64,000 nt of DNA, taken from the NCBI GenBank assembly GCA_904419735.1, contig CAJFSR010000003.1, forward strand, positions 11,290-75,289, written 5' to 3'. A program made the translations under genes and the position numbers. The notes under the pieces are model-generated. The model had not been told where the DNA came from. It saw only the letters and a list, made by a program, of their open reading frames with translations, and did not search any database. Within the stretch, counting starts at the first letter, position 1. Every line of letters starts with the position of its first letter. The DNA comes from Candidatus Neochristensenella gallicola. Lineage in GTDB: Bacteria > Bacillota > Clostridia > Christensenellales > QALW01. Shown in pieces: positions 1 to 64,000 of the stretch.

Positions 1-69
1 TCCATTCCGCAGCATATATCAAGCCTCTATAAAAAATACAGTTTAGGCTCCTTCTTACTTTTTCCAGTT

Positions 70-696
70 TTAACCCCGGTTTATAATGTCCAAAAGGATT
101 CCAGCGCACTCTTCCGAAGAAAGAGAAGATGTATTCAGCTCAATATCATAATTTCGCCTATCAGCCCATTCCTTTTTGGTCCAATACTTAAAATAGTTCT
201 TTCTCTGCCTGTCCTTTTTCTCCATAAGAGCCTGAGCCTCGGCCTGAGTAATACCTTCAGTACTTACAATACGCGAAAGCCTCCTCTTCAAATCAGAAGA
301 ATAAATATATGCGCGCAGGACATCCGGCCTGTCCTTCAAAATTTCCGTAGAGCAGCGGCCAATAAAGACTGCCGGGCTCTCCTGCGCCAGCCTTAAAATG
401 GTCTTTTGCAGCCCATAAAACAAATCATAAACCGTATTGGCCGCTCCCTGCGAATAATTTAAATACGAAGCAAAATCATGCAGGAAGCTCCCGCTGTATT
501 TTTCATCAAATTCCTCCAGCATTCCGGCTGATACTCCCTGGGCCTCAGCCGCTTTTTTAATCAGCTCGCTGTCATAATACGGAATGCCGGCTTTTTGGGC
601 GACCATTATGCCTATTTCCCGGCCTCCGCTCCCGAATTCTCTTTCAATGGCCAAAGACCTCATAAATATTCTCCTTCCTGTATACTCCCAAATCAC
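70..696 (-). CDS. cytidylate kinase-like family protein
   Basis: 208-aa ORF with N-terminal FGSGGREIG nucleotide-binding-like segment typical of the cytidylate-kinase-like family. Its start overlaps the stop of the upstream ABC gene (693-696). Confidence 0.65.
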   Translation of the reverse strand: MIWEYTGRRIFMRSLAIEREFGSGGREIGIMVAQKAGIPYYDSELIKKAAEAQGVSAGMLEEFDEKYSGSFLHDFASYLNYSQGAANTVYDLFYGLQKTILRLAQESPAVFIGRCSTEILKDRPDVLRAYIYSSDLKRRLSRIVSTEGITQAEAQALMEKKDRQRKNYFKYWTKKEWADRRNYDIELNTSSLSSEECAGILLDIINRG

Positions 697-2495
697 GACG
701 CCTTGTCAAACTGGCTGTTATACAAATCCGCATAGAAGCCGCCTTTAGCCAGCAAGGTTTCGTGATCGCCCTGCTCTATTATATCTCCGTCCTTCATAAC
801 CAGAATCAAGTTCGCATTTTTTATGGTGGACAGCCTGTGCGCAATAACAAAGCTGGTTCTATGCTCGGTCAGCTTATCCATAGCCTCCTGCGTAATAAGC
901 TCGGTTCTGGTATCTACCGAGCTGGTCGCTTCGTCCAGAATAAGCATGGGGCTGTTCTGAACCATAGCGCGGGCAATGGTAAATAACTGCTTCTGACCCG
1001 CTGAAATTGTAATATTTTCCCCTAAGACCGTATCAAAGCCGTCAGGCAGAGTCTCGATAAAATGATATATTCCGCAGGCACGGCAGGCTTTTTCCAGCTG
1101 CTCGTCAGTAATTCCGGTATTGTTATAAACAAGGTTCTCACGCACAGTCCCCTCTATGAGCCATGTATCCTGCAATACCATCCCGAACAGATTATGGACG
1201 TTTTCCCTCGTTAATTGAGAAGTGGATACTCCGTCAATCCTTATATCGCCGCTGTTAATTTCAAAGAAGCGCATAAGCAGATTAACCATAGTAGTTTTGC
1301 CGGCGCCCGTAGGTCCTACAATGGCTACCTTCTGTCCGGGCTCTACATGGGCGGAGAAATCCTTAATAATTATTTTATCCGGATTGTCCGGATAGCTGAA
1401 GCGAACGTGGTCAAATTCCACCTCGCCTCTCACATTTGTAAGCTTGGCAGTCTTATGGCTCTCGTCCTCAAGCTCTTCCTCCTGAAGAAAATCAAACACA
1501 CGGTCGCCGCCGGCCGCCGCCGTCTGCATCTGCGTCATGCCCTGAGCGATAGTGCTGAGCGGAGAAGTGAAGAGCCGGACATACATTATAAACGCAGTTA
1601 TAACGCCAAAGGAAATTTGACCGTCCAGCACCAGCGCTGCACCTAATACGCATACAGCCACATAGCCTAAATTCCCGATTACATTCATTAAGGGCTGCAT
1701 AACGCCCGACAGGAACTGGCTTTTCCTCTCTGCGTCATAAACGTCTCGGTTCATTCCGTCAAAAACATGCTTGATTTTACGGTTGGCTCTGGAAATCCTA
1801 ACCACATCATGCCCGGAATACATTTCTTCCACATAACCATTCAAGCGGCCCAGGCTCTGCTGGCGGGATATAAAATATTTCTGAGACCTGGACATTATGA
1901 CCGCCATAATGCCAAAGCCTAAAAGGGTAGCGGCAATAGCCGCAAGGGCCATGCGCCATTCTGTAACCAGCATCATTATAAGACAGCCAATAAACTGCGC
2001 CGCCGAGCTTATAATGGACGGCAGGCTGTTTGAAAGAGCCTGCTGGAGAGTGCTCACATCATTGGTAACACGGCTCAGAATATCTCCGTGCGAATACTTT
2101 CCAAAGCATTTCATGGGCACATGATTTATCTTATAGGACAAATCCCTGCGCAGTTCCTTAGAAAGGTTCAAAGTTATAGTAGCCATAATGTAATGCTGTA
2201 TATAGGTAAACAGAGCGCTCAAAAGATACATTCCCAACAGCAGCAATCCGATTTTTCCTATTGCAGCAATATCAATGCTGGAAAACAAGCCCTCCGAAAT
2301 CAAATCGGTGATGTGGCTGAGCTGATTGGGCCCGATAATGGTAAGTACAGCCCCGCCGACAGCAAGACACATAGCGATAATCATGGGTACTTTTAATTTG
2401 CTGGAATATATAAACAGCTCTCTGATAAGCCCTATAATTCCCCGCTTGCTTTTTTCAGGCACATTCATATGCCCATTCATTCTATTAGCACTCAT
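693..2495 (-). CDS. ABC exporter, fused permease/ATPase subunit (canonical NBD, non-canonical signature ISAGQ)
   Basis: Six-TM N-terminal half, Walker A GPTGAGKTT, Walker B LILDEATS, H-loop IAHRLST. Start placed at ATG 2495 (MSANRMNG), preceded by AGGAGGG and lying 15 nt after the upstream stop; the ORF track extends to 2570. Confidence 0.9.
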   Translation of the reverse strand: MSANRMNGHMNVPEKSKRGIIGLIRELFIYSSKLKVPMIIAMCLAVGGAVLTIIGPNQLSHITDLISEGLFSSIDIAAIGKIGLLLLGMYLLSALFTYIQHYIMATITLNLSKELRRDLSYKINHVPMKCFGKYSHGDILSRVTNDVSTLQQALSNSLPSIISSAAQFIGCLIMMLVTEWRMALAAIAATLLGFGIMAVIMSRSQKYFISRQQSLGRLNGYVEEMYSGHDVVRISRANRKIKHVFDGMNRDVYDAERKSQFLSGVMQPLMNVIGNLGYVAVCVLGAALVLDGQISFGVITAFIMYVRLFTSPLSTIAQGMTQMQTAAAGGDRVFDFLQEEELEDESHKTAKLTNVRGEVEFDHVRFSYPDNPDKIIIKDFSAHVEPGQKVAIVGPTGAGKTTMVNLLMRFFEINSGDIRIDGVSTSQLTRENVHNLFGMVLQDTWLIEGTVRENLVYNNTGITDEQLEKACRACGIYHFIETLPDGFDTVLGENITISAGQKQLFTIARAMVQNSPMLILDEATSSVDTRTELITQEAMDKLTEHRTSFVIAHRLSTIKNANLILVMKDGDIIEQGDHETLLAKGGFYADLYNSQFDKAS

Positions 2496-2509
2496 TTTAT
2501 ATCCCTCCT

Positions 2510-4270
2510 TTACGCGCCAAGCTCTTCGGCTGAAAGCTGTGACATGGCAATTTCCCTGTATACAGGACAAGTTTTGAGCAATTCCTCATGCTTGCCTATG
2601 CCCACGGCCCGTCCTTCGTCCAAAACAACAATTTTATCCGCATCCCGTATAGTGCCGATGCGCTGGGCCACTATCATACGGGTGGTCCCTCCAAGATTTT
2701 CTGCCAGTCCCTTTCTGAGAAGAGAATCGGTTTTATAATCCAAAGCTGAGAACGAATCGTCAAAAATTAGAATTTCCGGCTGCCGTGCCAGCGCCCTTGC
2801 TATGCTCAAACGCTGTTTCTGTCCTCCCGAAACATTGGTGCCTCCCTCTGTAATAGGCGCGTTTATTCCTCCCGGAAGCTTGGAGACAAATTCGGACGCC
2901 TGCGCTAAACTGAGCGCGCGGTTTACGTTTTCATCCGTCTGCTCGGCTGCGCTTTCGCCAAACAGAACATTTTCTTTTATATCCCCGGCAAAAAGGATCG
3001 CCTTCTGCGTAACATAGCCTATGCGGTCATAAAGTGCGTCGAAGGTATATTCCCTTATATCCCGGCCATCTATCAGCACCTGGCCCGAAGTTGCGTCATA
3101 AAAACGCGCCGCAAGGCTGACCAAAGTGGTCTTGCCGCTGCCTGTAGCGCCTATAAAAGCTATAGTCTCCCCTTTGTTTACTTTAAAGCTTATATGCTCT
3201 AAAACATCCTTACCTGAAGAAGGATAATGGAAGGATACGTCTCTGAACTCTACTGTGCCTGTTTCTTCCGCCTGCGTTTGACTGCCCTCATGCAGGTTTA
3301 TTTTGGCTTCCAGCACTTCATTGATACGGCCTGCCGATACTTGAGCAGAAGGCAGGAACATAATCACCATAACCATCATCATTATGGACATGATAACATA
3401 AGTCGCATAAGTGCCGAATACCACTATATCGCCAAAGGTCGCAATTCTGGCTGTCATATCGGCAACATCAACATTATTGACAATGGATGCGCCCACCCAG
3501 TATATGACCAGAGCCAGAGCGTTCATGGCCAGGGATACCGCCGGCATAAGCAACGCCAAGGCACGCTGGTTAAAAAGCTGCGTCCTCATCAAAGTATCAT
3601 TGGCCTTTTCAAATTTCTCCGCCTGATACTCCTCAGCGTTAAAAGCATGAACTACATTGATGCCGGTAAGATTTTCTCTTGAAACCCGGTTAATGTTATC
3701 GGTAAGCTTCTGCACTCGTCTTACACGGGGCAGAATTACTACAATTACGATAGCCATCATAATAATCAGCGCCGCTACGAAACCCGCGGTAATAACAGAA
3801 AGGGTCCAGCTCTTATTTATTATCTTTATAACAGCCCAAACCGCCATAACCGGGGATTTAATAAGTATCTGCAGCCCCATAGCTACCAGCATCTGAATCT
3901 GGGTTATATCGTTTGTCGTACGAGTAATCAGACTGGGAACCGAAAACGCCTGCATTTCCTGATGCCCAAAATCCGCTACTTTATTAAAAACGCCCTCGCG
4001 CAGAGTATAGCTGAAGCCAGCGGCAACCTGCGCCGACAAAAAGCCGCATATAATGCTTAAAACTGCGCTTGCAACAGTACACGCCAGCATCTCAAGGCCG
4101 GTATTTATAATCTCGGAAATAGTACTTCCCGGCGTTTCAATAAGAACCGTCAAATCGCTCATATAGTCCGGCAGGCGCAAATCAAAATAAATCTGGCCCA
4201 GTACCATCACCGCGCACAGACCGGCCATAAGCCATTCCTTAGCGCGCATCCTCTTTAAAATCTTAATCAA
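2510..4270 (-). CDS. ABC exporter, fused permease/ATPase subunit (degenerate NBD: Walker B DD, H-loop Gln)
   Basis: Walker A GATGSGKTT, signature VSGGQKQR, Walker B LIFDDSFS, switch VAQRIGT. Probable TTG start at 4270, 7 nt after AAAGGAG; the ORF track extends to 4303. Confidence 0.88.
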   Translation of the reverse strand: MIKILKRMRAKEWLMAGLCAVMVLGQIYFDLRLPDYMSDLTVLIETPGSTISEIINTGLEMLACTVASAVLSIICGFLSAQVAAGFSYTLREGVFNKVADFGHQEMQAFSVPSLITRTTNDITQIQMLVAMGLQILIKSPVMAVWAVIKIINKSWTLSVITAGFVAALIIMMAIVIVVILPRVRRVQKLTDNINRVSRENLTGINVVHAFNAEEYQAEKFEKANDTLMRTQLFNQRALALLMPAVSLAMNALALVIYWVGASIVNNVDVADMTARIATFGDIVVFGTYATYVIMSIMMMVMVIMFLPSAQVSAGRINEVLEAKINLHEGSQTQAEETGTVEFRDVSFHYPSSGKDVLEHISFKVNKGETIAFIGATGSGKTTLVSLAARFYDATSGQVLIDGRDIREYTFDALYDRIGYVTQKAILFAGDIKENVLFGESAAEQTDENVNRALSLAQASEFVSKLPGGINAPITEGGTNVSGGQKQRLSIARALARQPEILIFDDSFSALDYKTDSLLRKGLAENLGGTTRMIVAQRIGTIRDADKIVVLDEGRAVGIGKHEELLKTCPVYREIAMSQLSAEELGA

Positions 4271-4286
4271 TTCACATTCTCCTTTC

Positions 4287-4829
4287 TTACCAGCCTGAAC
4301 CAAAATTGCTCAAAGCCACTACAACGCTCTCTATCCCCAGCAGGATCAAATACGCTCCTACAATATAACCCACGGATATAATAGATATAATCGGATTCAG
4401 AATCATTATAACGCCCAGGACAAGTCCGATTATATTTACTATCAACGTAAAGCCATAATAAAAGTTTCCCGCAGTCATGCGTATAATATTTAAATGGGAC
4501 AGCCGGGAAATGCAATGCGCAATAAACCATATCGGGAAAAGCAGGGACAATACCCATGTGCCCGCGGCAGGATAGGCCAGGAGCATAACTCCCGCCATTA
4601 CGCTTAACAGGCCGGAAATTAAAGATATGGTAGGCACAAACCCCATATGCCTGTCAATTTTAATATAGAACACTATATCTGCAATTCCTGTCAGTACAGC
4701 AATAATCCCATATATTATTACCACTCCCGTCAGCGTCTCCGTTGGACGGATAAAGGTAAAGATACCTAAAAGAATCAGCAGAATGCCCATTATGAGCTCA
4801 AGCCAGCCGTAACCTGAACGCCTTTTCAC
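4287..4829 (-). CDS. HdeD/DUF308 family integral membrane protein
   Basis: 180-aa ORF with six predicted hydrophobic helices and a repeated GxxxIxxG pattern typical of DUF308. It overlaps the ftsH stop by 4 nt. Confidence 0.65.
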   Translation of the reverse strand: MKRRSGYGWLELIMGILLILLGIFTFIRPTETLTGVVIIYGIIAVLTGIADIVFYIKIDRHMGFVPTISLISGLLSVMAGVMLLAYPAAGTWVLSLLFPIWFIAHCISRLSHLNIIRMTAGNFYYGFTLIVNIIGLVLGVIMILNPIISIISVGYIVGAYLILLGIESVVVALSNFGSGW

Positions 4830-6655
4830 AGCAGGGCGCCCCCTTCCCTTCTTAATATAGTCATAAATTCTTCACCGGTAATGGTCTCTTTTTCATACAA
4901 AAACTGCGCCAGTTCATCCAGCTTCCCGCGATTTTCCTTTAAAATCTGCGCAGCTTTTGCATGCTGGGTTTTAATCACCTCTACCACCTCTTTATCTATC
5001 TCCTTCTGAGTTTCAGTCGAGCATATAAGAGAAGTGTCGCCGCCTAAATACTGATTGCTTACAGTCTCCATAGCCGTCATATCAAAATCCCTGCTCATGC
5101 CATACCTGGTTATCATAGCGCGGACAAGCTTAGTCGCCTGCTCTATATCGTTTGAGGCGCCGGTTGTTATCTCGCCGAAAGCTATTTCTTCAGCCGCCCG
5201 ACCCCCGGTATAGGTTGCAATCTTGTTTTCTATTTCCTGCTTAGTTAGAAGGTACTTATCTCCCTGTTCCACCTGCATAGTATAGCCCAGCGCGCCTGAA
5301 GTACGCGGAATTATGGTTATTTTCTGCACCGGAGCGGAATGCGGCTGCATTGCAGCCACCAGCGCGTGCCCTATTTCATGATAGGCCACAACCTTCCTTT
5401 CTTCATCCGAAAGCACGGCGTTTTTCTTCTGATAGCCTGCTATAACCACCTCAATGCTTTCCTCCAAATCTGCCTGTTCCACTATAACGCGGTTATTGCG
5501 CACCGCCCGCAGCGCCGCCTCATTAATAATATTGGCCAGTTCCGCGCCTGAGGCGCCCGCCGCCATACGCGCAATAGTATGAAAATTAACGTCATCCGCC
5601 GTCTTAATCTTTTTGGCATGGACTTTTAAGATTTCCTCCCGGCCTTTGAGGTCGGGCAGCTCTACCGGGATACGCCGGTCAAATCGGCCCGGACGGGTCA
5701 GCGCCGGATCCAGCGCTTCGGGCCGGTTGGTAGCGGCCAGGATTATAACTCCGGTATTGCCCTCGAATCCGTCCATTTCTGTCAAAAGCTGATTAAGGGT
5801 CTGTTCCCGTTCGTCGTTGCCTCCTAATTGACCGTCCCGTCTCTTACCTATTGCGTCAATTTCATCTATAAAAACAATGCAGGGAGCTTTTTCCTTAGCC
5901 TGTCTGAACAAATCACGCACCTTGGAAGCGCCCATACCCACGAACATTTCCACAAATTCAGAGCCTGAAATGGAAAAGAACGGAACATTGGATTCACCCG
6001 CTACCGCCTTGGCCAGCATGGTTTTGCCCGTTCCGGGCGGGCCGACAAGCAAAAGGCCCTTGGGCATTGAAGCGCCTGCCTCCGTGTATTTCTTTGGATT
6101 ATGCAGATAATCCACTATCTCCGCCAGGCTTTCCTTTGCCTCATCCTCGCCTGCAACATCGCTGAAGCGTATTCCCTGCGTGGACTGTACATAAATTTTA
6201 GCATTGCTCTTTCCCATGCCGAAGGCCATGGAATTTTTTCCGCCCGCCTGCTCCATGAGCTTCTTATTCATATATTGCCCCAGGCCGACAAATATAAGAA
6301 GGGGTATGCCCACAGACAGCAGCAGGCTTAGGATGGGAGACATGGGTTCGGTTATCTCACGGGCAAATTTTGCCCCTGAATCGTATAGTCTCTGCGTTAA
6401 ATCCGGGTCCTCCATGATGCCCGTTTTATATATAGCCGTATTATCCTTATCAGTAAAAACTATTTCATAATCCTCAATCTGCACCTCGCCTATATTCTTT
6501 TCTTCAATCATGCTCATAAAGGTGCCGTAATCCACTACAGTTACCTGTCTCTGCGCAAGCAGAGGCGCAACTATCAAATTAAACAGAAGCAGGATTATTA
6601 ACGCGATACCGTAATAATATAAAAGCGATTTTTTAGGAGATTTAACTTCCTGCAA
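4826..6655 (-). CDS. ftsH: ATP-dependent zinc metalloprotease FtsH
   Basis: Two N-terminal TM segments, AAA+ Walker A GPPGTGKT, Walker [32 protein letters not shown] and zinc motif HEIGHA. Confidence 0.96.
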
Positions 6656-6657
6656 AT

Positions 6658-7086
6658 TTATTCCTCCTCCTTTTCCTGTTGAGTAAGTTCAGCATCTATA
6701 GCCTCTAAAGATATGAGCAGAGCGCGGTTGGCCGCCTGCATTGCAAAATCCAGCGCGTATTCAGCCAGAAGCGCTTTTTCCTCGGCCGACAATGCTTTGC
6801 TCCACTCTTCCACCGCCGTCCGCCTGCATACTTCAGCTTTAGCATCCTGTATAACCTGCTCCACCCGGCCGTAAACCTGCGAAATTCTGCTAACCGTTTC
6901 GGCACGGGAAGAGCTCAGTCTGCTGCGCAAAGCCAGTTCGTTCTGCGCATACTCTCTGTGCGCCTTAACAAGCTCCTCCCTTATCCGGCTGTGACACGCT
7001 TCCCGGCTAAGTTTAATCCGACGGCGCATTTCTGCAAATTCATTATCCAGTTCGTCCAATTTTACGGACAGTACCTCACACGCCAT
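6658..7086 (-). CDS. hypothetical alpha-helical (coiled-coil-like) protein
   Basis: 142-aa charged, helix-rich ORF ending 2 nt before ftsH. GGGAG RBS and a TTGATG-17-TACAAT promoter lie upstream. No recognisable family. Confidence 0.5.
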   Translation of the reverse strand: MACEVLSVKLDELDNEFAEMRRRIKLSREACHSRIREELVKAHREYAQNELALRSRLSSSRAETVSRISQVYGRVEQVIQDAKAEVCRRTAVEEWSKALSAEEKALLAEYALDFAMQAANRALLISLEAIDAELTQQEKEEE

Positions 7087-7175
7087 AACGCCGCTCCCTT
7101 CTTTTATCAGTTTACTGTTTTATTGTACCCGCCATTTTTAATTTCATCAATAGCCAATAATTTTAAAGTGTATAG

Positions 7176-7222
7176 ACAAAACGGGCCGAGTGTAAAAAGC
7201 TTTTACACTCGGCCCGTTTTGT
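7176..7222. terminator. bidirectional intrinsic terminator (22-bp perfect stem, 3-nt loop)
   Basis: ACAAAACGGGCCGAGTGTAAAA-AGC-TTTTACACTCGGCCCGTTTTGT with A/T runs built into both arms. It lies directly downstream of the TetR gene. Confidence 0.85.
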
Positions 7223-7233
7223 AAAACACATAT

Positions 7234-7767
7234 TTAAGAATAAGGCGAAACCCCTTCTACTAATAAGACATATATTTGATGTACAATTCTATCCAGATTT
7301 TTCGTATCCTCCTCTGTCCAGCCACGCAGGACGCCCATTATAGCCTCGCTGTGATAACGCAAAATAAATTTTAATTCGGAACGGCTGCATTTTTGATATA
7401 AATTCTTTTCTTCAACCGTCTGCTCAAATATATTATAAACATGCTCGGTTAAAATGCGTGCAATCTCGTCACCGTAATTAGTCTGCATGCTCTTTTTTAC
7501 ATGAGGAGCCGCATTCAGAGCCATAAGCACGAAATAGCGGATCCTTTCCTCGCCGTCCTTGCCAAAGCCTGCTTCCCGCATTGCCTGCGCTCCTCTTTCC
7601 AGCATCCATTTAAGCATGTCGGGTATATCTTCAAAATGATAATAAAAAGCCTGGCGGGTTATATGGCATTCCTCCACAATGTCTTTTACCGTAAGCTTTT
7701 TAACCTTTTTATCCATCAGAAGCCTTCCGGCAGCCTCAGCTATCTCTTCCTTCATATCTATTGCCAT
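7234..7767 (-). CDS. TetR/AcrR family transcriptional regulator
   Basis: N-terminal HTH KLTVKDIVEECHITRQAFYYHFEDI, 177 aa, GGAGGTGGAG RBS. Confidence 0.85.
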   Translation of the reverse strand: MAIDMKEEIAEAAGRLLMDKKVKKLTVKDIVEECHITRQAFYYHFEDIPDMLKWMLERGAQAMREAGFGKDGEERIRYFVLMALNAAPHVKKSMQTNYGDEIARILTEHVYNIFEQTVEEKNLYQKCSRSELKFILRYHSEAIMGVLRGWTEEDTKNLDRIVHQIYVLLVEGVSPYS

Positions 7768-7821
7768 TAAGCTCCACCTCCAGCCAAGATTGAACAGCAG
7801 GGCTGCTGCCGCCCCTTTTTA

Positions 7822-8052
7822 ATAAAAAAGCCGAACCTACCGTCATAAGGCGCAAAGGTTCGGTTGACCCGGCAAACGAATAGGAACTGTATTCCCAGAC
7901 ACTCTGATTGCAAAGCAAGGCTGATCGCACTGCCCATTATAAGTCCCGACATTACCGGGGTCACACCTGATGTTTTGTATTAATGCTCTCGTTTTACTTA
8001 CCTGATTTCTTATTATTTTGTTCATTCTAAAGCCAATGTCTGCTTTTGTCAA
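7822..8052 (-). promoter_or_regulatory. promoter plus roughly 195-nt structured leader ending in an intrinsic terminator, upstream of the TetR gene (unclassified)
   Basis: On the minus strand: TTGACA (8052-8047), 17-nt spacer, TAGAAT (8029-8024). Terminator GCCGAACCU...AGGUUCGGC followed by UUUUUU (plus-strand coordinates 7866-7822), only about 55 nt before the TetR ATG, with no second promoter seen. A candidate long-range helix is GACCCCGG (7962-7955) with CCGGGUC (7872-7866). Confidence 0.5.
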
Positions 8053-8343
8053 GTATAATAATGAGATATATTTTAGCATACTCAAAAACCTATTAAAAAA
8101 GAAAGCTGGCGCACAGATAATATGGTGAATAGCATAGCACCAGATTACAACAAGTCCCGAAAGAAACAAAAAGAAGGCGCCGCGGCCATCAATGAATGCT
8201 GAAGAGCTGTTGACATTTCACAACTGACATGATATATTTGCGTCATAAATGTAATATTATCTTGTTTTTTTTGATTATATTTATAGCTAACATATGTTTT
8301 TCAGTTTAATGTGAATTTATGAAATAATCAGGGGGTATTGTAA

Positions 8344-8661
8344 ATGAAAAAATTTCTTGTAACTATTGTCATGGTTTTATTGACAATATCTTTATCGGCC
8401 TGCGAAAACGCCGCTCACCCCAGCCAGACCGCTACAGCGGAGAATACTCAGCCCGACTTTTTAGATATATTAGCCGAAGAAAGAGATATCAATTTAATGA
8501 TTTTTATGTTTTGCGGCTTTGAGGACGGAGAGATAGTCGATGCAAGCATACTTGATTTAGAAACGCTTACCTATTGCATGCAGAGAACCGCATTCAGAGT
8601 GCAGGGCGAGGTAGAACTGGTGCGACAGCGCGGAAATTATACCATTGTAAACTTCTGTTAG
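8344..8661 (+). CDS. small putative lipoprotein
   Basis: Signal peptide plus lipobox MKKFLVTIVMVLLTISLSAC. GGGGG RBS and a TTGACA-17-TATATT promoter near 8210-8240. Confidence 0.5.
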   Translation: MKKFLVTIVMVLLTISLSACENAAHPSQTATAENTQPDFLDILAEERDINLMIFMFCGFEDGEIVDASILDLETLTYCMQRTAFRVQGEVELVRQRGNYTIVNFC

Positions 8662-8845
8662 AGAACATATACAACTGAATATAGATTTATCTGCTGATAA
8701 GCACTTGCAACTATCCGAGAAACGGACGGATATATGCAGGTGCTTTTCTTTTTCAAAAAATCAGAACACAGTGTCCAAAATCGGCTATCCGCACGGGCTG
8801 TAAGGTAGGGGGCAAGTCTGCCCGAGCAGCCGCCGGAGGGATGAA

Positions 8846-9001
8846 ATGCAAAGGCGGCGTTTCCTGCTCCACTATGAGTATGAGATGACTTATAAGGAGA
8901 TCGGGAAAATCGAGCATTGCAGCCAACAGTCCGTTGGTCGTGCTGTAACTGCCGACAGAGAAAAGATAAAGGCGGAGATAAAGAAATACCTAAACGCATG
9001 A
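8846..9001 (+). pseudogene. fragment encoding only a sigma-70 region-4-like HTH (truncated gene remnant)
   Basis: My own translation gives MQRRRFLLHYEYEMTYKEIGKIEHCSQQSVGRAVTADREKIKAEIKKYLNA. This resembles the C-terminal HTH of small sigma-like proteins. The frame is closed by TAA at 8801 and no N-terminal domain is present. Confidence 0.4.
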
Positions 9002-9454
9002 CCGTTAATCATACCCTTGTATCTTTGGATATGAGGGTATTTGCTTTGTGTTCTCTAATGGAACTTCACAGATGTTTATCTGACTCAATACAGCAAAAGA
9101 ATAGAAGTCCGCTTGGATTCAATAGAAAATATTGAAAAGGGAGACTATATTGAAGTTGTCGGCCATTTAGAGGTGACAGAAAATAATATGAGGCTCTATG
9201 ACGCCTCAATAACCGGGCGAGGGAGTTCCGTTCAAAACAGCATATGGCAGCAAAAACTTAAAGCATAATTTAGCAAGGATTTACCGGGGAATCAGTTACA
9301 AGCAAATTACTGCCCCTTTTATAAAATGGCTTAAATAATAAATGAAGCAGTCTATAAATATAGTATTACATTAAAAATCCCAGTATCCCAAGCTATAGGT
9401 TTGACTGTTAAACACAGATCCGGCCGTATTACTTCATTTATACATGCAAGCCTT

Positions 9455-9502
9455 AAAAAATTAACCGCCCCTGCTGTAGATATTACTGGAACAGCAGGGG
9501 CG
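9455..9502 (-). terminator. intrinsic terminator downstream of the sigma-factor gene
   Basis: Stem CGCCCCTGCTG / CAGCAGGGGCG (9466-9476 / 9492-9502), followed on the minus strand by a T-rich run. Confidence 0.75.
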
Positions 9503-9552
9503 ACTGTTTATGTCTTGATTCGGCTGCCTGCCAAAAGCCAATAAATTATGAT

Positions 9553-11172
9553 TTAACAGAAAAACGCGCAGAATTGGGCGCTGTCCCCGCTATACATCCC
9601 GCTGTCCTTCCACAGCCGCGCAAAAACAGATCTTAGCTCTACGATCGACATTGCGGCATAAAATTCAAAATCCTCTTTAAGATATTTATTGGAATACTCC
9701 GCTACAATCTCTTTTGTTGTATCAATACAATTTCGCATATCCTTGGATAAAGACTTATATCCAGCCAGGGAGCACAAATATTCCTTAAGCTGAACTTCCA
9801 TTTTGTCTTTAAATACAATCGCATTTACATACGGCCTGCCGCTGCATTGCACAGCGCAGAAACCTTCATTCGTCAGTTTTTGCAGATTTTCTTTTTCTGC
9901 TTCAGAAAATTGTGTCAGCGGCACATCCTTTACGATTGCATTAAGAGTTGCGTTCAGATAATAATCGGGGACATCCTTTTTATATCTTCTTTTTGAAAAT
10001 ACCGCATCCTGTGTTTGCGCCTGATATCCTTTCCAGCTTGTACCTATCCATCCGTTTCCGTTATTATTGAAAAACGAGGAGGGCAAACGGCATACAGCCC
10101 CTTCTTCAAATCCGATTATGCCCCAGTCCCCTCCACCGCTCCGCTTGAAATGAGAAAAAATATTGCTTGCAAAAGAAGATGCTTCCATTAGCTGCTCCAG
10201 GTATAGGGCGAAATAAATCTGCACATCATTTACACTGTAATTGCCAAATGTTGCTCCCAGCTCGTCCGCTTTCTTCAAGGCCGGCTCGGCAAGCTGCCAG
10301 ATTGCGGCGGCATGCTGCTCGGCAAAAGTACAAATAACTTCATTAAGCCTGTTCTGGCATTCCACAGGTACGATAAAAAAATTAGTTAAATATTTATTAT
10401 TTTCAACTTTCTTAAGAAGCTCAGCTTTAACGAGCAGCTCCGCTTCTTCCTCCATATAAGGAGCGGCAATGCCCAGTTCTAGAGATAGGTCCTGCAGGGT
10501 GCTTGGATTATTATGCGCCTGACACAGAATATTTACAGGAATTTTGCGTTTGATCGCCGACCACGGAAGCCCTGACGGCTGATTGCCTGAAACGCAAAAA
10601 GATATGCTCTCAGGCTTATAGCTTCTTGTTCCAAATTCTCTTGCCATTTCCATACCTTCTTTCAATATTTTTCGCGCACGGTACAATTTTGACATAACCG
10701 TACCTGCTGGGATATTGAGAGAGCGGGCTATATCGCTGATTTTTTCACCTTGAAAATAATACGCTACAAGAATATTTCGGTAATCCGATGAGGCCATTGC
10801 CAACTCCCTGCGAAGCAGAGACAGGTTTTCACTATTTACAAGCTCTTCTTCAGGATTATAAGCGTTGTCCTCAATCTCAAAATCGCTTATATCCTTTCTC
10901 TCCTCCGCAACAGCCTGCTTATGCTTTTTATCAGCCCATACGCTATAGCGATTGCGCGCGATTCGCCATATCCATGCAGAAAGCTTTTCGGGAATTATGC
11001 CTTTATCAAGCGAAGCGATAATATTAAGCGTAATATCTGAAGCCAAATCCTCCGCTTCATAAACATTTCCCGACTTTTTTAAGCAAAAGTAAAAAATCTT
11101 TTCCGAATAATCCTGTATAACAGCATATATCAGGCTATCTTTTTCGCCAGCTTTCACCGTCACTCTCACCAC
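9553..11172 (-). CDS. sigma-70/ECF-type RNA polymerase sigma factor with about 350-aa C-terminal extension
   Basis: Region 2-like DLASDITLNII...WIWRIARNRY and region 4 HTH EKISDIARSLNIPAGTVMSKLYRARKILKE within the first about 185 aa. The remaining about 350 aa are soluble, with no TM segment. GTG start. Confidence 0.8.
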   Translation of the reverse strand: MVRVTVKAGEKDSLIYAVIQDYSEKIFYFCLKKSGNVYEAEDLASDITLNIIASLDKGIIPEKLSAWIWRIARNRYSVWADKKHKQAVAEERKDISDFEIEDNAYNPEEELVNSENLSLLRRELAMASSDYRNILVAYYFQGEKISDIARSLNIPAGTVMSKLYRARKILKEGMEMAREFGTRSYKPESISFCVSGNQPSGLPWSAIKRKIPVNILCQAHNNPSTLQDLSLELGIAAPYMEEEAELLVKAELLKKVENNKYLTNFFIVPVECQNRLNEVICTFAEQHAAAIWQLAEPALKKADELGATFGNYSVNDVQIYFALYLEQLMEASSFASNIFSHFKRSGGGDWGIIGFEEGAVCRLPSSFFNNNGNGWIGTSWKGYQAQTQDAVFSKRRYKKDVPDYYLNATLNAIVKDVPLTQFSEAEKENLQKLTNEGFCAVQCSGRPYVNAIVFKDKMEVQLKEYLCSLAGYKSLSKDMRNCIDTTKEIVAEYSNKYLKEDFEFYAAMSIVELRSVFARLWKDSGMYSGDSAQFCAFFC

Positions 11173-11595
11173 CCTTCATCTATATAGTGAATAAAAAATA
11201 AATTGTATTGCAAAAAATCATATTTTTATGTCAAAAAATTTTCAGCGTTAGCGTACACGGCAAAACACGCCCAAGTCATGTAAATCTGCCTGTTTTCTAT
11301 ATTTCCTTAAGACGTTTCAGGTCCCGCGTCCCCCGTCCGCCTTAAAAATAGTCAAGTTTAAGCGGTTCTGAGATCTCAAAGTCAAAAACGTGATTTTGCC
11401 TCCCCACAAGATATTAGACGCCATGCGCCGGGCGTATTATGGAGCAAAAGCGGCCCCATACGCAAATTCAGCACTTAAAAACTTCATCATCCGCCGCATG
11501 CTAATATTGGACAAAAAACAAAGCTCTAATTTTGATATATGCAGTACCAAAATTAGAGCTTTTATTTGGAAAATGACCCTAATTGTGATACAAAT

Positions 11596-11621
11596 GAACC
11601 CCCTTTGGCGTTAGGGGGTTC
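11596..11621 (-). terminator. hairpin downstream of the CPBP gene (weak U tract)
   Basis: GAACCCCCT-N7-AGGGGGTTC, followed on the minus strand by ATTTGT. A third copy of AGGGGGTTC overlaps the stop codon, so alternative pairing is possible. Confidence 0.45.
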
Positions 11622-11639
11622 ACTTTGCGCTAAGGGGGT

Positions 11640-12347
11640 TCAGACCTGGCTTTGCTGCTTTTGCCCTACTTTTGTTAAATTGCTCCCAACAAGCATGGTG
11701 ACCGCCGCTGTGTCTATAAGCATATGGGCGAGAATGCAAGGAATGGAGCCGCGCGACAATTCTTTTACTGCACCCAGGGTAAATGTGTTCCCAAGTATCA
11801 TCAGGAAAAAGATGAGGTAATTGGAGGAACCAGCCGTGATCCACGGCAGACGATAGATGGGGAAATGCCATATAAACCAGATGACGGATATAACGAGCAT
11901 TTTCAGCACAAAACTTTTCTTTATGGATATATGGGTTTGCAGATACCATCGCCACCCCACCTCTTCCAGTCCGCCCTGCAAAAGCGTCCAGGGGAAATAG
12001 GCAATCATGGCCGAAAATGGGGAACCGGTAAAAGTCACATTTCCCAGTAAAACTGATATTCCGTAATAGATAAGCGGCACCGCCAGAGCGGTGACATAGG
12101 CATACCGGCGTTCGTGCGGTGAAAACGCCGCTTTAAGAATTTGCCCTATTCCAGACATTTCACCGGACATCTGCACGAAACCAAAGGCAACCAGCATCGG
12201 CAGCAGATTCATGAAAATGAACAGCACGGAAGCCCAGATATTCGTGTTGTCCGGTACAAACCACAGGATAAGCTGACCTACCAGGAAGGTACAGACAATG
12301 GTGATAAGGGCGTATAAATAGGGCAATAAAATGCGTTGATTTTTCAT
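11640..12347 (-). CDS. CPBP family intramembrane glutamic endopeptidase (CAAX protease/Abi-like)
   Basis: Polytopic membrane protein with motif 1 EEVGWR, motif 2 FIWHF and motif 3 HMLID. Confidence 0.8.
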   Translation of the reverse strand: MKNQRILLPYLYALITIVCTFLVGQLILWFVPDNTNIWASVLFIFMNLLPMLVAFGFVQMSGEMSGIGQILKAAFSPHERRYAYVTALAVPLIYYGISVLLGNVTFTGSPFSAMIAYFPWTLLQGGLEEVGWRWYLQTHISIKKSFVLKMLVISVIWFIWHFPIYRLPWITAGSSNYLIFFLMILGNTFTLGAVKELSRGSIPCILAHMLIDTAAVTMLVGSNLTKVGQKQQSQV

Positions 12348-12403
12348 ATCCGTCTCCTGAATACCAGATTTACTTTATACTATCAGATTATTCTGAAAAG
12401 AGC

Positions 12404-12463
12404 AAGAAAAAGCACCGCAACCCTGATACCCATTGTATCAAAATTGCCAAAATTGCAGTGCTT
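12404..12463 (-). terminator. terminator of the tRNA-Gly/tRNA-Lys transcription unit
   Basis: On the minus strand: AAGCACUGCAA ... UUGCGGUGCUU followed by UUUUUC. It starts 3 nt after tRNA-Lys. Confidence 0.6.
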
Positions 12464-12466
12464 CTT

Positions 12467-12542
12467 TGGTGGACGATCAGGGGCTCGAACCCTGGACACC
12501 CTGATTAAGAGTCAGGTGCTCTACCAACTGAGCTAATCGTCC
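12467..12542 (-). tRNA. tRNA-Lys (anticodon CUU), CCA encoded
   Basis: Manual cloverleaf: acceptor GGACGAU/AUCGUCC, D arm GCUC-AGUUGGUA-GAGC, anticodon arm CCUGA-CUCUUAA-UCAGG, T arm CAGGG-UUCGAGC-CCCUG, then ACCA. Confidence 0.95.
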
Positions 12543-12545
12543 GTT

Positions 12546-12620
12546 TGGAGCGGAAGACGAGATTCGAACTCGCGACATTCGCCTTGGCAAGGCGACGCTC
12601 TACCACTGAGCCACTCCCGC
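12546..12620 (-). tRNA. tRNA-Gly (anticodon GCC), CCA encoded
   Basis: Manual cloverleaf: acceptor GCGGGAG/CUUCCGC, D arm GCUC-AGUGGUA-GAGC, anticodon arm UCGCC-UUGCCAA-GGCGA, T arm GCGAG-UUCGAAU-CUCGU, then UCCA. A TTTACA-17-TAATAT promoter lies near 12690-12660 on the minus strand. Confidence 0.95.
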
Positions 12621-12722
12621 ATTTTTTGCTAACAATTATTTCATTGTCAGCAGATGGTATATTATCATATTCCCCTCTTTTTGTAAAGCGTTTTTAGAGA
12701 TTAAATAAAAAATTTTTCAAAA

Positions 12723-13724
12723 TCAGCGTTTTTTTATTACCTTATTTTTCAGTTCTTTACCCAGCGCAAAATCAGATGCGTTTTGAAGCGTGGTATTGGC
12801 TATCGCTTCAAGCGCTTCCACGGTAAAATAAGCCTGGTGCGAGGTAACAAGCACATTGGGCAGCGCCAGCAGCTCCAGCAAGGTATCATCCCCTAATATA
12901 CTGTCTGTAAAATCCTCATAAAAATAATTTTCCTCTTCCTCATATACGTCCAGCCCCACTGAGGAAATAATTTTGCTTTTCAGCCCGTCTATAAGCGCCT
13001 GCGTGTCCACAAGACCGCCGCGGGAAATATTTATAAACATTACGCCCATTTTCATTTTAGAAATACTCTCGCTATTGATTAAATGCCGGTTTTCTTCGGT
13101 AAGCGGGCAATGCAGGGTTATAATATCGCTTTGGGCATACAATTCGTCCAAACTAACTAATTCTATTGCGTTTTCCTGAGCATATTTCTTATCGGCATAT
13201 ATATCATGCGCTATGATCCGGCAGGAAAAAGCCTTTAGCAAATCGGCCACAGCCCTGCCTATACGCCCCAGCCCAATTATGCCCGCGGTTTTCCCTGCCA
13301 TATTAAAACCAAGCAGCCCCTTGAGGCTGAAATTGTATTCTTTAGTACGCAGATACGCTTTATGTATCTTGCGGTTAAGCGCCAGAATAAGAGCCAAAGT
13401 ATGCTCCGCTACGCCCTGCGAAGAATATTCAGGCACGTTCATAACGCATACGCCCAATCTTTCGGCCGTAGCTAAATCCACGTTATTAACTCCGGCGCAT
13501 CTGAGCAGGAGCAAACGTATACCGTTCTCTTTTATGCATTCAAGCGCATCAGCCGAAACCCTGTCGTTGACAAAGCAGCAAACTGCGTCAAAGCCCGAAG
13601 CCATATCGGCGTTAGAGCAGTCCAGTCTGTCGGCAAAAAATCTCAGTTCAAAATCAAACCCCTTATTGGCGTTGGTAAAAAAGTCAACATCATATTCTTT
13701 CGCGTCAAAAAAAGCGATTCTCAT
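12723..13724 (-). CDS. ldhA: D-isomer-specific 2-hydroxyacid dehydrogenase (D-lactate dehydrogenase-like)
   Basis: NAD-binding GIIGLGRIGRAV and a catalytic region with RGGLVD and SHQAYFT. Start taken at MRIAFFD (13724), 7 nt after GAAGGG; the ORF track extends to 13739. Confidence 0.82.
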   Translation of the reverse strand: MRIAFFDAKEYDVDFFTNANKGFDFELRFFADRLDCSNADMASGFDAVCCFVNDRVSADALECIKENGIRLLLLRCAGVNNVDLATAERLGVCVMNVPEYSSQGVAEHTLALILALNRKIHKAYLRTKEYNFSLKGLLGFNMAGKTAGIIGLGRIGRAVADLLKAFSCRIIAHDIYADKKYAQENAIELVSLDELYAQSDIITLHCPLTEENRHLINSESISKMKMGVMFINISRGGLVDTQALIDGLKSKIISSVGLDVYEEEENYFYEDFTDSILGDDTLLELLALPNVLVTSHQAYFTVEALEAIANTTLQNASDFALGKELKNKVIKKR

Positions 13725-13824
13725 TAATAAACCCTTCAATCCAGCGTATTTTTTATATATTCTTTCCTTAGTTTTGAAAGGTATGTATTAATTTTAAGAA
13801 TCTCTTTTTTATCAGCAGATAAAA

Positions 13825-14898
13825 TCAGCTGTTTTTCCTTAAAACGGCATCTTCAATAACGCGCATTACATTTTCCGCTCCTCTGGCCGCGGGCGCGTTT
13901 TTCATATTTTCAATATATCTATCCTTCTCGGCATACAATTTGCTTATGGCGCGCTCCAGAGCCGCTCCCGTGAGCTGCGCTTCAGGCAGTACCAGCGCAT
14001 ACCCGTCCCTTTCAAAGGCCTGCGCGTTCTGCACCTGGTCCCCGCGGGAGCCAGCGTCAAGAGGTATAAGCAGCATAGGCTTTTTAAGCGCAAGAAATTC
14101 GTTAATGCTGTTTGAACCGGCACGGGATATAACCATATCGGCAAGCGCAAACACATCAGGCAGCTGCTTATCCATATACTCCTTTTGCACATATCCCCTA
14201 AGGCCGTCATAACTATGCTCAGCCTTGCCCTTGCCGCAAAGATGTATTACGTTAAATTCCTCAAGCAGTTTTTCCAGCACTTCCCTTAACGCCTGATTGA
14301 CTTTGACAGAACCGCTGGAACCTCCCATGACCAGCAAAGTGGGCCGGCGGGGAAAATTAAGCGCCCTGCGCGCGGCTTCCCCGTCTCCTGAAAACAATTC
14401 TTTTCTTATCGGCGAACCGGTAACGACCACCTTTTTCCCGTCGAATTTTGTCCCCGCCTCTTTAAAGGTAACGCATATTTTTTCAGCGCTGGGCGCACAG
14501 AGCCGGGTAGCAAGTCCGGGAGAAATATCCGATTCATGTATGACGGCCGGGATTTTTAGTTTTCCCGCGGCCTTAACTACAGGCACGGACACAAAGCCGC
14601 CTTTGGAAAACAATACGTCGGGAGCTATTTCCCTTAATATATTAACAGACTGCCTGTATCCCTTTATTACCTTAAACGGGTCAGTAAGGTTCTTTATATC
14701 CAGATACCGGCGCAGCTTGCCGGCGCTTATTACATGATAGGTTATATCCGGCTGAGCGGTAATCAGCTCATATTCAAGCCCCTCGCGCGTACCGATATAA
14801 TGTATTTCATAGCCCCTTTTGCGCAGATAAGGCAAAAGCGCAATATTGGGAGTAACATGACCGGCAGTCCCCCCTCCGGTCAAAACAATTTTGGGCAT
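13825..14898 (-). CDS. murG: UDP-N-acetylglucosamine--N-acetylmuramyl-(pentapeptide) pyrophosphoryl-undecaprenol GlcNAc transferase
   Basis: N-terminal GGGTAGHVTP, C-terminal SRAGSNSINE and overall MurG length. Start at MPKIVLTGGG after AAGGAGA. Confidence 0.9.
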   Translation of the reverse strand: MPKIVLTGGGTAGHVTPNIALLPYLRKRGYEIHYIGTREGLEYELITAQPDITYHVISAGKLRRYLDIKNLTDPFKVIKGYRQSVNILREIAPDVLFSKGGFVSVPVVKAAGKLKIPAVIHESDISPGLATRLCAPSAEKICVTFKEAGTKFDGKKVVVTGSPIRKELFSGDGEAARRALNFPRRPTLLVMGGSSGSVKVNQALREVLEKLLEEFNVIHLCGKGKAEHSYDGLRGYVQKEYMDKQLPDVFALADMVISRAGSNSINEFLALKKPMLLIPLDAGSRGDQVQNAQAFERDGYALVLPEAQLTGAALERAISKLYAEKDRYIENMKNAPAARGAENVMRVIEDAVLRKNS

Positions 14899-15050
14899 AA
14901 AATATTCTCCTTCAGGCATAAAAATTCCATCTGTATTTACTATATGCCGTCCCTGTATTCGTGGTCAACAGCATACATTGTATATCTGTATGTTAAATTA
15001 AGCTGATATAGCAAAGGCACCCGTATTCTGCTTATTCAACCATACTTTTC

Positions 15051-15899
15051 CTAAAGCCCGAAAAGGCTGAGCAGCAAACCTGCCGCAGCCGAAATTCCGA
15101 ACAGCAGAAGTATAATCCTTACGCAATCCTTTAAATTCCTGTTGGCTCTGAACAGCACTATAAGTCCTACTCCGGCGCCCGCGCACAGGCCGGACACCGC
15201 CGAGCTGAGAGTAAGGGCTCCGCCTATATAAAGTTCAGTTATAAGCACTGAGGCGGCGCAATTAGGTATAAGCCCTATAACCGCTGCCAGAATAGGCTGA
15301 AAAAAGCTGCCCGAAAGCATAAACTTGCCCAGGTTTTCTTCTCCTACTAAATGAATAAGCCCGCCCAGCACAATATTTGCAGCAAGCACTATGGCAAAAA
15401 TACTAACGGTATGCTTGAGTGCGGAAAGGAAAATCCCATGCTCGCAGCCGCAGCCTGAGCACAGCTTTTTAATATTTTCTTCTCCCGAACCATTGTTTCT
15501 TTTAACAATAAAATCTATAACCAGCCCCGCTAAAACCGCTATAACAACCTTTATGCCGATAAGCAGCAGCATTTCCCCGACATGCCCCGGTTCAGACAGC
15601 ATGATTATTATCATCTCGTCCGAGGTGGATAAAAATACAGCCATAAGAGTGCCCAGCGTTATTATCCGTCCCGCATAAAGATTAGCGGCAATGGCTGAAA
15701 AACCGCATTGAGGCACGCAGCCCAGCAGCGCCCCTATCACGACTCCTAATTTGCCCGAACCGGCCAATGCTTTTTCCATTTTTCCCGAAGCATGGTGCTC
15801 TAAAAACTCTATAAGCAGATAGGCTAAAAACAAAAAAGGCAGAGTTTGAAGCGAGTCAAGCAAAGCGTGTTCTAAAATTTCCCATACGGTTTCCCACAT
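15051..15899 (-). CDS. putative metal (manganese-type) transporter, ArsP_2-like permease
   Basis: 282-aa polytopic protein with the duplicated motif PQCGFS / PNCAASV and an LEHH segment, as I recall for this family. The family assignment is from memory only. Confidence 0.55.
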   Translation of the reverse strand: MWETVWEILEHALLDSLQTLPFLFLAYLLIEFLEHHASGKMEKALAGSGKLGVVIGALLGCVPQCGFSAIAANLYAGRIITLGTLMAVFLSTSDEMIIIMLSEPGHVGEMLLLIGIKVVIAVLAGLVIDFIVKRNNGSGEENIKKLCSGCGCEHGIFLSALKHTVSIFAIVLAANIVLGGLIHLVGEENLGKFMLSGSFFQPILAAVIGLIPNCAASVLITELYIGGALTLSSAVSGLCAGAGVGLIVLFRANRNLKDCVRIILLLFGISAAAGLLLSLFGL

Positions 15900-15911
15900 A
15901 AATATATACTC

Positions 15912-16280
15912 CTATAGAATCAGCTGGACGGCTAAATTATCTAAAATCTGAAAAAGCAGAGGCAGCAGGCCGCACAGCACCCCCAATATTTTCTTCTTTC
16001 CCTCAGGCGCCATAAGCTTAGGCAGCAGAAAAAGCTGTATCACCACCAGAACTATTCTTATCCCCCACCAGGCAAAATGCCCGGTCGCAGTTATGCCTCT
16101 TAAATTCAAAAGAAAAAACAACAGCGCCAGAATGCCCTCAGGCAGCAGGGTTACATGCCAGAATTTTTTTGCAAAAGAAACAGGCCCCATTCCTATTATA
16201 AATGAATACAGCGTATAAATAACCGCGGCAATAAGTATAAAACCAACCGCCAGAAGCAATATCTGCAAAGTTATACTCAT
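15912..16280 (-). CDS. small integral membrane protein, unknown function
   Basis: 122-aa ORF with four hydrophobic helices, co-oriented with and 12 nt upstream of the transporter gene. Confidence 0.45.
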   Translation of the reverse strand: MSITLQILLLAVGFILIAAVIYTLYSFIIGMGPVSFAKKFWHVTLLPEGILALLFFLLNLRGITATGHFAWWGIRIVLVVIQLFLLPKLMAPEGKKKILGVLCGLLPLLFQILDNLAVQLIL

Positions 16281-16407
16281 AATTATATCCTAACTCATTT
16301 TTATAAAGCATTTTTCAGTTATTATATGCTATTTTTCGGTATTGCGCAAATATTTTGTTCAGTGCCTGAATAGAACGATATTTGAACGCTGAAAGGGGTT
16401 GAAAACA

Positions 16408-16525
16408 CAGCGCCGCAAGAAACTGCCGCGGCGTTTGCGGCCCGAAGGGCCGCCGGCCGGGCTAACGCCCGGCCCAGGCAGGCGGTAACGCCTGCCAAAC
16501 GCCGCGGCAGTTTCTTGCGGCGCTG
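16408..16525. repeat. GC-rich nested-palindrome element, copy A (30-bp perfect outer arms, three inner hairpins)
   Basis: Arms CAGCGCCGCAAGAAACTGCCGCGGCGTTTG (16408-16437) and its exact reverse complement (16496-16525). Inner hairpins are CGGCCC-GAA-GGGCCG, GGCCGGGC-TAAC-GCCCGGCC and GGCAGGCG-GTAA-CGCCTGCC. Confidence 0.9.
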
Positions 16526-16694
16526 GCCCAGTCTGCGGCCGGATACTACTCTGCCCCTGTTAAAATTATACTTATTACGCTTTAATATATCCTGGCAACA
16601 AGTCATAAATAATTCAAAATAATTATGAAATAAACCGCTCGCTATGGTATAATTAAGAAGAAACTAAAACTGTTACACATATGAAGGGAAAATA

Positions 16695-17432
16695 ATGAGT
16701 TCAAAAACAGTATTGATTACGGGTGCTTCACGGGGAATCGGCCGAGCCTGCGCCCTGGCCTTCGCTCACGCCGGCTGGAATGTAGCCGTAAATTATTTAA
16801 ACAGCGGCCAAAAAGCGTTAACACTGCTGGATGAAATTAAAAATGCAGGCTCCGGCGGCATAGCCGTCTGCGCCGATGTTTCTTCTCCTGACCAGGCTGA
16901 GATGCTTTTTAATAAAACCGCAGAAAAATTCGGCGGAATAGACGCGGTAATAAATAATGCCGGAATCGCGCAAAAAAAGCTCTTTATAGATATAACGCAG
17001 GAAGACTGGCAGAATATGCTCAACGTGAACCTTAGCGGCACTTTTCACTGCTGCCAGCAGGCAGTAAAACATATGATGTGGATCAGAAGGGGCTGCATAA
17101 TAAATATCTCTTCCATATGGGGCATAACGGGCGGAGCATGCGAGGTTCACTATTCTGCGGCAAAAGCCGGAATAATAGGCCTGACAAAAGCACTGGCAAA
17201 AGAGGCTGGCCAATGGAACATACGGGTAAACTGCATAGCGCCCGGAGTAATAGATACTGATATGATGGCCGGATTCAGCAGTCAGGATATTGCCGAATTA
17301 ACAAGCCAGACTCCTCTGGGCAGAATAGGCGCTCCCCCGGACATAGCCGCTTTAGCACTGTTTTTGGCCTCAGCTGACGCTCAGTTTATAACAGGCCAGG
17401 TAATAAGCCCTAACGGCGGTCTGGTTATATAA
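16695..17432 (+). CDS. SDR family oxidoreductase (3-oxoacyl-ACP reductase FabG-like)
   Basis: TGASRGIGRA cofactor motif, NNAG, catalytic YSAAKAG, 245 aa. Confidence 0.85.
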   Translation: MSSKTVLITGASRGIGRACALAFAHAGWNVAVNYLNSGQKALTLLDEIKNAGSGGIAVCADVSSPDQAEMLFNKTAEKFGGIDAVINNAGIAQKKLFIDITQEDWQNMLNVNLSGTFHCCQQAVKHMMWIRRGCIINISSIWGITGGACEVHYSAAKAGIIGLTKALAKEAGQWNIRVNCIAPGVIDTDMMAGFSSQDIAELTSQTPLGRIGAPPDIAALALFLASADAQFITGQVISPNGGLVI

Positions 17433-17685
17433 GTCCGGCCGTGCTCTGAAAGCGCTCAGCGGTCTTATATAGCTTGAAAAAGCGCAGTAATCCGCATATC
17501 TCCGGTTGACTCTGCGGCTTCAATTTATGAAAACTAGTCTGTTTTAATGGCGGACGAGGGGGCGCAGAGAAAGCGCACCCCCTATTTAGGATAACACAGA
17601 AAACGGGCAAATTTTCCGGCTGCGGCGCATTATCCCCTGCATACTAACACTAAAATATAATTATAAATAAAATGCGAGTAAAGCT

Positions 17686-18393
17686 ATGTTTCTGACTGTA
17701 AATAATATCAAATTATATTGCGAAAAATTAGGGCAAGGTCCCCCGCTTCTACTGCTGCACGGAAATAATGAATCTCATGAAATCTTCACTCCCCTCGCTG
17801 AAAGCCTAAAAGACATATTTACACTTTATATGCCTGACAGCCGGGGTCATGGCAAAAGCGAAAATGCGCCTTTAGATTATTATCTCATGGCGCAGGATAT
17901 CTATGGCTTAATTCAGAGCCTGGGACTTAAAAAACCGCATCTTATGGGCTTCAGCGACGGGGGTATTATTGCACTGCTTCTGGCCGCTAACTATCCCGAA
18001 TGCATTTCTTCCCTTATAGCGGCAGGCGCCAATCTTTCAGTTAAAGCCTTTAAGCCGCATGTCCTGATAAGCATGCAGCTGGAATACCTTTTTAAAAGAG
18101 ATCCAAAGCTGCGCTTAATGCTGAAACAGCCTGAAATTCCGACTCAAACGCTGGGCAGTATAGCCGCACCCTCCCTTATCATAGCAGGCGAAAAGGATGT
18201 GTTCCCGCTAAAGCACACGCTGCAAATAGCTCAAGCCATTGCTGATTCCCATTTATTAATTGTAAAGGGCAAAAATCACGGTAATTATATATATGGCTCA
18301 GATATGCTTTCCTCCGTTATTGCTCAATTCTGCCTAAAGCATACATTGCCGGCGCCAGCAGAAAATATATCCAGCCCTTTCATCAGGCTGTAA
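17686..18393 (+). CDS. alpha/beta hydrolase fold protein
   Basis: HG oxyanion motif LLLLHGNN, nucleophile elbow GFSDGG and a C-terminal His region (KNHGNY). Confidence 0.8.
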   Translation: MFLTVNNIKLYCEKLGQGPPLLLLHGNNESHEIFTPLAESLKDIFTLYMPDSRGHGKSENAPLDYYLMAQDIYGLIQSLGLKKPHLMGFSDGGIIALLLAANYPECISSLIAAGANLSVKAFKPHVLISMQLEYLFKRDPKLRLMLKQPEIPTQTLGSIAAPSLIIAGEKDVFPLKHTLQIAQAIADSHLLIVKGKNHGNYIYGSDMLSSVIAQFCLKHTLPAPAENISSPFIRL

Positions 18394-18562
18394 TTATATT
18401 TGTTTACAAAAGATATTATGCGCATAGGACACTTTTGTGTTATAATATGATAAATTTGATTTATTTCCGCAGCCATGCATTAATCTTTCTGCGGCTGATA
18501 AGCAATGGATTAATGAAAGATAAAAATGCGCTTGTCTAATACAAAAGCTTAGGAGAATCCTA

Positions 18563-19300
18563 ATGGGCTTCAGCGAACAAAACGCTCTGGAATTTATAAA
18601 ACTGTATAATATAATTGATGACTGTCTGAGTAAAAGCCTGGGCGTAGAGAAAAATGACATGTCCTTTACTCAAAAAGTCAATACTCTGCGCACAAAAGGG
18701 GACCATATCATATCCCGCTTTTATGTGGATTTGCTTATCTATGCCAAGCTGCGCAACGTGGTAGTGCACGACACTACGACAGACGAGCCAATAGCGCGCC
18801 CCTCGGATATTACTATAGAAAAGATGCGCCAGATTATACAGCTTATGACTCAGGCTCCCCTGGCCCTGGACAGCATTGCGCACCCCTATTCTGAACTGCT
18901 GACCACCAAGCCCCATCATAAAATCGCAGAACTGATGCGGCGCATGCATAAATCAGGTGCGGCCTATGTACCCGTAATTGAAGACGGGCAGCTTGCCGGG
19001 GTGTTTTCCATGAGCGCACTGACCGCCTATATCAGCGCCAAAGGCATATCGAATATAAATGAAGAGCTTACCATCGCGCAGATGGAGCCTTATTACCGCA
19101 TAAACAATGCCAAGCGCACCGAAGCTTTTTTCTCGGTTGATGCCAATGCCGATATATACGATATAGACAACATATTCAATAAAACGGTCAATACCGGCCT
19201 GAGCATCGGCGCCGTATTTATTACGCACGACGGTTCAAATAACGGCCAGCTGCTCGGCATGGTAACGCCTTTTGATCTTGTGCGCATAAATATTGATTAG
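18563..19300 (+). CDS. CBS-pair protein with N-terminal HEPN-like (Rx4H) helical domain
   Basis: Residues about 1-100 are helical and contain LRNVVVHD (R64-x4-H69). Residues about 110-245 form two CBS repeats (AAYVPVIEDGQLAGVFSMSAL; AVFITHDGSNNGQLLGMVTPFDL). AGGAGAA RBS. Confidence 0.75.
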   Translation: MGFSEQNALEFIKLYNIIDDCLSKSLGVEKNDMSFTQKVNTLRTKGDHIISRFYVDLLIYAKLRNVVVHDTTTDEPIARPSDITIEKMRQIIQLMTQAPLALDSIAHPYSELLTTKPHHKIAELMRRMHKSGAAYVPVIEDGQLAGVFSMSALTAYISAKGISNINEELTIAQMEPYYRINNAKRTEAFFSVDANADIYDIDNIFNKTVNTGLSIGAVFITHDGSNNGQLLGMVTPFDLVRINID

Positions 19301-19316
19301 CGAAAGGAACCCCGCA

Positions 19317-20999
19317 ATGAAACTGAAAAGCCTTTTCAAAAACCGCAAAGGGATTATAATTATTACGTCAATAATTCTTGTGGTTGTAATTGTTGTAGTA
19401 GCCCTGGTACTGCTGCTGCCCGAAAAAAATCCGGCGGCAGCCGAACACGATATATTAAACTCGCTGCCTGAAAGCGTAACCTGCGTTCCTTATTTAAAAA
19501 ACGGCAGCCTTTATATCTATAAAGACGGCCAGGCCCGGCTCATAAGCGATGGAATTTATGAAAACGACGATATAGAGGAAGCTCAGCTTTTTGATTATGT
19601 ATGGTCGCAAAGCAGCGACGAACTGCTTTATCTTAAAAACGCCGAGGACAGCGGCGAGCTTATGCATTATAAGAACGGCTCTAATCAGCTCATTGCCAAA
19701 GGCGTTACGTCCTGGTGCACTATTGATAAAATGGATAGGGCCGCTTACATAATTGACGAGGATTCAGCATTGCAGACAGGCATGCTTATGCTGTATTACA
19801 ACAATGCATCCATCCTGCTGGATATAAACGTACAGCCCTCTTCCGTGCGCTTCAGTTCGGACGGCAACTATCTTTACGCGCTTAAATGCCATGACACCAG
19901 CGAGTTAAGCACAGGCATAGGCGATTTAATGAAATACGATATGGAAGGAAACCGCGAGATTATTCAGGAAGACGTCTACGGAGTGAATTGGCTGTCAAGT
20001 GACGGCAGCGCCTATATCTGCCTTTCACAGAACGCAGATACTATCACTTACGATTATCTTATAGTTTCAGGCGAACGCAGCGTAACCATAAATAATGTAT
20101 ATGCAGCTTCCATTACGGATGACCGGAGCATGATATACCTTCTGGCCGATTATGACACCGAACTGGAATTGGGGACCATCTATTCCCTGACTCTTGATAA
20201 TCTCAGGCAGCGCGAACTGGCTCAGAATGCAGCCTTTATGAATGCCGGCGGCATAACCGATTTGACCCAGGGCATATTATACAGCACTCCCGGAGATATG
20301 GCGGGCAGATATGATATAAACTATGTTACCTCATCCGGCCGCACATACTGTCTTATAACAAACGGTTTTGAACAGTCCCTTTATACCATATATCTTAATA
20401 CCCAGCAGCAAACGGGATATATCCTCATGCACGGCGTAAGCGCGGACCGGCATACCCTGCATTATATCGAATGGTCCAATGGGAGGATTGAGGATAAAAA
20501 GCTGGATGAACACGTTCACGAGCTTGTATATTACGAGGCCTGTGACAGTATTTTGTATATTAAAAACGGAAGCGGAAATACTGCCGACCTATACATGGTG
20601 ACAGGCGACCAGGAGCGGAAACTGGTAGCAGAAAACACCGGGGCCATCTATAACAGCACGGACGAATCCTACTATTCCTGTTCCATACTCTCCAATGACG
20701 GCAAAAAGGCTTTATATTTCACCAACATGATTAATACCGAGGAAAGCGAACTGGAATCCCATCCTATCGCTTCCTTATACGGCACTCTGCACATGATTGA
20801 CCTGGAAACGGGCACAAGCACAGAAATATCAAAGCAGGTAATGGCAAACGCAGTATTGTCTATTATGTCTGACGCAAGTATGGAGAATATATATTTTATG
20901 ACTTTAAACGGTGAACGCCTCAATCTCTGCCAATACGCTTCGGGCGAAGTCACCGTCCTTGACGAGGGGATAATGAATATGCTTATACCTACTATGTAG
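19317..20999 (+). CDS. membrane-anchored protein with TolB/PD40-like beta-propeller repeats
   Basis: N-terminal TM anchor IIIITSIILVVVIVVVALVLLL, then recurring SSDGNYLY / SSDGSAYI / SNDGKKALYF strand motifs. The ATG at 19317 lies 17 nt after the upstream stop; the ORF track starts at 19293. Confidence 0.6.
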   Translation: MKLKSLFKNRKGIIIITSIILVVVIVVVALVLLLPEKNPAAAEHDILNSLPESVTCVPYLKNGSLYIYKDGQARLISDGIYENDDIEEAQLFDYVWSQSSDELLYLKNAEDSGELMHYKNGSNQLIAKGVTSWCTIDKMDRAAYIIDEDSALQTGMLMLYYNNASILLDINVQPSSVRFSSDGNYLYALKCHDTSELSTGIGDLMKYDMEGNREIIQEDVYGVNWLSSDGSAYICLSQNADTITYDYLIVSGERSVTINNVYAASITDDRSMIYLLADYDTELELGTIYSLTLDNLRQRELAQNAAFMNAGGITDLTQGILYSTPGDMAGRYDINYVTSSGRTYCLITNGFEQSLYTIYLNTQQQTGYILMHGVSADRHTLHYIEWSNGRIEDKKLDEHVHELVYYEACDSILYIKNGSGNTADLYMVTGDQERKLVAENTGAIYNSTDESYYSCSILSNDGKKALYFTNMINTEESELESHPIASLYGTLHMIDLETGTSTEISKQVMANAVLSIMSDASMENIYFMTLNGERLNLCQYASGEVTVLDEGIMNMLIPTM

Positions 21000-21044
21000 G
21001 CAAGACAGGCAGAGCCCAAAAATAAAGCTGTTAATTATTCAAAT

Positions 21045-21082
21045 TGCGCAGAACCGCTTTTATGGTCTGCGCATTTTATTTT
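21045..21082 (+). terminator. intrinsic terminator of the 19317-20999 gene
   Basis: TGCGCAGAACC-N8-GGTCTGCGCA followed by TTTTATTTT. Confidence 0.8.
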
Positions 21083-21230
21083 AAACCGCATAACAGGGCT
21101 TATGGGCCCAGGGGGGCGCGGCGTTTGGCAGGCATTCTGCCTGCCCTCAGCCGGGCTTGTCCGGCTGGCGGCCGCAGGCCGCAAACGCCGCGCCCCCCTG
21201 GGCCCATAAGCCCTGTTATGCGGTTTAAAA
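21079..21230. repeat. GC-rich nested-palindrome element, copy B (49-bp perfect outer arms, three inner hairpins)
   Basis: 21079-21127 is the exact reverse complement of 21182-21230, checked base by base. Inner hairpins are GCAGGCA-TTC-TGCCTGC, CAGCCGG-GCTTGT-CCGGCTG and CGGCC-GCA-GGCCG. Confidence 0.92.
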
Positions 21231-21287
21231 AACAAAGCGCGTTTAAGACGCAGATAAAATTATCTGTCCGTCGTCCAAAACGCGCTT
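21226..21287 (-). terminator. intrinsic terminator of the aconitase gene
   Basis: On the minus strand: AAGCGCGUUUU...AAACGCGCUU with an inner CAGAUA/UAUCUG extension, followed by UGUUUUUU. Confidence 0.7.
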
Positions 21288-21326
21288 CAATTCATTAAAA
21301 ACACCCAGGAAAAATGCAGGGCAGCA

Positions 21327-23561
21327 TTATTTATCCGAATAATAATTTATAAGCCCGCCGCTGACCAATATATCCCGTTCATCCTCTGTCATAGAGGGGA
21401 TTTCCAGGGTTATTTCCATAGGCCCATCCTTCAGAACATACCCCTTGACCCTTTCCGCTTTGGAAAGAATAGCATCCTTTATACCCGGAATATATATAAA
21501 ATCATCTGTTTCAAATAACTGAGCCGTCTCCTGCGAAACGATAAAGGGCACCATTCCCCAGTTAATAAGATTGCTCCTATACCGTTTTGTGGCGTATTCA
21601 AGGGCTATATTTGCCCAGCCTCCAAGCACCTTCTGACAGCTTGCAGCCTGCTCGCGCGCAGAACCGTCTCCCGGCATATTGGCGTAAATGGCGCTGCCTA
21701 TTCCTATATTCCCATCAATAACCGCTCCCAGTTCTTTGGCCGCTTTGATATATTGAGCGTCAAGCTGCCTGCCGCCGTCCAAAAGCTCCTGCTGGGCGCG
21801 GGCAGCCTTGCTTTTGCCCACATAAGCCGGGTCCTTGCGCGAAAGGGCGTATTCGGACAGCTTATAAGGATTGGAACGCAAAGTGCTGGTTTCGCCCGAC
21901 GGTATAAGTTCATCAGTAGTTGTTACCTTATCCCTTATCACTGAGCACAGCCTTATCAGCAGATTATCAGGCATGCGGTGCAATTCGGGCCAGTCGGCTA
22001 TATTGGGCCCAAGTACCAGCTCTTCTTCCGGATGCGGATGCCCATAGCCGTTATATACCCGCTTTTTATATAACTCATCGTGATAGGTATACGGATATTT
22101 CTTATAATCCGCCTCAATTTCATCCGCGCCGGTAAGCCTGCCGCCGTTGAGCGCCGTAGCTGCGATAGAACGCGCGTCCATAAGCGCACAGTAGGAAATC
22201 TGGCCGTCCCCAGGCTTAGAACCCTCCCTGTTTGGGAAGTTGCGCGTACAGTGACGTATAGAAAAAGCATTATGCGCTGGCACATCCCCCGCGCCGAAGC
22301 ACGGGCCGCAGAAGGCTGTCTTTATAACGGCCCCCGCCCCCATTAAAGCAGCCATGCCGCCGTTATTTACTATCTCATAATATACGCTCTGGCTGGCCGG
22401 ATATACGCTCAGGGCAAATTCTCCGCTGCCCGTGTTTCCGCCCCTCAAGATATCCGCAGCAGCCATAATATTTTCAAAGATACCGCCGGCGCATCCCGCT
22501 ATAATACCCTGGTCGACATAAAATTCCCCGTTAATGAGCTTATCCGTCAGCTTGCTTTTTATGCCTGAAGAAGCGTACTGCTCATTAGCCGCGTTTTCCA
22601 AATCAACCAGCAGTTCCTTCGCATTACGCTTGAATTCGCGTATGGTGTAAGCGTTGCTGGGATGAAAGGGCAGCGCTATCATAGGCTCGATTTTATCCAA
22701 ATCTACAACTATAACACCGTCATAGCCCGCTATTTCGCCCGGCTTAATTTCCTTAAAATCCTGCTCACGCTTATGTATACGGTAATATTCCTTAACAGCC
22801 TCGTCTGTTTCCCAAATGGAGCTGAGACAGGTGGTCTCCGTAGTCATGACGTCAATGCCGCAGCGGTAATCCACGCTTAAATTCTTTATGCCGTCCCCTA
22901 TGAATTCCAGCACCTTATTCTTAACATGGCCGCCCGCAAAAACCTCCTTAATAAGCGCTATGGCTACGTCATGAGGTCCTACACCCGGCCGGGGTGCGCC
23001 CTTAAGAATAACTGCAATCACTTCAGGATAATTAATATCGTAAGTCTTGCTTAAAAGCTGCTTGACCAATTCAGGGCCGCCTTCACCCACAGCCATACAG
23101 CCAAGAGCGCCGTAACGGGTATGACTGTCCGAACCCAGCACCATTTTCCCGCAGCCTGCCAGTTCCTCCCGCGCATATGAATGTATTACGGCAATATGCG
23201 GGGGCACGAATATGCCGCCGTATTTGCGCGCCGCCGTATAGCCAAAGACATGATCGTCCTCATTCAGCGTGCCGCCTACGGCGCAGAGACTGTTATGACA
23301 GTTAGTAAGCGCGTAAGGAACGGGAAATTCCTTCAGGCCGCTGGCCCGTGCCGTCTGAATAATGCCCACATAGGTTATATCATGAGAGGCAAGCGCGTCA
23401 AATTTCAGCTGAAGCTGCGCCATATTCCCCGACGTATTATGGGCCGAAAGTATCTGATAAGCCATAGTGCTCTTAAAAGCGCTGTTATCAGCATCAACGT
23501 AATTTTTTAAAATCTCTTTTCCGTCTTTTATAAATGTCTTTTCCCAGTTGCAGCTAATCAT
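21327..23561 (-). CDS. aconitate hydratase (aconitase family, about 745-aa clostridial type)
   Basis: Fe-S ligand regions GSDSHT and CGPCFG, the NFPNREG substrate loop and a C-terminal swivel domain. Confidence 0.82.
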   Translation of the reverse strand: MISCNWEKTFIKDGKEILKNYVDADNSAFKSTMAYQILSAHNTSGNMAQLQLKFDALASHDITYVGIIQTARASGLKEFPVPYALTNCHNSLCAVGGTLNEDDHVFGYTAARKYGGIFVPPHIAVIHSYAREELAGCGKMVLGSDSHTRYGALGCMAVGEGGPELVKQLLSKTYDINYPEVIAVILKGAPRPGVGPHDVAIALIKEVFAGGHVKNKVLEFIGDGIKNLSVDYRCGIDVMTTETTCLSSIWETDEAVKEYYRIHKREQDFKEIKPGEIAGYDGVIVVDLDKIEPMIALPFHPSNAYTIREFKRNAKELLVDLENAANEQYASSGIKSKLTDKLINGEFYVDQGIIAGCAGGIFENIMAAADILRGGNTGSGEFALSVYPASQSVYYEIVNNGGMAALMGAGAVIKTAFCGPCFGAGDVPAHNAFSIRHCTRNFPNREGSKPGDGQISYCALMDARSIAATALNGGRLTGADEIEADYKKYPYTYHDELYKKRVYNGYGHPHPEEELVLGPNIADWPELHRMPDNLLIRLCSVIRDKVTTTDELIPSGETSTLRSNPYKLSEYALSRKDPAYVGKSKAARAQQELLDGGRQLDAQYIKAAKELGAVIDGNIGIGSAIYANMPGDGSAREQAASCQKVLGGWANIALEYATKRYRSNLINWGMVPFIVSQETAQLFETDDFIYIPGIKDAILSKAERVKGYVLKDGPMEITLEIPSMTEDERDILVSGGLINYYSDK

Positions 23562-23576
23562 TTTTATCTCCTTTAA

Positions 23577-25085
23577 TTAAAGAATAACCAGATTCTTGCC
23601 GTAGGCCTTTTTAAATATATTTCCGCTGGTGAGCGCATCCTTAATTTCCAGGGAAGCGTCAGCCGTAGCCGCCGTTTTAACTATTACCGAATCCCCCAGG
23701 ATATCGCAGCTCACGCCGGTGATAACTCCTGACATGCACCTGTCAAAACTCTCAGCAATCCTGACCAGCACGCCCAGCTTATTGATTATATCAATATCCG
23801 CGCCGTTAATGATATCTCCGTATTTGATATAGTCCTTTTTCATCTCCTCCTTGCGGTGAAAAGCCGCTATAAAGGAGGCCATAAGCCTGTCCCTATGGTT
23901 AAGACCGTAAAGATTGCAGTTAATCATCATATAGAAGGTATGCTTATGATGGTCATAATATTTTATGCGCTGCCCTATATCATGCAGCATACCCGCCGCC
24001 TTAATAAGGCGCAGATAGGAATTAGGCAGCTTATGCAGTTGGCGGAGCTGCTCGAACATGGATATCGCTATCTGAGTCACCCGCTCGGCATGCTCCTGAT
24101 TTTCATTATACTGCCCAGAAAGATTTTTCAGGCTGAAATCCAAGACATTGGGAGTAGGTTTAACCGCCAGCTGCGGATCTATATGCTCAAAAATAATACC
24201 GTCCCGCATACCTGTGCAGCTTACATATATATCGCTGCTGTTAATGCGCCCTATCAAAGAGGTCATTGCCGCCAAAGCGGCCAGGAAAATATCCGCGCGT
24301 TCATTTGACAAACCCTTTATCTTCATCCTGCCGTCCAAATCCAATTTTTTTACGCCGTCATAAACCAGATTTACTTCTTTAGCAGTCATAAAATAATTAT
24401 GGGCAACATCCAAGCTGTATTTCTTCTTTTTGCGCAGTATCTTGCCCACGTTTCTAAAGGAACCGCCCACTCCTATAAGGGGCAGATTTGAAATATTCTG
24501 GAGCCAGGGCAGTTCGTCAAACTGTGCCGAAATAAATTCTTCTATTGCGTCCATCTGTTCAGGCTGAACCTTATCATGCAGGCCGAACTGCTCGGTAAGA
24601 GTCACCGTACCGAAGGGAAGGCATGCAAGATTTTTAACCTGGCGCTTCTCAAAATGCACCAGTTCCACAGTGCCTCCGCCTATATCCATTATTACGCCGG
24701 CGTCCAAATCCATTGTATTTATTACGCCCTGATAGACGTATATAGCCTCCTGCTCTCCTGTCAGCAGCGTAAGATTAATGCCTGTAGCGGCATACACTTC
24801 GTCCAGCAGGCTGCGCTGATTGGCGGCGCGGCGCACAGCGGCAGTAAGCACGGGGATTACGTCCGCAACATCATTAGCAGTGCAAAGCCGCTTGAACATC
24901 TGAAGGGTCTTAATTAACTGCTGTATACGCCGGGGTCTGATTATATTATCCTGGGTCATATCTGAAATAAGGCGCACGGGCTCTTTGAGCTCGTCCACAA
25001 TCCGATAGGAGCCGTTATCATAAAGATTGACCACCACCATTCTAGTCGTATTTGAGCCAACATCAATTACCGCAAGCTTTTTCAT
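23577..25085 (-). CDS. Ppx/GppA family exopolyphosphatase / guanosine pentaphosphate phosphohydrolase with C-terminal HD domain
   Basis: N-terminal ASKHA motif AVIDVGSNTTRMVV, DIGGGT, and C-terminal HDIG...HHKH. Confidence 0.85.
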   Translation of the reverse strand: MKKLAVIDVGSNTTRMVVVNLYDNGSYRIVDELKEPVRLISDMTQDNIIRPRRIQQLIKTLQMFKRLCTANDVADVIPVLTAAVRRAANQRSLLDEVYAATGINLTLLTGEQEAIYVYQGVINTMDLDAGVIMDIGGGTVELVHFEKRQVKNLACLPFGTVTLTEQFGLHDKVQPEQMDAIEEFISAQFDELPWLQNISNLPLIGVGGSFRNVGKILRKKKKYSLDVAHNYFMTAKEVNLVYDGVKKLDLDGRMKIKGLSNERADIFLAALAAMTSLIGRINSSDIYVSCTGMRDGIIFEHIDPQLAVKPTPNVLDFSLKNLSGQYNENQEHAERVTQIAISMFEQLRQLHKLPNSYLRLIKAAGMLHDIGQRIKYYDHHKHTFYMMINCNLYGLNHRDRLMASFIAAFHRKEEMKKDYIKYGDIINGADIDIINKLGVLVRIAESFDRCMSGVITGVSCDILGDSVIVKTAATADASLEIKDALTSGNIFKKAYGKNLVIL

Positions 25086-25140
25086 TTGTCATCTCTCCTT
25101 TATCTCTACGGCTCGTGCCGGTTGTATAGCAAATTTATAT

Positions 25141-25929
25141 TCATCCTGATTTAAGGGTTTTCTGCGGACAGCGCTCAACGCATTTGAGACAGCCTATGCA
25201 TTTATTGTTATCAATTACGGGCAAATGATTAGTCATAGTTATCGCGCCCTGTTCACATACCTTAGCGCACAGCCCGCAGCCGATACAGCCCACAGCGCAC
25301 ACATCCTTTACCTTTTTGCCTGTCTCCCGCGCACTGCATGAAACATACACCTTCGTATTAAGGGGCTTAATGCTTATCAAGCCATGAGGGCACTCCTTTA
25401 CGCACAGCCCGCAGGAAATGCATTTTGATTTATCAATTTCAGGCACGCCGTGTTCATTAAGGCTTATTGCTCCCGATGGACATACCCTGACGCAGCTTAG
25501 CAGGCCTACGCAGCCATACGGGCAGCCCTTTTTCCCATCAGCAGCGGCAGCACGGCAGTCGGTTAATCCCGTATAATCCGCTCTGTCCAAACAGCGCTTC
25601 CCCCCCTGACAGCCCACAAAGGCCGCCGTCGGCATTACCGTTTCGGCCTCAACTCCCAAAATACCGGCCAGCTTGTTCCTGCTTTCCTGGTTAACCACGG
25701 GACATTGGGAGAGGGAGGCTTTGCCCTCAGAAAGGGCCTTAGCCATAGCGCCGCAGCCGGCAAGGCCGCAGCTGCCGCAATTTGCGCCCGGCAGCAGGTC
25801 TAATATCTGCTCCTGCTTTTCATCCAGAGGAACGGCTATATATTTATCAGCAAGCGCCAGAGCAAGTCCTAAAATAAGTCCCAGCCCTGCGACAATGCAA
25901 ATACTGGCAATAAAAATGGTCACTTCCAA
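25141..25929 (-). CDS. rnfB: Rnf electron transport complex subunit B
   Basis: N-terminal TM helix, CGSCGLAGCG cluster and several 4Fe-4S ferredoxin motifs (CISCGLCVKECP, CIGCGLCAKVC, CIGCLKCVERCP). Last gene of the rnfCDGEAB order. Confidence 0.9.
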   Translation of the reverse strand: MEVTIFIASICIVAGLGLILGLALALADKYIAVPLDEKQEQILDLLPGANCGSCGLAGCGAMAKALSEGKASLSQCPVVNQESRNKLAGILGVEAETVMPTAAFVGCQGGKRCLDRADYTGLTDCRAAAADGKKGCPYGCVGLLSCVRVCPSGAISLNEHGVPEIDKSKCISCGLCVKECPHGLISIKPLNTKVYVSCSARETGKKVKDVCAVGCIGCGLCAKVCEQGAITMTNHLPVIDNNKCIGCLKCVERCPQKTLKSG

Positions 25930-25936
25930 AGCCCCC

Positions 25937-26524
25937 CTAATTCATCATGCCTGAGAATCCAAGAAACGCAAGGGACATAAGCCCGGCCATCATAAGCGCA
26001 ATGGGCTTTCCCCTCATTGCCCTGGGAAGATTTACCGTCTCCTGACGCTCCCGTATAGCCGCCATAAGCACCAGCGCCAGCGTAAAGCCAAGCGCAGCGC
26101 CTATGCCTAACGCCAGAGATTCTATTATATCATATCCGTTGTCAATATTCAAGATAGCGGCGCCCAAAACGGCGCAATTTGTTGTAATTAGCGGCAGATA
26201 AACGCCCAGCGCCTCATACAGAGTAACGCTTACCCTCTTTATTATCATTTCCACAAGCTGTACAAGAGAAGCGATAACAAGTATAAATACCAGCGTTCGG
26301 AGGTATGTAACGTTAAAGTACAGAAGCACATAGTTGTACAGCACGTTGGTTATAACAGAAGCCAGCGCCATAACAAAGGTAACTGCCGCCCCCATGCCCA
26401 CCGCCGTTTTAACTTTATTAGAAACCCCCATAAAGGGGCAGATGCCCATAACCCTTGAAAATACAAAATTATCTACTATGATTGCGCTGACTATTATGCC
26501 CAGGATATTTATTACTCCGTCCAT
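25937..26524 (-). CDS. rnfA: Rnf complex subunit A
   Basis: 195-aa polytopic protein of the RnfA/NqrE type. Its position is between rnfE and rnfB. Confidence 0.9.
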   Translation of the reverse strand: MDGVINILGIIVSAIIVDNFVFSRVMGICPFMGVSNKVKTAVGMGAAVTFVMALASVITNVLYNYVLLYFNVTYLRTLVFILVIASLVQLVEMIIKRVSVTLYEALGVYLPLITTNCAVLGAAILNIDNGYDIIESLALGIGAALGFTLALVLMAAIRERQETVNLPRAMRGKPIALMMAGLMSLAFLGFSGMMN

Positions 26525-27144
26525 TACGCCTTATTCCCCCTTTTATTGCGTATGGCCGCCAGAATGGCCAGTACAGCGCTTAAAGTAATAAACCCGCCGG
26601 CAGTCATGGTAAAGCCGCTTATCGCCGGAACGCCTTCGGGCAAAATCCGAAAGCCGAATATGCTGCCCGAACCCAAAAGCTCCCGTATGCTGCCTATAAG
26701 CGTAAGGGCAACGGTAAAGCCCGCGCCCGTCCCCAGCGCATCAGCCGCCGAAGCCAGCAGCCCGTTTTTGGAAGCAAAGCTCTCGGCGCGCTCCAGAATT
26801 ATGCAGTTGACCACTATAAGGGGTATAAATATGCCCAGGGATGCATTGAGGGAAGGCAGAAACGCCTCCAGCAGCATCTGAACGATGGTGGAAAAAGACG
26901 CTATAATCACAATAAAGCAGGGTATACGGACCTGGTCGGGTATAAACTTCCTGAACGCCGAAACCAGCAGGCTGGAGCAAAGCAGCACGAATATAACAGA
27001 TACACCCATGCCGAAGCCGTTAAAGGCCGAAGTGGTAACCGCCAGGGTCGGGCACATCCCCAGCACCATAACAAAGGTCGGATTGTTGGTTATTGCGCCT
27101 TCCTTAAAAATCCGGGCCAATGACTTTTTATTATTGTTCTCCAT
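26524..27144 (-). CDS. rnfE: Rnf complex subunit E
   Basis: 206-aa polytopic protein of the RnfE/NqrD type (NPTFVMVLGMCP). Confidence 0.9.
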   Translation of the reverse strand: MENNNKKSLARIFKEGAITNNPTFVMVLGMCPTLAVTTSAFNGFGMGVSVIFVLLCSSLLVSAFRKFIPDQVRIPCFIVIIASFSTIVQMLLEAFLPSLNASLGIFIPLIVVNCIILERAESFASKNGLLASAADALGTGAGFTVALTLIGSIRELLGSGSIFGFRILPEGVPAISGFTMTAGGFITLSAVLAILAAIRNKRGNKA

Positions 27145-27688
27145 ATACCGGCCCTCCCAAAAGATATTTTTCCATATAGCTCCGCGCGGTATTGACCGCC
27201 TCTGCTACTCCGCGCGATGAAATGGTTGCTCCCGTAATAGGGGTTATATTTTCGCCCAGCACAGCTTCTCCGGAAAGCCCCTCAAACTGGCCGCGGAATT
27301 CCTCTTCGGTAATTTTTGCTCCCAGATTGGGAGTCTCGCTGTGCGAGCCCACTATTATGCCCGTGACTTTTCCCTCGGCGTCAAAGCCCACTCTCAAAGC
27401 AATATCCCCGCCGTAGCCCTGGGCGCGTATTATCACAATACCGCCGGCGTACTGACCGTCCTTAAGCGCAGCATAAGCTCCGTCTATCCGGGAAAATTCT
27501 TCTCCCGCCTCAACCGGCTGAGATATATATTCTGCATCAGGAATAAGCTGCTTAAGCGCCTGCTGTATTTCCTGCCTTTCATTTTCGGCAATTTTATCAG
27601 CCGTTACCGCATTGACCCCCGCCAAAGCGGCAACGCATATAAGGCATACGACAAACAGCCGGAAAGTAATACTCAAAATCTTCTTCAT
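27131..27688 (-). CDS. rnfG: Rnf complex subunit G (FMN-binding)
   Basis: N-terminal anchor and the covalent-FMN motif ITGATISSRGV. Confidence 0.9.
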   Translation of the reverse strand: MKKILSITFRLFVVCLICVAALAGVNAVTADKIAENERQEIQQALKQLIPDAEYISQPVEAGEEFSRIDGAYAALKDGQYAGGIVIIRAQGYGGDIALRVGFDAEGKVTGIIVGSHSETPNLGAKITEEEFRGQFEGLSGEAVLGENITPITGATISSRGVAEAVNTARSYMEKYLLGGPVYGEQ

Positions 27689-28614
27689 TTGCGCTTCACC
27701 TCACCATAAATGCGGGGCCTTATGTATTTGTCCAGCAGCGGAGTGACAAGGTTCATCAGCAGTATGGCAAACATTACGCCTTCGGGCCAGGAGGAAAACT
27801 GCCTTATAAGAATGGTCAGTATTCCGCAGCCCGCGGCAAAAATTATCTGTCCGACAGGAGTTATGGGGCTGGTAGCGTAATCCGTAGCCATAAAGGCCGC
27901 GCCGAAGAGCAGACCGCCCGAAAGCAATTCGGCCGCAACGCCGCATTCCCGGCCCAATAAAAGAGAAGTAAGGGCCGCAGCCGCCAGCATTATTACCGGG
28001 ATGCGCCATGATATAACCCTGCGCGCAAGCAGATAAACAAGTCCCAGAATAACAGCCAGTTTGCAGGTTTCACCCAATGTTCCGCCATAATTGCCTAAAA
28101 ACAGTTCCCAAAGGCTCAGCGTACCCGGCTGATAGCCTATATCCAAAGGAGTGGCGCCCGTCACGGCATCCAATGCCGGCTGATTGTACTGCATGCTGCT
28201 GAAAACACTGGCAAAGGATAGGAACATAAAGGCGCGGCCGGTCAGCGCCGGGTTCAAAATATTCGCGCCCAATCCCCCGAAGCACTGTTTAGCCACAATT
28301 ATTGCAAAGGCGCTGCCCAGGATAACCACATACACCGGAGCGCCCACAGGCAGCACCAGCGCATAGAGCAGGCCGGTAACAGCCGCGCTTAAATCGCTTA
28401 AAGTATTAGGGCGCTTCATAACTTTCAGGCACAGATATTCGCAGGCAACGGCTGTAAGCACAGAAAGCGCTATGACCAGCAGGCTCCTGTAGCCAAAAAT
28501 TATTACCGAGCTTATAACCGCGGGCAAAAGCGCTATAATCACGTCCAGCATTATGCGCTGGGTAGTATCCTTATGCCTTATATGCGGAGAAGAGGAAATT
28601 TTCAGTTTGTTCAT
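27685..28614 (-). CDS. rnfD: Rnf complex subunit D
   Basis: 309-aa polytopic protein of the RnfD/NqrB type, with SSSPH near the N-terminus and VTGATPL. Confidence 0.9.
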   Translation of the reverse strand: MNKLKISSSPHIRHKDTTQRIMLDVIIALLPAVISSVIIFGYRSLLVIALSVLTAVACEYLCLKVMKRPNTLSDLSAAVTGLLYALVLPVGAPVYVVILGSAFAIIVAKQCFGGLGANILNPALTGRAFMFLSFASVFSSMQYNQPALDAVTGATPLDIGYQPGTLSLWELFLGNYGGTLGETCKLAVILGLVYLLARRVISWRIPVIMLAAAALTSLLLGRECGVAAELLSGGLLFGAAFMATDYATSPITPVGQIIFAAGCGILTILIRQFSSWPEGVMFAILLMNLVTPLLDKYIRPRIYGEVKRK

Positions 28615-29930
28615 CTTACTTCCCTCCCTCTTTGGTTAACCGCTTTCTTGGCCAGGCGCAGGGACTGCATAAGGTATCGTTTAGCCGGACAGATAAACGT
28701 GCAGCTGCCGCATTCTATGCAGTCTTTAATATGCCATTTTTCACATTCGTCCAGCTTGTTTGCGCGTGAAAACGCATCCAAAAGAGAAGGAACCAGCCCT
28801 ATGGGACATACATTTGCGCACCGTCCGCAGCGTATGCAGGGAGATTCCTCCGGCAGAGCGGCGTCCTTTTCATTAAGCAGCAGCAAACCCGATGTGCCTT
28901 TAATTACAGGCGAATTGATATCCGCAACCGCCACACCCATCATGGGCCCGCCCGAAATTATCTTAACAGCCTTATATTCGTCTATGTCCAGAAATTTAAG
29001 CACGTCTATAATGCGCGTACCTAAAGGGATATAGAGGTTATATCCCCCATTAATGGCGCTGCCGGCTACCGTCGTTACCCGCCCCGTTACCGGCTCGCCC
29101 TTTACCGCCGCGTTATACAGCGCCGCAGCTGTAGCGACATTCACCACTACGCAGCCAATGGTTGAGGGAAGCCCTCCCGAAGGCACCTGGCGCCGGGTAA
29201 GCTGATATATAAGCTGCTTTTCAGCGCCCATAGGATAGCGTTTGGGCAGAACAAGGACAGAAATTTCAGGAAACTGCCCTGCCTGTTCACGCATAACGCG
29301 AATGGCTTCGGGCTTATTTGCCTCTATCCCTACCAGAATTTTAGGAGCGCCTACAGCCATAGCCGCAAGGCGGGCACCTAAAAGGATATCCTGCGGATGC
29401 TCTATCATCTGCCGGTTATCCGCCGTTAAATAGGGTTCGCATTCGGCGCCGTTAATAATGAGAAAATCTATTTTGTCTTTGGTAGACAGCTTAACATGGG
29501 TGGGGAAAGCCGCTCCGCCCATTCCGGCCAGCCCCATTTTCTCAGCGGCGGCAATTATCTCTTCGCGCGAAGGAGAAGGATTTGAAATAAATTCCGCACG
29601 CTCATAATTATTATCATTATTAATAACGATGGTGGGCACAGGCATACCGGCTGCGTTGTTATAATTTGCAATTTCAGCCACCTTGCCCGAAACGCTGGAA
29701 TGTATATTGGCGCTGACCTGCCCGTGCCTGGCCGCTATAATCTCGCCCAGGCGGACAAACTGCCCCTTTTGCACCGCAGGCTCAGCAGGGCTTCCCAAAT
29801 GCTGAACCAAAGGAATGTACACCCTTTCAGGCGCGGGCATAACCTGAATGGGCTTTTGCGCCCAGGTCACACTCTGCTCCTGCCTGCGGGTAAGCGGATG
29901 AATACCCCTACTCTTTTTAAGCACAAACAT
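28611..29930 (-). CDS. rnfC: Rnf complex subunit C
   Basis: Soluble NADH/FMN-binding-type domain plus two 4Fe-4S motifs, CIRCGRCANVCP and CIECGSCTFICP. AGGAGG precedes ATG 29930 and GTG 29924; the ORF track extends to 29987. Confidence 0.9.
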   Translation of the reverse strand: MFVLKKSRGIHPLTRRQEQSVTWAQKPIQVMPAPERVYIPLVQHLGSPAEPAVQKGQFVRLGEIIAARHGQVSANIHSSVSGKVAEIANYNNAAGMPVPTIVINNDNNYERAEFISNPSPSREEIIAAAEKMGLAGMGGAAFPTHVKLSTKDKIDFLIINGAECEPYLTADNRQMIEHPQDILLGARLAAMAVGAPKILVGIEANKPEAIRVMREQAGQFPEISVLVLPKRYPMGAEKQLIYQLTRRQVPSGGLPSTIGCVVVNVATAAALYNAAVKGEPVTGRVTTVAGSAINGGYNLYIPLGTRIIDVLKFLDIDEYKAVKIISGGPMMGVAVADINSPVIKGTSGLLLLNEKDAALPEESPCIRCGRCANVCPIGLVPSLLDAFSRANKLDECEKWHIKDCIECGSCTFICPAKRYLMQSLRLAKKAVNQRGREVR

Positions 29931-30172
29931 TCCTCCTAATAAAATTCGATTTATTATAGCATATTTTATCCCCTTTGAAAATACCAAAAATTAATAATCA
30001 TTATATGATTTATTAATATGTTTTAAGACGCTTGCCCATATAATAAAAATGTTATATACTATTCAAGGCTTACGGGTAATAAAAATATGCTTAAGGCCGT
30101 ATAATACGCTGTAATTAAAGGCCGGCTTTAAAAAATGCGCCCTAATTCAATAAGCTTATAAACGAGGTGTAT

Positions 30173-31048
30173 ATGGAAAATAACACTGCTCCCGCAAAGA
30201 ATGAAGCTCCGCAGGATAAAATGACTCCTGCCAAGTGGCTGCTGCGCCTTCTCCAGGGTGCAATAATAGGTGCCGGCGCCGTGCTGCCCGGAATAAGCGG
30301 CGGCGTGCTCTGCGTAGTATTCGGCATATATCAGCCCATGATGGAACTTCTGGCCCATCCCTTCAGAATGTTCAAAAAATACTATAAAATGTTTATTCCA
30401 ATACTGCTGGGAGTGGCCGCAGGCTTTTTATTACTGGCCCGTTTGCTTAGCCTGCTGTTCAACGCAAACGAAACTATCATGATTTGTATTTTTATCGGGC
30501 TGATTGTGGGGACTCTGCCCTCTCTTTACCGCGAGACCGGCCAGAAGGGGCATCCCAAATCTGCCTGGATAGCCTTTGCCATCGCTTTTATTGTGCTGTA
30601 TGCCCTGCTTATGTTCCTAAAATTGGGCGGGCAGTTAGACATAACTCCAAATATATGGTGGTATTTCTTCTGCGGCATAATTTTCGGCATAAGCATAATC
30701 GTGCCCGGCATGTCCTTTTCCTCCCCCCTTATGGCGCTCAACCTTTACGAGCCCATGATAGACTCCATAACCGCTTTTTCCCTTGAAGCCATTATTCCCA
30801 TAGGCATAGGAACGGTATTGGTCATAGTCGCTCTTTCACGCGCGGTAAATTACCTCTTTGACAGGCATTACGCCATAGCCAGCCATATAATCCTTGCCGC
30901 CGTTCTGGCCACTACCTTCTCAATAATTCCTTATCAATTCAGCAGTGCCGGACATTTCATTATCTGCCTGGTCTGTGCCGTGGCCGGCTTCTTTGCCGCA
31001 TGGGGATTAGATAAAATCAGCAATAAATATCTTTCTTCAAATAAATAA
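30173..31048 (+). CDS. DUF368 family membrane protein (putative undecaprenyl-phosphate translocase type)
   Basis: GAIIGAGAVLPGISGGVL signature and a second PGMSFS half-repeat, with about 8 TM helices. ATG 30173 follows GAGGT; the ORF track starts at 30167. Confidence 0.75.
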   Translation: MENNTAPAKNEAPQDKMTPAKWLLRLLQGAIIGAGAVLPGISGGVLCVVFGIYQPMMELLAHPFRMFKKYYKMFIPILLGVAAGFLLLARLLSLLFNANETIMICIFIGLIVGTLPSLYRETGQKGHPKSAWIAFAIAFIVLYALLMFLKLGGQLDITPNIWWYFFCGIIFGISIIVPGMSFSSPLMALNLYEPMIDSITAFSLEAIIPIGIGTVLVIVALSRAVNYLFDRHYAIASHIILAAVLATTFSIIPYQFSSAGHFIICLVCAVAGFFAAWGLDKISNKYLSSNK

Positions 31049-31122
31049 AGCTTTTAGGCGCAATTCGGCTTAAAATACCAAGTAATGCGGATTGCGCTTT
31101 TTATTCTGCAATGCTAAATTAG

Positions 31123-31158
31123 AAACCGCCTGTGAGATTAACTGCTCAGGCGGTTTTT
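31123..31158 (+). terminator. intrinsic terminator after the DUF368 gene
   Basis: AAACCGCCTG-N14-CAGGCGGTTT followed by TT. Confidence 0.75.
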
Positions 31159-31208
31159 GTATATATTAAAAAGGGGGCCGGCCGATCTTTGCCGGTAATT
31201 ATTGCGGT

Positions 31209-32612
31209 ATGGGCAGAAAAACGGGAAACTATGAAATAGATATGTGCAGCGGTCCGATATTTAAAAAGGTAGTCTTGTTTGCTTTTCCTTTAATGATATC
31301 GGGAATACTTCAGCTCTTATACAACGCCGCTGATATTATAGTGGTAGGGCAGTTTTCCAGCAGCGACGCAATGGCCGCCGTAGGCTCAACCTCCTCCCTC
31401 ATCAATTTGCTGACTAATGTTTTTATAGGTCTTAGTATAGGCGTAAGCGTGCTTATCTCAAAATTCTACGGGGCGGGCCAGCAGAAGGATATATTTGAAA
31501 CCGTACATACAGCCATCGGCCTGAGCCTTATATGCGGCGTGCTTGTGGGAATCCTCGGCTTCATATTCGCCGGCACCATGCTGGAATGGATGGATTCGCC
31601 CGATAACGTCCTGCCCAAGGCCACCCTTTATATGAAAATATACTTTCTGGGCATGCCGGCATTTATGGTATATAATTTCGGCAGCGCGGCGCTCCGGGCG
31701 GTTGGAGACACCCGCCGTCCCTTGTATTACCTTACTATTTCAGGCGTAGTAAATATACTGCTCAATCTGCTTTTGGTAATTGTATTTGATATGAGCGTGA
31801 GCGGTGTAGCCATTGCTACTATAATATCCCAGTATATATCCGCTTCTCTTGTAATCAGGTGCCTGGTTAAAAGCGGCGGCGCATGCAGGCTCAGCCTGAA
31901 GCACGTTAGAATATACCGCAAAAAGCTGGGCGCTATTTTACGAATCGGACTGCCTGCCGGGATACAAAGCTCGCTGTTTTCCATATCCAATGTGCTTATT
32001 CAATCCTCGGTAAATTCCTTCGGTTCAACAGTAATGGCGGGAAATACCGCGGCGGCCAGCCTGGAAGGGTTTGTATATACCGCCATGAACTCCATGTATC
32101 AGGCGGCCCTTTCCTTTACCGGACAGAATTTCGGCGCAGGGCAGATTAAGCGCATAAAGCGCATAGCCGTCATATGCCTGCTCAGCGTTACAGTTGTGGG
32201 CCTGGTATTAGGCAACATCGTCTATCTCCTGGGGGAATTTTTGAGCGGCATATATTCGCCTGAGCAGCCTGTAATTGACGTAAGCATCTCACGGCTCAGC
32301 ATTGTATGCACTACTTATTTTCTCTGCGGCATAATGGATGTATTAGTAGGACTGCTGCGCGGCATGGGGCAGTCGCTGCTGCCTACAACTGTTTCCCTGC
32401 TGGGAGCCTGCGCCTTCAGGGTAGTATGGATATATACAGTTTTCGCTCAGAACCGTACCCTTACCACTCTTTATATATCCTATCCGGTGTCCTGGATAAT
32501 AACCTTGCTTATTCATTTCGTTTGCTTTATTATCATTTATAATTATAATAAGCGCAAGCTGCTTAAAGCTCCGAGCCCGCAGGAAACCTCCCTGCTAACA
32601 GAAGCAGGCTAA
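31209..32612 (+). CDS. MATE family efflux transporter
   Basis: 467 aa, 12 TM segments, N-terminal FAFPLMISGILQLLYNAADIIVVGQF and an internal duplication typical of MATE. Confidence 0.9.
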   Translation: MGRKTGNYEIDMCSGPIFKKVVLFAFPLMISGILQLLYNAADIIVVGQFSSSDAMAAVGSTSSLINLLTNVFIGLSIGVSVLISKFYGAGQQKDIFETVHTAIGLSLICGVLVGILGFIFAGTMLEWMDSPDNVLPKATLYMKIYFLGMPAFMVYNFGSAALRAVGDTRRPLYYLTISGVVNILLNLLLVIVFDMSVSGVAIATIISQYISASLVIRCLVKSGGACRLSLKHVRIYRKKLGAILRIGLPAGIQSSLFSISNVLIQSSVNSFGSTVMAGNTAAASLEGFVYTAMNSMYQAALSFTGQNFGAGQIKRIKRIAVICLLSVTVVGLVLGNIVYLLGEFLSGIYSPEQPVIDVSISRLSIVCTTYFLCGIMDVLVGLLRGMGQSLLPTTVSLLGACAFRVVWIYTVFAQNRTLTTLYISYPVSWIITLLIHFVCFIIIYNYNKRKLLKAPSPQETSLLTEAG

Positions 32613-32633
32613 GACAAATTGCTGTTTTATCAT

Positions 32634-32669
32634 AAAAAACGCTGAAGATATTTATCCTCAGCGTTTTTT
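32634..32669. terminator. bidirectional terminator between the convergent MATE and hemW genes
   Basis: AAAAAACGCTGAAG-N8-CCTCAGCGTTTTTT. Confidence 0.8.
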
Positions 32670-32688
32670 GCACATAATAAACTTTTTT

Positions 32689-33789
32689 TCAGCTTATAAG
32701 CTGAAGCACGGCCCAGTCGGCCAAATCCAAGCCCTTATCAGTGAGCCGCAGCGTCTGGGGCGTGAGCTGCAAAAGCCCGTTTTGAACAAGCATATCAATT
32801 CTTTGGGTATATAATTCATATATATCCCGGCCAAAGCGCGCTTTAAAGCGGGACCGGTCAATGCCGCTGATTAGCCGCAGTTCAAGCATAATGCATTCCA
32901 GCAATCGGTCCTCCCGGTTTAATTCCTGAACCTCGTACCGCGCATGCGGGTTGTGCAAATAGCCATTTAAATCGCAGGCATTATGATATCTTTTATTATC
33001 ATAGCAGGAGTGCGCGGCGCAGCCCAGGCCGATATAATCCCCGCCCAGCCAGTAATTAAGATTATGCCGGCATTCCCTGCCGGAGAGCGCATAATTGGAT
33101 ATTTCATAGCGCGCATATCCCGCTTTTTCAAGAAATCCGCCAGTTTTATGATATATGCGTCTGTCCTCTTCTTCGGATATGGGGTTTAATTCGCCTTTAT
33201 CTACCTTAATTCCCAAAGGGGTATGCTCGTCTATAATAAGAGAATAAACCGAAATATGCTCAGGAGAAATGCTAACCGCTTTTTCAAGTGTAAGCTCAAA
33301 ATCCTCCCACGTCTGGCCCGGCAGAGAGGATATAAGGTCTATATTGATATTGCTAAACTCCCGCCTTGACCATTCATAAGCCTGAACAAAGCGGTTATAG
33401 TCGTGTAGGCGCCCCAGCAGCTTTAATTCTTCGTCCAATGAGGATTGAAGCCCTATTGAAAGCCTGTTTACACCGGCACTTTTATAAACTTGCAGCTTTT
33501 GGCAGGACAAACTGGAGGGATTGCATTCCAATGTTATTTCCGCATCCCTTTTTAGATAAAAATGAGCGCCCGCCTCATTAAGCAGACGGGCGATATTGTC
33601 TTCTGAAATATAACTGGGAGTGCCGCCGCCGATAAAGACAGTGTCTATATCCTGCTGCGGATATGCTTTCATTTCAGACAGAACAGCGGTTATATATTCC
33701 TCCTCGCAGTCTCTCCCGGCAAAGGAAACAAAATCGCAGTATGCGCATTTTTGAGCGCAAAAAGGAATATGTATATACAGACCAGCCAT
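32689..33789 (-). CDS. hemW: radical SAM family heme chaperone HemW (coproporphyrinogen III oxidase-like)
   Basis: CAQKCAYCDF radical-SAM cluster motif near the N-terminus and a C-terminal HemN_C-like region. It shows the conserved lepA-hemW synteny. Confidence 0.88.
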   Translation of the reverse strand: MAGLYIHIPFCAQKCAYCDFVSFAGRDCEEEYITAVLSEMKAYPQQDIDTVFIGGGTPSYISEDNIARLLNEAGAHFYLKRDAEITLECNPSSLSCQKLQVYKSAGVNRLSIGLQSSLDEELKLLGRLHDYNRFVQAYEWSRREFSNINIDLISSLPGQTWEDFELTLEKAVSISPEHISVYSLIIDEHTPLGIKVDKGELNPISEEEDRRIYHKTGGFLEKAGYARYEISNYALSGRECRHNLNYWLGGDYIGLGCAAHSCYDNKRYHNACDLNGYLHNPHARYEVQELNREDRLLECIMLELRLISGIDRSRFKARFGRDIYELYTQRIDMLVQNGLLQLTPQTLRLTDKGLDLADWAVLQLIS

Positions 33790-33790
33790 A

Positions 33791-35596
33791 TCAGTTAATT
33801 TTAAGCACAGCCATAAACGCCTCGGACGGCACCTCTACGGTACCTATCTGACGCATGCGCTTTTTGCCTTCCTTCTGTTTTTCCAGCAGCTTCTTTTTAC
33901 GGGTTATATCTCCGCCGTAGCACTTGGCCAGCACGTCCTTGCGCAAGGCCTTAACCGTCTCCCTGGCTATTATTTTGCCGCCCACCGCCGCCTGGATGGG
34001 TATTTCAAACATCTGGCGCGGAATAACCTCTCTCAAGCGCTCGGCAATAGCCCTTCCCCTTGCATACGCTTTATCCTTATGGACTATTGTGCTCATAGCA
34101 TCGCAGATATCCCCGTTAAGCAGTATATCCAATTTGACCAGCTGGCTCTCCTGATAGCCGATTATTTCATAGTCAAAGGAGGCATATCCGCGTGTACGGG
34201 ATTTTAAGGAGTCAAAGAAATCATATATTATCTCATTTAACGGAAGATGATATTCCAGCACGGCACGGTTTTCCTCTATATATTTCATGTTGATATATAC
34301 GCCGCGCTTTTCCTGGCAAAGCTCCATAATAGTGCCTATATAATCGGGCGGTGTCATTATATCCGCCTTGACAATAGGCTCCTCCATGCTTTGGACCTCT
34401 TCAGGTCTGGGCATATCCGCGGGATTATCCAGCACCATCTCCGAACCGTCCGTGCGCTTAATCTTATAAATAACGCTGGGAGCCGTGGTAACAAGGTCAA
34501 AATCAAATTCCCGCTCCAGACGCTCCTGGATTATCTCCATATGCAGCATGCCCAAAAAGCCGCAGCGGAAGCCAAAGCCCAGCGCCGCGGAGGTTTCTGG
34601 CTCAAATACCAGCGAAGCATCGTTAAGCCTGAGCTTTTCAAGAGCTTCCTTTAAATCCTCATATTCCGAGCCGTCCGCCGGATAAATTCCGCAGAAAACC
34701 ATGGGCTGCACTTCTTTATAGCCGGGCAGCGCGCTTTCTGCCGGCCTGTCCGCGCCCGTAATGGTATCTCCCACTCTGGTCTGGGACACGTTTTTTATAC
34801 TGGCGGCTATATAGCCTACGTCCCCCGCGCTGAGCATATCGCACGGCGTATAATGAGGAGTGAATACCCCCGTTTCAGTAACTTCAAATTCCGCATTGGT
34901 GCTCATCATGCGTATTCTGTCCCCTACCTTGACCGAACCGTTTTTAATGCGCACAAAGCTGAGTGCGCCCTTAAAATTATCATAGCAGGAATCAAAGATG
35001 AGCGCCTGAAGGGGAGCCTGCGCATCCCCCTTGGGCGGGGGCACGTTTTTAACTATGGTATGCAGCACATCCTCAATATTCAAGCCCTCTTTAGCTGAAA
35101 TTCGGGGCGCGTCCTGAGCGGGCAAGCCTATAATATCCTCTATTTCCTTAATTGTATTTTCCACATCCGCGCTTGGAAGGTCTATTTTATTGACTATGGG
35201 CAGGATTTCAAGATTCTGTTCCAGCGCAAGATACACGTTGGCCAATGTCTGCGCCTCTATACCCTGGGTAGCGTCTACGACTAAGAGCGCGCCCTCGCAG
35301 GCGTTCAGGCTGCGGGATACTTCATAGGTAAAGTCCACATGGCCGGGAGTATCTATTAAATTGAGGATATATTCCTCCCCCTCGCAGGTGTAGAACATGC
35401 GCACGGCCTTAGATTTTATAGTTATGCCGCGCTCCCTCTCCAATTCCATATCATCCAGGACCTGCTGCTGCATATCCCGTGCCGAAATGGTGCCGGTGGA
35501 ATCCAATAATCTGTCAGCCAGCGTGGATTTGCCGTGGTCTATATGCGCAATTATGCAGAAATTGCGTATTCTTTGCATTCTGTTATCTAACGCCAT
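33791..35596 (-). CDS. lepA: translation elongation factor 4 (LepA)
   Basis: G1 [10 protein letters not shown]3 DTPGHVDF, G4 NKID and the LepA-specific C-terminal domain. Confidence 0.97.
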
Positions 35597-35601
35597 AAAT
35601 C

Positions 35602-36096
35602 TTATTTCCCGCAGCAGAATTTATATTTTTTGCCGCTGCCGCAGGGACAGGGGTCATTTCTGCCCACCTTAACGCTCTTGGCTATATTTTCATCTTTCCA
35701 TTTTTCCAGGATTTCATGCCTCTTTTCCTTGGAGAGGACGTCCTCCCACTCGGGAAGATTATACAGCCATTTAGCACGCGCGTTGAGCATGTTGTAATAG
35801 AGCTTTTCCGGCTCAAATTCCATATCCAGCTCAGTAGTATCCTCCAGTGTCTCCAAATCCACCTGCTCTTTCAGGCTGGTATTGGCTCCGTCAATAAAAC
35901 CCGCGAACACAGGGGGTTCCATATTAAACTGCTCCGCCAGCTCCGCTTCGGTGCCCTTTAAAGCAAAGCTCTTTTCTCCCAGGATTTTTTTATAATTCTG
36001 GGTTTCCTTATCATAGTATTCTCCCCAGAATAAAGCTTCCTCCCTTTCGCCGTTTAAAAGCTCCAGGCTCTTTTTCCATGCCTCATATACTTTCAT
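35602..36096 (-). CDS. SEC-C metal-binding motif protein
   Basis: C-terminal [19 protein letters not shown]. Confidence 0.75.
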
Positions 36097-36117
36097 ATCC
36101 TTTAACCTCTCATCAAA

Positions 36118-37323
36118 TTATAAATTAGCTTCCAGCGTATTCCTGATAGCAGAAATAAATTCAGAGGACGTAACGCTCTTTTTATTTTCCAGGCTGCTCA
36201 TGGCGTAAAGATCCCCGGTCATTATACCCGATTCTACCGTGGATATAACCGCCTGCTCCAATTTGCCTGCGAACTCGCACAACGCCCGAATATCGTCCAA
36301 TTCGCCCCGCTTCCTCAGCGCGCCTGTCCAGGCAAAAATTGTAGCTATGGGGTTAGTACTGGTGCGCTCTCCCTTTAGATAGCGGTAATAATGGCGGGTA
36401 ACAGTGCCGTGAGCGGCCTCATATTCATAATTGCCGTCGGGTGAAACCAAAACGCTGGTCATCATGGAGAGCGAACCGAAGGCTGTCGCCACCATATCGC
36501 TCATAACATCCCCGTCATAGTTCTTACAGGCCCAGATAAAACCGCCCTCAGAGCGTATAACCCTGGCCACGGCGTCGTCTATGAGCGTATAGAAATACTC
36601 TATGCCCGCTTTTTCAAAACGCTCTTTATATTCCTCATATATTTCTGCAAATATATCTTTAAAGCGGTGGTCATAAGTTTTTGAAATGGTATCTTTAGTA
36701 GAAAACCATAAATCCTGCTTCTGATCCAGCGCGTAATTAAAGCAGGCATGGGCAAAGCTGGATATGGAAGCGTCGGTATTATGCATGCCCATAATTATTC
36801 CGGGGCCGTCAAAGGAATGTATTTCGGCGCGCTTTTCGCTTCCATCGGGCAATGTAACCACTAATTCCGCCTTAGAACCCGCAGGAGCTTTAAGCTCGGT
36901 ATTTTTGTAAACATCCCCGTACGCATGACGGGCAATGATTATGGGCTTTTTCCAGCTGCGCACGCTGGGCTGGACGCCCTTTACTATTATAGGCGCCCTG
37001 AAAACTGTTCCGTCCAATATCGCCCTTATAGTACCGTTAGGACTTTTCCACATTTTCTTAAGCTTATATTCCTCAACGCGCTGAGCGTTGGGGGTAATGG
37101 TAGCGCATTTTACGCCTACGCCGTATTTTTTTATCGCCTCGGCGGCCTGAACGGTAACTTGGTCATCCGTTTCGTCCCGGTGAGGCAGGCCCAAATCATA
37201 ATATTCGGTATTGAGCTCTATAAACGGCGAAAGCAATTCGTCCTTTATCTCCTGCCACAGTATCCTGGTCATTTCATCCCCGTCCATCTCAACAAGAGGG
37301 GTTGTCATCTTTATCCTTTCCAA
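36118..37323 (-). CDS. icd: NADP-dependent isocitrate dehydrogenase (eukaryote-like type II homodimeric form)
   Basis: [14 protein letters not shown]-terminal signature, about 400 aa, NYDGDVMSD motif. Confidence 0.93.
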
Positions 37324-37420
37324 TGCGCTTCCTCCTTAATATAATACAAAATATGCTTTATAAATTTTACTATATTTCCTCAGAAAAATCAAATGCTTTT
37401 GGGATGCACGGCAAAAGGTC

Positions 37421-37614
37421 GGCAGGGGCTTGAGTTAATGCTGAAAGGCTCAAAACGCAGCAAAGGGGGCGGCCCGCAGCTTTGGCCGCTGCCGCGGCCA
37501 AAGAGGGGCCTTGCCGCGCAGCGGCAAGGCCCCAGCCCGGCCGGAAGGCCGGGCCTGCGGGCCGCCCCTCCCCAAAAGCTTTTAAGCCTTTCAGCATTAA
37601 ATAAAGCCCCTGCC
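37421..37614. repeat. GC-rich nested-palindrome element, copy C (divergent subfamily with imperfect, about 60-nt outer arms)
   Basis: The outer arms pair in blocks of 11, 16 and 14 bp, separated by mismatches and an internal loop. Inner hairpins are CTTTGGCCGC-TGCC-GCGGCCAAAG (37480-37503), GGGGCCTTGCCGC-GCA-GCGGCAAGGCCCC (37505-37533) and GCCCGGCC-GGAA-GGCCGGGC (37535-37554). Confidence 0.85.
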
Positions 37615-37634
37615 AATAAAAACGCAAAAAGCGC

Positions 37635-37663
37635 TTGCATAAATATTCATTTTAATGTATAAT
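37635..37663 (+). promoter_or_regulatory. arg operon promoter with overlapping ARG-box-like operator
   Basis: TTGCAT (37635-37640), 17-nt spacer, TATAAT (37658-37663). TGCATAAATATTCA (37636-37649) matches the TGAAT-W4-ATTCA ArgR/AhrC box with one mismatch. Confidence 0.6.
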
Positions 37664-37699
37664 CCAATCTATAATTTTAAGGACAGGATATGATAGATT

Positions 37700-38740
37700 A
37701 TGATTAAAACAAGCGTCATTGGCGCAACAGGCTACGCAGGAGCCGAATTGGTAAGACTTCTTGCTTCTCATCCCCAAGTGGAAATAGCCCATTTAGTCTC
37801 GCATAGCTATGCAGGCCAGGATATGAATCAGATATACAAAAATTTTGAAGGAAAGTTTTCCAAAACCCTGGACCCATTAGATATAGATATGCTGATTGAG
37901 GACAGCGACTGTATTTTTACCAGCCTGCCCCATTCAGCGGGCGGAGAAGTTATAGCCCAGCTTTACAATGCCGGCAAAACAGTCATAGATTTAAGCGGGG
38001 ATTACCGCTATAACGACGCGGCTGTATATGAAAAATGGTACGGAGCAGCCCATCCCCATCCCGAACTGCTCAAAAAGAGCGTGTACGGCCTGCCCGAACT
38101 GCATAGAGAAGAAATTAAGAAATCAAAGCTAATAGGCAACCCTGGCTGTTACACCACCTGCTCCATCCTGGCTCTTGCTCCCTTAGCCAAGGCCGGAATA
38201 ATAGATAATAAAAGCATTATAATTGATGCAAAGTCCGGTTCTACCGGTGCGGGACGGTCGGTTTCCCAGGCAATGCATTTCTGCGAAGTAAATGAGAGCG
38301 TAAAAGCTTACAAAGTGGCAACCCACCGCCATACTTCCGAAATAGAGCAGGAATTGTCCCTGCTTGCAAAGGAAAACATCCAGCTTTCCTTTACTCCTCA
38401 TCTTCTGCCCATTAACCGGGGCATACTTGCCACAAGCTACGCTAATCTCACTGCTGATGTGGATTTTGATTATGTATACGAGCTTTATATGCAGGCATAT
38501 TCATCCCATCCCTTCGTCGTTATATGCCAAAAAAACGAGCTGCCCGAAATTAAGCATGTCGCCGGCTCAAATTATATTCATATCGGCTTTGTGCTGGATA
38601 TGAGGCTTAAACGGATTATTGTTGTTTCTGTAATTGACAATCTTATAAAAGGCGCCGCCGGCCAGGCAATCCAAAATATGAATCTTATATACGGACTGGA
38701 TGAAACAACCGCGCTTAATATGCCCGCTTGGTATCTGTAA
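37700..38740 (+). CDS. argC: N-acetyl-gamma-glutamyl-phosphate reductase
   Basis: VIGATGYAGAEL NAD motif and the active-site Cys context GNPGCYTT. Confidence 0.95.
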   Translation: MIKTSVIGATGYAGAELVRLLASHPQVEIAHLVSHSYAGQDMNQIYKNFEGKFSKTLDPLDIDMLIEDSDCIFTSLPHSAGGEVIAQLYNAGKTVIDLSGDYRYNDAAVYEKWYGAAHPHPELLKKSVYGLPELHREEIKKSKLIGNPGCYTTCSILALAPLAKAGIIDNKSIIIDAKSGSTGAGRSVSQAMHFCEVNESVKAYKVATHRHTSEIEQELSLLAKENIQLSFTPHLLPINRGILATSYANLTADVDFDYVYELYMQAYSSHPFVVICQKNELPEIKHVAGSNYIHIGFVLDMRLKRIIVVSVIDNLIKGAAGQAIQNMNLIYGLDETTALNMPAWYL

Positions 38741-38755
38741 AAAGGAGAGAAAAAA

Positions 38756-39646
38756 ATGAACGATATTTATAACGAATATATAGCCAAGGCAAATATACTC
38801 ACGGAAGCTTTGCCGTATATACAAAAATTCTCAGGCAAAACCATAGTAATAAAATACGGCGGCAACGCCATGACCGACGAAAGCATAACCAAAACTATTC
38901 TTCAAGACATAACCCTGCTTAAATATGTGGGCGTAAATCCTGTAGTAGTACATGGCGGCGGGCCTGAAATAAATAAAATGCTGGCTAAATTAGATATAAA
39001 ATCCTCCTTCCATAACGGCCTGCGCATTACCGACGCCGCAACAATGGAGGTAGTCCAGATGGTGCTTACAGGCAAAATCAACAAAGACATAGTTTCAAGC
39101 ATAAACGCTCTGGGAGGCAAAGCCATAGGCCTGAGCGGAAAGGATGCTTCTCTGATAACCGTTCAGAAGAACCCGCCTACGCCGGACGGAGTTGACCTGG
39201 GCTTTGTAGGCAAAGTTACCGGAGTTAATACAAAACTGCTGGAAAAACTGGTTCAGGATGAATATATCCCGGTAATTGCGCCTGTTGGCGCAGACGAGCA
39301 GGGAAACAGCTATAATATAAACGCCGATACCGTAGCAGGCGAAATAGCAGCCCGCCTCAAAGCGGAAAAGCTTATCTTCTTAACAGACACCGACGGCATA
39401 TATGAGAATTATGAGGACAAAAGCTCACTTATGAGCGTTATAAGCATCAATCAGATTAATAAGATGATAGCTTCGGGCGCCATTGAGGGAGGCATGATAC
39501 CCAAAGTGCGCGGCTGCATTAAAGGAATTGAATCAGGAGTGCATCATACCCATATTTTAAACGGCACTATCCCCCATCCTCTTATCCTTGAAATTTTTAC
39601 CGATAAGGGCATTGGCACAATGGTGACAGAAAAGGAGGCCGTCTGA
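38756..39646 (+). CDS. argB: acetylglutamate kinase
   Basis: IVIKYGGNAM and VVVHGGGPEI amino-acid-kinase motifs. Confidence 0.95.
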   Translation: MNDIYNEYIAKANILTEALPYIQKFSGKTIVIKYGGNAMTDESITKTILQDITLLKYVGVNPVVVHGGGPEINKMLAKLDIKSSFHNGLRITDAATMEVVQMVLTGKINKDIVSSINALGGKAIGLSGKDASLITVQKNPPTPDGVDLGFVGKVTGVNTKLLEKLVQDEYIPVIAPVGADEQGNSYNINADTVAGEIAARLKAEKLIFLTDTDGIYENYEDKSSLMSVISINQINKMIASGAIEGGMIPKVRGCIKGIESGVHHTHILNGTIPHPLILEIFTDKGIGTMVTEKEAV

Positions 39647-40843
39647 ATGAATCTGGAACAGATAATTGAGCTGGATAAAAGCTGCTATATGAATGTTTTC
39701 GGCAGCCGCACGCCTGTTTGCTTTGAATACGGCAAAGGCAGCACCCTTTATGACAAATCAGGCAAAGCCTATATTGATTTCCTGGGCGGAATAGCCGTAA
39801 ACTGCTTAGGCTACGGCGACGAGGGGCTCACTCAGGCTATAAGCGAGCAGGCGCAGAAATTAATTCACTGCTCCAACCTCTTCTATATTGAAAAACAAAC
39901 CGAGCTGGCTCAAAAGCTTTATCAGCTTTCAGGCGGTTACAAATGCTTTTTCTGCAACAGCGGCGCTGAAGCCAACGAAGGCGCTTTTAAGCTGGCGCGC
40001 AAATACTTTTACGCCCAAGGCATAGACAGATATGAGATAATTTCGGCTAAAAATTCATTCCACGGCCGGACCATGGCCACAATAGCCGCCACAGGACAGG
40101 AAAAATACCAGCTGCCATACGCTCCCCTGCCCGCGGGCTTTATAAACGTGGAATACAACTCCATAGACGCATTAAAAAGCGCGCTCACTCCTCATACGGC
40201 CGCCGTTGTTTTGGAAACCGCTCAGGGAGAAAGCGGCGTTATAGAGGGCCGGCCAGAATATCTTAAAGCAGTAAGCGAATTATGCAGAAAAGAAGGCATT
40301 CTCCTTATAGTAGACGAGGTGCAGACAGGCATGGGGCGCACCGGTACCATGTTCTCCTTCGAGCAGTATAATTTAAAACCAGATATATTTACCCTGGCTA
40401 AAGGCTTAGGCGGCGGAGTTCCAATAGGTGCAGTGCTGGCGCGGCCCGAAACAGCAGATGCATTTGCGCCGGGCGACCACGGCAGCACCTTCGGCGGCAA
40501 CCCATTGGCCTGCGCCGCCGCGGTATATGTGACCCATAGGCTGGACGAAAATATGCTCAGTCAGGTAACGCAAAAAGGAGAATATTTAAAAAGCCGCCTT
40601 GGGGAATTGGCTAAGAAATATTCCTTCATAAAAGAGGTGCGCGGAAAGGGCCTGCTTGTGGGCATGGAATTATCGCAGAATATTTCGGGCAAGGATATAG
40701 TTGCCAAAGCGCTTATAAAAGGCTTTATTCTTAACTGCGCCGGACACAACACCCTGCGCTTTGCCCCGCCCTTTATCATAACCAAGGAAGAAATAGACGC
40801 GCTTATAGGCGCGCTTGACGAAATTTTTACAACTATTAAATAA
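39647..40843 (+). CDS. argD: acetylornithine aminotransferase
   Basis: Class-III aminotransferase: NSGAEANEGA, DEVQTGMGRTG, PLP-lysine context TLAKGLGGG. Confidence 0.92.
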   Translation: MNLEQIIELDKSCYMNVFGSRTPVCFEYGKGSTLYDKSGKAYIDFLGGIAVNCLGYGDEGLTQAISEQAQKLIHCSNLFYIEKQTELAQKLYQLSGGYKCFFCNSGAEANEGAFKLARKYFYAQGIDRYEIISAKNSFHGRTMATIAATGQEKYQLPYAPLPAGFINVEYNSIDALKSALTPHTAAVVLETAQGESGVIEGRPEYLKAVSELCRKEGILLIVDEVQTGMGRTGTMFSFEQYNLKPDIFTLAKGLGGGVPIGAVLARPETADAFAPGDHGSTFGGNPLACAAAVYVTHRLDENMLSQVTQKGEYLKSRLGELAKKYSFIKEVRGKGLLVGMELSQNISGKDIVAKALIKGFILNCAGHNTLRFAPPFIITKEEIDALIGALDEIFTTIK

Positions 40844-40862
40844 AAGGAGCTGTTATCTATAA

Positions 40863-41834
40863 ATGAAGCTGGAAAATTATACTCCCCAAAAACCCTTTAG
40901 CCAAAAGCATCTGCTGCGCCTGCAGGATTATACTAAAGACGAAATTTTACAGGTGCTCTCTCTGGCTCTGGATTTAAAAGCAAAACAGAAAGCGCATATC
41001 CCCCATAAACTGCTCGAAGGCAAGACGCTGGCCATGATATTTACCAAAGCTTCTACCCGTACCCGTGTTTCATTTGAAACGGGCATGCAGCAGCTGGGCG
41101 GGCACGCCTTGTTCCTCAGCAGCAACGATATACAGCTGGGCCGGGGCGAGCCCATAGCGGATACTGCCAGAGTCATGTCCCGCATGGTGGACGGCATAAT
41201 GATACGCACCTTTAAGCAGTCTGACGTGGAAGATTTATCCAAATACGGTTCAGTCCCGATAATAAACGGCCTTACAGACCTTTTGCACCCCTGCCAGGTA
41301 TTAGCCGACCTTTTAACCATATACGAGCATAAAAACAAGCTGAAAGGGCTTAAATTAGCCTATTTGGGAGACGGCAACAATATGGCGCACTCCCTCCTCA
41401 TAGGATGCTCCAAGGTGGGCATGGATGTCGCCGTAGGCTGCCCTGAGGGATATATGCCCCAGGCTGAAATAGTCGAGCAGGCCAAAGCCAACGCGCAGGC
41501 CGAGGGCTCGAATGTATTAATCACTGCCAGCCCGCAGGAGGCGGCTGCCGGCGCCGATGTAATTTATGCAGACGTATGGGCCAGCATGGGCCAGGAAGCC
41601 GAACAGAAAAAGCGGGAGCAGATATTCCCGCCCTACCAGGTAAATAAAGAGCTGTTCAGCCTGGCCAAGCCCGACGCTATATTTTTGCACTGCCTGCCTG
41701 CTCACCGCGGCGAAGAAGTTACTTCTGACGTAATAGATTCAAGCGCCAGCGTAATATTTGACGAAGCCGAAAACCGCCTGCACGCCCAAAAGGCCGTAAT
41801 GGTCCTGCTTATGGGGGAGGCTTCCAAAAAATGA
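40863..41834 (+). CDS. argF: ornithine carbamoyltransferase
   Basis: STRTR carbamoyl-phosphate motif, DVWASMG ornithine loop and HCLPAHRGEE. Confidence 0.93.
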   Translation: MKLENYTPQKPFSQKHLLRLQDYTKDEILQVLSLALDLKAKQKAHIPHKLLEGKTLAMIFTKASTRTRVSFETGMQQLGGHALFLSSNDIQLGRGEPIADTARVMSRMVDGIMIRTFKQSDVEDLSKYGSVPIINGLTDLLHPCQVLADLLTIYEHKNKLKGLKLAYLGDGNNMAHSLLIGCSKVGMDVAVGCPEGYMPQAEIVEQAKANAQAEGSNVLITASPQEAAAGADVIYADVWASMGQEAEQKKREQIFPPYQVNKELFSLAKPDAIFLHCLPAHRGEEVTSDVIDSSASVIFDEAENRLHAQKAVMVLLMGEASKK

Positions 41835-42343
41835 CAGAAATACGCACGGCTAATGAAAAGGACGTTCCCGACATACTGTATATAACAAAAGAGGCCTTTA
41901 AAAAATATGCCGCCGATTTAGGACAGCCCGAAAAGGTTATGGCTCTTAAAGAGAATGAAAAAACCATTCTGGACGAATTAAAGCGAAAAACCATTCTGCT
42001 GGGCTTTTACGATGGCAAAGCAGTTGGGGCTGTCCGCTTTGAAAAAATACCGGGGAACCTCGCTTATATAACCCGCTTCGGCGTACTGCCAGAGGCGCAG
42101 AAATGCGGAATGGGGCGAAAGCTTATAAGCGAGGTATGCGCCCGCTGCGCACAGGAGGGCATAACCGCCGTAGCGCTGCATACCTGCACTAAGATGTTCC
42201 CCCTTGTGCGTTTCTACTACGGGCAGGGCTTTTATATCCATTCCACGACCCAGGACCGGGGCTATGTGCGCGGATTGTTTTTAAAGGAACTGACAAGCCA
42301 AACTCACGAAACCATGGATTTAACTTTTGTCAGCAAGCTTTAA
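41831..42343 (+). CDS. GNAT family N-acetyltransferase, translationally coupled to argF
   Basis: Acetyl-CoA motif A RFGVLPEAQKCGMGRKLI. The ATGA overlap places its start inside the argF stop. Confidence 0.8.
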   Translation: MTEIRTANEKDVPDILYITKEAFKKYAADLGQPEKVMALKENEKTILDELKRKTILLGFYDGKAVGAVRFEKIPGNLAYITRFGVLPEAQKCGMGRKLISEVCARCAQEGITAVALHTCTKMFPLVRFYYGQGFYIHSTTQDRGYVRGLFLKELTSQTHETMDLTFVSKL

Positions 42344-42774
42344 ACGCCCGTATACCGGCTTGAAAAGCTCTTGCACGAATAAAAATATTATGCTATCATA
42401 ATTTTGCTTATTGAAACAGCGGGTTAGGATGGCAATACAATACCACGTCTAATACGCTTAAAAAATGGAGAGCTTGTTTCCATTTAAAAAGCCGCCGTCC
42501 TTAAAATACTCAAGCATTCCTGCGTCCTGTTCTGCCCTGCAAATAAAAAAGCGCGCTTCCAGACTGTCGTATATTTTCGCCCGGAAGGCTAATACAGCAG
42601 ACGCAAGGCGCACAGGTACCAGGGTATGCCATTGCCCTTGCAGCTTGGCGGGTGCATCTTTAATGCTAAAAAAGGTATTATTCTCCGATTGTATTGCTTA
42701 AACTAACATTGCATCTTTGCCCAAAGCTTCAGCAAGCTTAAAAATACTAATACCATAATAAAGGAAGTGTTTAT

Positions 42775-42978
42775 ATGAAGCAGATTGATAAGGATATGAC
42801 CATACGGGAAGTACTGAGCATTTCCCCCGATTCAGCCGCGGTATTTGCGGGTTACGGAATGTTCTGCATAGGCTGCCCCAGCGCCCAGGCCGAAACGGTA
42901 GAAGAAGCCTGCCAGGCGCACGGCATTGACTGCGAAGCTCTTATAAAGGATATTAACGCCCTGGCCGATAAAAAATAA
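42775..42978 (+). CDS. DUF1858 domain protein (hybrid-cluster-protein-associated redox disulfide type)
   Basis: 67 aa, MTIREVL...GMFCIGCPSAQAETVEEAC pattern, AAGGAAG RBS. Confidence 0.7.
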   Translation: MKQIDKDMTIREVLSISPDSAAVFAGYGMFCIGCPSAQAETVEEACQAHGIDCEALIKDINALADKK

Positions 42979-43016
42979 AAAAATATCTTGACAAACGTAT
43001 AATAATTTATAAAATA

Positions 43017-43049
43017 TACTTAATCGATTAATTATTAATTGGTTAAGTA
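43017..43049. promoter_or_regulatory. candidate MarR operator (14-5-14 inverted repeat)
   Basis: TACTTAATCGATTA-ATTAT-TAATTGGTTAAGTA with 2 mismatches. It lies between a TTGACA box (42989-42994) and the marR-like gene. Confidence 0.5.
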
Positions 43050-43095
43050 TTTTTTGTTATAAGGGGGTGTAATTATTACTGAACATCGTAAAGTT

Positions 43096-43572
43096 ATGAA
43101 GCGGCTGAACAAGCTGCACCTGCTGCACCGCATTTACTTGCAGAAGGCGGCGGTCAGCAACGGCCTGTACGGAGGGCAGCCGCCCTTGCTTGAATACGTT
43201 GAGCACCACCCAGGGTGCACTCAGGCAGAGCTGGCGGATTTTTTGAAAGTCTCTCCCCCATGCATCGCAACTTCAGTCAAGCGTATGCAGAAAGCGGGGC
43301 TGATTACTAAAAAGGAAGACGCTGACGATATGCGCCGCTCCCATTTATACCTTACGCCGCTGGGCGAAGAGAAAAGCCGGCAATGCAGAGAAGCCTGCCA
43401 CAAAATAGACCAGCAGTTATTTCAGGGCTTTACCATTGAAGAAACCGAACATTTTTACAGCATGCTGGACAGGATGCTGTCCAATTTATCCACGGGAGAA
43501 TTTGAAGGAAAAAGCTTTGGTTTGCTTATGCAGACTTCAAAGGAACTGGAAAAAAGAGAGCCTAAGGATTAA
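43096..43572 (+). CDS. MarR family transcriptional regulator
   Basis: Winged-HTH segment CTQAELADFLKVSPPCIATSVKRMQKAGLITKKEDADDMR. Confidence 0.85.
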   Translation: MKRLNKLHLLHRIYLQKAAVSNGLYGGQPPLLEYVEHHPGCTQAELADFLKVSPPCIATSVKRMQKAGLITKKEDADDMRRSHLYLTPLGEEKSRQCREACHKIDQQLFQGFTIEETEHFYSMLDRMLSNLSTGEFEGKSFGLLMQTSKELEKREPKD

Positions 43573-43607
43573 AAATCATTACTCATCCAGGAGGACTTAA
43601 TGCAGCT

Positions 43608-45332
43608 ATGTTAAAAACTCTGTTGCCTTACATGAAAAAGTATAAATGGTCCACGATATTCGCACCGCTGTCCATTATAGCCGAAGTGCTTTTGGAAATA
43701 ACCATCCCTGTACTCATGAGCCGGATAGTAGACAACGGTATCCCCAACAAGGATTTAGCTTACATAGTAAAAATCGGCATGCTTATGGTAATTATGGCCA
43801 TTGCAGGCATGTGCGCCGGCGCGCTGTCATCCCGGCTTGCCGCAAAAGCCAGCATGGGCTTCGCAAGCGAATTGCGCAGCGGCCTATTTAAAAGCGTACA
43901 GCGCTTTTCCTTTTCAAATGTGGACCGGTTCAGCTCAGCTTCCCTTGTCACCCGCCTGACTACCGACGTCACAAACGCGCAGAACGCGTTTCAGATGTGC
44001 ATCCGCATGCTTGTGCGCGCCCCTGTCATGCTTGTAGGCGCCACCATTATGGCATTCAGCATAAACAGCAGCCTAGTGTCTGTTTTCTTAATTACCATAC
44101 CTATACTGGCGGCTACTTTGTTTATAATTACCAAAATGGCGCATCCCCGCTTTATTGCCATGCTGAAAAAATACGACGGGCTGAATTCAACTGTCCAGGA
44201 AAATCTGATTTCAATAAGGGTAGTCAAATCATTCGTGCGCTCCGCTTATGAAAAGGATAAATTTAAAAATGCCAACGACGGCCTTATGAACGCCTCTCTG
44301 CGCGCCGAAAAAGTAGTCATATTTAATATGCCGATAATGCAGCTTTCAGTATATGCCTGCATAATCGCTATATTGTGGTTCGGCGGCAATATGATAGCGG
44401 CCGGTAACATGGAGACAGGCGAACTGATAAGCTTTATTAACTACGTCACACAGATACTGATGAGCCTGATGACCATATGCATGGTTTTTACCAACATTGT
44501 TATCTCCAGAGCCTCATTAAGCCGTATAATCGAGGTGCTTAACGAACAGCCCGACATTAAGGACAGCGCCAAGGAAGATATACCGGTAAATGACGGTTCC
44601 ATAGAATTTAAAAATGTTACCTTCTCCTATTACTCAACCGCTGAAGAAGTGAATCTCAAAAATATAAACGTAAAAATTCATTCGGGCGAAACCATAGGCA
44701 TTATAGGCGGCACCGGCTCGGCTAAATCCACTCTTGTCCAGCTCATTCCCAGGCTGTATGACGCGGATGAAGGAGAGGTCCTGGTAGGCGGCAGGAACGT
44801 CAGGGACTATAAGCTCAAGACCCTTAGAAGCTCAGTGGCCATGGTGCTGCAAAAGAATGTGCTTTTCAGCGGAACCATAAAAGAGAATCTGCGCTGGGGC
44901 AACGCTCAGGCCACCGATGAAGAAATAGAAGCAGCCTGCAAAGCCGCCTGCGCGCATGATTTTATTACAAGCTTCCCCAACGGCTATGAGACTGAATTGG
45001 GTCAGGGCGGCGTAAACGTTTCAGGCGGACAGAAGCAGCGGCTCTGTATAGCGCGGGCGCTGTTATGCAAGCCCAAAATATTAATACTGGACGACAGCAC
45101 CAGCGCCGTGGACACCGCCACCGACGCACGCATAAGAGACGCGCTTAAGACCGCTCTTAAAGGCGCTACCAAGCTTATTATAGCCCAGAGAATAACCAGT
45201 GTTTGCGAAGCGGACAGAATAATAGTTATGGACGACGGGCGCATAAGCGATATAGGCACTCACGAAGAGCTGCTTAAAAGAAACGAAATTTACAGGGAAG
45301 TATATACCTCCCAGCAGAAAGGAGTTGAATAA
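43608..45332 (+). CDS. ABC exporter, fused permease/ATPase subunit (degenerate NBD)
   Basis: Walker A GGTGSAKST, signature VSGGQKQR, Walker B LILDDSTS, switch IAQRITS. Confidence 0.9.
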   Translation: MLKTLLPYMKKYKWSTIFAPLSIIAEVLLEITIPVLMSRIVDNGIPNKDLAYIVKIGMLMVIMAIAGMCAGALSSRLAAKASMGFASELRSGLFKSVQRFSFSNVDRFSSASLVTRLTTDVTNAQNAFQMCIRMLVRAPVMLVGATIMAFSINSSLVSVFLITIPILAATLFIITKMAHPRFIAMLKKYDGLNSTVQENLISIRVVKSFVRSAYEKDKFKNANDGLMNASLRAEKVVIFNMPIMQLSVYACIIAILWFGGNMIAAGNMETGELISFINYVTQILMSLMTICMVFTNIVISRASLSRIIEVLNEQPDIKDSAKEDIPVNDGSIEFKNVTFSYYSTAEEVNLKNINVKIHSGETIGIIGGTGSAKSTLVQLIPRLYDADEGEVLVGGRNVRDYKLKTLRSSVAMVLQKNVLFSGTIKENLRWGNAQATDEEIEAACKAACAHDFITSFPNGYETELGQGGVNVSGGQKQRLCIARALLCKPKILILDDSTSAVDTATDARIRDALKTALKGATKLIIAQRITSVCEADRIIVMDDGRISDIGTHEELLKRNEIYREVYTSQQKGVE

Positions 45333-45333
45333 T

Positions 45334-47223
45334 ATGCCTCCCATCCGTGCAGTCGGAAAACCCAAAAACGCCGGTGCAACCTTAAAGCGCCTGCTGAGCT
45401 ATATGCTTAAAACTAAATGGATGCTTGTAGCCGTATTTATATTTGTGGTCTTTACTTCTCTTGCGGGCGTTATAGGCACTTCCATGCTGGATCCTATTAT
45501 CAATGAAACAATACTGCCTCTGGTAGGCACTTCGCCTGTATTTGAAGATTTCCTGCCGCTGCTGAGAATGATAATATTATTGGCGATAGTTTATGTTATA
45601 GGCGCGTTAAGCTCTTATTTCCAGCAGTTCCTTATGATACGCATATCTAACAGGGCTTTAAATAACATCAGGAGAGATTTGTTCAACCGCCTTGAGGATC
45701 TGCCCATAAAATACTTTGACACGCATACCCACGGCGAAATAATGAGCCGCTTTACCAACGACGTGGATACTGTGCGCGAGGCTATGAGCCAGGGCATAAC
45801 CCAGCTTATGTCCAGCGCTATAACCATAACTGCTACTTTTATCGCCATGCTAATAAAAAGCCCGCTGCTCACTATGTTTATAATCTTAATGCTTATTGTG
45901 ATGCTGTTCATAACCAAATTCATCGGCGCGCGTTCATCTAAAAATTTCCGTCTCCAGCAAAAAGCTCTTGGGCGCGCCAATGGATACATTGAGGAAATGA
46001 TAGAAGGGCAAAAGGTAGTCAAGGTATTTTGTCATGAGGATGTTGTGGAAGGCGAATTTGCGCAGCTTAATGAAAATCTGCGTCAAGCCGCTACAAGCGC
46101 CAATACCTATGCGAGCATTATAATGCCTATTATGGGCAACCTGTCTTATGTAAATTATGCGCTCATATCAGCCTTGGGCGCCTGGATGACTATTTCCGGC
46201 ATAGGCGGAATGGATATAGGCAAGCTGGCCACCTTCCTCCAATATTCCCGCTCCTTCTCCCAGCCCATAACCCAGATAAGCATGCTCTTTAATTCCATAC
46301 TGGCCTCTCTTGCCGGTGCGGAAAGAATTTTTGAGGTTATAGACAGCGAACCTGAACAGGACGGCGGCTATGTTACTCTTGTCAACGCTCAATATGCGCC
46401 TGACGGCAGTTTGACGGAAAGTGAAAAGAGAACGGGGCTATGGGCCTGGAAGCAGCCCCAAAATGGCAACTCCCCCATTTATACTCAGCTCAGAGGCGAC
46501 GTGCGCTTAAACAGCGTCACTTTTGCCTATGAACCTGAAAAGATTGTACTGCACGATATAAGCCTGTACGCCAAGCCCGGCCAGAAGATAGCTTTTGTCG
46601 GGTCAACCGGCGCGGGCAAGACAACCATAACCAATCTTATAAACCGTTTTTATGAGATTAATGAGGGGCAGATTCTTTACGATGGGATTGATATAACCCA
46701 GATTAAAAAGGACGACCTGCGCAGGAGCCTGGCTCTTGTTTTGCAGGATACGCATCTTTTTACCGGCACTGTGCGCGAAAATATCCGCTACGGCCGATTG
46801 GACTCTACTGATAAGGAAGTAGAAGAAGCGGCCAGACTTGCCAACGCCGATACATTTATAAAGCACCTGCCCGACGGCTATGATACTGTCCTGACCTCGG
46901 ACGGCTCCAATCTGAGCCAGGGACAGCGCCAGCTTATAGCCATAGCCCGTGCGGCCGTAGCCGACCCGCCCGTTTTAATCCTGGATGAAGCTACCAGCAG
47001 CATAGATACACGCACAGAGCGTCTTATCGAATTGGGCATGGATAAGCTTATGCACGGACGTACAGTATTTGTCATTGCGCACCGTCTGTCCACAGTACGG
47101 AACGCAGACGCCATTATGGTGCTGGAAAACGGCGAAATAATAGAGCGCGGCAGCCATGATGAGCTAATTGCCCAAAAGGGCAAATATTATCAGTTGTATA
47201 CAGGGCAGTTTGAATTGTCCTGA
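45334..47223 (+). CDS. ABC exporter, fused permease/ATPase subunit (canonical NBD, signature LSQGQ)
   Basis: Walker A GSTGAGKTT, Walker B LILDEATS, H-loop IAHRLST. ATG 45334 lies 9 nt after GAAAGGAG; the ORF track starts at TTG 45325. Confidence 0.9.
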   Translation: MPPIRAVGKPKNAGATLKRLLSYMLKTKWMLVAVFIFVVFTSLAGVIGTSMLDPIINETILPLVGTSPVFEDFLPLLRMIILLAIVYVIGALSSYFQQFLMIRISNRALNNIRRDLFNRLEDLPIKYFDTHTHGEIMSRFTNDVDTVREAMSQGITQLMSSAITITATFIAMLIKSPLLTMFIILMLIVMLFITKFIGARSSKNFRLQQKALGRANGYIEEMIEGQKVVKVFCHEDVVEGEFAQLNENLRQAATSANTYASIIMPIMGNLSYVNYALISALGAWMTISGIGGMDIGKLATFLQYSRSFSQPITQISMLFNSILASLAGAERIFEVIDSEPEQDGGYVTLVNAQYAPDGSLTESEKRTGLWAWKQPQNGNSPIYTQLRGDVRLNSVTFAYEPEKIVLHDISLYAKPGQKIAFVGSTGAGKTTITNLINRFYEINEGQILYDGIDITQIKKDDLRRSLALVLQDTHLFTGTVRENIRYGRLDSTDKEVEEAARLANADTFIKHLPDGYDTVLTSDGSNLSQGQRQLIAIARAAVADPPVLILDEATSSIDTRTERLIELGMDKLMHGRTVFVIAHRLSTVRNADAIMVLENGEIIERGSHDELIAQKGKYYQLYTGQFELS

Positions 47224-47288
47224 TATTCAGGCCGGCAGCAATATAAGAAATTCCCTGTGTTAAGGAACGCGGCGCGCAGCCAGGCAGA

Positions 47289-47431
47289 GAGCCAAGGCTC
47301 AAGCGCCCAATGCAAAAACGGCGGCGTTTGCGGCCTGAAAGGCCGCCGGGCGAAGCTCAAAAGCTTCGTCCGGGCAGGCTCACAGCCTGCCAAACGCCGC
47401 CGTTTTTGCATTGGGCGCTTGAGCCTGGCTC
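47289..47431. repeat. GC-rich nested-palindrome element, copy D (35-bp perfect arms plus a 6-bp extension past a 1-nt bulge)
   Basis: GGCTCAAGCGCCCAATGCAAAAACGGCGGCGTTTG (47296-47330) is the exact reverse complement of 47391-47425. Inner hairpins are CGGCC-TGAAA-GGCCG, CCGGGCGAAGCT-CAAA-AGCTTCGTCCGG and GCAGGCT-CAC-AGCCTGC. Confidence 0.9.
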
Positions 47432-47614
47432 CGGCAGGTCTCCGGAACGCACGCCGCCTTTGCCCTTCTCCCGAGCCTTTTTAATGCATCCGGTTCACCT
47501 TATATTACGATACAATAAAGTATTGACTTGCATCATAAAAGCTATTAAAATATTCAAAAGCACAGCTCTTTACATTAAAAACTAAAAAACGAGCTGCAAA
47601 ATAAAGGTGAGAAA

Positions 47615-48910
47615 ATGATTTATAAAAAGGAATTAAAACAGAAATATGACGTAGACGTATTTATCGCAGGAGGCGGCCCGGCCGGATTTGCCGCGGCAAC
47701 AGCCTGTGCGCGCCAGGGCAGGAGCGTCTTTCTGGCCGAAAGCCACGGTTCCTTCGGCGGCTCCGGGACTGTAGGCATGGTGCCTGCGTTTATGTGCTTT
47801 GGAGACGGAATTAATTTTCTTGCAGGCGGAATAGGCCGGGAAATCAGGGACGCGCTTTATACTGACAGAAGCAACGATGCTTACGGCTATGCGATACACG
47901 CAGAAACCCTCAAGCGCCTTTATGACGACATGGCTCAAAAAGCGGGTTTTAAATTTTCCTTCTTTACTCATTTAACCGATGTAATATGCACTGACGGAAG
48001 AGTGGAATATGCTGTAATATCATCCAAAAGCGGCATGTATCTTATTCGCGCCAAAGTCTTTATAGACGCAACTGGGGACGGCGACCTCTGCGTATGGGCG
48101 GGCGCTCAATATGCGTTAGGGGATGAGAACCAAAATACTATGCCCGCTACCCTGTGCAGCCTTTGGGCAAATATAGATTATCCCCGGCGGAACGCGCGGG
48201 ATGACAGCCGGCTGGAGGAGGCCATAAATGACCATATTTTTACTCTGGAGGACAGACACCTGCCCGGCATCGCCGACGCGGACACGGCCCGCGGAGTGGG
48301 CGGCGGCAATATCGGTCACTGCTTCAACGTAAATCCCACTGATGAAGCTTCCCTGACACAGGCTATGCTTTGGGGAAGAAAATCCCTACCTGAATATGAA
48401 TACTATTACAACCATTATCTTAAAGGCTTTGAACATGCCGGCATCTGCTCAACTGCTGATATGCTGGGAGTGCGTGAATCACGGAGGATCAAGGGAGATT
48501 ATGAGCTGTGCGCGCAGGATTTCCTGAACAGGGCGGTATTTGATGACGAGATAGGACGGTACTGCTACCCGGTGGATATACATATAATGACCCCAGACAA
48601 GGAGGCCTATGAAGCTGTTCTGGCCGAATACAAGCGCTTCAGCTACGGTCCCGGCGAATCCTACGGCATTCCCTATCGCGCCTTACTGCCTGCCGGCCTC
48701 TCCAACGTGCTGGTAACAGGCAAATGCATAAGCACAGACCGCCAGATGCAGGCTTCGGTAAGAGTTATGCCCGGCTGCTACATAACCGGCCAGGCAGCCG
48801 GAATAGCCGCAGCGCTTGCATGTTCCTGCAACGGCGAAACCCGCAGCATAAATATAAAAGAACTCCAAGCCCGCCTTAAGGACATGGGCGGCTATCTCCC
48901 CAACGCTTGA
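47615..48910 (+). CDS. FAD-dependent oxidoreductase
   Basis: Rossmann dinucleotide motif DVFIAGGGPAGFAAA and a C-terminal GQAAGIAAA segment. Confidence 0.8.
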   Translation: MIYKKELKQKYDVDVFIAGGGPAGFAAATACARQGRSVFLAESHGSFGGSGTVGMVPAFMCFGDGINFLAGGIGREIRDALYTDRSNDAYGYAIHAETLKRLYDDMAQKAGFKFSFFTHLTDVICTDGRVEYAVISSKSGMYLIRAKVFIDATGDGDLCVWAGAQYALGDENQNTMPATLCSLWANIDYPRRNARDDSRLEEAINDHIFTLEDRHLPGIADADTARGVGGGNIGHCFNVNPTDEASLTQAMLWGRKSLPEYEYYYNHYLKGFEHAGICSTADMLGVRESRRIKGDYELCAQDFLNRAVFDDEIGRYCYPVDIHIMTPDKEAYEAVLAEYKRFSYGPGESYGIPYRALLPAGLSNVLVTGKCISTDRQMQASVRVMPGCYITGQAAGIAAALACSCNGETRSINIKELQARLKDMGGYLPNA

Positions 48911-48932
48911 TATTTAAAATTAAAATTATAAG

Positions 48933-49187
48933 TACCCTCAGAAGGCATAAAATTTGTGTCCTGCTGTGCTGCTTTGGCTCCATGTACGCCAGGTACATGT
49001 CGTTTAAGAGCACTTTACCCGGCACAAATTTTATGCCTTCTGACGCTAAGACCTAAAACGGCGAGAATTTCTTCATTTCCAAGACAGACGAAGAAAGCGT
49101 ACCGGGGAGTACGCTGATTGAGGATAACGCGGAAAATGAAGAAATTCTCACGCTTGGAGGAGTGCAGTTACTGGTAAACTGAGGGTA
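48933..49187 (+). repeat. structured 255-bp element, family F copy 1
   Basis: Termini are TACCCTCAG / CTGAGGGTA. There is an 18-bp perfect stem (48941-48958 with 49023-40) around a conserved core (48966-49013), and a second stem of 18-19 bp (49063-80 with 49131-49). Confidence 0.8.
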
Positions 49188-49282
49188 ATAAACGCACAGC
49201 TAATTAACGCGCCCGCCTTAAAGTTCAATGAGTCAGCGTATCAAGCTGTGCGTTTCATTTATTATTTATAATATATCGGAAC

Positions 49283-50050
49283 TCAAGTAACGTAAATCTC
49301 TGCCGCTATACGCAGCCTGCCCTTTTTGCTCTGGCCCAGGCTGCCGCTGTATAAGAACCGGCCCTTGCCGCGCACCGAAACAAGATCGCCCGTCGAAAGC
49401 AGAGCGGCCACATCGCCGCTCAGTCTATGATTGACCTGGACCAGGCCGGACCTGATTAATTCAGCCGAATTGCCGCGCGAAAGCTTGTAAACCGCCGATA
49501 CAACCGCGTCCAGGCGCTCAGAAGGAGCCGTACAGACAATTCTCTCCGTCCTGGGCCTTAATTCCTCTAGTTCCGCCGCGTTTTTGTCCAGCAATTCACA
49601 TCTTATCTGCGTGTTCTTTACTTTATTTAAATTATCCATTACAAAGGAGGCAATCTGCTCCTTTAAAAACATATAAGCGGTATTGTCTTTAATAAATATA
49701 TCGCCTACCACCTGCCTCTTGACACCCAGATTCATAACAGCGCCCATAAAATCCCTGTGCCCCAGCTGCTGTGCAAATTTTTCCTGCGCCGGCCTCAGAC
49801 GGACAACGGCTATGGGAAATTCAGGTTCATATCCCATATCTTCAACGCCGCCAAAGCAAAACAGTTTTCTCTCGCAGCAGTGCGCGCCTCCCCAAAGCAT
49901 ATGGGGTGCTCTTCTGATTGCCTGAATATTTAGGGCCGCCTGCACCTGTTCGGGCGCTAAAAAGTCCGAAAAGGTATATACGCCGGCTTTGTCTGATTTG
50001 GCAGCCAAATCTTCCAGGCGGGAAAGTATTATTTCCTCCTTATCCTCCAT
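49283..50050 (-). CDS. YlmH-like RNA-binding protein with C-terminal S4 domain
   Basis: 255 aa, S4 segment ERLDAVVSAVYKLSRGNSAELIRSGLVQVNH, N-terminal YlmH-type domain. Confidence 0.72.
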   Translation of the reverse strand: MEDKEEIILSRLEDLAAKSDKAGVYTFSDFLAPEQVQAALNIQAIRRAPHMLWGGAHCCERKLFCFGGVEDMGYEPEFPIAVVRLRPAQEKFAQQLGHRDFMGAVMNLGVKRQVVGDIFIKDNTAYMFLKEQIASFVMDNLNKVKNTQIRCELLDKNAAELEELRPRTERIVCTAPSERLDAVVSAVYKLSRGNSAELIRSGLVQVNHRLSGDVAALLSTGDLVSVRGKGRFLYSGSLGQSKKGRLRIAAEIYVT

Positions 50051-50054
50051 AATA

Positions 50055-50684
50055 CTACCGCCCTTTCCGCAGTTTATCCGTTACAAGCCCGTAGACTATT
50101 TCAGAAGTTTCATATTTGGTATTTCCGGCAACGTCCAGCATGATAAAATTTTTATTTTGACCTGCAATTTCTTCAAAACCGCGGTACACCGCCTGGTGAA
50201 ACTCCATACCCTGCATTTCCATGCGGTCACATTCATCCATTCCTCCCTTTCTCTCAAAGGAGAGTCCCGGCTCAATATGGAGGAATATTGTCAAATCAGG
50301 CTGGCAGCCCTGTACGGCTATCTCATTAAGGCTCTGTACAAGCCCTATATTCAGCCCGCGCGCATAGCCTTGATAGGCAATGGTTGAATGTATGAATCTG
50401 TCGCATATAACTATTTTGCCCTTCTCCAGCGCCGGTAATATAACCTCGCTCACATGCTGGGCACGCGCCCCTTCAAACAGCAGAAGCTCTGCCAGAGGCG
50501 AAATCTCGCTTTGGCCGTCCAAAAGCAGGCTGCGCACTCCTTCAGCCAGCTTGCAGCCGCCAGGTTCCCTGGTTAATACCACTTCCAGGCCGTCCTGCTT
50601 AAGCTTCTCGCAGAGCAGCTTTATCTGAGTGCTTTTGCCGCTTCCTTCCGTTCCTTCAAAAGTTATAAAAAAGCCTCTGTTCAT
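50055..50684 (-). CDS. tmk: dTMP (thymidylate) kinase
   Basis: P-loop FITFEGTEGSGKSTQ, DRF motif CDRFIHST and lid region. Confidence 0.93.
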   Translation of the reverse strand: MNRGFFITFEGTEGSGKSTQIKLLCEKLKQDGLEVVLTREPGGCKLAEGVRSLLLDGQSEISPLAELLLFEGARAQHVSEVILPALEKGKIVICDRFIHSTIAYQGYARGLNIGLVQSLNEIAVQGCQPDLTIFLHIEPGLSFERKGGMDECDRMEMQGMEFHQAVYRGFEEIAGQNKNFIMLDVAGNTKYETSEIVYGLVTDKLRKGR

Positions 50685-50744
50685 ACCTTACACACCTTTA
50701 ATTCTTTCTTAATCACCGCAGAATTATTGCCGCCCGCAATCTTC

Positions 50745-52091
50745 CTATACATCCTCGCATATTAAAACGCAGCCGTCCTTCACGCCAAAGAGCTCCTGAC
50801 CGCTCTTATACGCGCCCAGTATATAATCCAGCGTATTCTTTTCTATTCTCTCGCCGCTTTCCGCCGCAGGCACGCCCGGCGGATAAGCCCCAAAGGCCCG
50901 CGCGCATACCTTCCCCAGCGCATTGTCAAGCGGTACATATCTATGCCGGGAAAGGAAAACCGCCTGCCGCGGAGAAAGCACCCTCTCAGGCAGTTCTGAA
51001 GGCATTTCCGGAATAATGGAAAATGGCTGCGCCTCTAAATGCGTCAGCGCATTATACAAGCGTTCCAATTTCTGTTTGCCGTCTTTATGCGTTAAAATAA
51101 ATATGATTGCATATTCGTCCGCACATTCCGGATAAATCCCCATTTCTTCAAGCTGTCTGGCCGCACTCAGGCCGCTGAGCACCGGCGCGGTCAGTACGCA
51201 CAGCCGGGTTATGTCCTGCCGTTCCCCATCCATAAGCCGTATACCGGCCTTCCTGAGTTTACTGCGAAGCTCTTTTATGCGTGTCAGGACTTCTTCTTTA
51301 TCAATGTTTTCCAATTCATCCCGCGCTAAATCCATGCTGGCCATAATGAGATAGCTTGGACTGGAGGTGCCCAGCATTGCCAGCAGCATGGACAGCTCAT
51401 TTTCAAAGCGCGCATTCCCTATATTCAGCAGCGCAGCCTGGGTCAGTGCTCCCATGGTTTTATGCATGGACTGCACCCACATGTCTGCACCCGCTTCAGC
51501 CGCCCCCTCAAAGCCGTAATAGGGAAAATGCGCTCCGTGCGCTTCATCTACAAGCAGCAGCATGCCGTTTTTCTCAGCAAGCCGTCCAATCTCCTTAAGC
51601 GGCGCGCAGCGTCCGCAGTAATCGGGCGAAGTCAAAAATATTCCCTTTGCCTCCGGATGTTCCGCTATGCACCGCTCAACCTCTTCAACGTCAGGCTGTT
51701 CCAGCCGTCCTTCCTTTATACGCGGCTGTATATAAACAGGCAGTGCTCCGGAAAATGCCAGAGCGTCCCCGGCGCTGCGGTGGGAATTCCGGCTCATAAT
51801 AACCTTATCCCCTTCTTTAAGCGCCGCGCACAGCATAGCCCGCACCCCCTGGCTGGAGCCGCCCGTAAGCATATAGCTCCTGCGAGCGCCTACCGCACCG
51901 GCCATCAGCTCCTGTGCCTGTTTTATTACGCCCTGGGGAGCATAAAGATTATCGCTGAAGGAAAGCTCTGTTATATCATATTTAAAGCAGTCCATCTCCC
52001 CCCGGCCCTTATGCCCCGGCATATGAAAGCGCGCGCAGTCCTTCTCTGCATATTTTTTAAGCATATCAAAAAGAGGAGTCTCCGGTTTCAT
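50745..52091 (-). CDS. PLP-dependent Orn/Lys/Arg decarboxylase family protein (YaaO-like)
   Basis: FHMPGHKG N-terminal motif and PLP-lysine context SMHKT. Its position upstream of tmk matches what I recall for Bacillus yaaO-tmk. Confidence 0.82.
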   Translation of the reverse strand: MKPETPLFDMLKKYAEKDCARFHMPGHKGRGEMDCFKYDITELSFSDNLYAPQGVIKQAQELMAGAVGARRSYMLTGGSSQGVRAMLCAALKEGDKVIMSRNSHRSAGDALAFSGALPVYIQPRIKEGRLEQPDVEEVERCIAEHPEAKGIFLTSPDYCGRCAPLKEIGRLAEKNGMLLLVDEAHGAHFPYYGFEGAAEAGADMWVQSMHKTMGALTQAALLNIGNARFENELSMLLAMLGTSSPSYLIMASMDLARDELENIDKEEVLTRIKELRSKLRKAGIRLMDGERQDITRLCVLTAPVLSGLSAARQLEEMGIYPECADEYAIIFILTHKDGKQKLERLYNALTHLEAQPFSIIPEMPSELPERVLSPRQAVFLSRHRYVPLDNALGKVCARAFGAYPPGVPAAESGERIEKNTLDYILGAYKSGQELFGVKDGCVLICEDV

Positions 52092-52232
52092 TATAAACCC
52101 CCATATATCGTCATTTTATTGTAAATAATATTTTGAAATTTATCAAGCTGTTTTTACACAGTATTATTTTGCAGGATATTTGCATATCATCTTGCATTTT
52201 TTAAATTGTTAACTTTTTGTTCATTTTAAAAA

Positions 52233-52248
52233 CAAGCGATATCGCTTG
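52233..52248. promoter_or_regulatory. 16-bp perfect palindrome overlapping the -35 box of the pckA promoter (candidate operator)
   Basis: CAAGCGATATCGCTTG; its last 3 nt begin the TTGACA box at 52246-52251. Confidence 0.45.
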
Positions 52249-52371
52249 ACAACAATGCCGGAAATATAGTATGCTTTAGAAAAATGGGGAAAGATGGCCG
52301 GTAAAATGCCGGCTAAAAATCTGTTCCCCAAAAAAATTTATTAAAATGAATTATGAAAGGGGATTTCTTGC

Positions 52372-53946
52372 ATGAATACTTACGGACTTGAAAAGCTCGG
52401 AATCATCGCTCCCAAAGCGGTCTATCGCAATCTGTCTGTTCCGGCTCTGGTAGAAAAGGCTCTCCAGGCTAATGAGGGAACCTTAAGCGAAACAGGCGCG
52501 CTTGTTGTTAATACCGGTAAATATACCGGCCGTTCTCCCGACGATAAATTTGTTGTGGACTATCCTTCCATACACGATGAAATTGCCTGGGGCAAGGTAA
52601 ACGTTCCCATGGCTCCCGAAACCTTTGACAAGATATACAACAAAATGACCGCATATCTTCAGGGCCGGGATATCTATATTTTTGACGGCTTTGCAGGCGC
52701 TGATCCCAAATACACCCAGCGTTTCCGCATAATTAACGAGCTGGCTTCCCAGAATCTGTTTATACATCAGCTTCTCATCCGTCCTGAAAAGGAGCAGCTT
52801 GAGAACTTTGAGCCTGACTTTACCATTATCGCCGCACCCGGATTTAAATGCATTCCTGAAATAGACGGCACAAACAGCGAAGCTGCTATTATCGTTTCCT
52901 TTGAAAAGAAAATGGTTATAATTGCCGGCTCCCAGTATTCGGGCGAAATCAAAAAGAGCGTTTTCTCAGTTATGAATTATCTGCTCCCCAAAAACGGCGT
53001 ATTCCCCATGCACTGCTCCGCCAATATTGGAGCGGACGGAGACACAGCCCTCTTCTTTGGGCTCTCGGGCACCGGCAAAACCACCCTCAGCGCTGATCCT
53101 GAGCGTATGCTTATAGGAGACGACGAGCACGGCTGGTCGGATAACGGCGTATTTAACTTTGAAGGCGGCTGCTATGCAAAGTGCATCAACCTTTCCAAGG
53201 AGAATGAACCCCAGATATGGAACGCCATCAAATTCGGCGCTCTGGTCGAGAACGTCGTTATGGATCCCGAAACCAGGGTATTTGATTTCAATGACGGCAG
53301 CCTGACCGAAAATACCCGCGTAGGTTATCCTGTTGAATTTATTCCCAACGCTGCAATACCCGGCGTAGGCGGACAGCCCAAAACAGTTGTTTTCCTTACT
53401 GCCGACGCTTTCGGCGTACTCCCCCCCATCGCCAAGCTGGATAAAGACATGGCCATGTTCCACTTTGTATCGGGCTATACCTCAAAGCTGGCCGGCACCG
53501 AGCGCGGAATTACCGAGCCCCAGGCTACCTTCTCCACCTGCTTCGGCGCTCCCTTCCTTCCCCTGGATCCGAGCGTTTACGCTGAAATGCTGGGCGAAAA
53601 GGTTGCTCAGAGCAACGCAAATGTATATCTTATCAATACCGGCTGGTCGGGCGGAAGCTACGGCGTAGGCAAGCGCATGAGCCTTAAATATACCCGTGCG
53701 ATGGTAACTGCTGCCCTTACCGGCGCTCTGGACAACGTAAAATTTGAGCTTGACCCAATCTTCAACGTATATGTGCCCACCGAGTGCCCCAACGTACCCG
53801 CCGAAATACTCAATCCCAAGAATACATGGGCTGATAAGGCGGAATATGATAAGACCGCTAAAATGCTGGCAGCGCGCTTTACCGAAAACTTCAAGAAATA
53901 CACCCATATGCCTGAAAACATCGTTAAAGCCGGCCCCAAAGCATAA
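52372..53946 (+). CDS. pckA: phosphoenolpyruvate carboxykinase (ATP)
   Basis: Kinase-1a [15 protein letters not shown] and NTGWSGG motifs, 524 aa. Confidence 0.96.
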
Positions 53947-53965
53947 AAATTTGATCAACCTTTAA

Positions 53966-53991
53966 AGAGCGCCTTACGGCGCTCTTTTTTA
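53966..53991 (+). terminator. pckA intrinsic terminator
   Basis: AGAGCGCC-TTAC-GGCGCTCT followed by TTTTTT. Confidence 0.88.
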
Positions 53992-54117
53992 ATAAAGTCT
54001 CTCCCTTTTATCCCACATAAAAAATTAATATATCTCCATTTTTAAACGATATGGATATTGCAGGCACTGTTTTGTTATAATGCTGTCAGTATAATTATTC
54101 AGAAAGGGAGGCCCTAT

Positions 54118-55608
54118 ATGAAATTATTAAAACTTTGCACCGCCGCCCTTATGGCTATTTTTATTATAGCTATGTCGGGATGCGGACAGGAGGCCGGTTC
54201 AGGCACGGAAGCAACGCCTTCCCCCACCTTCAGTACAGACACGCAGGATAACCAGCAAACTTCCAGCTATCTGCGTCCGCGCGGAGATTTAAAAAATGCC
54301 ATAAAGCAGGGAGAAACCTACAATTATCTTGTATGGTCAGTAGGCGATACGTCAAATCCATTTGAACATGAAACAGAAGTAAACAGAGTGGGCTGGACAG
54401 AACGCAAAGCCACTTTAGAAAGCAATTACGGAATAACCATAAACTATGTTCAGCCCACCACTAACTGGTGGCAGGACGCCTGCGCCAGCGCATACGCAGG
54501 CAATCCCTCGGTTGACTTTATGCATTGCGGAGGGCCTCTTACAGTATTGCCTATGTATGCCTATAACGGAACGGAGGCAAGCGTAGTTCTGCCGCTGAGC
54601 GATTACGCGGAATACGCTGATTTCAGTGATAATAACTGGTGGAACCAGGAGATTCAGGAATCAAACACAACTTTTAACAGCAAGCTTTATTTTGCGGTGC
54701 CTCAAAGCACCGGCATAGGCCAGGTATCATTTAACCAGATAGTGCTTTTCAATAAAGAGCTGCTCGAAAGGAACGGCTATCCGGCAGAAACTCTCTATGA
54801 ATGGAATGAAAACGGTGAATGGACATGGGATAAGTTCAGAGAAGTTGCTATCGCCTGCACGGATACCGACAACGCAATTTACGGAATAGCCCCCGCATAT
54901 CAGAATGCTCTTATCTGGTCGCTTGCCGCATCCAACGGAGCCGCCTTTATAACCCAGGTGGAAAACGGCGGCACTTCCTATTTTGAATTTACAGGAAACT
55001 CAAATGAAATGCTGGAAGCTTGGGACTTCCTAATTCAGCTCGGAAAAGACGGAGTACTCTACCGCGATCAGGGCTTTACCGCGGACAGCGAAACCTTTTT
55101 AACAGGCAAAACCGCCATGATGACCACATACGTTAACCGCACGTCTCAGCTGGTTACTTCGGGCGACTATCCAGAATACGGCATTCTGATGCCTCCTAAG
55201 GCGCCGGGAGCCGAAGATTATGTCTCGGATGTAAACTGGTTTGACCCCTACTGCGTGTTTAAAGGAACGGCTAACCCTGAGGGAACGGTGCAGCTTTTAG
55301 GCGATTACTGCTGCCCGCTGTATTCTTTGGAAGACGAGCGCAACGAGGCCGCGTTTGAAGCGGAACTGCTCAGCCTTACTTCGGACGAGGGCTCACAATG
55401 GACTCTTAGGAATATTGCCTCAAAGAGTTCTCCTCAAAGCTATTTTATGTTCTCTAACCTTACCTTCCCGGACGGCTCAAATTTCATCAACAAAATTACC
55501 GAGCAATGGATAACCTTTGTTGACGGCCAGCAGACTCCAGCCGCCTATTTTGATTCAATAACTGACAGCGTGAATTCGCTGCTGCGGGAGGCTCAGGGCT
55601 TAAAATAG
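54118..55608 (+). CDS. extracellular solute-binding lipoprotein (ABC-type, sugar-family-like), orphan
   Basis: Signal peptide plus lipobox MKLLKLCTAALMAIFIIAMSGC and about 480 aa of aromatic-rich SBP-like mature region. There are no adjacent permease or ATPase genes. GGGAGG RBS; the ORF track starts at 54058. Confidence 0.7.
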   Translation: MKLLKLCTAALMAIFIIAMSGCGQEAGSGTEATPSPTFSTDTQDNQQTSSYLRPRGDLKNAIKQGETYNYLVWSVGDTSNPFEHETEVNRVGWTERKATLESNYGITINYVQPTTNWWQDACASAYAGNPSVDFMHCGGPLTVLPMYAYNGTEASVVLPLSDYAEYADFSDNNWWNQEIQESNTTFNSKLYFAVPQSTGIGQVSFNQIVLFNKELLERNGYPAETLYEWNENGEWTWDKFREVAIACTDTDNAIYGIAPAYQNALIWSLAASNGAAFITQVENGGTSYFEFTGNSNEMLEAWDFLIQLGKDGVLYRDQGFTADSETFLTGKTAMMTTYVNRTSQLVTSGDYPEYGILMPPKAPGAEDYVSDVNWFDPYCVFKGTANPEGTVQLLGDYCCPLYSLEDERNEAAFEAELLSLTSDEGSQWTLRNIASKSSPQSYFMFSNLTFPDGSNFINKITEQWITFVDGQQTPAAYFDSITDSVNSLLREAQGLK

Positions 55609-55670
55609 CTTATATGCTTTTCAAATTTCCAGTCAGTTTCTTGCAGACTGACCAGGCTAATAAAGGATTT

Positions 55671-55804
55671 TAGCCCCATAAGCAGTAACCGCGGCGCCGG
55701 GGGCGTTTAGCAGGCTTACGCCTGCTCGGCTGGGCCCGTAGGCCCAGCCCGGCGGCCGAAGGCCGCAAACGCCCCCGGCGCCGCGGTTACTGCTCATGGG
55801 GCTA
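55671..55804. repeat. GC-rich nested-palindrome element, copy E (38-bp arms, one mismatch)
   Basis: TAGCCCCATAAGCAGTAACCGCGGCGCCGGGGGCGTTT pairs with the reverse complement of 55767-55804, with a single A/C mismatch. Inner hairpins are AGCAGGC-TTAC-GCCTGCT, GCTGGGCC-CGTA-GGCCCAGC and GCGGCC-GAA-GGCCGC. Confidence 0.9.
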
Positions 55805-55835
55805 TTCTTTATAACACATTAAGATCCCATATATC

Positions 55836-55872
55836 ATAAAAAAGCGGATTCTCAGCTAATTTGAAAATCCGC
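55836..55872 (-). terminator. intrinsic terminator of the DUF3794/LysM gene
   Basis: On the minus strand: GCGGAUU-N15-AAUCCGC followed by UUUUUU. Confidence 0.8.
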
Positions 55873-55894
55873 CCTTTATAAGCTTCAAAATATA

Positions 55895-57421
55895 TCAAAC
55901 CTTTATCTGCTTATAAACTATAAGCCTTGTGCCTGCCGGTGGGTCGTCAGAAATATCAGGATTAACCGCCTTCAAATCCTCTACGCCCACACCCAGCTCA
56001 CGGCCCACGCTCCAGAGCGTATCGCCGGGCTGCATAATATAGATGCATATTCCGTAGCCATCCGGCCTGATTTCGCCGGAATCCTCAGCGGACAGCAGCA
56101 CGCTGGCTTTTTTGCTTTCAAATCCCGTCAAATCCACCATGATCCCAAAACGGATTTCACATTCACTGGAGCCAATCAGCGCTGACACCATCTGTTCAAC
56201 GGCAGTATTGACGTATATCTCCATGCCTGAGCGGATATCAGGATTGTCAAATATCATTTCAAAATTTATAATCTGGTCAAAGGAGCTTAATTCCCCTGTA
56301 CCTGACGCTATATATATAACATATACCCTTGCCGCCATGTTGAGCAGCGCCCGCCCGTCCATAGCGGTAACATTCTGGGCATAGGGCTGCGCCAATACTG
56401 CCGAAATCCTCGCCATAGGAGGCATGCCCTTAGGCAGCGTAGCCGCCACTCTCGCCGCAAGATTTGCCTGGGCCTGAACAGCGCATCTTTTATACTCAAT
56501 CTCCTTCTGCACAAGGGCTAACTCGCTCTGGGTAGAATATGCATCCATTATAAGATTGACGCTCTTTTGGCTGCACGCGCCGGCGCAGGCGTTAATCAGA
56601 CACTCGCAGGTCAAAATGCGGTACTCGCCCTGCTGATTTGTTTCTATCTGAATGCTGCATTCCTCTGCCATAGCGCAGACCTCTGCTTCCATGCCAGCAC
56701 GCACCGGCGCCTCTATGACTCTGCTGAAGGGAATCTTATCCGCAACCTGCGCTATGGGCTCGTATTCATCCTCGCAGTCATATGTAATCCTAAGCACTAT
56801 ATCTCCTTCAAATAATATCTCGCCGTCCTCGCACCGGGCTTCGCTGACTAATGCGCTGGCCTGAGTGCAAAGCACCCTTTTAACTTCAGGCATCCTTACC
56901 GAAAGTTCAATATCCTCCTTAACGCTGAAGCGGGAATAAAATACGCCTTCATTTACCGTGCTCTCCACATCAGCGGACAGCACATGTACGTTTTCATCCT
57001 GGATTTCAGAGACTGCGCTGATATCCTCGGCCGTTATGGTCATTATGCGCAGAAGCAGTTCTACGTCAAAAACCACGCTGCCGCCCTGAATGGACGCGGT
57101 ATAGTCTTTAACTACAGGGCAAACCTTAATTGTGGCCTTTGGACTCAGCCCCGGAAGCTTTGCCGCATAATCAAATGCCTGGCTTCCGTTTACCCTCAAA
57201 AGAGTGTCCTCCTGCGAAACAACCGCGCAGCCCCGCACGGTTCCTTCCAGGATGCCTTCAGAAGCAAGAGCCTCGCATCTTCCCATGCTTACTTCAACAT
57301 CCGCTCCCAGTAAAACGGCTTGGGCGTCCGTGCCCGGCAACTGAGCAATTATCCGCACGCTCCGCGTGAACTCCGCAGCGGCGACCTCATCATAACGTAA
57401 CTGTTCCATGGTAATATCCAT
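55895..57421 (-). CDS. DUF3794 (SPOCS-like) repeat protein with C-terminal LysM domain (sporulation-associated type)
   Basis: C-terminal LysM YIMQPGDTLWSVGRELGVGVEDLKAVNP. The long N-terminal region resembles the DUF3794 repeats seen in spore-coat assembly proteins; that assignment is from memory. Confidence 0.68.
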   Translation of the reverse strand: MDITMEQLRYDEVAAAEFTRSVRIIAQLPGTDAQAVLLGADVEVSMGRCEALASEGILEGTVRGCAVVSQEDTLLRVNGSQAFDYAAKLPGLSPKATIKVCPVVKDYTASIQGGSVVFDVELLLRIMTITAEDISAVSEIQDENVHVLSADVESTVNEGVFYSRFSVKEDIELSVRMPEVKRVLCTQASALVSEARCEDGEILFEGDIVLRITYDCEDEYEPIAQVADKIPFSRVIEAPVRAGMEAEVCAMAEECSIQIETNQQGEYRILTCECLINACAGACSQKSVNLIMDAYSTQSELALVQKEIEYKRCAVQAQANLAARVAATLPKGMPPMARISAVLAQPYAQNVTAMDGRALLNMAARVYVIYIASGTGELSSFDQIINFEMIFDNPDIRSGMEIYVNTAVEQMVSALIGSSECEIRFGIMVDLTGFESKKASVLLSAEDSGEIRPDGYGICIYIMQPGDTLWSVGRELGVGVEDLKAVNPDISDDPPAGTRLIVYKQIKV

Positions 57422-57719
57422 ATTCGCTCCTCCCTCGGCACAATCAAAATTTGTCCCATTAATTGTTATTACATTCTATAAGCCCTTTAACTCAAATATG
57501 ACTGATATTTTCAGGCAATTTTAATTTTTTACCCATCGGCACGAGCTCTTTCTGCCTGTGCGTTGAATTTATATGCAGCTTTTGTTAATAAATTTCAAAA
57601 AAACTATTCACAAAACTCGCCGGCATATGCTATAATATAAAAAATAAATTGTTGATAACTGCTTTTTAAGCAGCATTATCCAAATTACTTGTCCGCCGGG
57701 CGAAGAAACGGAGTTTATT

Positions 57720-58262
57720 ATGGCCAACTACAGATTAAGTATAAGAAAGATTGAGCGCAGCGATATGCCGTCTATTATTACCTGGGCCAGAAATCAGAAT
57801 CTTATGAAGCATCTTCATATTGCTCTGCCTCAAACTGAACAGAACGGCAACCAATGGTTCCAGCGCTCGCTTATAGACCGCAACCGGGACGATTTCGTAA
57901 TCCACGCGGTAAATGAAGAGGGCGAGCGCACTCCCATCGGCATGCTTGGTCTTTTCAATATAGACGAAGCCAACAAAAAAGCCGAATACTATATTCTGAT
58001 AGGCAACAGTGAATTTTCACGGAGAGGCATAGCCTCACGGGCTACGGCCGAAATGCTGGGCAACTGTTTTAAGCTGCTCAATTACAATAAAATTACAGTA
58101 ACCGTGGATAAGGAACATTACGAAGCGCAGAAGCTCGCAGAAAAGCTTGGCTTTAAAAAGGAAGGATTGCTCGTCCAGGATATACTTTTGGACAGCGGCG
58201 AATACATAGACCGCTTCATATACGGCATAACTAAGGCTCAGCATGACGAATGGATAAAATAA
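57720..58262 (+). CDS. GNAT family N-acetyltransferase (RimJ/RimL-like)
   Basis: Motif A region SRRGIASRATAEML, 180 aa. Confidence 0.8.
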   Translation: MANYRLSIRKIERSDMPSIITWARNQNLMKHLHIALPQTEQNGNQWFQRSLIDRNRDDFVIHAVNEEGERTPIGMLGLFNIDEANKKAEYYILIGNSEFSRRGIASRATAEMLGNCFKLLNYNKITVTVDKEHYEAQKLAEKLGFKKEGLLVQDILLDSGEYIDRFIYGITKAQHDEWIK

Positions 58263-58272
58263 CGGCCTTGCC

Positions 58273-58294
58273 GCCCGCCTCAGGCGGGCTTTTT
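58273..58294 (+). terminator. intrinsic terminator of the GNAT gene
   Basis: GCCCGCC-TCA-GGCGGGC followed by TTTTT. Confidence 0.88.
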
Positions 58295-58308
58295 ATATCT
58301 GATAAACT

Positions 58309-58573
58309 CCCTAAATTAACAAGGGCATATACGGTCAGGACAGGGCTGTTTGAGTGTCATGCCGTGCTGCTTTTCGCTCTGTGTACGTCCGGTACACGTC
58401 GTTCAAACGCCTTACAGGTTACGGAAGCGGCCGCTTCGACCCCCTGCGGTCTGATTTCGGCATTTTCAAGGAAGCGGAATGAGGCGTAATGAACGCACAC
58501 CCATTCACGATGACACAGCAAATGCCGAAATCAGACCGCAGGAGGCGTGTATCCTCCCCTTGTCAATTTAGGG
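58309..58573 (+). repeat. structured 265-bp element, family F copy 2
   Basis: Termini CCCTAAATTAACAAGGG / CCCTTGTCAATTTAGGG (one mismatch), conserved core 58364-58411, and a 22-bp perfect stem (58444-65 with 58520-41). Confidence 0.8.
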
Positions 58574-58727
58574 TAAGCTAATACAATCAGAACGCGATTC
58601 TGTTTTGTATTAGCGCCCGCCCCGCATTATTACACAGACGGTAAATACTCCGGCATATTTTGGACTGTGCGCCCCGCAGCTATCCACGCTCCCAGCAAAA
58701 ATACTTGACCCCAGCGAAAGGAAATCC

Positions 58728-58838
58728 TTAAATTATATGAGGATACAATAAGCAGAAATACCAGAACCTTTTTTCCAATGACAGCTGCATATCAAAACAG
58801 AAGAATTTCCCCGGTACGGCGCATTGTATAACGTACAT
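58728..58838 (-). CDS. 36-codon ORF with strong SD (speculative small protein)
   Basis: AGGAGGA, 5 nt, ATG. Product is MYVIQCAVPGKFFCFDMQLSLEKRFWYFCLLYPHII. A 9-bp inverted repeat GCATTGTAT/ATACAATGC brackets the SD and start codon. The ORF is below the ORF-track size cutoff. Confidence 0.25.
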   Translation of the reverse strand: MYVIQCAVPGKFFCFDMQLSLEKRFWYFCLLYPHII

Positions 58839-58927
58839 AAAAGTCCTCCTATGTCATACAATGCATATAAGAAAAGCGGCTTTAAGCCGCAATTTTATCA
58901 ATTAATTGAAAAACTGCTATGTTTCGC

Positions 58928-58956
58928 TTGACAAAGAAATGTGCCAATGATATTAT
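58928..58956 (+). promoter_or_regulatory. trp operon promoter
   Basis: TTGACA (58928-33), 17-nt spacer, TATTAT (58951-56). Confidence 0.75.
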
Positions 58957-58964
58957 ATTTTTAA

Positions 58965-59316
58965 TTTAAAAGCGCAAACCGTTGAAGCGGAGATAACGGC
59001 AATAATGCCTTTACAGAGAGCCTGCGATGCTGCAAATCAGGCAAGAAACAGATTGTCAAATGGGCCGCTGAGGGTGCAGTCAAATGATATATATTATCAG
59101 AGTAATCTGCAACGTGTTGGCATACGTCAGTTGCCGGGGATATGCTGGTATCCCGCCAAGCGCACGGATAAAACCGTGAATTCAAGGTGGCACCGCGGAT
59201 ATGCTGTACTTATTATAGAGTATCTTATTCGTCCTTGACAGATAGGCTAATTCTGTCAGGGATATTTTTGTTTTAACTCCTCTGACCGAAAAAGTCCGGG
59301 GAGTTTTTATTTTCAG
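58965..59316 (+). promoter_or_regulatory. T-box riboswitch leader, tryptophan specifier (UGG)
   Basis: AGAGAG box in stem I, UGG at 59061-63 followed by a purine, T-box sequence AAGGUGGCACCGCGG (59184-98). Two terminator-like hairpins follow: 59233-59262 plus a U tract, and 59275-59312 plus UUUUUAUUUU. Confidence 0.88.
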
Positions 59317-59330
59317 CGGAGGTATAATGC

Positions 59331-60797
59331 ATGAAGATTCTGCCCACCCTGTCCCAGATACAAAACATAGCAGCAAGCGGCAAATATAATGTGCTGCCGG
59401 TAAGCTGCGAAATTCTATCCGATTTTATAACGCCTATAGAAGCCATGCGGATACTCAAAAACGTATCTACGCATTGCTATATGCTGGAATCAGCCTTGGC
59501 AAACGAGCAATGGGGACGCTATACCTTTCTCGGTTTTGAGCCAAAATTGGAGATAACCTGCATTAACGGCAAAATGAAAGCGGGCAGCCTTACGTTCCAT
59601 ACTGATAATCCTTCAAATTATCTCCGCCAGATTCTATCTGAATATAAAAGTCCCCGCTTTGACTGGCTCCCCCCCTTCACCGGCGGACTGGTAGGCTATT
59701 TCTCATACGATTACCTTGGGTACAGCGAACCGGCTGTTAAATGCAAAGCAGAGGATACAGAGGCATTTAAGGACGTTGATTTAATGCTTTTTGACAAGGT
59801 TATTGCTTTTGACCATGTAAGGCAGAAAATAATTCTTATAGTAAATATGCCTCTTAATGACATTGAGGTCGGATATAATAAGGCGGTTATGGAGCTGAAC
59901 CAGCTTATCCGGCTTCTGCGAAACGGCCAAAAGAAAGACGAGCCGGGCGGAAAGCTGCTGGGCGAAGCGGAAGCGCTCTTTAACAGAGAGCAGTACTGCG
60001 AAATGGTGCAGAAAGCTAAGCATTACATCCGCGAGGGAGATATTTTCCAGGTTGTACTCTCCAACCGCTTAAGCGCTCCGTTTGAGGGGAGCCTGCTCAA
60101 CACTTACCGGGTACTGCGCACAATCAATCCTTCACCCTATATGTTCTATTTTGCAGGCGCCGATGTAGAAGTGGCGGGAGCGTCTCCCGAAACTCTGGTA
60201 AAATTAGAGGATGGCATACTGCATACCTTCCCCCTGGCAGGAACCCGCCCCAGAGGCAGAACAGAAAAAGAAGATAAAAAATTGGAGGCAGAATTGCTTA
60301 AAGATGAAAAGGAGCGTGCCGAACATAATATGCTGGTGGATTTGGGACGGAACGACCTGGGCAAAATAAGCAGATTCGGCACCGTCGAGGTAGAAAAGCT
60401 GCACTCCATTGAACGCTATTCCCATGTTATGCATATCGGCTCGACAGTACGGGGAGAAATACGCGGCGAATACGGCGCTCTGGACGCTATAGAAGCCGTT
60501 CTGCCCGCAGGCACCCTTTCGGGCGCGCCCAAGATACGCGCCTGCCAGATTATCAGCGGGCTGGAGAATAATAAACGGGGCATTTACGGCGGCGCCATCG
60601 GCTATATAGATTTTACGGGCAACATGGATACCTGCATTGCAATACGCATCGCCTATAAGAAAAACGGCAGGGTGTTTGTAAGGTCGGGAGCAGGAATTGT
60701 AGCCGATTCAATTCCTGAAAAGGAATATGAGGAATGCCTGAATAAGGCCGGAGCAGTGCTGAAAGCTCTGGAATTAGCGCAGGAGGCTGAATTATGA
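59331..60797 (+). CDS. trpE: anthranilate synthase component I
   Basis: Chorismate-binding C-terminal motifs LSGAPK, GIYGGAIGY and IRIA, 488 aa. Confidence 0.95.
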   Translation: MKILPTLSQIQNIAASGKYNVLPVSCEILSDFITPIEAMRILKNVSTHCYMLESALANEQWGRYTFLGFEPKLEITCINGKMKAGSLTFHTDNPSNYLRQILSEYKSPRFDWLPPFTGGLVGYFSYDYLGYSEPAVKCKAEDTEAFKDVDLMLFDKVIAFDHVRQKIILIVNMPLNDIEVGYNKAVMELNQLIRLLRNGQKKDEPGGKLLGEAEALFNREQYCEMVQKAKHYIREGDIFQVVLSNRLSAPFEGSLLNTYRVLRTINPSPYMFYFAGADVEVAGASPETLVKLEDGILHTFPLAGTRPRGRTEKEDKKLEAELLKDEKERAEHNMLVDLGRNDLGKISRFGTVEVEKLHSIERYSHVMHIGSTVRGEIRGEYGALDAIEAVLPAGTLSGAPKIRACQIISGLENNKRGIYGGAIGYIDFTGNMDTCIAIRIAYKKNGRVFVRSGAGIVADSIPEKEYEECLNKAGAVLKALELAQEAEL

Positions 60798-61363
60798 TAC
60801 TGCTTATTGATAACTACGACAGCTTTTCATACAACCTGTATCAGTATATCGGAGAGCTTGAACCGGATATAAAAGTAATACGCAATGATGAGATGACGGC
60901 CAAAGAAATCAAAAATCTGAACCCCAGTCATATTATTCTCTCTCCCGGTCCGGGCCGTCCGGAAAATGCGGGCATTATAATTGAAGCAGTTAAAGAGCTC
61001 GGACCATATATCCCCATTCTTGGGGTTTGTCTTGGACATCAGGCTATCTGCGCGGCCTTCGGCGCAAAAATAACCTATGCAAAAGAGCTGATGCACGGAA
61101 AACAGTCTAAGATAAAGCTGGATGCCGGCTGCCCGCTCTTTAAAGGCCTGCCTGAAATCATATCGGTCGCACGGTATCATTCCCTGACGGCAGACAGAGA
61201 TACCCTCAAGCCTCCCCTGAAAATAACAGCCCTTACCCTGGACGGCGAAATAATGGCGGTACAGCACAAGGATTACCCCATTTACGGAGTACAGTTCCAT
61301 CCGGAATCCATTATGACGCCCGACGGAAAAGCAATGCTCAAAAACTTTATAAAGGAGATGTAG
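60794..61363 (+). CDS. trpG: anthranilate synthase component II (glutamine amidotransferase)
   Basis: Triad context GVCLGHQ and FHPES; 4-nt overlap with trpE. Confidence 0.94.
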   Translation: MILLIDNYDSFSYNLYQYIGELEPDIKVIRNDEMTAKEIKNLNPSHIILSPGPGRPENAGIIIEAVKELGPYIPILGVCLGHQAICAAFGAKITYAKELMHGKQSKIKLDAGCPLFKGLPEIISVARYHSLTADRDTLKPPLKITALTLDGEIMAVQHKDYPIYGVQFHPESIMTPDGKAMLKNFIKEM

Positions 61364-61366
61364 AAT

Positions 61367-62398
61367 ATGATAAAAGAAGCTATAGTGAAAATAGTAAATA
61401 AAGAGGATTTATCCTACGATGAAGCCTACGCCGTAATGAACGAAATAATGAGCGGAGAAACTACTCCTACGCAGAACGCTGCCTTTCTTGCCGCCCTTTC
61501 CACAAAGAGTGCACGGGCCGAAACCACGGATGAAATTGCAGGCTGTGCCGCCGCCATGCGGGCGCACGCCACCAAGGTTCAAACAGATATGGAGCTTTTT
61601 GAAATTGTGGGCACAGGCGGCGACAATGCGCACAGCTTTAATATTTCCACTACCTCCGCTCTGGTTGCGGCGTCCGGCGGGATGAAGGTAGCCAAACACG
61701 GCAACCGCGCCGCCTCCTCCCAATGCGGAACAGCCGACTGCCTCGAAGCGCTGGGCGTAAATATCCAGCAGAGCCCAAATAAATGCATACAGCTTTTAAA
61801 GGAGGTCGGCATGTGTTTTTTCTTCGCGCAGAAATATCACGCTTCCATGAAATATGTAGGCGCAATCCGCAAGGAGCTGGGCTTCCGCACGGTATTCAAT
61901 ATTTTAGGCCCGCTGACCAATCCCGGCCTGCCGTCCATGCAGCTTTTAGGCGTTTACGACGACTATCTTGTTGAACCTCTTGCCCAGGTGCTCATTAATC
62001 TCGGCGTTAAACGAGGCATGGTCGTATACGGCCAGGATAAATTGGATGAAATCTCCTTGAGCGCGCCCACAAAAATATGCGAGATAAGAGACGGCTGGTT
62101 CAAATCCTACGTTATTACTCCCCAGGATTTCGGCTTTGAATATTGCTCCAAAGCAGATTTAAAAGGCGGAGCGCCCAATCAAAACGCCCAGATTACCCTT
62201 AACATTTTAAACGGAGAAAAGGGCCCGAAACGGAACGCCGTTTTAATGAACGCCGGAGCCTCATTATATATAGGCGGCAAAGCAGACAGCATGAAGGAGG
62301 GCGTAACCCTGGCGGAAGAGTTAATCGATTCGGGCAAAGCGCTTAAGACCCTGGAAAAACTGATTGAAATCAGCAATCTTCCGGAGGTGGAAGCATGA
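61367..62398 (+). CDS. trpD: anthranilate phosphoribosyltransferase
   Basis: VGTGGD, KHGNRA(A)SS and NILGPLTNP motifs. Confidence 0.95.
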
Positions 62399-63177
62399 CC
62401 ATTCTGGAACAGCTCGCCCGCCATGCCCAAGAGCGTACCGAGCAGGCAAAAAGTAAAACCTCCCTTGAAGAAATCAAGCGGCAGGCCCTGAACCTGCCCA
62501 AAGGAGATTTTGCCTTTGAGAACGCGTTAAAAGGCAAGGATATAGCTTTTATATGCGAATGCAAAAAGGCTTCTCCCTCTAAAGGACTCATCGCACCCTA
62601 TTTCCCCTATCTGGAGATTGCAAAAGAATACCAGGAAGGAGGAGCAGACTGCCTCTCGGTGCTGACCGAGCCGAAATGGTTCCTGGGCAGCAGCCAATAT
62701 CTGAAGGATATAGCCGCTAAAGTAAGCCTCCCCTGCCTGCGCAAGGATTTTACCGTTGACCCGTATATGATATATGAAGCAAAGCTGCTTGGCGCGGCGG
62801 CCGTACTGCTTATTGTATCCATACTGACCCAAGAGGAACTTAAGCATTATATCAACATCTGCGATGAACTGGGACTTTCCGCCCTGGTTGAAGCGCACGA
62901 CCAATTTGAGCTTGAACAGGCCCTAAACGCAGGGGCGCGCATAGTCGGCGTAAATAACCGCAATCTCAAGGACTTTTCAGTGGATACGGATAACAGCCGC
63001 AGGCTGCGCGAGCTGGTTCCCAAAGAAGTGCTTTTTGTGTCCGAAAGCGGCGTAAGCGGCGCGGAGGACGTTAAAAGGCTCCGGGATATAGGCGCCGACG
63101 CCGTATTAATCGGCGAAAGCCTTATGAGAGCGCCCGATAAAAAGGCCAAGCTGGTCGAACTGCGGGGGAAAATATGA
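62395..63177 (+). CDS. trpC: indole-3-glycerol phosphate synthase
   Basis: [22 protein letters not shown] and ESG motifs. Confidence 0.94.
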
Positions 63178-63779
63178 TTAAAGTAAAGTTCTGCGGGCTT
63201 TCCCGGATCTGCGATATAGAAGGAGCAAACGCATTAAAGCCAGAATATATCGGATTTGTATTTGCCCCTCAAAGCAGGCGCTGTATTTTGCCTGAAAAAG
63301 CGCTAGAGCTTAAATCCCTGCTATCCCCCGGCATAAAGGCGGTGGGCGTATTTGTAAATCAGCAGCCCGAATTTGCGGCTGAACTGCTGAACAGTGATAT
63401 AATAGATATCGCTCAGCTGCACGGCAATGAAGAAGATAATTATATAGAGCAGCTGCGCAGGCTCACCCATAAGCCCATAATACAGGCTTTCCGCATAACC
63501 GGCGTCGAGGAGGTAATTAAGGCCCAAAACAGCATTGCCGACTGCATTTTGCTGGACGCAGGCGCGGGCACAGGCACATCCTTTGACTGGAAGCTGGTTC
63601 AAAATATTAAAAGGCCGTATTTTCTGGCCGGGGGGCTTAATGCGCAAAATGCAAAAGCCGCTTTAAGCATTTTAAAACCCTATGCCCTGGACGTCAGTTC
63701 AGGAATTGAAACAAACGGACTGAAAGATACTCGCAAGATGGCAGAATTTATTCGTGCCGTCAGAAAGGAAGCATTATGA
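63174..63779 (+). CDS. trpF: phosphoribosylanthranilate isomerase
   Basis: VKFCGL N-terminus, QLHG, LDAG..GTG and GGL motifs. Confidence 0.92.
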
Positions 63780-64000
63780 CAAACCCAAACGGACGATTTG
63801 GCATTCATGGCGGGCAATATATTCCCGAAACCCTGATGAATGCTGTTATTGAGCTGGAAGAAGCTTATAATTATTATAAAGAGGAGCCAGAATTCAACAG
63901 GGAGCTGAATAAACTCCTGAACGAATACGCCGGACGGCCTTCACGGCTTTACTATGCTGAAAAAATGACCAAAGACCTCGGAGGCGCAAAAATTTATCTT
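63776..64000 (+). CDS. trpB: tryptophan synthase beta chain (5' part; runs off the window)
   Basis: My translation from ATG 63776 gives [31 protein letters not shown]...[25 protein letters not shown], the canonical TrpB N-terminus. Confidence 0.9.

Follow-up and report, generated by a model that had tools for sequence, protein, structure and literature searches.

The REP sequences and REPINs of Enterobacteria and Pseudomonas are short, GC-rich, extragenic palindromes of high copy number, which are non-autonomous (PMC3116915, PMC3337134, PMC3733652). They favour the 3' ends of genes and convergent gaps, are found in both orientations and in clusters, have no target-site duplication and persist at some orthologous sites. 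A REP is defined as an imperfect palindrome of 20-40 bp with a terminal GTAG (or CGTC) tag (PMC3733652). REP-bearing genomes also encode a RAYT (Y1/HUH protein), usually with repeats on either side of its gene. The hairpin MITEs, such as Correia/NEMIS, ERIC, RUP, BOX, Nezha and Bcr1, are small, non-coding and intergenic with strong predicted structure, and their presence or absence varies among relatives; long conserved inverted repeats at the ends, common to an autonomous insertion sequence, and target-site duplications are typical of MITEs. GC-rich hairpin elements are also known from organelles, namely the GC clusters of yeast mitochondria and the double-hairpin elements of Allomyces mitochondria, which are multi-hairpin and non-coding and invade AT-richer intergenic DNA. 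The inverted terminal repeats (ITRs) of parvoviruses (AAV) have a long stem that closes small GC-rich internal palindromes; they exist in flip and flop forms and are the termini of a linear ssDNA genome replicated by hairpin transfer. Quasipalindrome template switching, characterised in E. coli (PMC7202029, PMC6357072), is known as a single-locus hotspot mechanism that turns imperfect inverted repeats into perfect ones. One arm is copied from the other and loops can be inverted in the process (PMC7202029).

The palindromes analysed here lie in a window of 64 kb (the whole stretch of DNA that was analysed) and in related genomes, and they share the above traits of the REP/REPIN families and of the hairpin MITEs, apart from the tag, the long terminal repeats and the target-site duplications. 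Unlike REPs and REPINs, the present unit is a three-hairpin junction and not a single hairpin or a REP doublet, the copies have long, unique and perfectly paired arms, and they nest. No RAYT was found in the sampled flanks (about 0.5 Mb), and the host is a Firmicute gut clade. Neither the alignment of 24 cores nor the model alignment of 72 matches contains a conserved GTAG or CGTC, the conserved ends being GGCGTTTG and CAAACGCC. In contrast to MITEs, the conserved part is a closing stem of 7-11 bp, the arms are unique to each site and there is no duplication; among the loci sampled (about 0.5 Mb of flanking DNA) no related insertion sequence turned up. The organelle elements resemble the present ones as GC-rich, multi-hairpin and non-coding modules; they differ in host and sequence and are not known to have long unique arms or a three-hairpin junction closed by a stem. 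With the AAV termini the present elements share the long stem round small GC-rich palindromes and the two reverse-complement forms, but they are scattered through chromosomes as repeats, belong to no genome of their own and match neither phages nor plasmids. In function they are most like REP/REPIN and hairpin-forming MITEs, yet the tag and the target-site duplication that define those families were absent, and long conserved terminal repeats were not seen in the sampled copies. The descriptions of the families checked include neither a junction of three hairpins nor perfect arms unique to each copy, and neither nesting of copies in one another nor flip-flop of loops. Quasipalindrome mutagenesis predicts stems of Watson-Crick pairs only, loop flips and mirrored changes, which match the present elements; that it also keeps up and extends a dispersed repeat family is a proposal made here. 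The family is read, with a probability of roughly 55%, as non-coding, non-autonomous GC-rich palindromic DNA repeats, REP/MITE-like and selfish or neutral, which are kept paired by intrastrand template switching.

Copy B and its neighbourhood

The nested palindrome termed copy B occupies positions 21069-21240, and its core is on the minus strand when read from the first to the third hairpin (hp1 to hp3), as indicated by the sequence, the folding and the covariance model. An initial annotation of this DNA had described 49-nt arms around three hairpins, and both the sequence and the inverted-repeat finder agree with it. The left arm (21079-21127) and the right arm (21182-21230) are exact reverse complements of 49 nt each, so that 21079-21230 comes to 152 bases. 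The inverted-repeat finder gave longer outer arms of 59 nt (21069-21127 and 21182-21240) with 95% complementarity, three mismatches and a 54-nt spacer. The final 8 nt of the left arm, GGCGTTTG (21120-21127), are the conserved closing stem, and the right arm begins with the 8 nt CAAACGCC. The 54 nt inside the arms (21128-21181, minus strand) make up the junction of three GC hairpins. Sequence and folding place hp3 (GCAGGCA-TTC-TGCCTGC) at 21128-21144, the variable hp2 (CAGCCGG-GCTTGT-CCGGCTG) at 21148-21167 and hp1 (CGGCC-GCA-GGCCG) at 21169-21181, all on the minus strand. The folding energy of the B region was found to be -149.4 kcal/mol as RNA (z = -18.1) and -98.3 kcal/mol as DNA (z = -19.4), and none of the 200 shuffles equalled the value in either case. 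The covariance model (R1) matched 21115-21194 on the minus strand with 71 bits.

Copy B had also been described as lying between two convergent terminators. Both hairpins with their T-runs are present in the sequence, though the right-hand one alone passed the strict terminator scan. The left hairpin, GCGCAGA...TCTGCGC followed by a T-run (21046-21082, plus strand), is the likely terminator of the ORF 19293-20999; it adjoins and overlaps the left end of the palindrome and is kept in all the strains compared. The strict scan missed it on account of its 12-nt loop. The right hairpin (21226-21287, minus strand), found by the inverted-repeat finder and the terminator scan, has 16-nt arms of 88% complementarity followed by a minus-strand T-run and is the likely terminator of the aconitase-family gene 21327-23561. 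The arms of B extend exactly as far as the T-tracts of the two flanking terminators and run through them in part.

The genes near the elements in the window are ordinary chromosomal genes, including an aconitase-family hydratase, isocitrate dehydrogenase, argC, ABC exporters and a FabG-like reductase. Copy B is carried by at least nine independent assemblies of the window species, that is, by all the same-species assemblies compared. An artefact of assembly or sequencing, in which the palindromes come from chimeric reads or from folding of the de Bruijn graph, has a negligible probability. Several contigs do end inside elements and some homopolymer differences between strains could be errors, but the elements reappear, unique arms included, in many assemblies made independently in different studies and with different assemblers, and orthologous copies differ by compensated substitutions.

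The family, its hosts and its core

Copy A (16408-16525, plus strand; A-type core at 16430-16503) has 30-nt arms of 100% complementarity in a divergent intergenic region. Copy D (47295-47426, plus strand; core at 47323-47398) has 36-nt arms, also 100% complementary, and its neighbours are same-strand genes, while copy E (55671-55804, minus strand), with 38-nt arms of 97% complementarity, lies between convergent genes. A repeat family with a conserved junction-proximal core in A, B, D and E had been proposed, and the comparison bears this out. The core of the four copies reads GGCGTTTG-CGGCC-loop-GGCCG-CC-(variable hairpin)-GCAGGC-loop-GCCTGC-YAAACGCC, and the consensus GGCGTTTGCGGCC-N3-5-GGCCGCC has four matches in the window, two on each strand, against 0.00 expected from shuffles. 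In the closing stem of E an A replaces a G (TAAACGCC).

Copy C (37421-37614) has 35-nt arms of 91% complementarity and three hairpins within a long closing stem. It had been counted as a fifth copy; the architecture is indeed the same, but its core is different and places it in a second, C-type subfamily. The closing stem is GGGGGCGGC, the first hairpin is that of TTTGGCCGC, a variable hairpin of 13 bp follows, and the last hairpin is GCCCGGCC-GGAA-GGCCGGGC. Relatives of copy C were found at loci L093, L097, L006, L065, L114 and L152, and the C-type hairpin TTTGGCGCC-N5-6-GGCGCCAAA occurs at no fewer than 10 sites. Long ORFs flank the window copies A to E and contain none of them (5/5 intergenic); A and C are in divergent promoter regions, and B and E are between the terminator-like hairpins of convergent neighbours. 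The window also holds a second, unrelated and AT-richer palindrome family (48933-49160 and 58440-58545), with unique perfect arms round a conserved interior, and this hints at a host-wide or shared mechanism that makes site-specific inverted flanks.

The extent of the family was analysed with a covariance model built from the 24 cores and an nhmmer profile, run over ~1.07 Mb of related clade loci from gut-metagenome relatives of "Selenomonadales bacterium CIM:MAG 469" and UMGS1037. This census gave 109 copies at 60 distinct sites. The five copies noted initially are real, intergenic and in both orientations, but they are a part of a wider family and not its only loci. The scan of one genome per species revealed full elements only in two genomes of ~47% GC, QALW01 (GCA_003150515.1, "Selenomonadales bacterium CIM:MAG 469") and URIR01 (UMGS1037); the remaining matches were chance matches in high-GC genomes. 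A metagenome scan requiring both core ends gave 56 loci. The aconitase-family protein of the window is 90.5% identical to PWL99882.1 of QALW01, which rules out that the element-bearing genomes are distant hosts; the hosts are therefore related species of one uncultured gut clade. Within the sampled DNA the family does not extend beyond one small clade of gut Firmicutes, which are uncultured and spore-forming.

The unit shared by all copies is a core of ~70-85 bp, in which a closing stem of 7-11 bp (GGCGTTTG / CAAACGCC) surrounds three hairpins. The first hairpin, GCGGCC-loop-GGCCGC, is the most conserved sequence of the family, the middle hairpin is hypervariable and the third is GCAGGC-loop-GCCTGC. 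The closing stem itself covaries in diverged copies (GCGTGAG/CTCACGC, GCTCTTG/CAAGAGC and others).

The element had not been matched to any Rfam motif in the initial annotation, and the database searches gave the same outcome. The full window at the gathering threshold (Rfam 15) showed two tRNAs only, and the sensitive scan of 21000-21300 showed chance-level matches only (E >= 0.03). Copy B (21060-21250) gave no blastn match to phages and one chance match to plasmids. The idea that the unique arms are spacer-like copies of phage or plasmid DNA was rejected on this blastn result, which covers copy B only. A pattern scan of viral contigs gave two chance matches, both in high-GC contigs. The literature search on nested or four-way-junction palindromic repeats in these taxa returned nothing relevant, and the repeat family is apparently undescribed so far.

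Pairing and covariation of the stems

The pairing of the core was analysed in 70 distinct sequences. In these 98.3% of the cells are paired, 28 of the 30 pairs are changed on both sides, and all four helices covary. Changes on both sides were found in 307 cells against 17 changed on one side, and none of 500 shuffles reached these values; the signal collapses when the partner columns are slid by 1-3. G-U or U-G pairs make up only 17 of 2098 cells (about 0.8%), rarer than outright mismatches. The site-specific arms contain 460 Watson-Crick pairs, 11 G.T, 5 A.C and 21 other combinations.

Loops were found in both reverse-complement forms. Among the sites, hp1 loops occur as the pairs GGAAC (7) and GTTCC (2), CGAAG (10) and CTTCG (2), and GAA (5) and TTC (5), and the chief differences between paralogous cores are loop flips (TGAC vs GTCA; AAA vs TT). 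Some copies are old: those at L006 and L034 are orthologous, and the flanking DNA of their host species is 68% identical. Their arms are roughly 70% identical and differ by at least five compensated double changes, and the pairing is perfect in both. In another orthologous pair, L146 and L168, a 3-bp indel is mirrored in both arms (GAA/TTC), which could hardly come from independent mutation and selection. It had been proposed from the window that something preserves the pairing; the compensated changes at L006 and L034 uphold this. Stems of Watson-Crick pairs only, loop flips and mirrored changes are the signatures to be expected of hairpin-templated intrastrand template switching, and we infer that such switching acts at these elements.

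Covariation of this strength across four helices would also be expected of a structured RNA, that is, a part of a 3' UTR or a small RNA selected at the RNA level as an mRNA stabiliser, an RNase III site, a terminator or insulator, or a protein sponge. The elements are enriched downstream of genes, at a median of about 85 nt past the stop codon, and in core orientation the arms have slightly more G.T than A.C, though the difference (11 vs 5) is not significant. Such an RNA is nevertheless improbable. A functional structured RNA should show G-U intermediates, conserved loops and a constant orientation to transcription. Here the G-U pairs are too few, both reverse-complement forms of the loops occur, and the core has no preference of orientation with respect to transcription of the upstream gene (14 same, 11 opposite). 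Copies B and E are situated between the terminator-like hairpins of both neighbours and A and C in divergent promoter regions, T-runs after the arms are not enriched, and Rfam holds no matching family. The elements probably do not have an RNA or terminator role. The initial annotation had favoured a DNA-level, copy-correcting or selfish-element explanation over RNA, and this preference is strengthened by the scarce G-U, the comparable rarity of G.T and A.C in the arms (11 vs 5), the loop flips, the mirrored indel, the 14:11 orientation and the decay seen among strains.

Insertion sites, turnover and proposed mechanism

Nearly identical cores were found with unrelated flanks at several loci (L126, 5991 vs 8488; L066, 113 vs 818; also L016 and L048). 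The similarity between paralogues ends at GGCGGCGTTTG...CAAACGCCGCC, and beyond it are the site-specific arms, which range from 6 to 52 bp with a median of about 16. The window copies A, B, D and E have perfect or near-perfect arms of 30-49 nt. The distal arms are thus unrelated between copies and complementary within each copy, as had been observed at the outset. The flanks of a core are inverted copies of one another and not direct repeats. No target-site duplication was detected round the entire palindrome, the direct repeats there having a mean of 1.59 nt, as at random positions (1.59 nt).

Elements were also found nested within one another, an observation that is new relative to the initial annotation. 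At L066 (240-480 and 2150-2400) three hairpins are enclosed by a stem that lies between an A-run and a T-run, the middle one of which is a long stem enclosing an A-type core. At L006/L034, L065/L152 and L114 an A-type core lies within the middle hairpin of a C-type element.

All 60 sites are outside long ORFs, and 43 of the 47 classifiable sites adjoin the 3' end of a gene. Convergent gaps hold 18 of the 47 (38%) against 18% of all gaps (p = 0.0009), and divergent gaps hold four. Tolerated selfish repeats, REPs among them, are usually distributed in this way; the enrichment would also be expected from a role at 3' ends, and in that respect it counts against the preferred reading. The arms were considered as terminators or former terminators and rejected as such, as a T-run is present at the 3' end of the arm at 13 of 59 sites against 16% of random 18-mers.

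The insertion of the core into palindromes or hairpin tips by an enzyme was considered as an explanation of these sites. Here a structure-specific recombinase encoded elsewhere in the genome, be it a single-copy Y1/HUH transposase (RAYT, IS200/IS605-like) or a different enzyme, would recognise the hairpins of the core in single-stranded DNA and drive a miniature transposon of a known type, and the arms would be merely its target, with pairing kept by ordinary selection on the target hairpins. The conserved hairpins at both ends of the core with a short terminal inverted repeat, the position at gene 3' ends and the nesting within other hairpins agree with it, as does the absence of a target-site duplication, which is typical of Y1 transposition (PMC3733652, PMC3116915). 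This explanation is unlikely all the same. The cores bear no GTAG or CGTC tag of the REP definition (PMC3733652), and the empty targets it implies are spacer-less perfect palindromes of 14-100 bp, which are implausible as a common target. The T-run counts show that the arms are not generally former terminators, and the loop flips and the mirrored indel are unexplained by enzyme action itself. A transposase with core-bearing ends had been suggested as something to look for. ORFs of 100 aa or more from about 0.5 Mb of flanking sequence were all clustered and then compared with Pfam, which revealed only housekeeping families and three unannotated families, the latter being orthologues or paralogues of neighbouring genes; no ORF there was multi-copy or resembled a transposase.

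The turnover of copies was analysed between species and strains. Two sister species with a gene order identical to that of the window species lack copy B; their spacers are too diverged to align, and the metagenome scan for the two flanking terminators of B at 0-30 nt from each other gave no match. At the A site one sister species is empty and another carries a C-type element. The E site is empty, and unalignable, in the 88%-identical relative L169. In L169 an element is also present at the D site, but its core is turned the other way, one possible inversion of the core between species; inversion of the entire core between strains was seen in none of 49 comparisons. Presence or absence thus differs between sister species at three of the four sites examined. 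The flank-based search over 1 Mb of loci gave no clean pair of occupied and empty sites. The comparison of orthologous regions that had been suggested therefore showed copies that differ between sister species but neither a duplication nor an empty site that could be aligned. As the searches gave no clean empty site, both the unit that was inserted and the way in which the arms arose are deduced and not directly observed.

Within the window species (about 99% nucleotide identity) the differences between strains are concentrated in the elements. Three strains have GC-TT-GC as the hp2 loop of B and three have GC-AA-GC, and the hp2 loop of E is CGTA or TACG. Copy A varies by a 1-nt bulge and, in one strain, by an 8-nt deletion in hp1, and the relative L149 has a scrambled arm. 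Most of the very recent strain polymorphisms in the arms are asymmetric, being single SNPs and indels in one arm, so that correction, if any, is not immediate; part of the arm differences between strains may be assembly noise. The deletions, the scrambled arm and the one-arm changes together indicate that individual copies are dispensable.

This turnover bears upon a DNA structure selected by the host, namely a cruciform or four-way junction bound by a host protein, in which selection on the extruded DNA keeps the stems paired. Proteins of nucleoid organisation, gyrase or topoisomerase, a junction-binding or recombination protein, or a replication or segregation factor would be the candidate binders. 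Covariation through Watson-Crick pairs only fits a DNA duplex or hairpin, the GCGGCC...GGCCGC hairpin is strictly conserved, the three-hairpin plan occurs in two subfamilies, and one copy is kept at an orthologous site where the flanking DNA is 68% identical. Against this, presence and absence differ at three of four sites between sister species, strains tolerate hairpin deletions and arm damage, arm length is spread from 6 to 52 bp, and copies cluster and nest irregularly. Host selection of this kind is accordingly judged quite unlikely. The sequence conservation of hp1 and the three-hairpin plan across subfamilies could nevertheless reflect a selected protein or RNA function, which counts against the preferred reading of selfish or neutral repeats.

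According to that preferred reading, hairpin-templated intrastrand template switching during replication would maintain the pairing and would perfect or lengthen the arms. New copies would arise when a GC-rich hairpin that is already in place receives a copy of the core at its tip, and the copying agent may be a structure-specific enzyme or ectopic template switching at GC-rich microhomology. Two sub-models were considered for the origin of the arms. In hairpin-tip insertion the core would enter a GC-rich hairpin that is already present, and this fits because elements nest and the junction is always GC-rich. In flank copying the strong hairpin would, after insertion, drive fold-back copying that makes one flank an inverted copy of the other. 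Flank copying fits because the alternative empty targets would be implausible spacer-less palindromes, because the arms are not former terminators, and because the arms of B run exactly to the T-tracts of both terminators and partly through them. In copy B the arms may have zipped outward until they met the T-tracts of the two convergent terminators.

A further and rather unlikely step is that the elements represent a novel class of bacterial mobile DNA, cloverleaf palindromes which nest in one another and multiply without a conventional transposase by hairpin-primed template switching at the fork. Cores would then be copied into hairpin tips, or their own flank would be duplicated in inverted form, at the replication fork, and the same fork process would keep the helices perfectly paired and flip the loops.

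Short-read assemblies of species that are abundant in the human gut break at the elements, which also give rise to spurious ORF calls and resemble covarying RNA structures so strongly that pipelines for RNA discovery can be misled. Palindromes maintained at the DNA level can be recognised simply, by scarce G-U pairs in combination with loop flips. If the preferred reading is true, this clade is a natural system in which quasipalindrome template switching maintains, lengthens and perhaps spreads a palindrome family, beyond point mutations at single hotspots. The propagation of palindromic repeats without a transposase, such as CGTC-type REPs and organelle GC clusters, would then become testable, and so would the survival of long perfect palindromes in bacterial chromosomes.

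Core orientation at the D site

The orientation of the three-hairpin core of the GC-rich family was compared at the D site (copy at 47295-47426), which is also occupied in L169, a relative 88% identical to the window species. With the conserved promoter-like AAAGTATTGACT as reference, the core in L169 1-100 is reversed in comparison with window 47380-47530. This opposite orientation reflects either inversion of the whole core between its arms or an independent insertion; whole-core inversion was found in 0 of 49 within-site comparisons.

A second, AT-richer palindrome family and other features of the region

A second palindrome family in the window, which is AT-richer, is built on the same plan as the GC-rich family, with copies at 48933-49048, 49052-49160 and 58440-58545. 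The arms of 26-27 nt are unique and 81-96% complementary, and the interior that they enclose, roughly 55-64 nt long, is conserved. Positions 48983 and 58382 both carry the motif TGTACGNCNGGTACANGTCGTT, and the palindromes gave no match to Rfam. The tandem pair (48933-49160, 228 nt) is absent from the equivalent spacer in the relatives L169 and L170. On the plus strand, 58973-59239 matched the T-box leader (77 bits, E = 1e-16), a score which does not reach the Rfam gathering score of 93; the match lies upstream of the ORF at 59331-60797.

Strain-specific differences were also observed. Two strains have some 230 nt of additional sequence, not GC-rich, inserted between the genes for the abhydrolase and the short-chain dehydrogenase (L100, about 16050-16280; L102, about 12410-12640; corresponding window region 17432-17686); the window and four other strains lack it. 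Near the two tRNA genes (window 12470-12620), one strain differs in sequence from the window and encodes a tyrosine integrase together with a Rep_trans gene (L099 21056-22235); the region is probably a strain-specific integrated element.

Conserved proteins beside copies B and E

Two conserved proteins of 500-570 aa are encoded at 19293-20999, beside copy B, and at 54058-55608, beside copy E, and neither matched NCBIfam. A multi-copy homologue of the 54058-55608 protein (L130 423-1964, 513 aa) gave no Pfam match. Homologues of this protein are present at several loci with or without a palindrome element, and thus nothing points to a connection with the repeats.

Effects on gene calling and assembly

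Gene calls and ORF lists at many loci contained spurious ORFs of 90-160 aa over the stop-poor GC-rich elements, as in L100 (12044-12496), where a called 150-aa gene runs across copy B. Short-read metagenome contigs repeatedly end within the GC-rich palindromes, as at the end of L092 (8413), the end of L095 (16935) and the start of L169 (1-30), and thus the elements fragment the assemblies of this gut species.

Follow-up and report, generated by a model that had tools for sequence, protein, structure and literature searches.

A candidate MITE-like family of TA-flanked repeats with two palindromic arms in uncultured gut Clostridia

The multi-stem element that follows a FAD-dependent oxidoreductase gene in the 64-kb stretch of DNA analysed here (the window) belongs to a repeat family that is previously undescribed and whose hosts are some uncultured gut Clostridia. 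Our analysis suggests that the family is a new MITE-like mobile repeat, non-coding and non-autonomous, and that the element under study (copy 1) is a slightly truncated and probably immobile copy of it; we put the probability of this reading at about 0.6. We read the family as MITE-like because its members are small and non-coding, have inverted ends with a terminal TA, lie dispersed between genes in multiple copies, vary in presence and absence, and decay after insertion. The preliminary description of this DNA had left open whether the element is an ncRNA or a repeat. The evidence now favours a dispersed, TA-flanked mobile repeat bounded by terminal inverted repeats (TIRs) over a functional RNA, because the copies occur at unrelated loci, some are absent from the corresponding sites elsewhere, no strand asymmetry is seen, the old copies have decayed, and paired and unpaired positions change at equal rates. 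The window holds four copies of the family, which are listed in Table 1 together with the parts of copy 1.

Table 1. Parts of copy 1, the adjacent inverted repeat and the other family copies, in window coordinates
Feature	Position	Strand	Remark
Copy 1, subfamily 1, flanking TA at both sides included	48933..49187	+	5'-deleted repeat member
Left TIR remnant, TA + CCCTCAG, TACCCTCAG	48933..48941	+	pairs with 49179-49187
Right TIR, CTGAGGG + TA, CTGAGGGTA	49179..49187	+	
Arm 1 (P2), 18-bp perfect stem (48941-58 with 49023-40) around the conserved core	48941..49040	+	
Conserved core, GTGCTGCTTTGGCTCC-[hairpin]-GTCGTTTAAGAGCAC, 48 nt	48966..49013	+	77% identity between subfamilies, best-conserved block
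Arm 1 tip hairpin, CATGTAC-GCCAG-GTACATG (GTAC-N5-GTAC)	48981..48999	+	helix 6: 89.7% of cells paired
Arm 2 (P3), stem 49063-80 with 49131-49, conserved internal loops and tip hairpin	49063..49149	+	
Arm 2 tip hairpin, AGCGTAC-CGGGGA-GTACGCT	49096..49115	+	
GGAGGAGTG block	49156..49164	+	in full-length members, 3' strand of arm 2 base and inner terminal stem
12-bp inverted repeat AAACGCACAGCT / AGCTGTGCGTTT, then T-rich run; outside the repeat	49190..49255	.	read from sequence
Copy 2, subfamily 2, TIRs CCCTAAATTAACAAGGG / CCCTTGTCAATTTAGGG	58309..58573	+	~10-nt arm 1 deletion relative to L036 and L043
Copy 3, old diverged full-length member, structure lost	~11245..11506	-	profile HMM E 8e-10
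Copy 4, old diverged 5'-truncated member, structure lost	~17433..17650	+	profile HMM E 3e-7

Parts of copy 1 and related copies in the window

Copy 1 lies 23 nt downstream of the stop codon of the gene for the FAD-dependent oxidoreductase (Pfam PF12831), and the convergent gene downstream of it is YlmH-like. The host can be assigned to the Clostridia from SipL and other genes. All the parts given in the preliminary description were found where it had placed them, i.e. the outer 9-mers, a first stem of 18 perfect base pairs, a second long stem and the two small hairpins with GTAC. The 5' strand of the arm 1 stem is GAAGGCATAAAATTTGTG at 48941-48958, of which 49023-49040 is the perfect complement, and the arm 2 stem joins 18 nt to 19 nt with one bulged base. 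The claim of a multi-stem element is borne out by the folding of the copy 1 RNA, which is well beyond that of shuffled sequences. Its minimum free energy is -103.5 kcal/mol against -65.8 +/- 5.0 kcal/mol for 200 dinucleotide shuffles, i.e. a z score of -7.6, with none of the 200 folding as well. A GGAGG(A/C)GTG block had also been pointed out near the 3' end. It is present, but not as a free motif, being the 3' strand of the arm 2 base and of the inner terminal stem.

Copy 1 is not full length. About 20 nt (TTTACAAAAAAGACGGTCAG) that its closest relatives have right after CCCTCAG are missing, and the deletion falls between two TCAG repeats. The terminal stem of copy 1 has only 9 bp because of this deletion at the left end, and the copy, with half of its left TIR gone, is probably an immobile, left-end-deleted relic.

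The inverted repeat directly outside copy 1, with the T-rich run that follows it, is probably the terminator common to the convergent oxidoreductase and ylmH-like genes, judging from the sequence. If so, copy 1 would lie within the oxidoreductase 3' UTR. The site is missing from the list produced by the consensus terminator scan because its loop is long. The same scan gave no plus-strand terminator-like site inside copy 1, and none of the three helices of the element is followed by the T run that characterises an intrinsic terminator. We also considered a direct repeat with 12 of 13 positions identical, GCCCGCCTTAAGG (48869-81) and GCCCGCCTTAAAG (49211-23), as a target duplication or recombination site, and rejected it since it is not found in the other copies.

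The sibling reported at the position of copy 2 is real. It aligns with copy 1 over the whole length, and the shared cores match by blastn with an E-value of 5e-8. This match and the ten metagenome loci carrying the same family indicate that the relationship between the two copies is not due to chance. The core is strongly conserved between them, and the terminal and second stems differ in sequence with their pairing kept. Copy 2 also folds much better than its shuffles (z -6.2). Both members of the reported pair thus stand, but two older copies in the window had been overlooked and came to light with the profile HMM. These two, copies 3 and 4, stand apart from subfamilies 1 and 2 as a third, older group, and their folding does not exceed that of shuffles (z -0.65 and -0.22, respectively); copy 4 takes up the spacer that separates an SDR gene from a hydrolase gene. 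The HMM scores of copies 1 and 2 (E 4e-76 and 1.5e-63) are circular, as both copies were rows of the alignment from which the HMM was made.

Members, ends and genomic sites of the family

The family extends well beyond the window. The core pattern gave 41 matches in metagenome contigs, 10 of which are true members, each with different flanks. A profile HMM was made of eleven members and then used with nhmmer to recover further copies, i.e. the two older ones in the window, the second and third copies in L036 and the second copy in L069. The two in the window, and the copies of L036 and L069 that lay outside the HMM training set, have E-values from 3e-7 to 9e-28. L036 carries three copies within 14 kb, in both orientations, and L069 carries two. 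Subfamily 1 comprises copy 1, L042, L059/L061/L069 and L066, with 82-87% identity between loci, and subfamily 2 comprises copy 2, L036a, L036b and L043, with 87-92% identity; between the two subfamilies the identity is about 60%. Full-length members measure 265-275 bp and the members overall 251-275 bp. The GC content of the family is 0.41-0.55, compared with 0.47 for the window, so the family is not AT-rich as MITEs are expected to be. No conserved ORF was found in the members: indels between copies interrupt all reading frames through the core and the 3' region, and there are only short, non-conserved ORFs. A coding remnant or a small peptide was rejected on these grounds, i.e. frames are not kept between copies, and the peptides that start at the ATG behind GAGGA are unrelated between copy 1 and copy 2.

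Searches of other collections gave chance matches. The core pattern had 24 chance-like matches and no family member in one-genome-per-species contigs, a null result that says little on the distribution of the family since the pattern is too strict and real variants escape it, e.g. L036c (GTTGCTTT). Viral contigs, scanned four times with patterns of the core, the TIRs and the loops, returned chance matches only, none of which the family HMM recognised. For an origin from phages, both loci were compared by blastn (word size 11) with 50,697 phage records, and for an origin from plasmids, copy 2 was compared in the same way with 72,556 plasmids; these searches gave chance matches of 20-35 nt or nothing, and both origins were rejected. 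No described MITE or IS end matched the element in the collections searched. The view that it is no known ncRNA also holds, since Rfam 15 gave no match at the gathering score (whole window; copy 1, L061, L036a and L036b) and none at E<=10 except chance-level miRNA or snoRNA matches (copy 1, L061 and L036).

The alignment of members with unrelated flanks places the boundaries of the family at CCCT and AGGG, between which the similarity extends. The full TIR of subfamily 1 is CCCTCAGTTTACAA / TTGTAAACTGAGGG and that of subfamily 2 is CCCTAAATTGACAAGGG / CCCTTGTCAATTTAGGG. The TIRs are 12-25 bp long, and helix 1, which they form, is paired in 88.9% of the cells. The left ends of the two subfamilies have three differences, all of which are mirrored at the right end. 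At the right end a TA comes next in all 11 copies; at the left end, where the flanks are AT-rich, 7 of 10 copies have a TA in front. The TA could be just the outermost base pairs of the inverted repeat because it is self-complementary. TA may be duplicated on insertion. No precise empty site was found around the three genes used as anchors (FAD-oxidoreductase, proS and SDR): the spacers of the relatives are unrelated, and other strains keep the same copies. Neither the window nor the fetched loci contain a second matching pair of ends enclosing an ORF or a transposase, as a cognate autonomous element would. The right end of subfamily 2 carries an outward TTGTCA, which together with flanking DNA makes a predicted promoter-like site in copy 2.

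The copies lie beside unrelated housekeeping genes, including parB/ParB, pyk (pyruvate kinase), rpsJ, proS with a T-box and ABC transporters, and no partner gene recurs among these neighbours. The spacer between the FAD-oxidoreductase and ylmH genes is 372 nt long here and 166 and 161 nt long, with unrelated sequence, in relatives whose oxidoreductases are 88% and 80% identical. Copy 1 is absent from this syntenic spacer (L070 and L071), and copy 2 is absent in strain L003, in which 125 bp replace 630 bp; neither difference is a precise excision. Copy 4 is present in all strains seen, and about 50 kb of related contigs hold no family copy. Separately, one flank break was observed exactly at the end of an element.

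Several known types of element were considered and rejected. A retron, bridge RNA, omega RNA or tracrRNA-type guide does not fit, as no reverse transcriptase, recombinase, TnpB/IscB or Cas gene adjoins any copy. Neither does an IS200/IS605-derived PATE or a REP/REPIN, for which asymmetric ends with subterminal hairpins, no TIRs, no target duplication and an associated tnpA or RAYT gene are expected, whereas the present family has symmetric TIRs and symmetric TA flanks. No Y1/HUH gene was found among the neighbours examined.

Predicted fold, proposed mobility and alternative readings

A full-length single strand is predicted to fold into a Y, i.e. a three-way junction of a terminal stem and two long arms. 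The best-preserved member, L043 (275 nt), folds with 106 pairs at -155.6 kcal/mol, and has a terminal stem of 25 bp, an arm 1 of about 45 bp around the conserved core and an arm 2 of about 30 bp around conserved internal loops. Both arms are tipped by a GTAC-N5-6-GTAC hairpin. When the Y structure was imposed on the alignment of eleven members, 80.7% of the cells were found to pair, compared with 36-48% for slid partners. Changes on both sides of a pair occur in 26 pairs (74 cells), 12 of which are in arm 2 (helix 7), and all three helices are involved. The arms thus differ in sequence between the subfamilies and keep their pairing. This covariation represents few independent events, since it reflects essentially one split between the two subfamilies. 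The arms could be thought of as mirror images, i.e. two fused long TIRs, but this was rejected because arm 1 does not align better with reverse-complemented arm 2 than shuffles do (z of 0.1, 3.3, 2.6 and -0.7 in four copies). Hence the Y shape is not merely two long terminal repeats fused.

Bacterial MITEs are small and non-coding, have TIRs with a terminal 5'-TA-3' and a target duplication, lie between genes, and give very stable predicted transcripts (PMC2229807, PMC10969869). When compared with the definition in these two papers, the present family is small and non-coding, has TIRs, and occurs as dispersed copies at non-homologous sites with presence/absence polymorphism. A full-length unit consists of a TA, a TIR of 12-25 bp, two independent palindromic arms, a second TIR and a TA. 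We propose that a transposase encoded elsewhere would bind the inverted ends and move the unit into intergenic TA sites. This mobiliser would most likely be a TA-targeting DDE enzyme of the IS630/Tc1-mariner type, which is favoured because of the TA flanks. Propagation would be confined to master copies whose structure is intact, which would explain why the arms keep their pairing from one subfamily to the other, and an inserted copy would then drift neutrally and decay. The copies at different loci are only 82-92% identical, which argues against a recent burst.

A copy inside a transcription unit, as copy 1 probably is in the 3' UTR of the oxidoreductase gene, would be expected to give a transcript with very stable duplexes of 18-22 bp. 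Such duplexes could alter mRNA processing, as in other bacterial MITEs, which would be a side effect and not a selected function. We infer the co-transcription of copy 1 and whatever effect it may have at the RNA level.

The family does not fit the textbook MITE in its length of about 270 bp, its base composition, the moderate identity of its copies and its covarying arms. The two independent internal arms, whose pairing is kept through double changes, speak against a plain MITE in particular. A cut-and-paste MITE has no obvious need for the pairing of its arms, and so propagation that depends on the structure stays alive as an explanation. According to this hypothesis, a folded single-stranded DNA or RNA copy of the element would be the substrate of an HUH/Y1 or RAYT-like enzyme or of a tyrosine recombinase, not of a DDE enzyme acting on double-stranded ends. 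Tyrosine recombinases act on folded DNA at integron attC sites and at the attP of CTX phage. Independent palindromic arms that keep their pairing across subfamilies are expected if the enzyme recognises the folded form, the two arms end in similar GTAC-N5-6-GTAC hairpins, and decay after insertion fits selection during propagation only. But the TIRs and TA flanks are symmetric here, while IS200/IS605-type elements and REPs are without TIRs and have asymmetric ends, and no HUH, RAYT or recombinase gene recurs near the copies. The lack of strand asymmetry in folding is neutral to the hypothesis and does not support it. Overall we consider it unlikely. A more particular form, which we hold to be quite unlikely, is that the family represents a new kind of structure-dependent non-autonomous element, in which a folded junction of about 270 nt with two covarying GTAC-tipped arms is the substrate of mobilisation by way of a single-stranded DNA or RNA copy. 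Such a substrate would explain both the arm pairing across subfamilies and the neutral decay of inserted copies.

Another hypothesis could be that the members are functional structured RNAs, i.e. small RNA genes, or cis-acting elements of a leader or 3' UTR, in which the Y fold is selected and the loop blocks bind a protein or an RNA. The strong folding and the pairing kept between subfamilies, with double-sided changes in three helices, are what such RNAs would show, but the covariation comes from about one subfamily split and few independent events. Sequence conservation is somewhat higher in the core (77%) and in the apical loops of arm 2 (70%) than in the arm 1 stem (51%). All four informative copies that lie between co-directional genes are in sense orientation (p about 0.06), a bias that hints at transcription-linked selection, and a -10-like hexamer often occurs directly upstream of the left end; yet no promoter or terminator is common to the copies. 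Sense and antisense strands fold about equally well (thirteen copies; -73 to -156 kcal/mol), against which the slight sense excess of interior G-U pairs (66 versus 49 in antisense) gives no clear strand signal, energies and counts being similar.

The behaviour of the copies over time and across strains speaks further against a functional RNA. The older copies in the same genome are structureless, and the strong folders of the window, copies 1 and 2, both carry deletions in their helices. At three loci for which several strains are available, strain differences affect 3.2% of paired and 3.5% of unpaired positions with no compensatory change, and selection within the host on the element appears to be absent. 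Copies are missing from the orthologous spacers of close relatives and of another strain, near-identical copies stand beside unrelated genes, and no Rfam family is recognised. We regard a functional RNA as improbable on this evidence. A chance palindrome or a local duplication without a wider family, for which one could cite only that the earlier reader saw two copies, is refuted by the z scores of -7.6 and -6.2 together with four copies in the window and ten loci from independent metagenomes.

Comparison with known repeats and significance of the family

RUP of Streptococcus pneumoniae is a MITE of the Firmicutes with a length of 107 bp and TIRs, which inserts at TA and is mobilised by IS630-Spn1. 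It serves as a model for the type of transposase that we propose for the present family under the MITE-like reading. The TIRs of RUP match a known IS630-family element, whereas for the present family an IS with matching ends is not known.

The Correia elements of Neisseria (CREE/NEMIS) and the ERIC/RUP-type MITEs resemble the family in being small, non-coding and intergenic, in having TIRs with 5'-TA-3' at both ends, in being dispersed and in giving very stable predicted transcripts. CREE can be cleaved by RNase III and can give rise to promoters at their ends (PMC2229807, PMC2649163). CREE, ERIC and RUP have effects on the mRNAs of their neighbours. However, CREE, ERIC and RUP are about 100-160 bp long and form a single fold-back, while the present family has 265-275 bp and two separate long arms and is not AT-rich. 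It is also longer than classical bacterial MITEs, which are quoted as being under 200 bp.

The CIR1-4 elements of Caulobacter and Brucella come closer in architecture, as they have two long inverted repeats that make two arms with a linker between them, and a short palindrome is exposed at a hairpin tip (PMC2229807). The present family is likewise two-armed, with GTAC-containing hairpins at the tips of its arms. CIRs differ in that they carry GANTC methylase sites and not all of them have MITE ends, whereas the present family has the GTAC motif and a terminal stem that closes the arms; there is no sequence relationship, and the CIRs belong to another phylum. In QMITE2 of Coxiella burnetii the TIRs measure 23-29 bp and a core is conserved; the folding energy predicted for its transcript, about -113 kcal/mol (PMC10969869), is comparable to the -73 to -156 kcal/mol of the present family. 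QMITE2 has direct repeats of 7-9 bp where the present family has TA flanks, and both its sequence and its host are unrelated. None of Correia/CREE, ERIC, RUP, CIR and QMITE2 is related to the present family in sequence. Neither Clostridia nor Firmicutes are mentioned in a review of prokaryotic MITEs from 2024 (PMC10969869).

If the MITE-like reading is true, a MITE family would be added for uncultured gut Clostridia. Near-perfect palindromes of 270 bp are liable to pass as ncRNA candidates in structure-based screens, and repeats can break or mis-join metagenome assemblies. Where the elements are co-transcribed, they may change mRNA stability or create promoters beside housekeeping genes. The interest of the element is modest and lies in its being a confounder for ncRNA screens and for assembly, together with the unexplained covariation of its arms. 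This covariation between subfamilies goes beyond the simplest cut-and-paste model and is worth following.

Outward promoter-like sites at subfamily 2 right ends

In subfamily 2, the inverted repeat at the right end includes a TTGTCA or TCGTCA that points outward. With the flanking sequence, the right end of copy 2 forms a -35/-10-like pair (TTGTCA-16-TACAAT), and that of copy L036b, on metagenome contig L036, forms TCGTCA-17-TAAAAT (~9915-9950), both directed toward the downstream gene. Promoter-like pairs shared in this way between an element end and its flank are of the same kind as the hybrid promoters that have been described for Correia elements and for the ends of ISs. Upstream of the trpE-like anthranilate synthase gene is a T-box leader, preceded by a near-consensus promoter. 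This leader was absent from the default Rfam scan because its score is lower than the gathering score of 93.

Features of the window discussed here, with their positions
Feature	Position	Strand	Remarks
tRNA genes, Lys-CTT and Gly-GCC	12467-12620	-	adjoining
GC-rich palindromic repeats	16409-16524, 47302-47419		intergenic
Direct repeat around copy 1	48869-48881, 49211-49223		GCCCGCCTTAAGG / GCCCGCCTTAAAG, 12/13 identical
GTAC hairpins of copy 1	48981-48999, 49096-49115
Short direct repeat around copy 2	58273, 58624		CGCCCGCC
Strain-variable segment	~58291-58920		copy 2 and ~350 bp
Promoter-like pair of copy 2	58560-58587	+	right end and flank
36-aa ORF	58728-58838	-	MYVIQCAVPGKFFCFDMQLSLEKRFWYFCLLYPHII
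Promoter ahead of T-box leader	58928-58956		TTGACA-17-TATTAT with TG
T-box leader	58973-59239	+	Rfam match, 77.2 bits, E 7e-17

Strain variation and sequence breaks at the repeats

The segment holding copy 2 varies between strains. In another strain (L003) all of it is replaced by ~125 bp of unrelated sequence, which starts directly past the GNAT gene terminator and stops shortly before the T-box promoter, so the repeat has not simply been excised cleanly. A 36-aa ORF, with AGGAGG at a good spacing ahead of it, lies within this segment.

Copies 1 and 2 are bracketed by direct repeats, the longer pair around copy 1, with its left unit within the final codons of the oxidoreductase gene, and a shorter pair around copy 2; such bracketing was not found at the other family members. 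Among the metagenome contigs, L061 and L069 share 98% identity across 2.1 kb, ending 3 nt beyond the right end of the repeat, after which they are unrelated. Either two copies have recombined here, or the metagenome was mis-assembled at the repeat. On contig L059, the repeat is followed by a tRNA-Ala and a TnpV gene.

Hairpin tips and a second repeat family

Both arms are tipped by a small GTAC-N5-6-GTAC hairpin in all the full-length members. GTAC is a 4-bp palindrome, and it is conceivable that its presence at both tips exposes a site for restriction-modification or another protein.

We also observed a second, GC-rich family of palindromic repeats at two intergenic sites, of the form AGCGCC...GCGGCGTTTGCGGCC...GGCCGCCGG..., with the inverted partner ~80 nt apart. 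These repeats are distinct from the family of copy 1, and the genome therefore has several kinds of intergenic repeats.

Follow-up and report, generated by a model that had tools for sequence, protein, structure and literature searches.

Introduction

Classical bacterial MITEs are 100 to 200 bp long; the 277-bp, three-domain element described here is larger and more elaborate. Among eukaryotes, the Stowaway MITEs, which derive from Tc1/mariner elements, duplicate a TA target, carry terminal inverted repeats (TIRs), measure a few hundred bp, and fold back strongly on themselves, usually as a single long hairpin. MITEs described in bacteria likewise carry TIRs and TA termini, duplicate their target, and give rise to transcripts with stable stem-loops (PMC2229807). 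The mover proposed for one such element, RUP, is IS630-Spn1, which inserts at TA sites (PMC2229807; PMC3049150), and TA duplication is regarded as the hallmark of IS630/Tc1-mariner transposition (PMC2229807, together with established knowledge). Compensatory changes within the hairpins of mobile repeats have also been documented, in REPINs (PMC3116915).

The locus examined here lies in a 64,000-nucleotide stretch of DNA from Candidatus Neochristensenella gallicola (contig CAJFSR010000003.1), the whole of which we refer to as the window. Two segments of the window, copy 1 and copy 2, differ by base changes that are matched on opposite arms of their stems, and the original prediction read these differences as the signature of a constraint on structure. 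We find that pairing is indeed preserved throughout the family to which the two copies belong, but that the element is not a structured RNA constrained at its site: it has the TIRs of a MITE, its insertion duplicates TA, and its copies decay neutrally.

Results

Copy 2 is a complete but decayed copy of one subfamily, the c2-type, and lies on the plus strand at 58307 to 58575. The segment first delimited, 58309 to 58573, does hold the stems, but the true limits also take in the flanking dinucleotides, a 5' CT that has mutated from TA and a 3' TA. Positions 3 to 275 of the family HMM align to 58309 to 58575 (E = 1e-55), and copy 2 clusters with L234a, L225a, and L205a in alignment A2. Its outermost paired segments, CCCTAAATTAACAAGGG at 58309 to 58325 and CCCTTGTCAATTTAGGG at 58557 to 58573, the latter followed by TA, are 17 nt long and 94% complementary. 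They had been taken for the closing stem of an RNA and are actually the TIRs of a transposon; the same 5' TIR, TACCCTAAATTGACAAGGG, is present in 8 metagenome copies.

Two further domains lie between the TIRs, both on the plus strand. Domain P2 (58334 to 58441) was placed from A2 columns 28 to 170 (helices 3 to 5) and from the way the consensus of intact c2-type copies folds; within it lie a conserved core, GTGTCnTGCnGTGCTGC..GCTC, and a short hairpin. This core hairpin, GTGTAC-GTCCG-GTACAC (58381 to 58397; helix 6), has arms at 58381-58386 and 58392-58397 and the loop GTCCG. Domain P3 (58440 to 58545) is built on a long stem, helix 7, in which 58440-58465 pairs with 58520-58545; the 26-nt arms are 96% complementary and include the 22 perfect bp that had been described, 58444-58465 with 58520-58541. 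Within the stem, the internal loops CAAGGnAGnnGAA and ATTnAnGATnAC are conserved, and a small hairpin forms distally (58484-58487 with 58493-58496). Copy 2 is damaged: CT has replaced its 5' TA, its TIRs carry one mismatch, and the 3' arm of P2 is 10 nt (CTGTCTGACT) shorter than in intact c2-type copies, a deletion that leaves the P2 stem imperfect. The only coding content is a set of short overlapping ORFs of 30 to 79 aa on both strands.

Copies 1 and 2 are 77% identical, and the differences that drew attention to them are real. The core hairpin reads CATGTAC/GTACATG in copy 1 (about 48981 to 48999) and GTGTAC/GTACAC in copy 2, and in the long stem TT/AA is replaced by GG/CC and GAGA/TCTC by TCTG/CAGA, so that six positions are matched on both arms. 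As single strands, the two copies fold far better than shuffled sequences, with z scores of -6.0 and -7.9 and none of 200 shuffles as good. The surroundings of copy 2 are also as previously described: the GNAT terminator (58273-58289, followed by a T run) lies ahead of it, a hairpin (58577-58614) lies just past it, and the trp promoter (58928-58956) and a T-box (58973-59239; 77 bits, under the Rfam cut-off of 93) follow.

The supposed two-copy family proved larger. Copies 1 and 2 are homologous as claimed, but both are damaged, and the window contains two more copies, both diverged, as well as a relic, for a density of about one copy per 13 to 16 kb. Copy 1, an A-type copy on the plus strand at 48933 to 49187, aligns to HMM positions 23 to 275 (E = 1e-74); compared with intact A-type copies, it is missing 20 to 23 nt of its 5' end, after TACCCTCAG, through a deletion between two TCAG repeats. 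Copy 3, older and diverged, lies on the minus strand at 11246 to 11467 and was found by nhmmer with a profile of the two copies (11474-11323, E = 1e-6) and with the family profile (E = 1e-13). Copy 4, likewise older and diverged, occupies 17501 to 17647 on the plus strand (two-copy profile, 17477-17630, E = 1e-5; family profile, E = 4e-15), and its homology probably starts near 17433; two orthologous copies of it, L196 and L244, were picked up by the metagenome scan described below. Both copy 3 and copy 4 keep the conserved internal loop of the long-stem domain.

Adjoining copy 2 on the plus strand, a segment at about 58615 to 58870 retains GAGGATAC..GCAGAAAT, apparently a remnant of the P3 loop. 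A homolog of this segment is found in a sister species, as an insertion at a different locus (L132:3105-3400). Because that homolog weakly matches the family profile (E = 9e-6), we read 58615-58870 as an older relic of the family, although its own window sequence does not reach E = 1 against the family HMM. A minus-strand ORF in this region (58728-58838; 36 aa, with an AGGAGG site) was rejected as a gene, its frame not being kept in the sister-species homolog.

Metagenome contigs were scanned with the pattern GACGANG N20-36 AGGATAACNCNGAAAA, composed of positions common to the two most distant window members. At least 120 loci match, and at least 85 among the matches listed carry real copies, so the similarity that might have been confined to one genome is spread far outside it. 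The same pattern has only three matches in viral contigs, all attributable to chance. Copies were thus ascertained through the P3 loop motif, which biases the sample and deprives conservation figures for that motif of meaning. Repeats may also have given rise to chimeric metagenome contigs; at several loci, copies agree in one flank but differ in the other.

Most of the 88 full-length copies (82 unique) measure 276 to 278 nt, the length of intact copies. TIRs of 17 to 27 bp are found in every subfamily, with helix 1 paired in 93% of cases. A-type copies have the ends TACCCTCAGTTTACAAGGAACTACACG ... CGTGTAGTTCCTTGTAAACTGAGGGTA, c2-type copies start with TACCCTAAATTGACAAGGG and B-type copies with TAGCGTCAGTGTACAAGGGG, and the TIR sequences of the family include CCCTCAGTTTACAAGG, CCCTAAATTGACAAGGG, and GCGTCAGTGTACAAGGGG. 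Paired TIRs are spaced about 277 nt apart, or about 165 or 120 nt in internal-deletion derivatives. Up to four copies occur within 13 kb on one contig, and different subfamilies share a contig at L198, L205, L234, L257, and L182. Intact members have no reading frame; the ORFs that enter copies are extensions of adjacent genes, and the genes adjoining copies are unrelated housekeeping genes. The diagnostic sequences of the family were not found in the literature searched. The best reading of these observations is a previously undescribed MITE, abundant among uncultured Clostridia of the human gut.

The majority consensus of the family, folded without isolated pairs, forms a three-way junction of P1 (the TIRs), P2 (the conserved core and short GTAC hairpin), and P3 (the conserved internal loops and small distal hairpin); RNAalifold performed poorly on A2 because of its truncated rows. 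Covariation was counted on 40 non-redundant copies in A2 against two controls, slid pairing partners and 500 shuffles. Paired cells make up 89% of the total versus 35 to 48% with slid partners, and both sides change in 51 of 95 pairs versus 21 to 30 (222 cells versus 49 to 91). None of the 500 shuffles matched the observed pairing values, a comparison that overstates significance for related sequences such as those in A2; the slid-partner control is free of that problem. The homologs thus bear out the covariation suggested by two copies. All helices of the junction covary: both sides change in 19 of 27 pairs in P3 (helix 7) and in 4 of 7 pairs in the core hairpin (helix 6), which is 94% paired across the family.

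The junction is common to the consensus sequences of all subfamilies, with folding energies of -134 to -166 kcal/mol. Several subfamilies cohabit the same genomes, each with its own perfectly self-complementary P1, P2, and P3, and they differ block-wise in both arms: the P3 block is CTTC, CAGCG, GCCTG, CGGTG, or CGGC, and the whole upper stem of P2 is exchanged. Copies 1 and 2 belong to the A-type and the c2-type, respectively, so the "compensation" seen between them is a difference between subfamilies.

Strong covariation in every helix, conserved internal loops, and very stable folds are what would be seen if the copies were paralogous structured noncoding RNA genes or a cis-regulatory RNA, multicopy by chance, with the outer helix as the RNA closing stem. 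The orientation of all four window copies, which is that of their upstream gene, would also suit such an RNA. Helix covariation of the kind used to recognize Rfam-type noncoding RNAs is, however, equally expected of DNA palindromes and does not discriminate between the two. Rfam was searched at both the gathering threshold and E <= 10 with the window copies as well as with intact copies of the A-type and the B-type; the only matches, at chance level, were to miRNA and snoRNA models, which counts against a known RNA class.

Evidence of mobility also bears on this question. TA is found at each end in about nine-tenths of the 82 unique full-length copies, and flanks are unrelated from copy to copy. 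At locus L193, an A-type copy lies inside the 3' TIR of a c2-type copy, in the arrangement ..CTTGTCAATT-TA-[CCCTCAG...CTGAGGG]-TA-GGGTA, or in longer form ..CCCCTTGTCAATT TA [CCCTCAG...CTGAGGG] TA GGGTA. Once the insert and one TA are taken out, what remains is exactly the intact c2-type TIR, CCCCTTGTCAATTTAGGGTA. At L182, the terminal TA of a B-type copy is occupied by an A-type copy. These insertions of one copy into another show that the TA target is duplicated on insertion.

Copies are also polymorphic among strains and species. In strain L073, on a contig with the same GNAT protein, about 110 unrelated bases take the place of window positions 58297-58905. At two sister-species loci (L132 and L133), the orthologous site holds nothing of copy 1, and at L132 the GNAT gene is not followed by copy 2 either; orthologs of the gene upstream of copy 1 (88% and 80% identity) border intergenic regions of 161 to 166 nt, versus 372 nt in the window. 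At four loci with another allele of the flanking upstream FAD gene, a 935-nt insertion, AT-rich and with one 158-aa ORF, replaces the first ~24 nt of copy 1. The family is thus small and non-coding, with TIRs, TA duplication, dispersed copies in unrelated flanks, and polymorphism between strains and species, as in MITEs, and insertion at TA with a 2-bp TA duplication is the behavior of IS630/Tc1-mariner elements.

An autonomous partner would show as a TIR pair more than 300 nt apart, and neither the window nor 932 kb of MITE-bearing contigs contains one. When 688 ORFs from MITE-bearing loci were clustered, the recurrent clusters inspected contained no transposase-like family; they corresponded to a subtilisin-like protease, membrane proteins, and ABC transporters. 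Searching viral contigs for the TIRs turned up only a few matches, single-sided and attributable to chance, so phages do not carry the element. Neither plasmids nor phages yielded a BLAST match to copy 2 or to A-type and B-type copies.

A noncoding RNA reading is already contradicted by this mobility evidence, and we regard it as highly improbable. The TA target duplication and nested insertions, the hundreds of copies with unrelated flanks and deletion derivatives among them, and the absence of copies from the sister species and some strains all run against it, as do the failure to match Rfam even at E = 10 and the truncation of both window copies. Copies that lie in both orientations relative to genes, show no strand asymmetry, and decay neutrally, as described below, are a further difficulty for it.

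We then considered the level at which pairing is preserved. Among A-type copies, paired positions diverge from the consensus by 6.7% and unpaired positions by 8.2%, and changes within stems are overwhelmingly one-sided (415, versus 12 compensated). The one-sided changes lead to G·U pairs and A·C mismatches about equally (108 and 114); G·U and A·C number 24 and 35 in the TIRs, 30 and 44 in P3, and 83 and 71 among rare variants. The folds of the two strands are of nearly equal quality, and the better strand differs from one subfamily to another. By crude ORF calls, all copies but one lie between genes, in both orientations. Variation within the species includes uncompensated long-stem changes in copy 1, such as C49147G and G49138T. 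Given the strand symmetry, neutral decay, and both orientations of resident copies, compensation arises only along the lineages that found subfamilies, and inserted copies then decay neutrally.

The density of within-species SNPs in copy 1 is 0.8 to 3.1%, compared with 0 to 9% at four-fold degenerate sites of adjacent genes, a range that makes the comparison uninformative.

The pairing might nonetheless be kept by selection acting on RNA, if copies settled in either orientation within transcription units and a MITE were tolerated by the host only when its transcripts from both strands fold into compact, inert structures (3'-end stabilizers, RNase III substrates, or insulators). Selection of this sort on both strands predicts the symmetry of G·U and A·C that we see, and both strands do fold about equally well. 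The intergenic copies, moreover, usually lie a few to a few hundred nt from a gene end, and the transcripts of known MITEs make stable stem-loops (PMC2229807). Orientation is weakly biased: 33 copies point the same way as the upstream gene and 17 the opposite way, versus 23 and 30 for the downstream gene. The mild excess of 33:17 could reflect some RNA-level effect. However, the 415 one-sided versus 12 compensated changes, together with nearly equal divergence at paired and unpaired positions, indicate that resident copies are under no purifying selection on pairing, and damaged copies persist. Terminator-like sites number none inside copy 2 and one, weak and on the minus strand, inside copy 1. 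An outward hybrid promoter, suggested by -35-like TTGTCA/TTGTAA in the TIR and by TTGTCA-16-TACAAT at 58560-58587, was rejected when such promoters were found at 17.7% of 130 ends versus 17.8% in the control. We consider RNA-level maintenance of the stems unlikely.

Template-switch correction of DNA palindromes, the alternative named in the original prediction itself, fits strand symmetry and block-wise arm replacement well. The stems would then be a mechanical by-product: whether in replication or in transposition, hairpin-templated gap repair or template switching within a strand would mirror any change, even a block of several bases, onto the opposite arm with no selection at all. Such a process would leave subfamilies set apart by the exchange of entire blocks on both arms, as is seen in P3 and in the upper stem of P2, and the symmetry of the strands and the lack of constraint on resident copies are equally consistent with it. 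Acting on chromosomal copies, though, the same correction would keep residents perfect, and residents are imperfect, so a tie to transposition is required. Conserved unpaired loops and a three-way architecture that is fixed in all subfamilies also suggest that more than palindromy is kept. As an explanation without selection, we hold mechanical correction to be possible but doubtful.

Several other assignments were tried and rejected. An Rfam-type RNA with one functional strand is incompatible with the near equality of G·U and A·C, with a better strand that varies by subfamily, and with the ratio of 415 to 12. REPIN/RAYT identity was discarded in view of the TA duplication, the long perfect TIRs, and the length of 277 nt, and no RAYT-like ORF recurs near copies. 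TIRs with TA duplication, unrelated neighbors, and the lack of a HEARO or other Rfam match speak against an IS200/IS605 PATE, an omega-RNA, a bridge-RNA, or a retron. 6S RNA, SRP RNA, and Y-RNA were dismissed for want of an associated gene or Rfam match and on the evidence for mobility. Additional matches to core patterns (viral GTGTCNTGCNGTGCTGC, GTGCTGC..TTT.GCTC..GTCGTT in genome contigs, and a P3 pattern in viral sequences) were judged by BLAST and nhmmer to be due to chance.

Discussion

We conclude that the element at 58307-58575 is probably a decayed copy of a ~277-bp MITE, likely mobilized in trans by an IS630/Tc1-mariner-type transposase, and that its palindromes are probably kept in the propagating lineage and not by a host function. 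Movement would be of the cut-and-paste kind, carried out by a DDE transposase that recognizes the TIRs; we infer the family of this transposase solely from the TA duplication. Stem pairing would be kept only in the lineage that continues transposing, either because fold-back or cruciform geometry helps the transposase join the ends or because repair copies one arm anew from its partner, and host RNA function at the locus would have no part in it. We rank such transposition-linked readings first because resident copies are neither corrected nor constrained. Master copies may be perfectly palindromic for reasons of transposition competence, because transcripts from either strand are then harmless, or through arm-to-arm recopying.

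We know of no need for internal hairpins in DDE cut-and-paste transposition, and the mechanism proposed here leaves the perfect pairing of P2 and P3 in each subfamily unexplained. It is conceivable, but in our judgment quite improbable, that mobility itself requires the three-way fold and the invariant loops inside it (CAAGGCAGACGA / GAGGAUAAC), with a folded single strand or cruciform being recognized or processed, or with an RNA serving as scaffold for the transposase. If so, this would be the first TA-duplicating bacterial MITE family with structure-dependent transposition, in which subfamilies co-evolve their stems.

The identification of the element as a probable MITE copy has practical consequences. 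It removes a false lead, in that covariation between two copies resembled a new structured RNA and is the signature of two transposon subfamilies; a family of this kind would contaminate comparative searches for noncoding RNAs. The family affects the makeup of intergenic DNA, differs among strains, and may cause assemblies to break or to be joined wrongly. The contrast of perfect compensation between subfamilies with neutral decay of residents also makes it a good natural system for distinguishing selection for transposition from mechanical correction of palindromes.

Among known systems, the closest in behavior are RUP, with a Firmicute host and a TA target, and the Correia elements. RUP resembles the family in its occurrence in Firmicutes, its non-coding and intergenic character, its TIRs, its TA termini and target, and its many copies, and it too tends to insert in or beside other mobile elements (PMC2229807; PMC3049150), as the nested copies at L193 and L182 do here. 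The RUP of Streptococcus pneumoniae is, however, a simple stem-loop of 107 bp with 9 contiguous paired TIR bases, whereas the present element is ~277 bp long, has TIRs of up to 27 bp, and folds into three helical domains with loops; in addition, a matching IS is known for RUP and none was found here. Correia/NEMIS elements of Neisseria share long TIRs (24 bp in Correia), TA termini with duplication, long and short forms, transcripts with long hairpins, and the lack of an assigned transposase (PMC2229807). They differ in being single hairpins of 107 to 155 bp in another host phylum, with an IHF site and promoter elements, in contrast to the three-way junction of the present family, in which outward promoters are not enriched.

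REPINs provide a parallel of another kind, as intergenic mobile repeats whose hairpin is preserved by common compensatory changes, a pattern read as selection on the replicating entity and not on a host function (PMC3116915). They are only ~70 to 110 nt long, duplicate no target, and are linked to a RAYT/Y1 (IS200-like) transposase that acts on single-stranded DNA, unlike the present elements with their TA duplication and long TIRs. Stowaway MITEs are similar in TA duplication, TIRs, size, and fold-back, but they are eukaryotic and have no sequence relation to the family. What sets the family apart from RUP, Correia elements, and REPINs is its size of 277 bp, its three-domain fold with conserved loops, and the presence of several subfamilies per genome.

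Sequence at the copy 1 and copy 2 sites

We examined the DNA surrounding copies 1 and 2 of the MITE, a noncoding repeat of ~277 bp. The DNA 3' of copy 2 (window 58615-58870) is a second, older repeat, referred to here as the relic. It is homologous to an insertion that separates tmk from a decarboxylase gene in a sister species (L132:3105-3400), and this insertion in turn weakly matches the family profile of the MITE (E = 9e-6). The relic contains a -35-like TTGACC and, on the minus strand, an open reading frame of 36 aa (58728-58838) that has an AGGAGG site and whose frame is not conserved. Copy 2 and the relic are separated by a hairpin, GCTAATACAAtCAGAA..TTCTGtTTTGTATTAGC (58577-58614). Two words, AATCAGA and ATACAAT, are seen again at the termini of other intergenic elements of this sister species (L132:1500-1640 and 3105-3400). 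In one strain, ~110 nt of unrelated AT-rich DNA (L073:3564-3675) lies where the window has copy 2 and the relic (58297-58905); this site is a replacement, not a clean empty site. Farther along the window are the trp T-box promoter (TTGACA-17-TATTAT; 58928-58956) and leader (58973-59239), the latter missed at the default Rfam threshold because its 77.2 bits fall below the gathering score of 93.

At the copy 1 site, window 48928-48956 is replaced by a 935-nt AT-rich insertion in four loci (L139, L141, L143, and L144; positions about 3314-4248), and in all of them the allele of the flanking FAD gene differs from that in the window. The insertion encodes a 158-aa Cys-rich open reading frame (..HCSNCGSCGGG..CGC..), for which there was no Pfam match. 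The orthologous site in the sister species L132 holds an unrelated element of ~150 nt (L132:1486-1651), whose closing stem is 16 bp long (CAATCAGAATACAATG / CATTGTATTCTGATTG) and which also contains an inner stem; the element may represent another intergenic repeat family. Within copy 1 itself, the ends of four independent Logan contigs (L136, L137, L138, and L144) coincide at ~49000, directly 3' of the core hairpin, and this shared end point suggests that assemblies are broken there by the repeat or by a polymorphism.

Short forms and other families

Two classes of short MITE forms were found. Forms of ~165 nt (L208:9578-9741; L146:3705-3866 and 6485-6647; L167:1859-2021) lack profile positions ~89-198, and in those of ~120 nt (L254:11935-12054; L215:4253-4372) the 5' terminal inverted repeat is fused directly to the loop of the long-stem domain, P3, via a shared CAAGG. 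Separate from the MITE, the window contains a two-copy GC-rich palindromic family (16409-16524 and 47302-47419; 77-78% identity between the sites), in which AGCGCC..GGCGTTTGCGGCC.GAA.GGCCGCCGG.CG precedes its own inverted counterpart.

The C/D-box snoRNA model SNORD65 bears a weak likeness to the minus strand of one locus (L185:8390-8458; 20.7 bits, E = 0.035). The matching stretch covers the P3 loop region and includes CUGA and GAUGA-like words, a resemblance that is probably due to chance.
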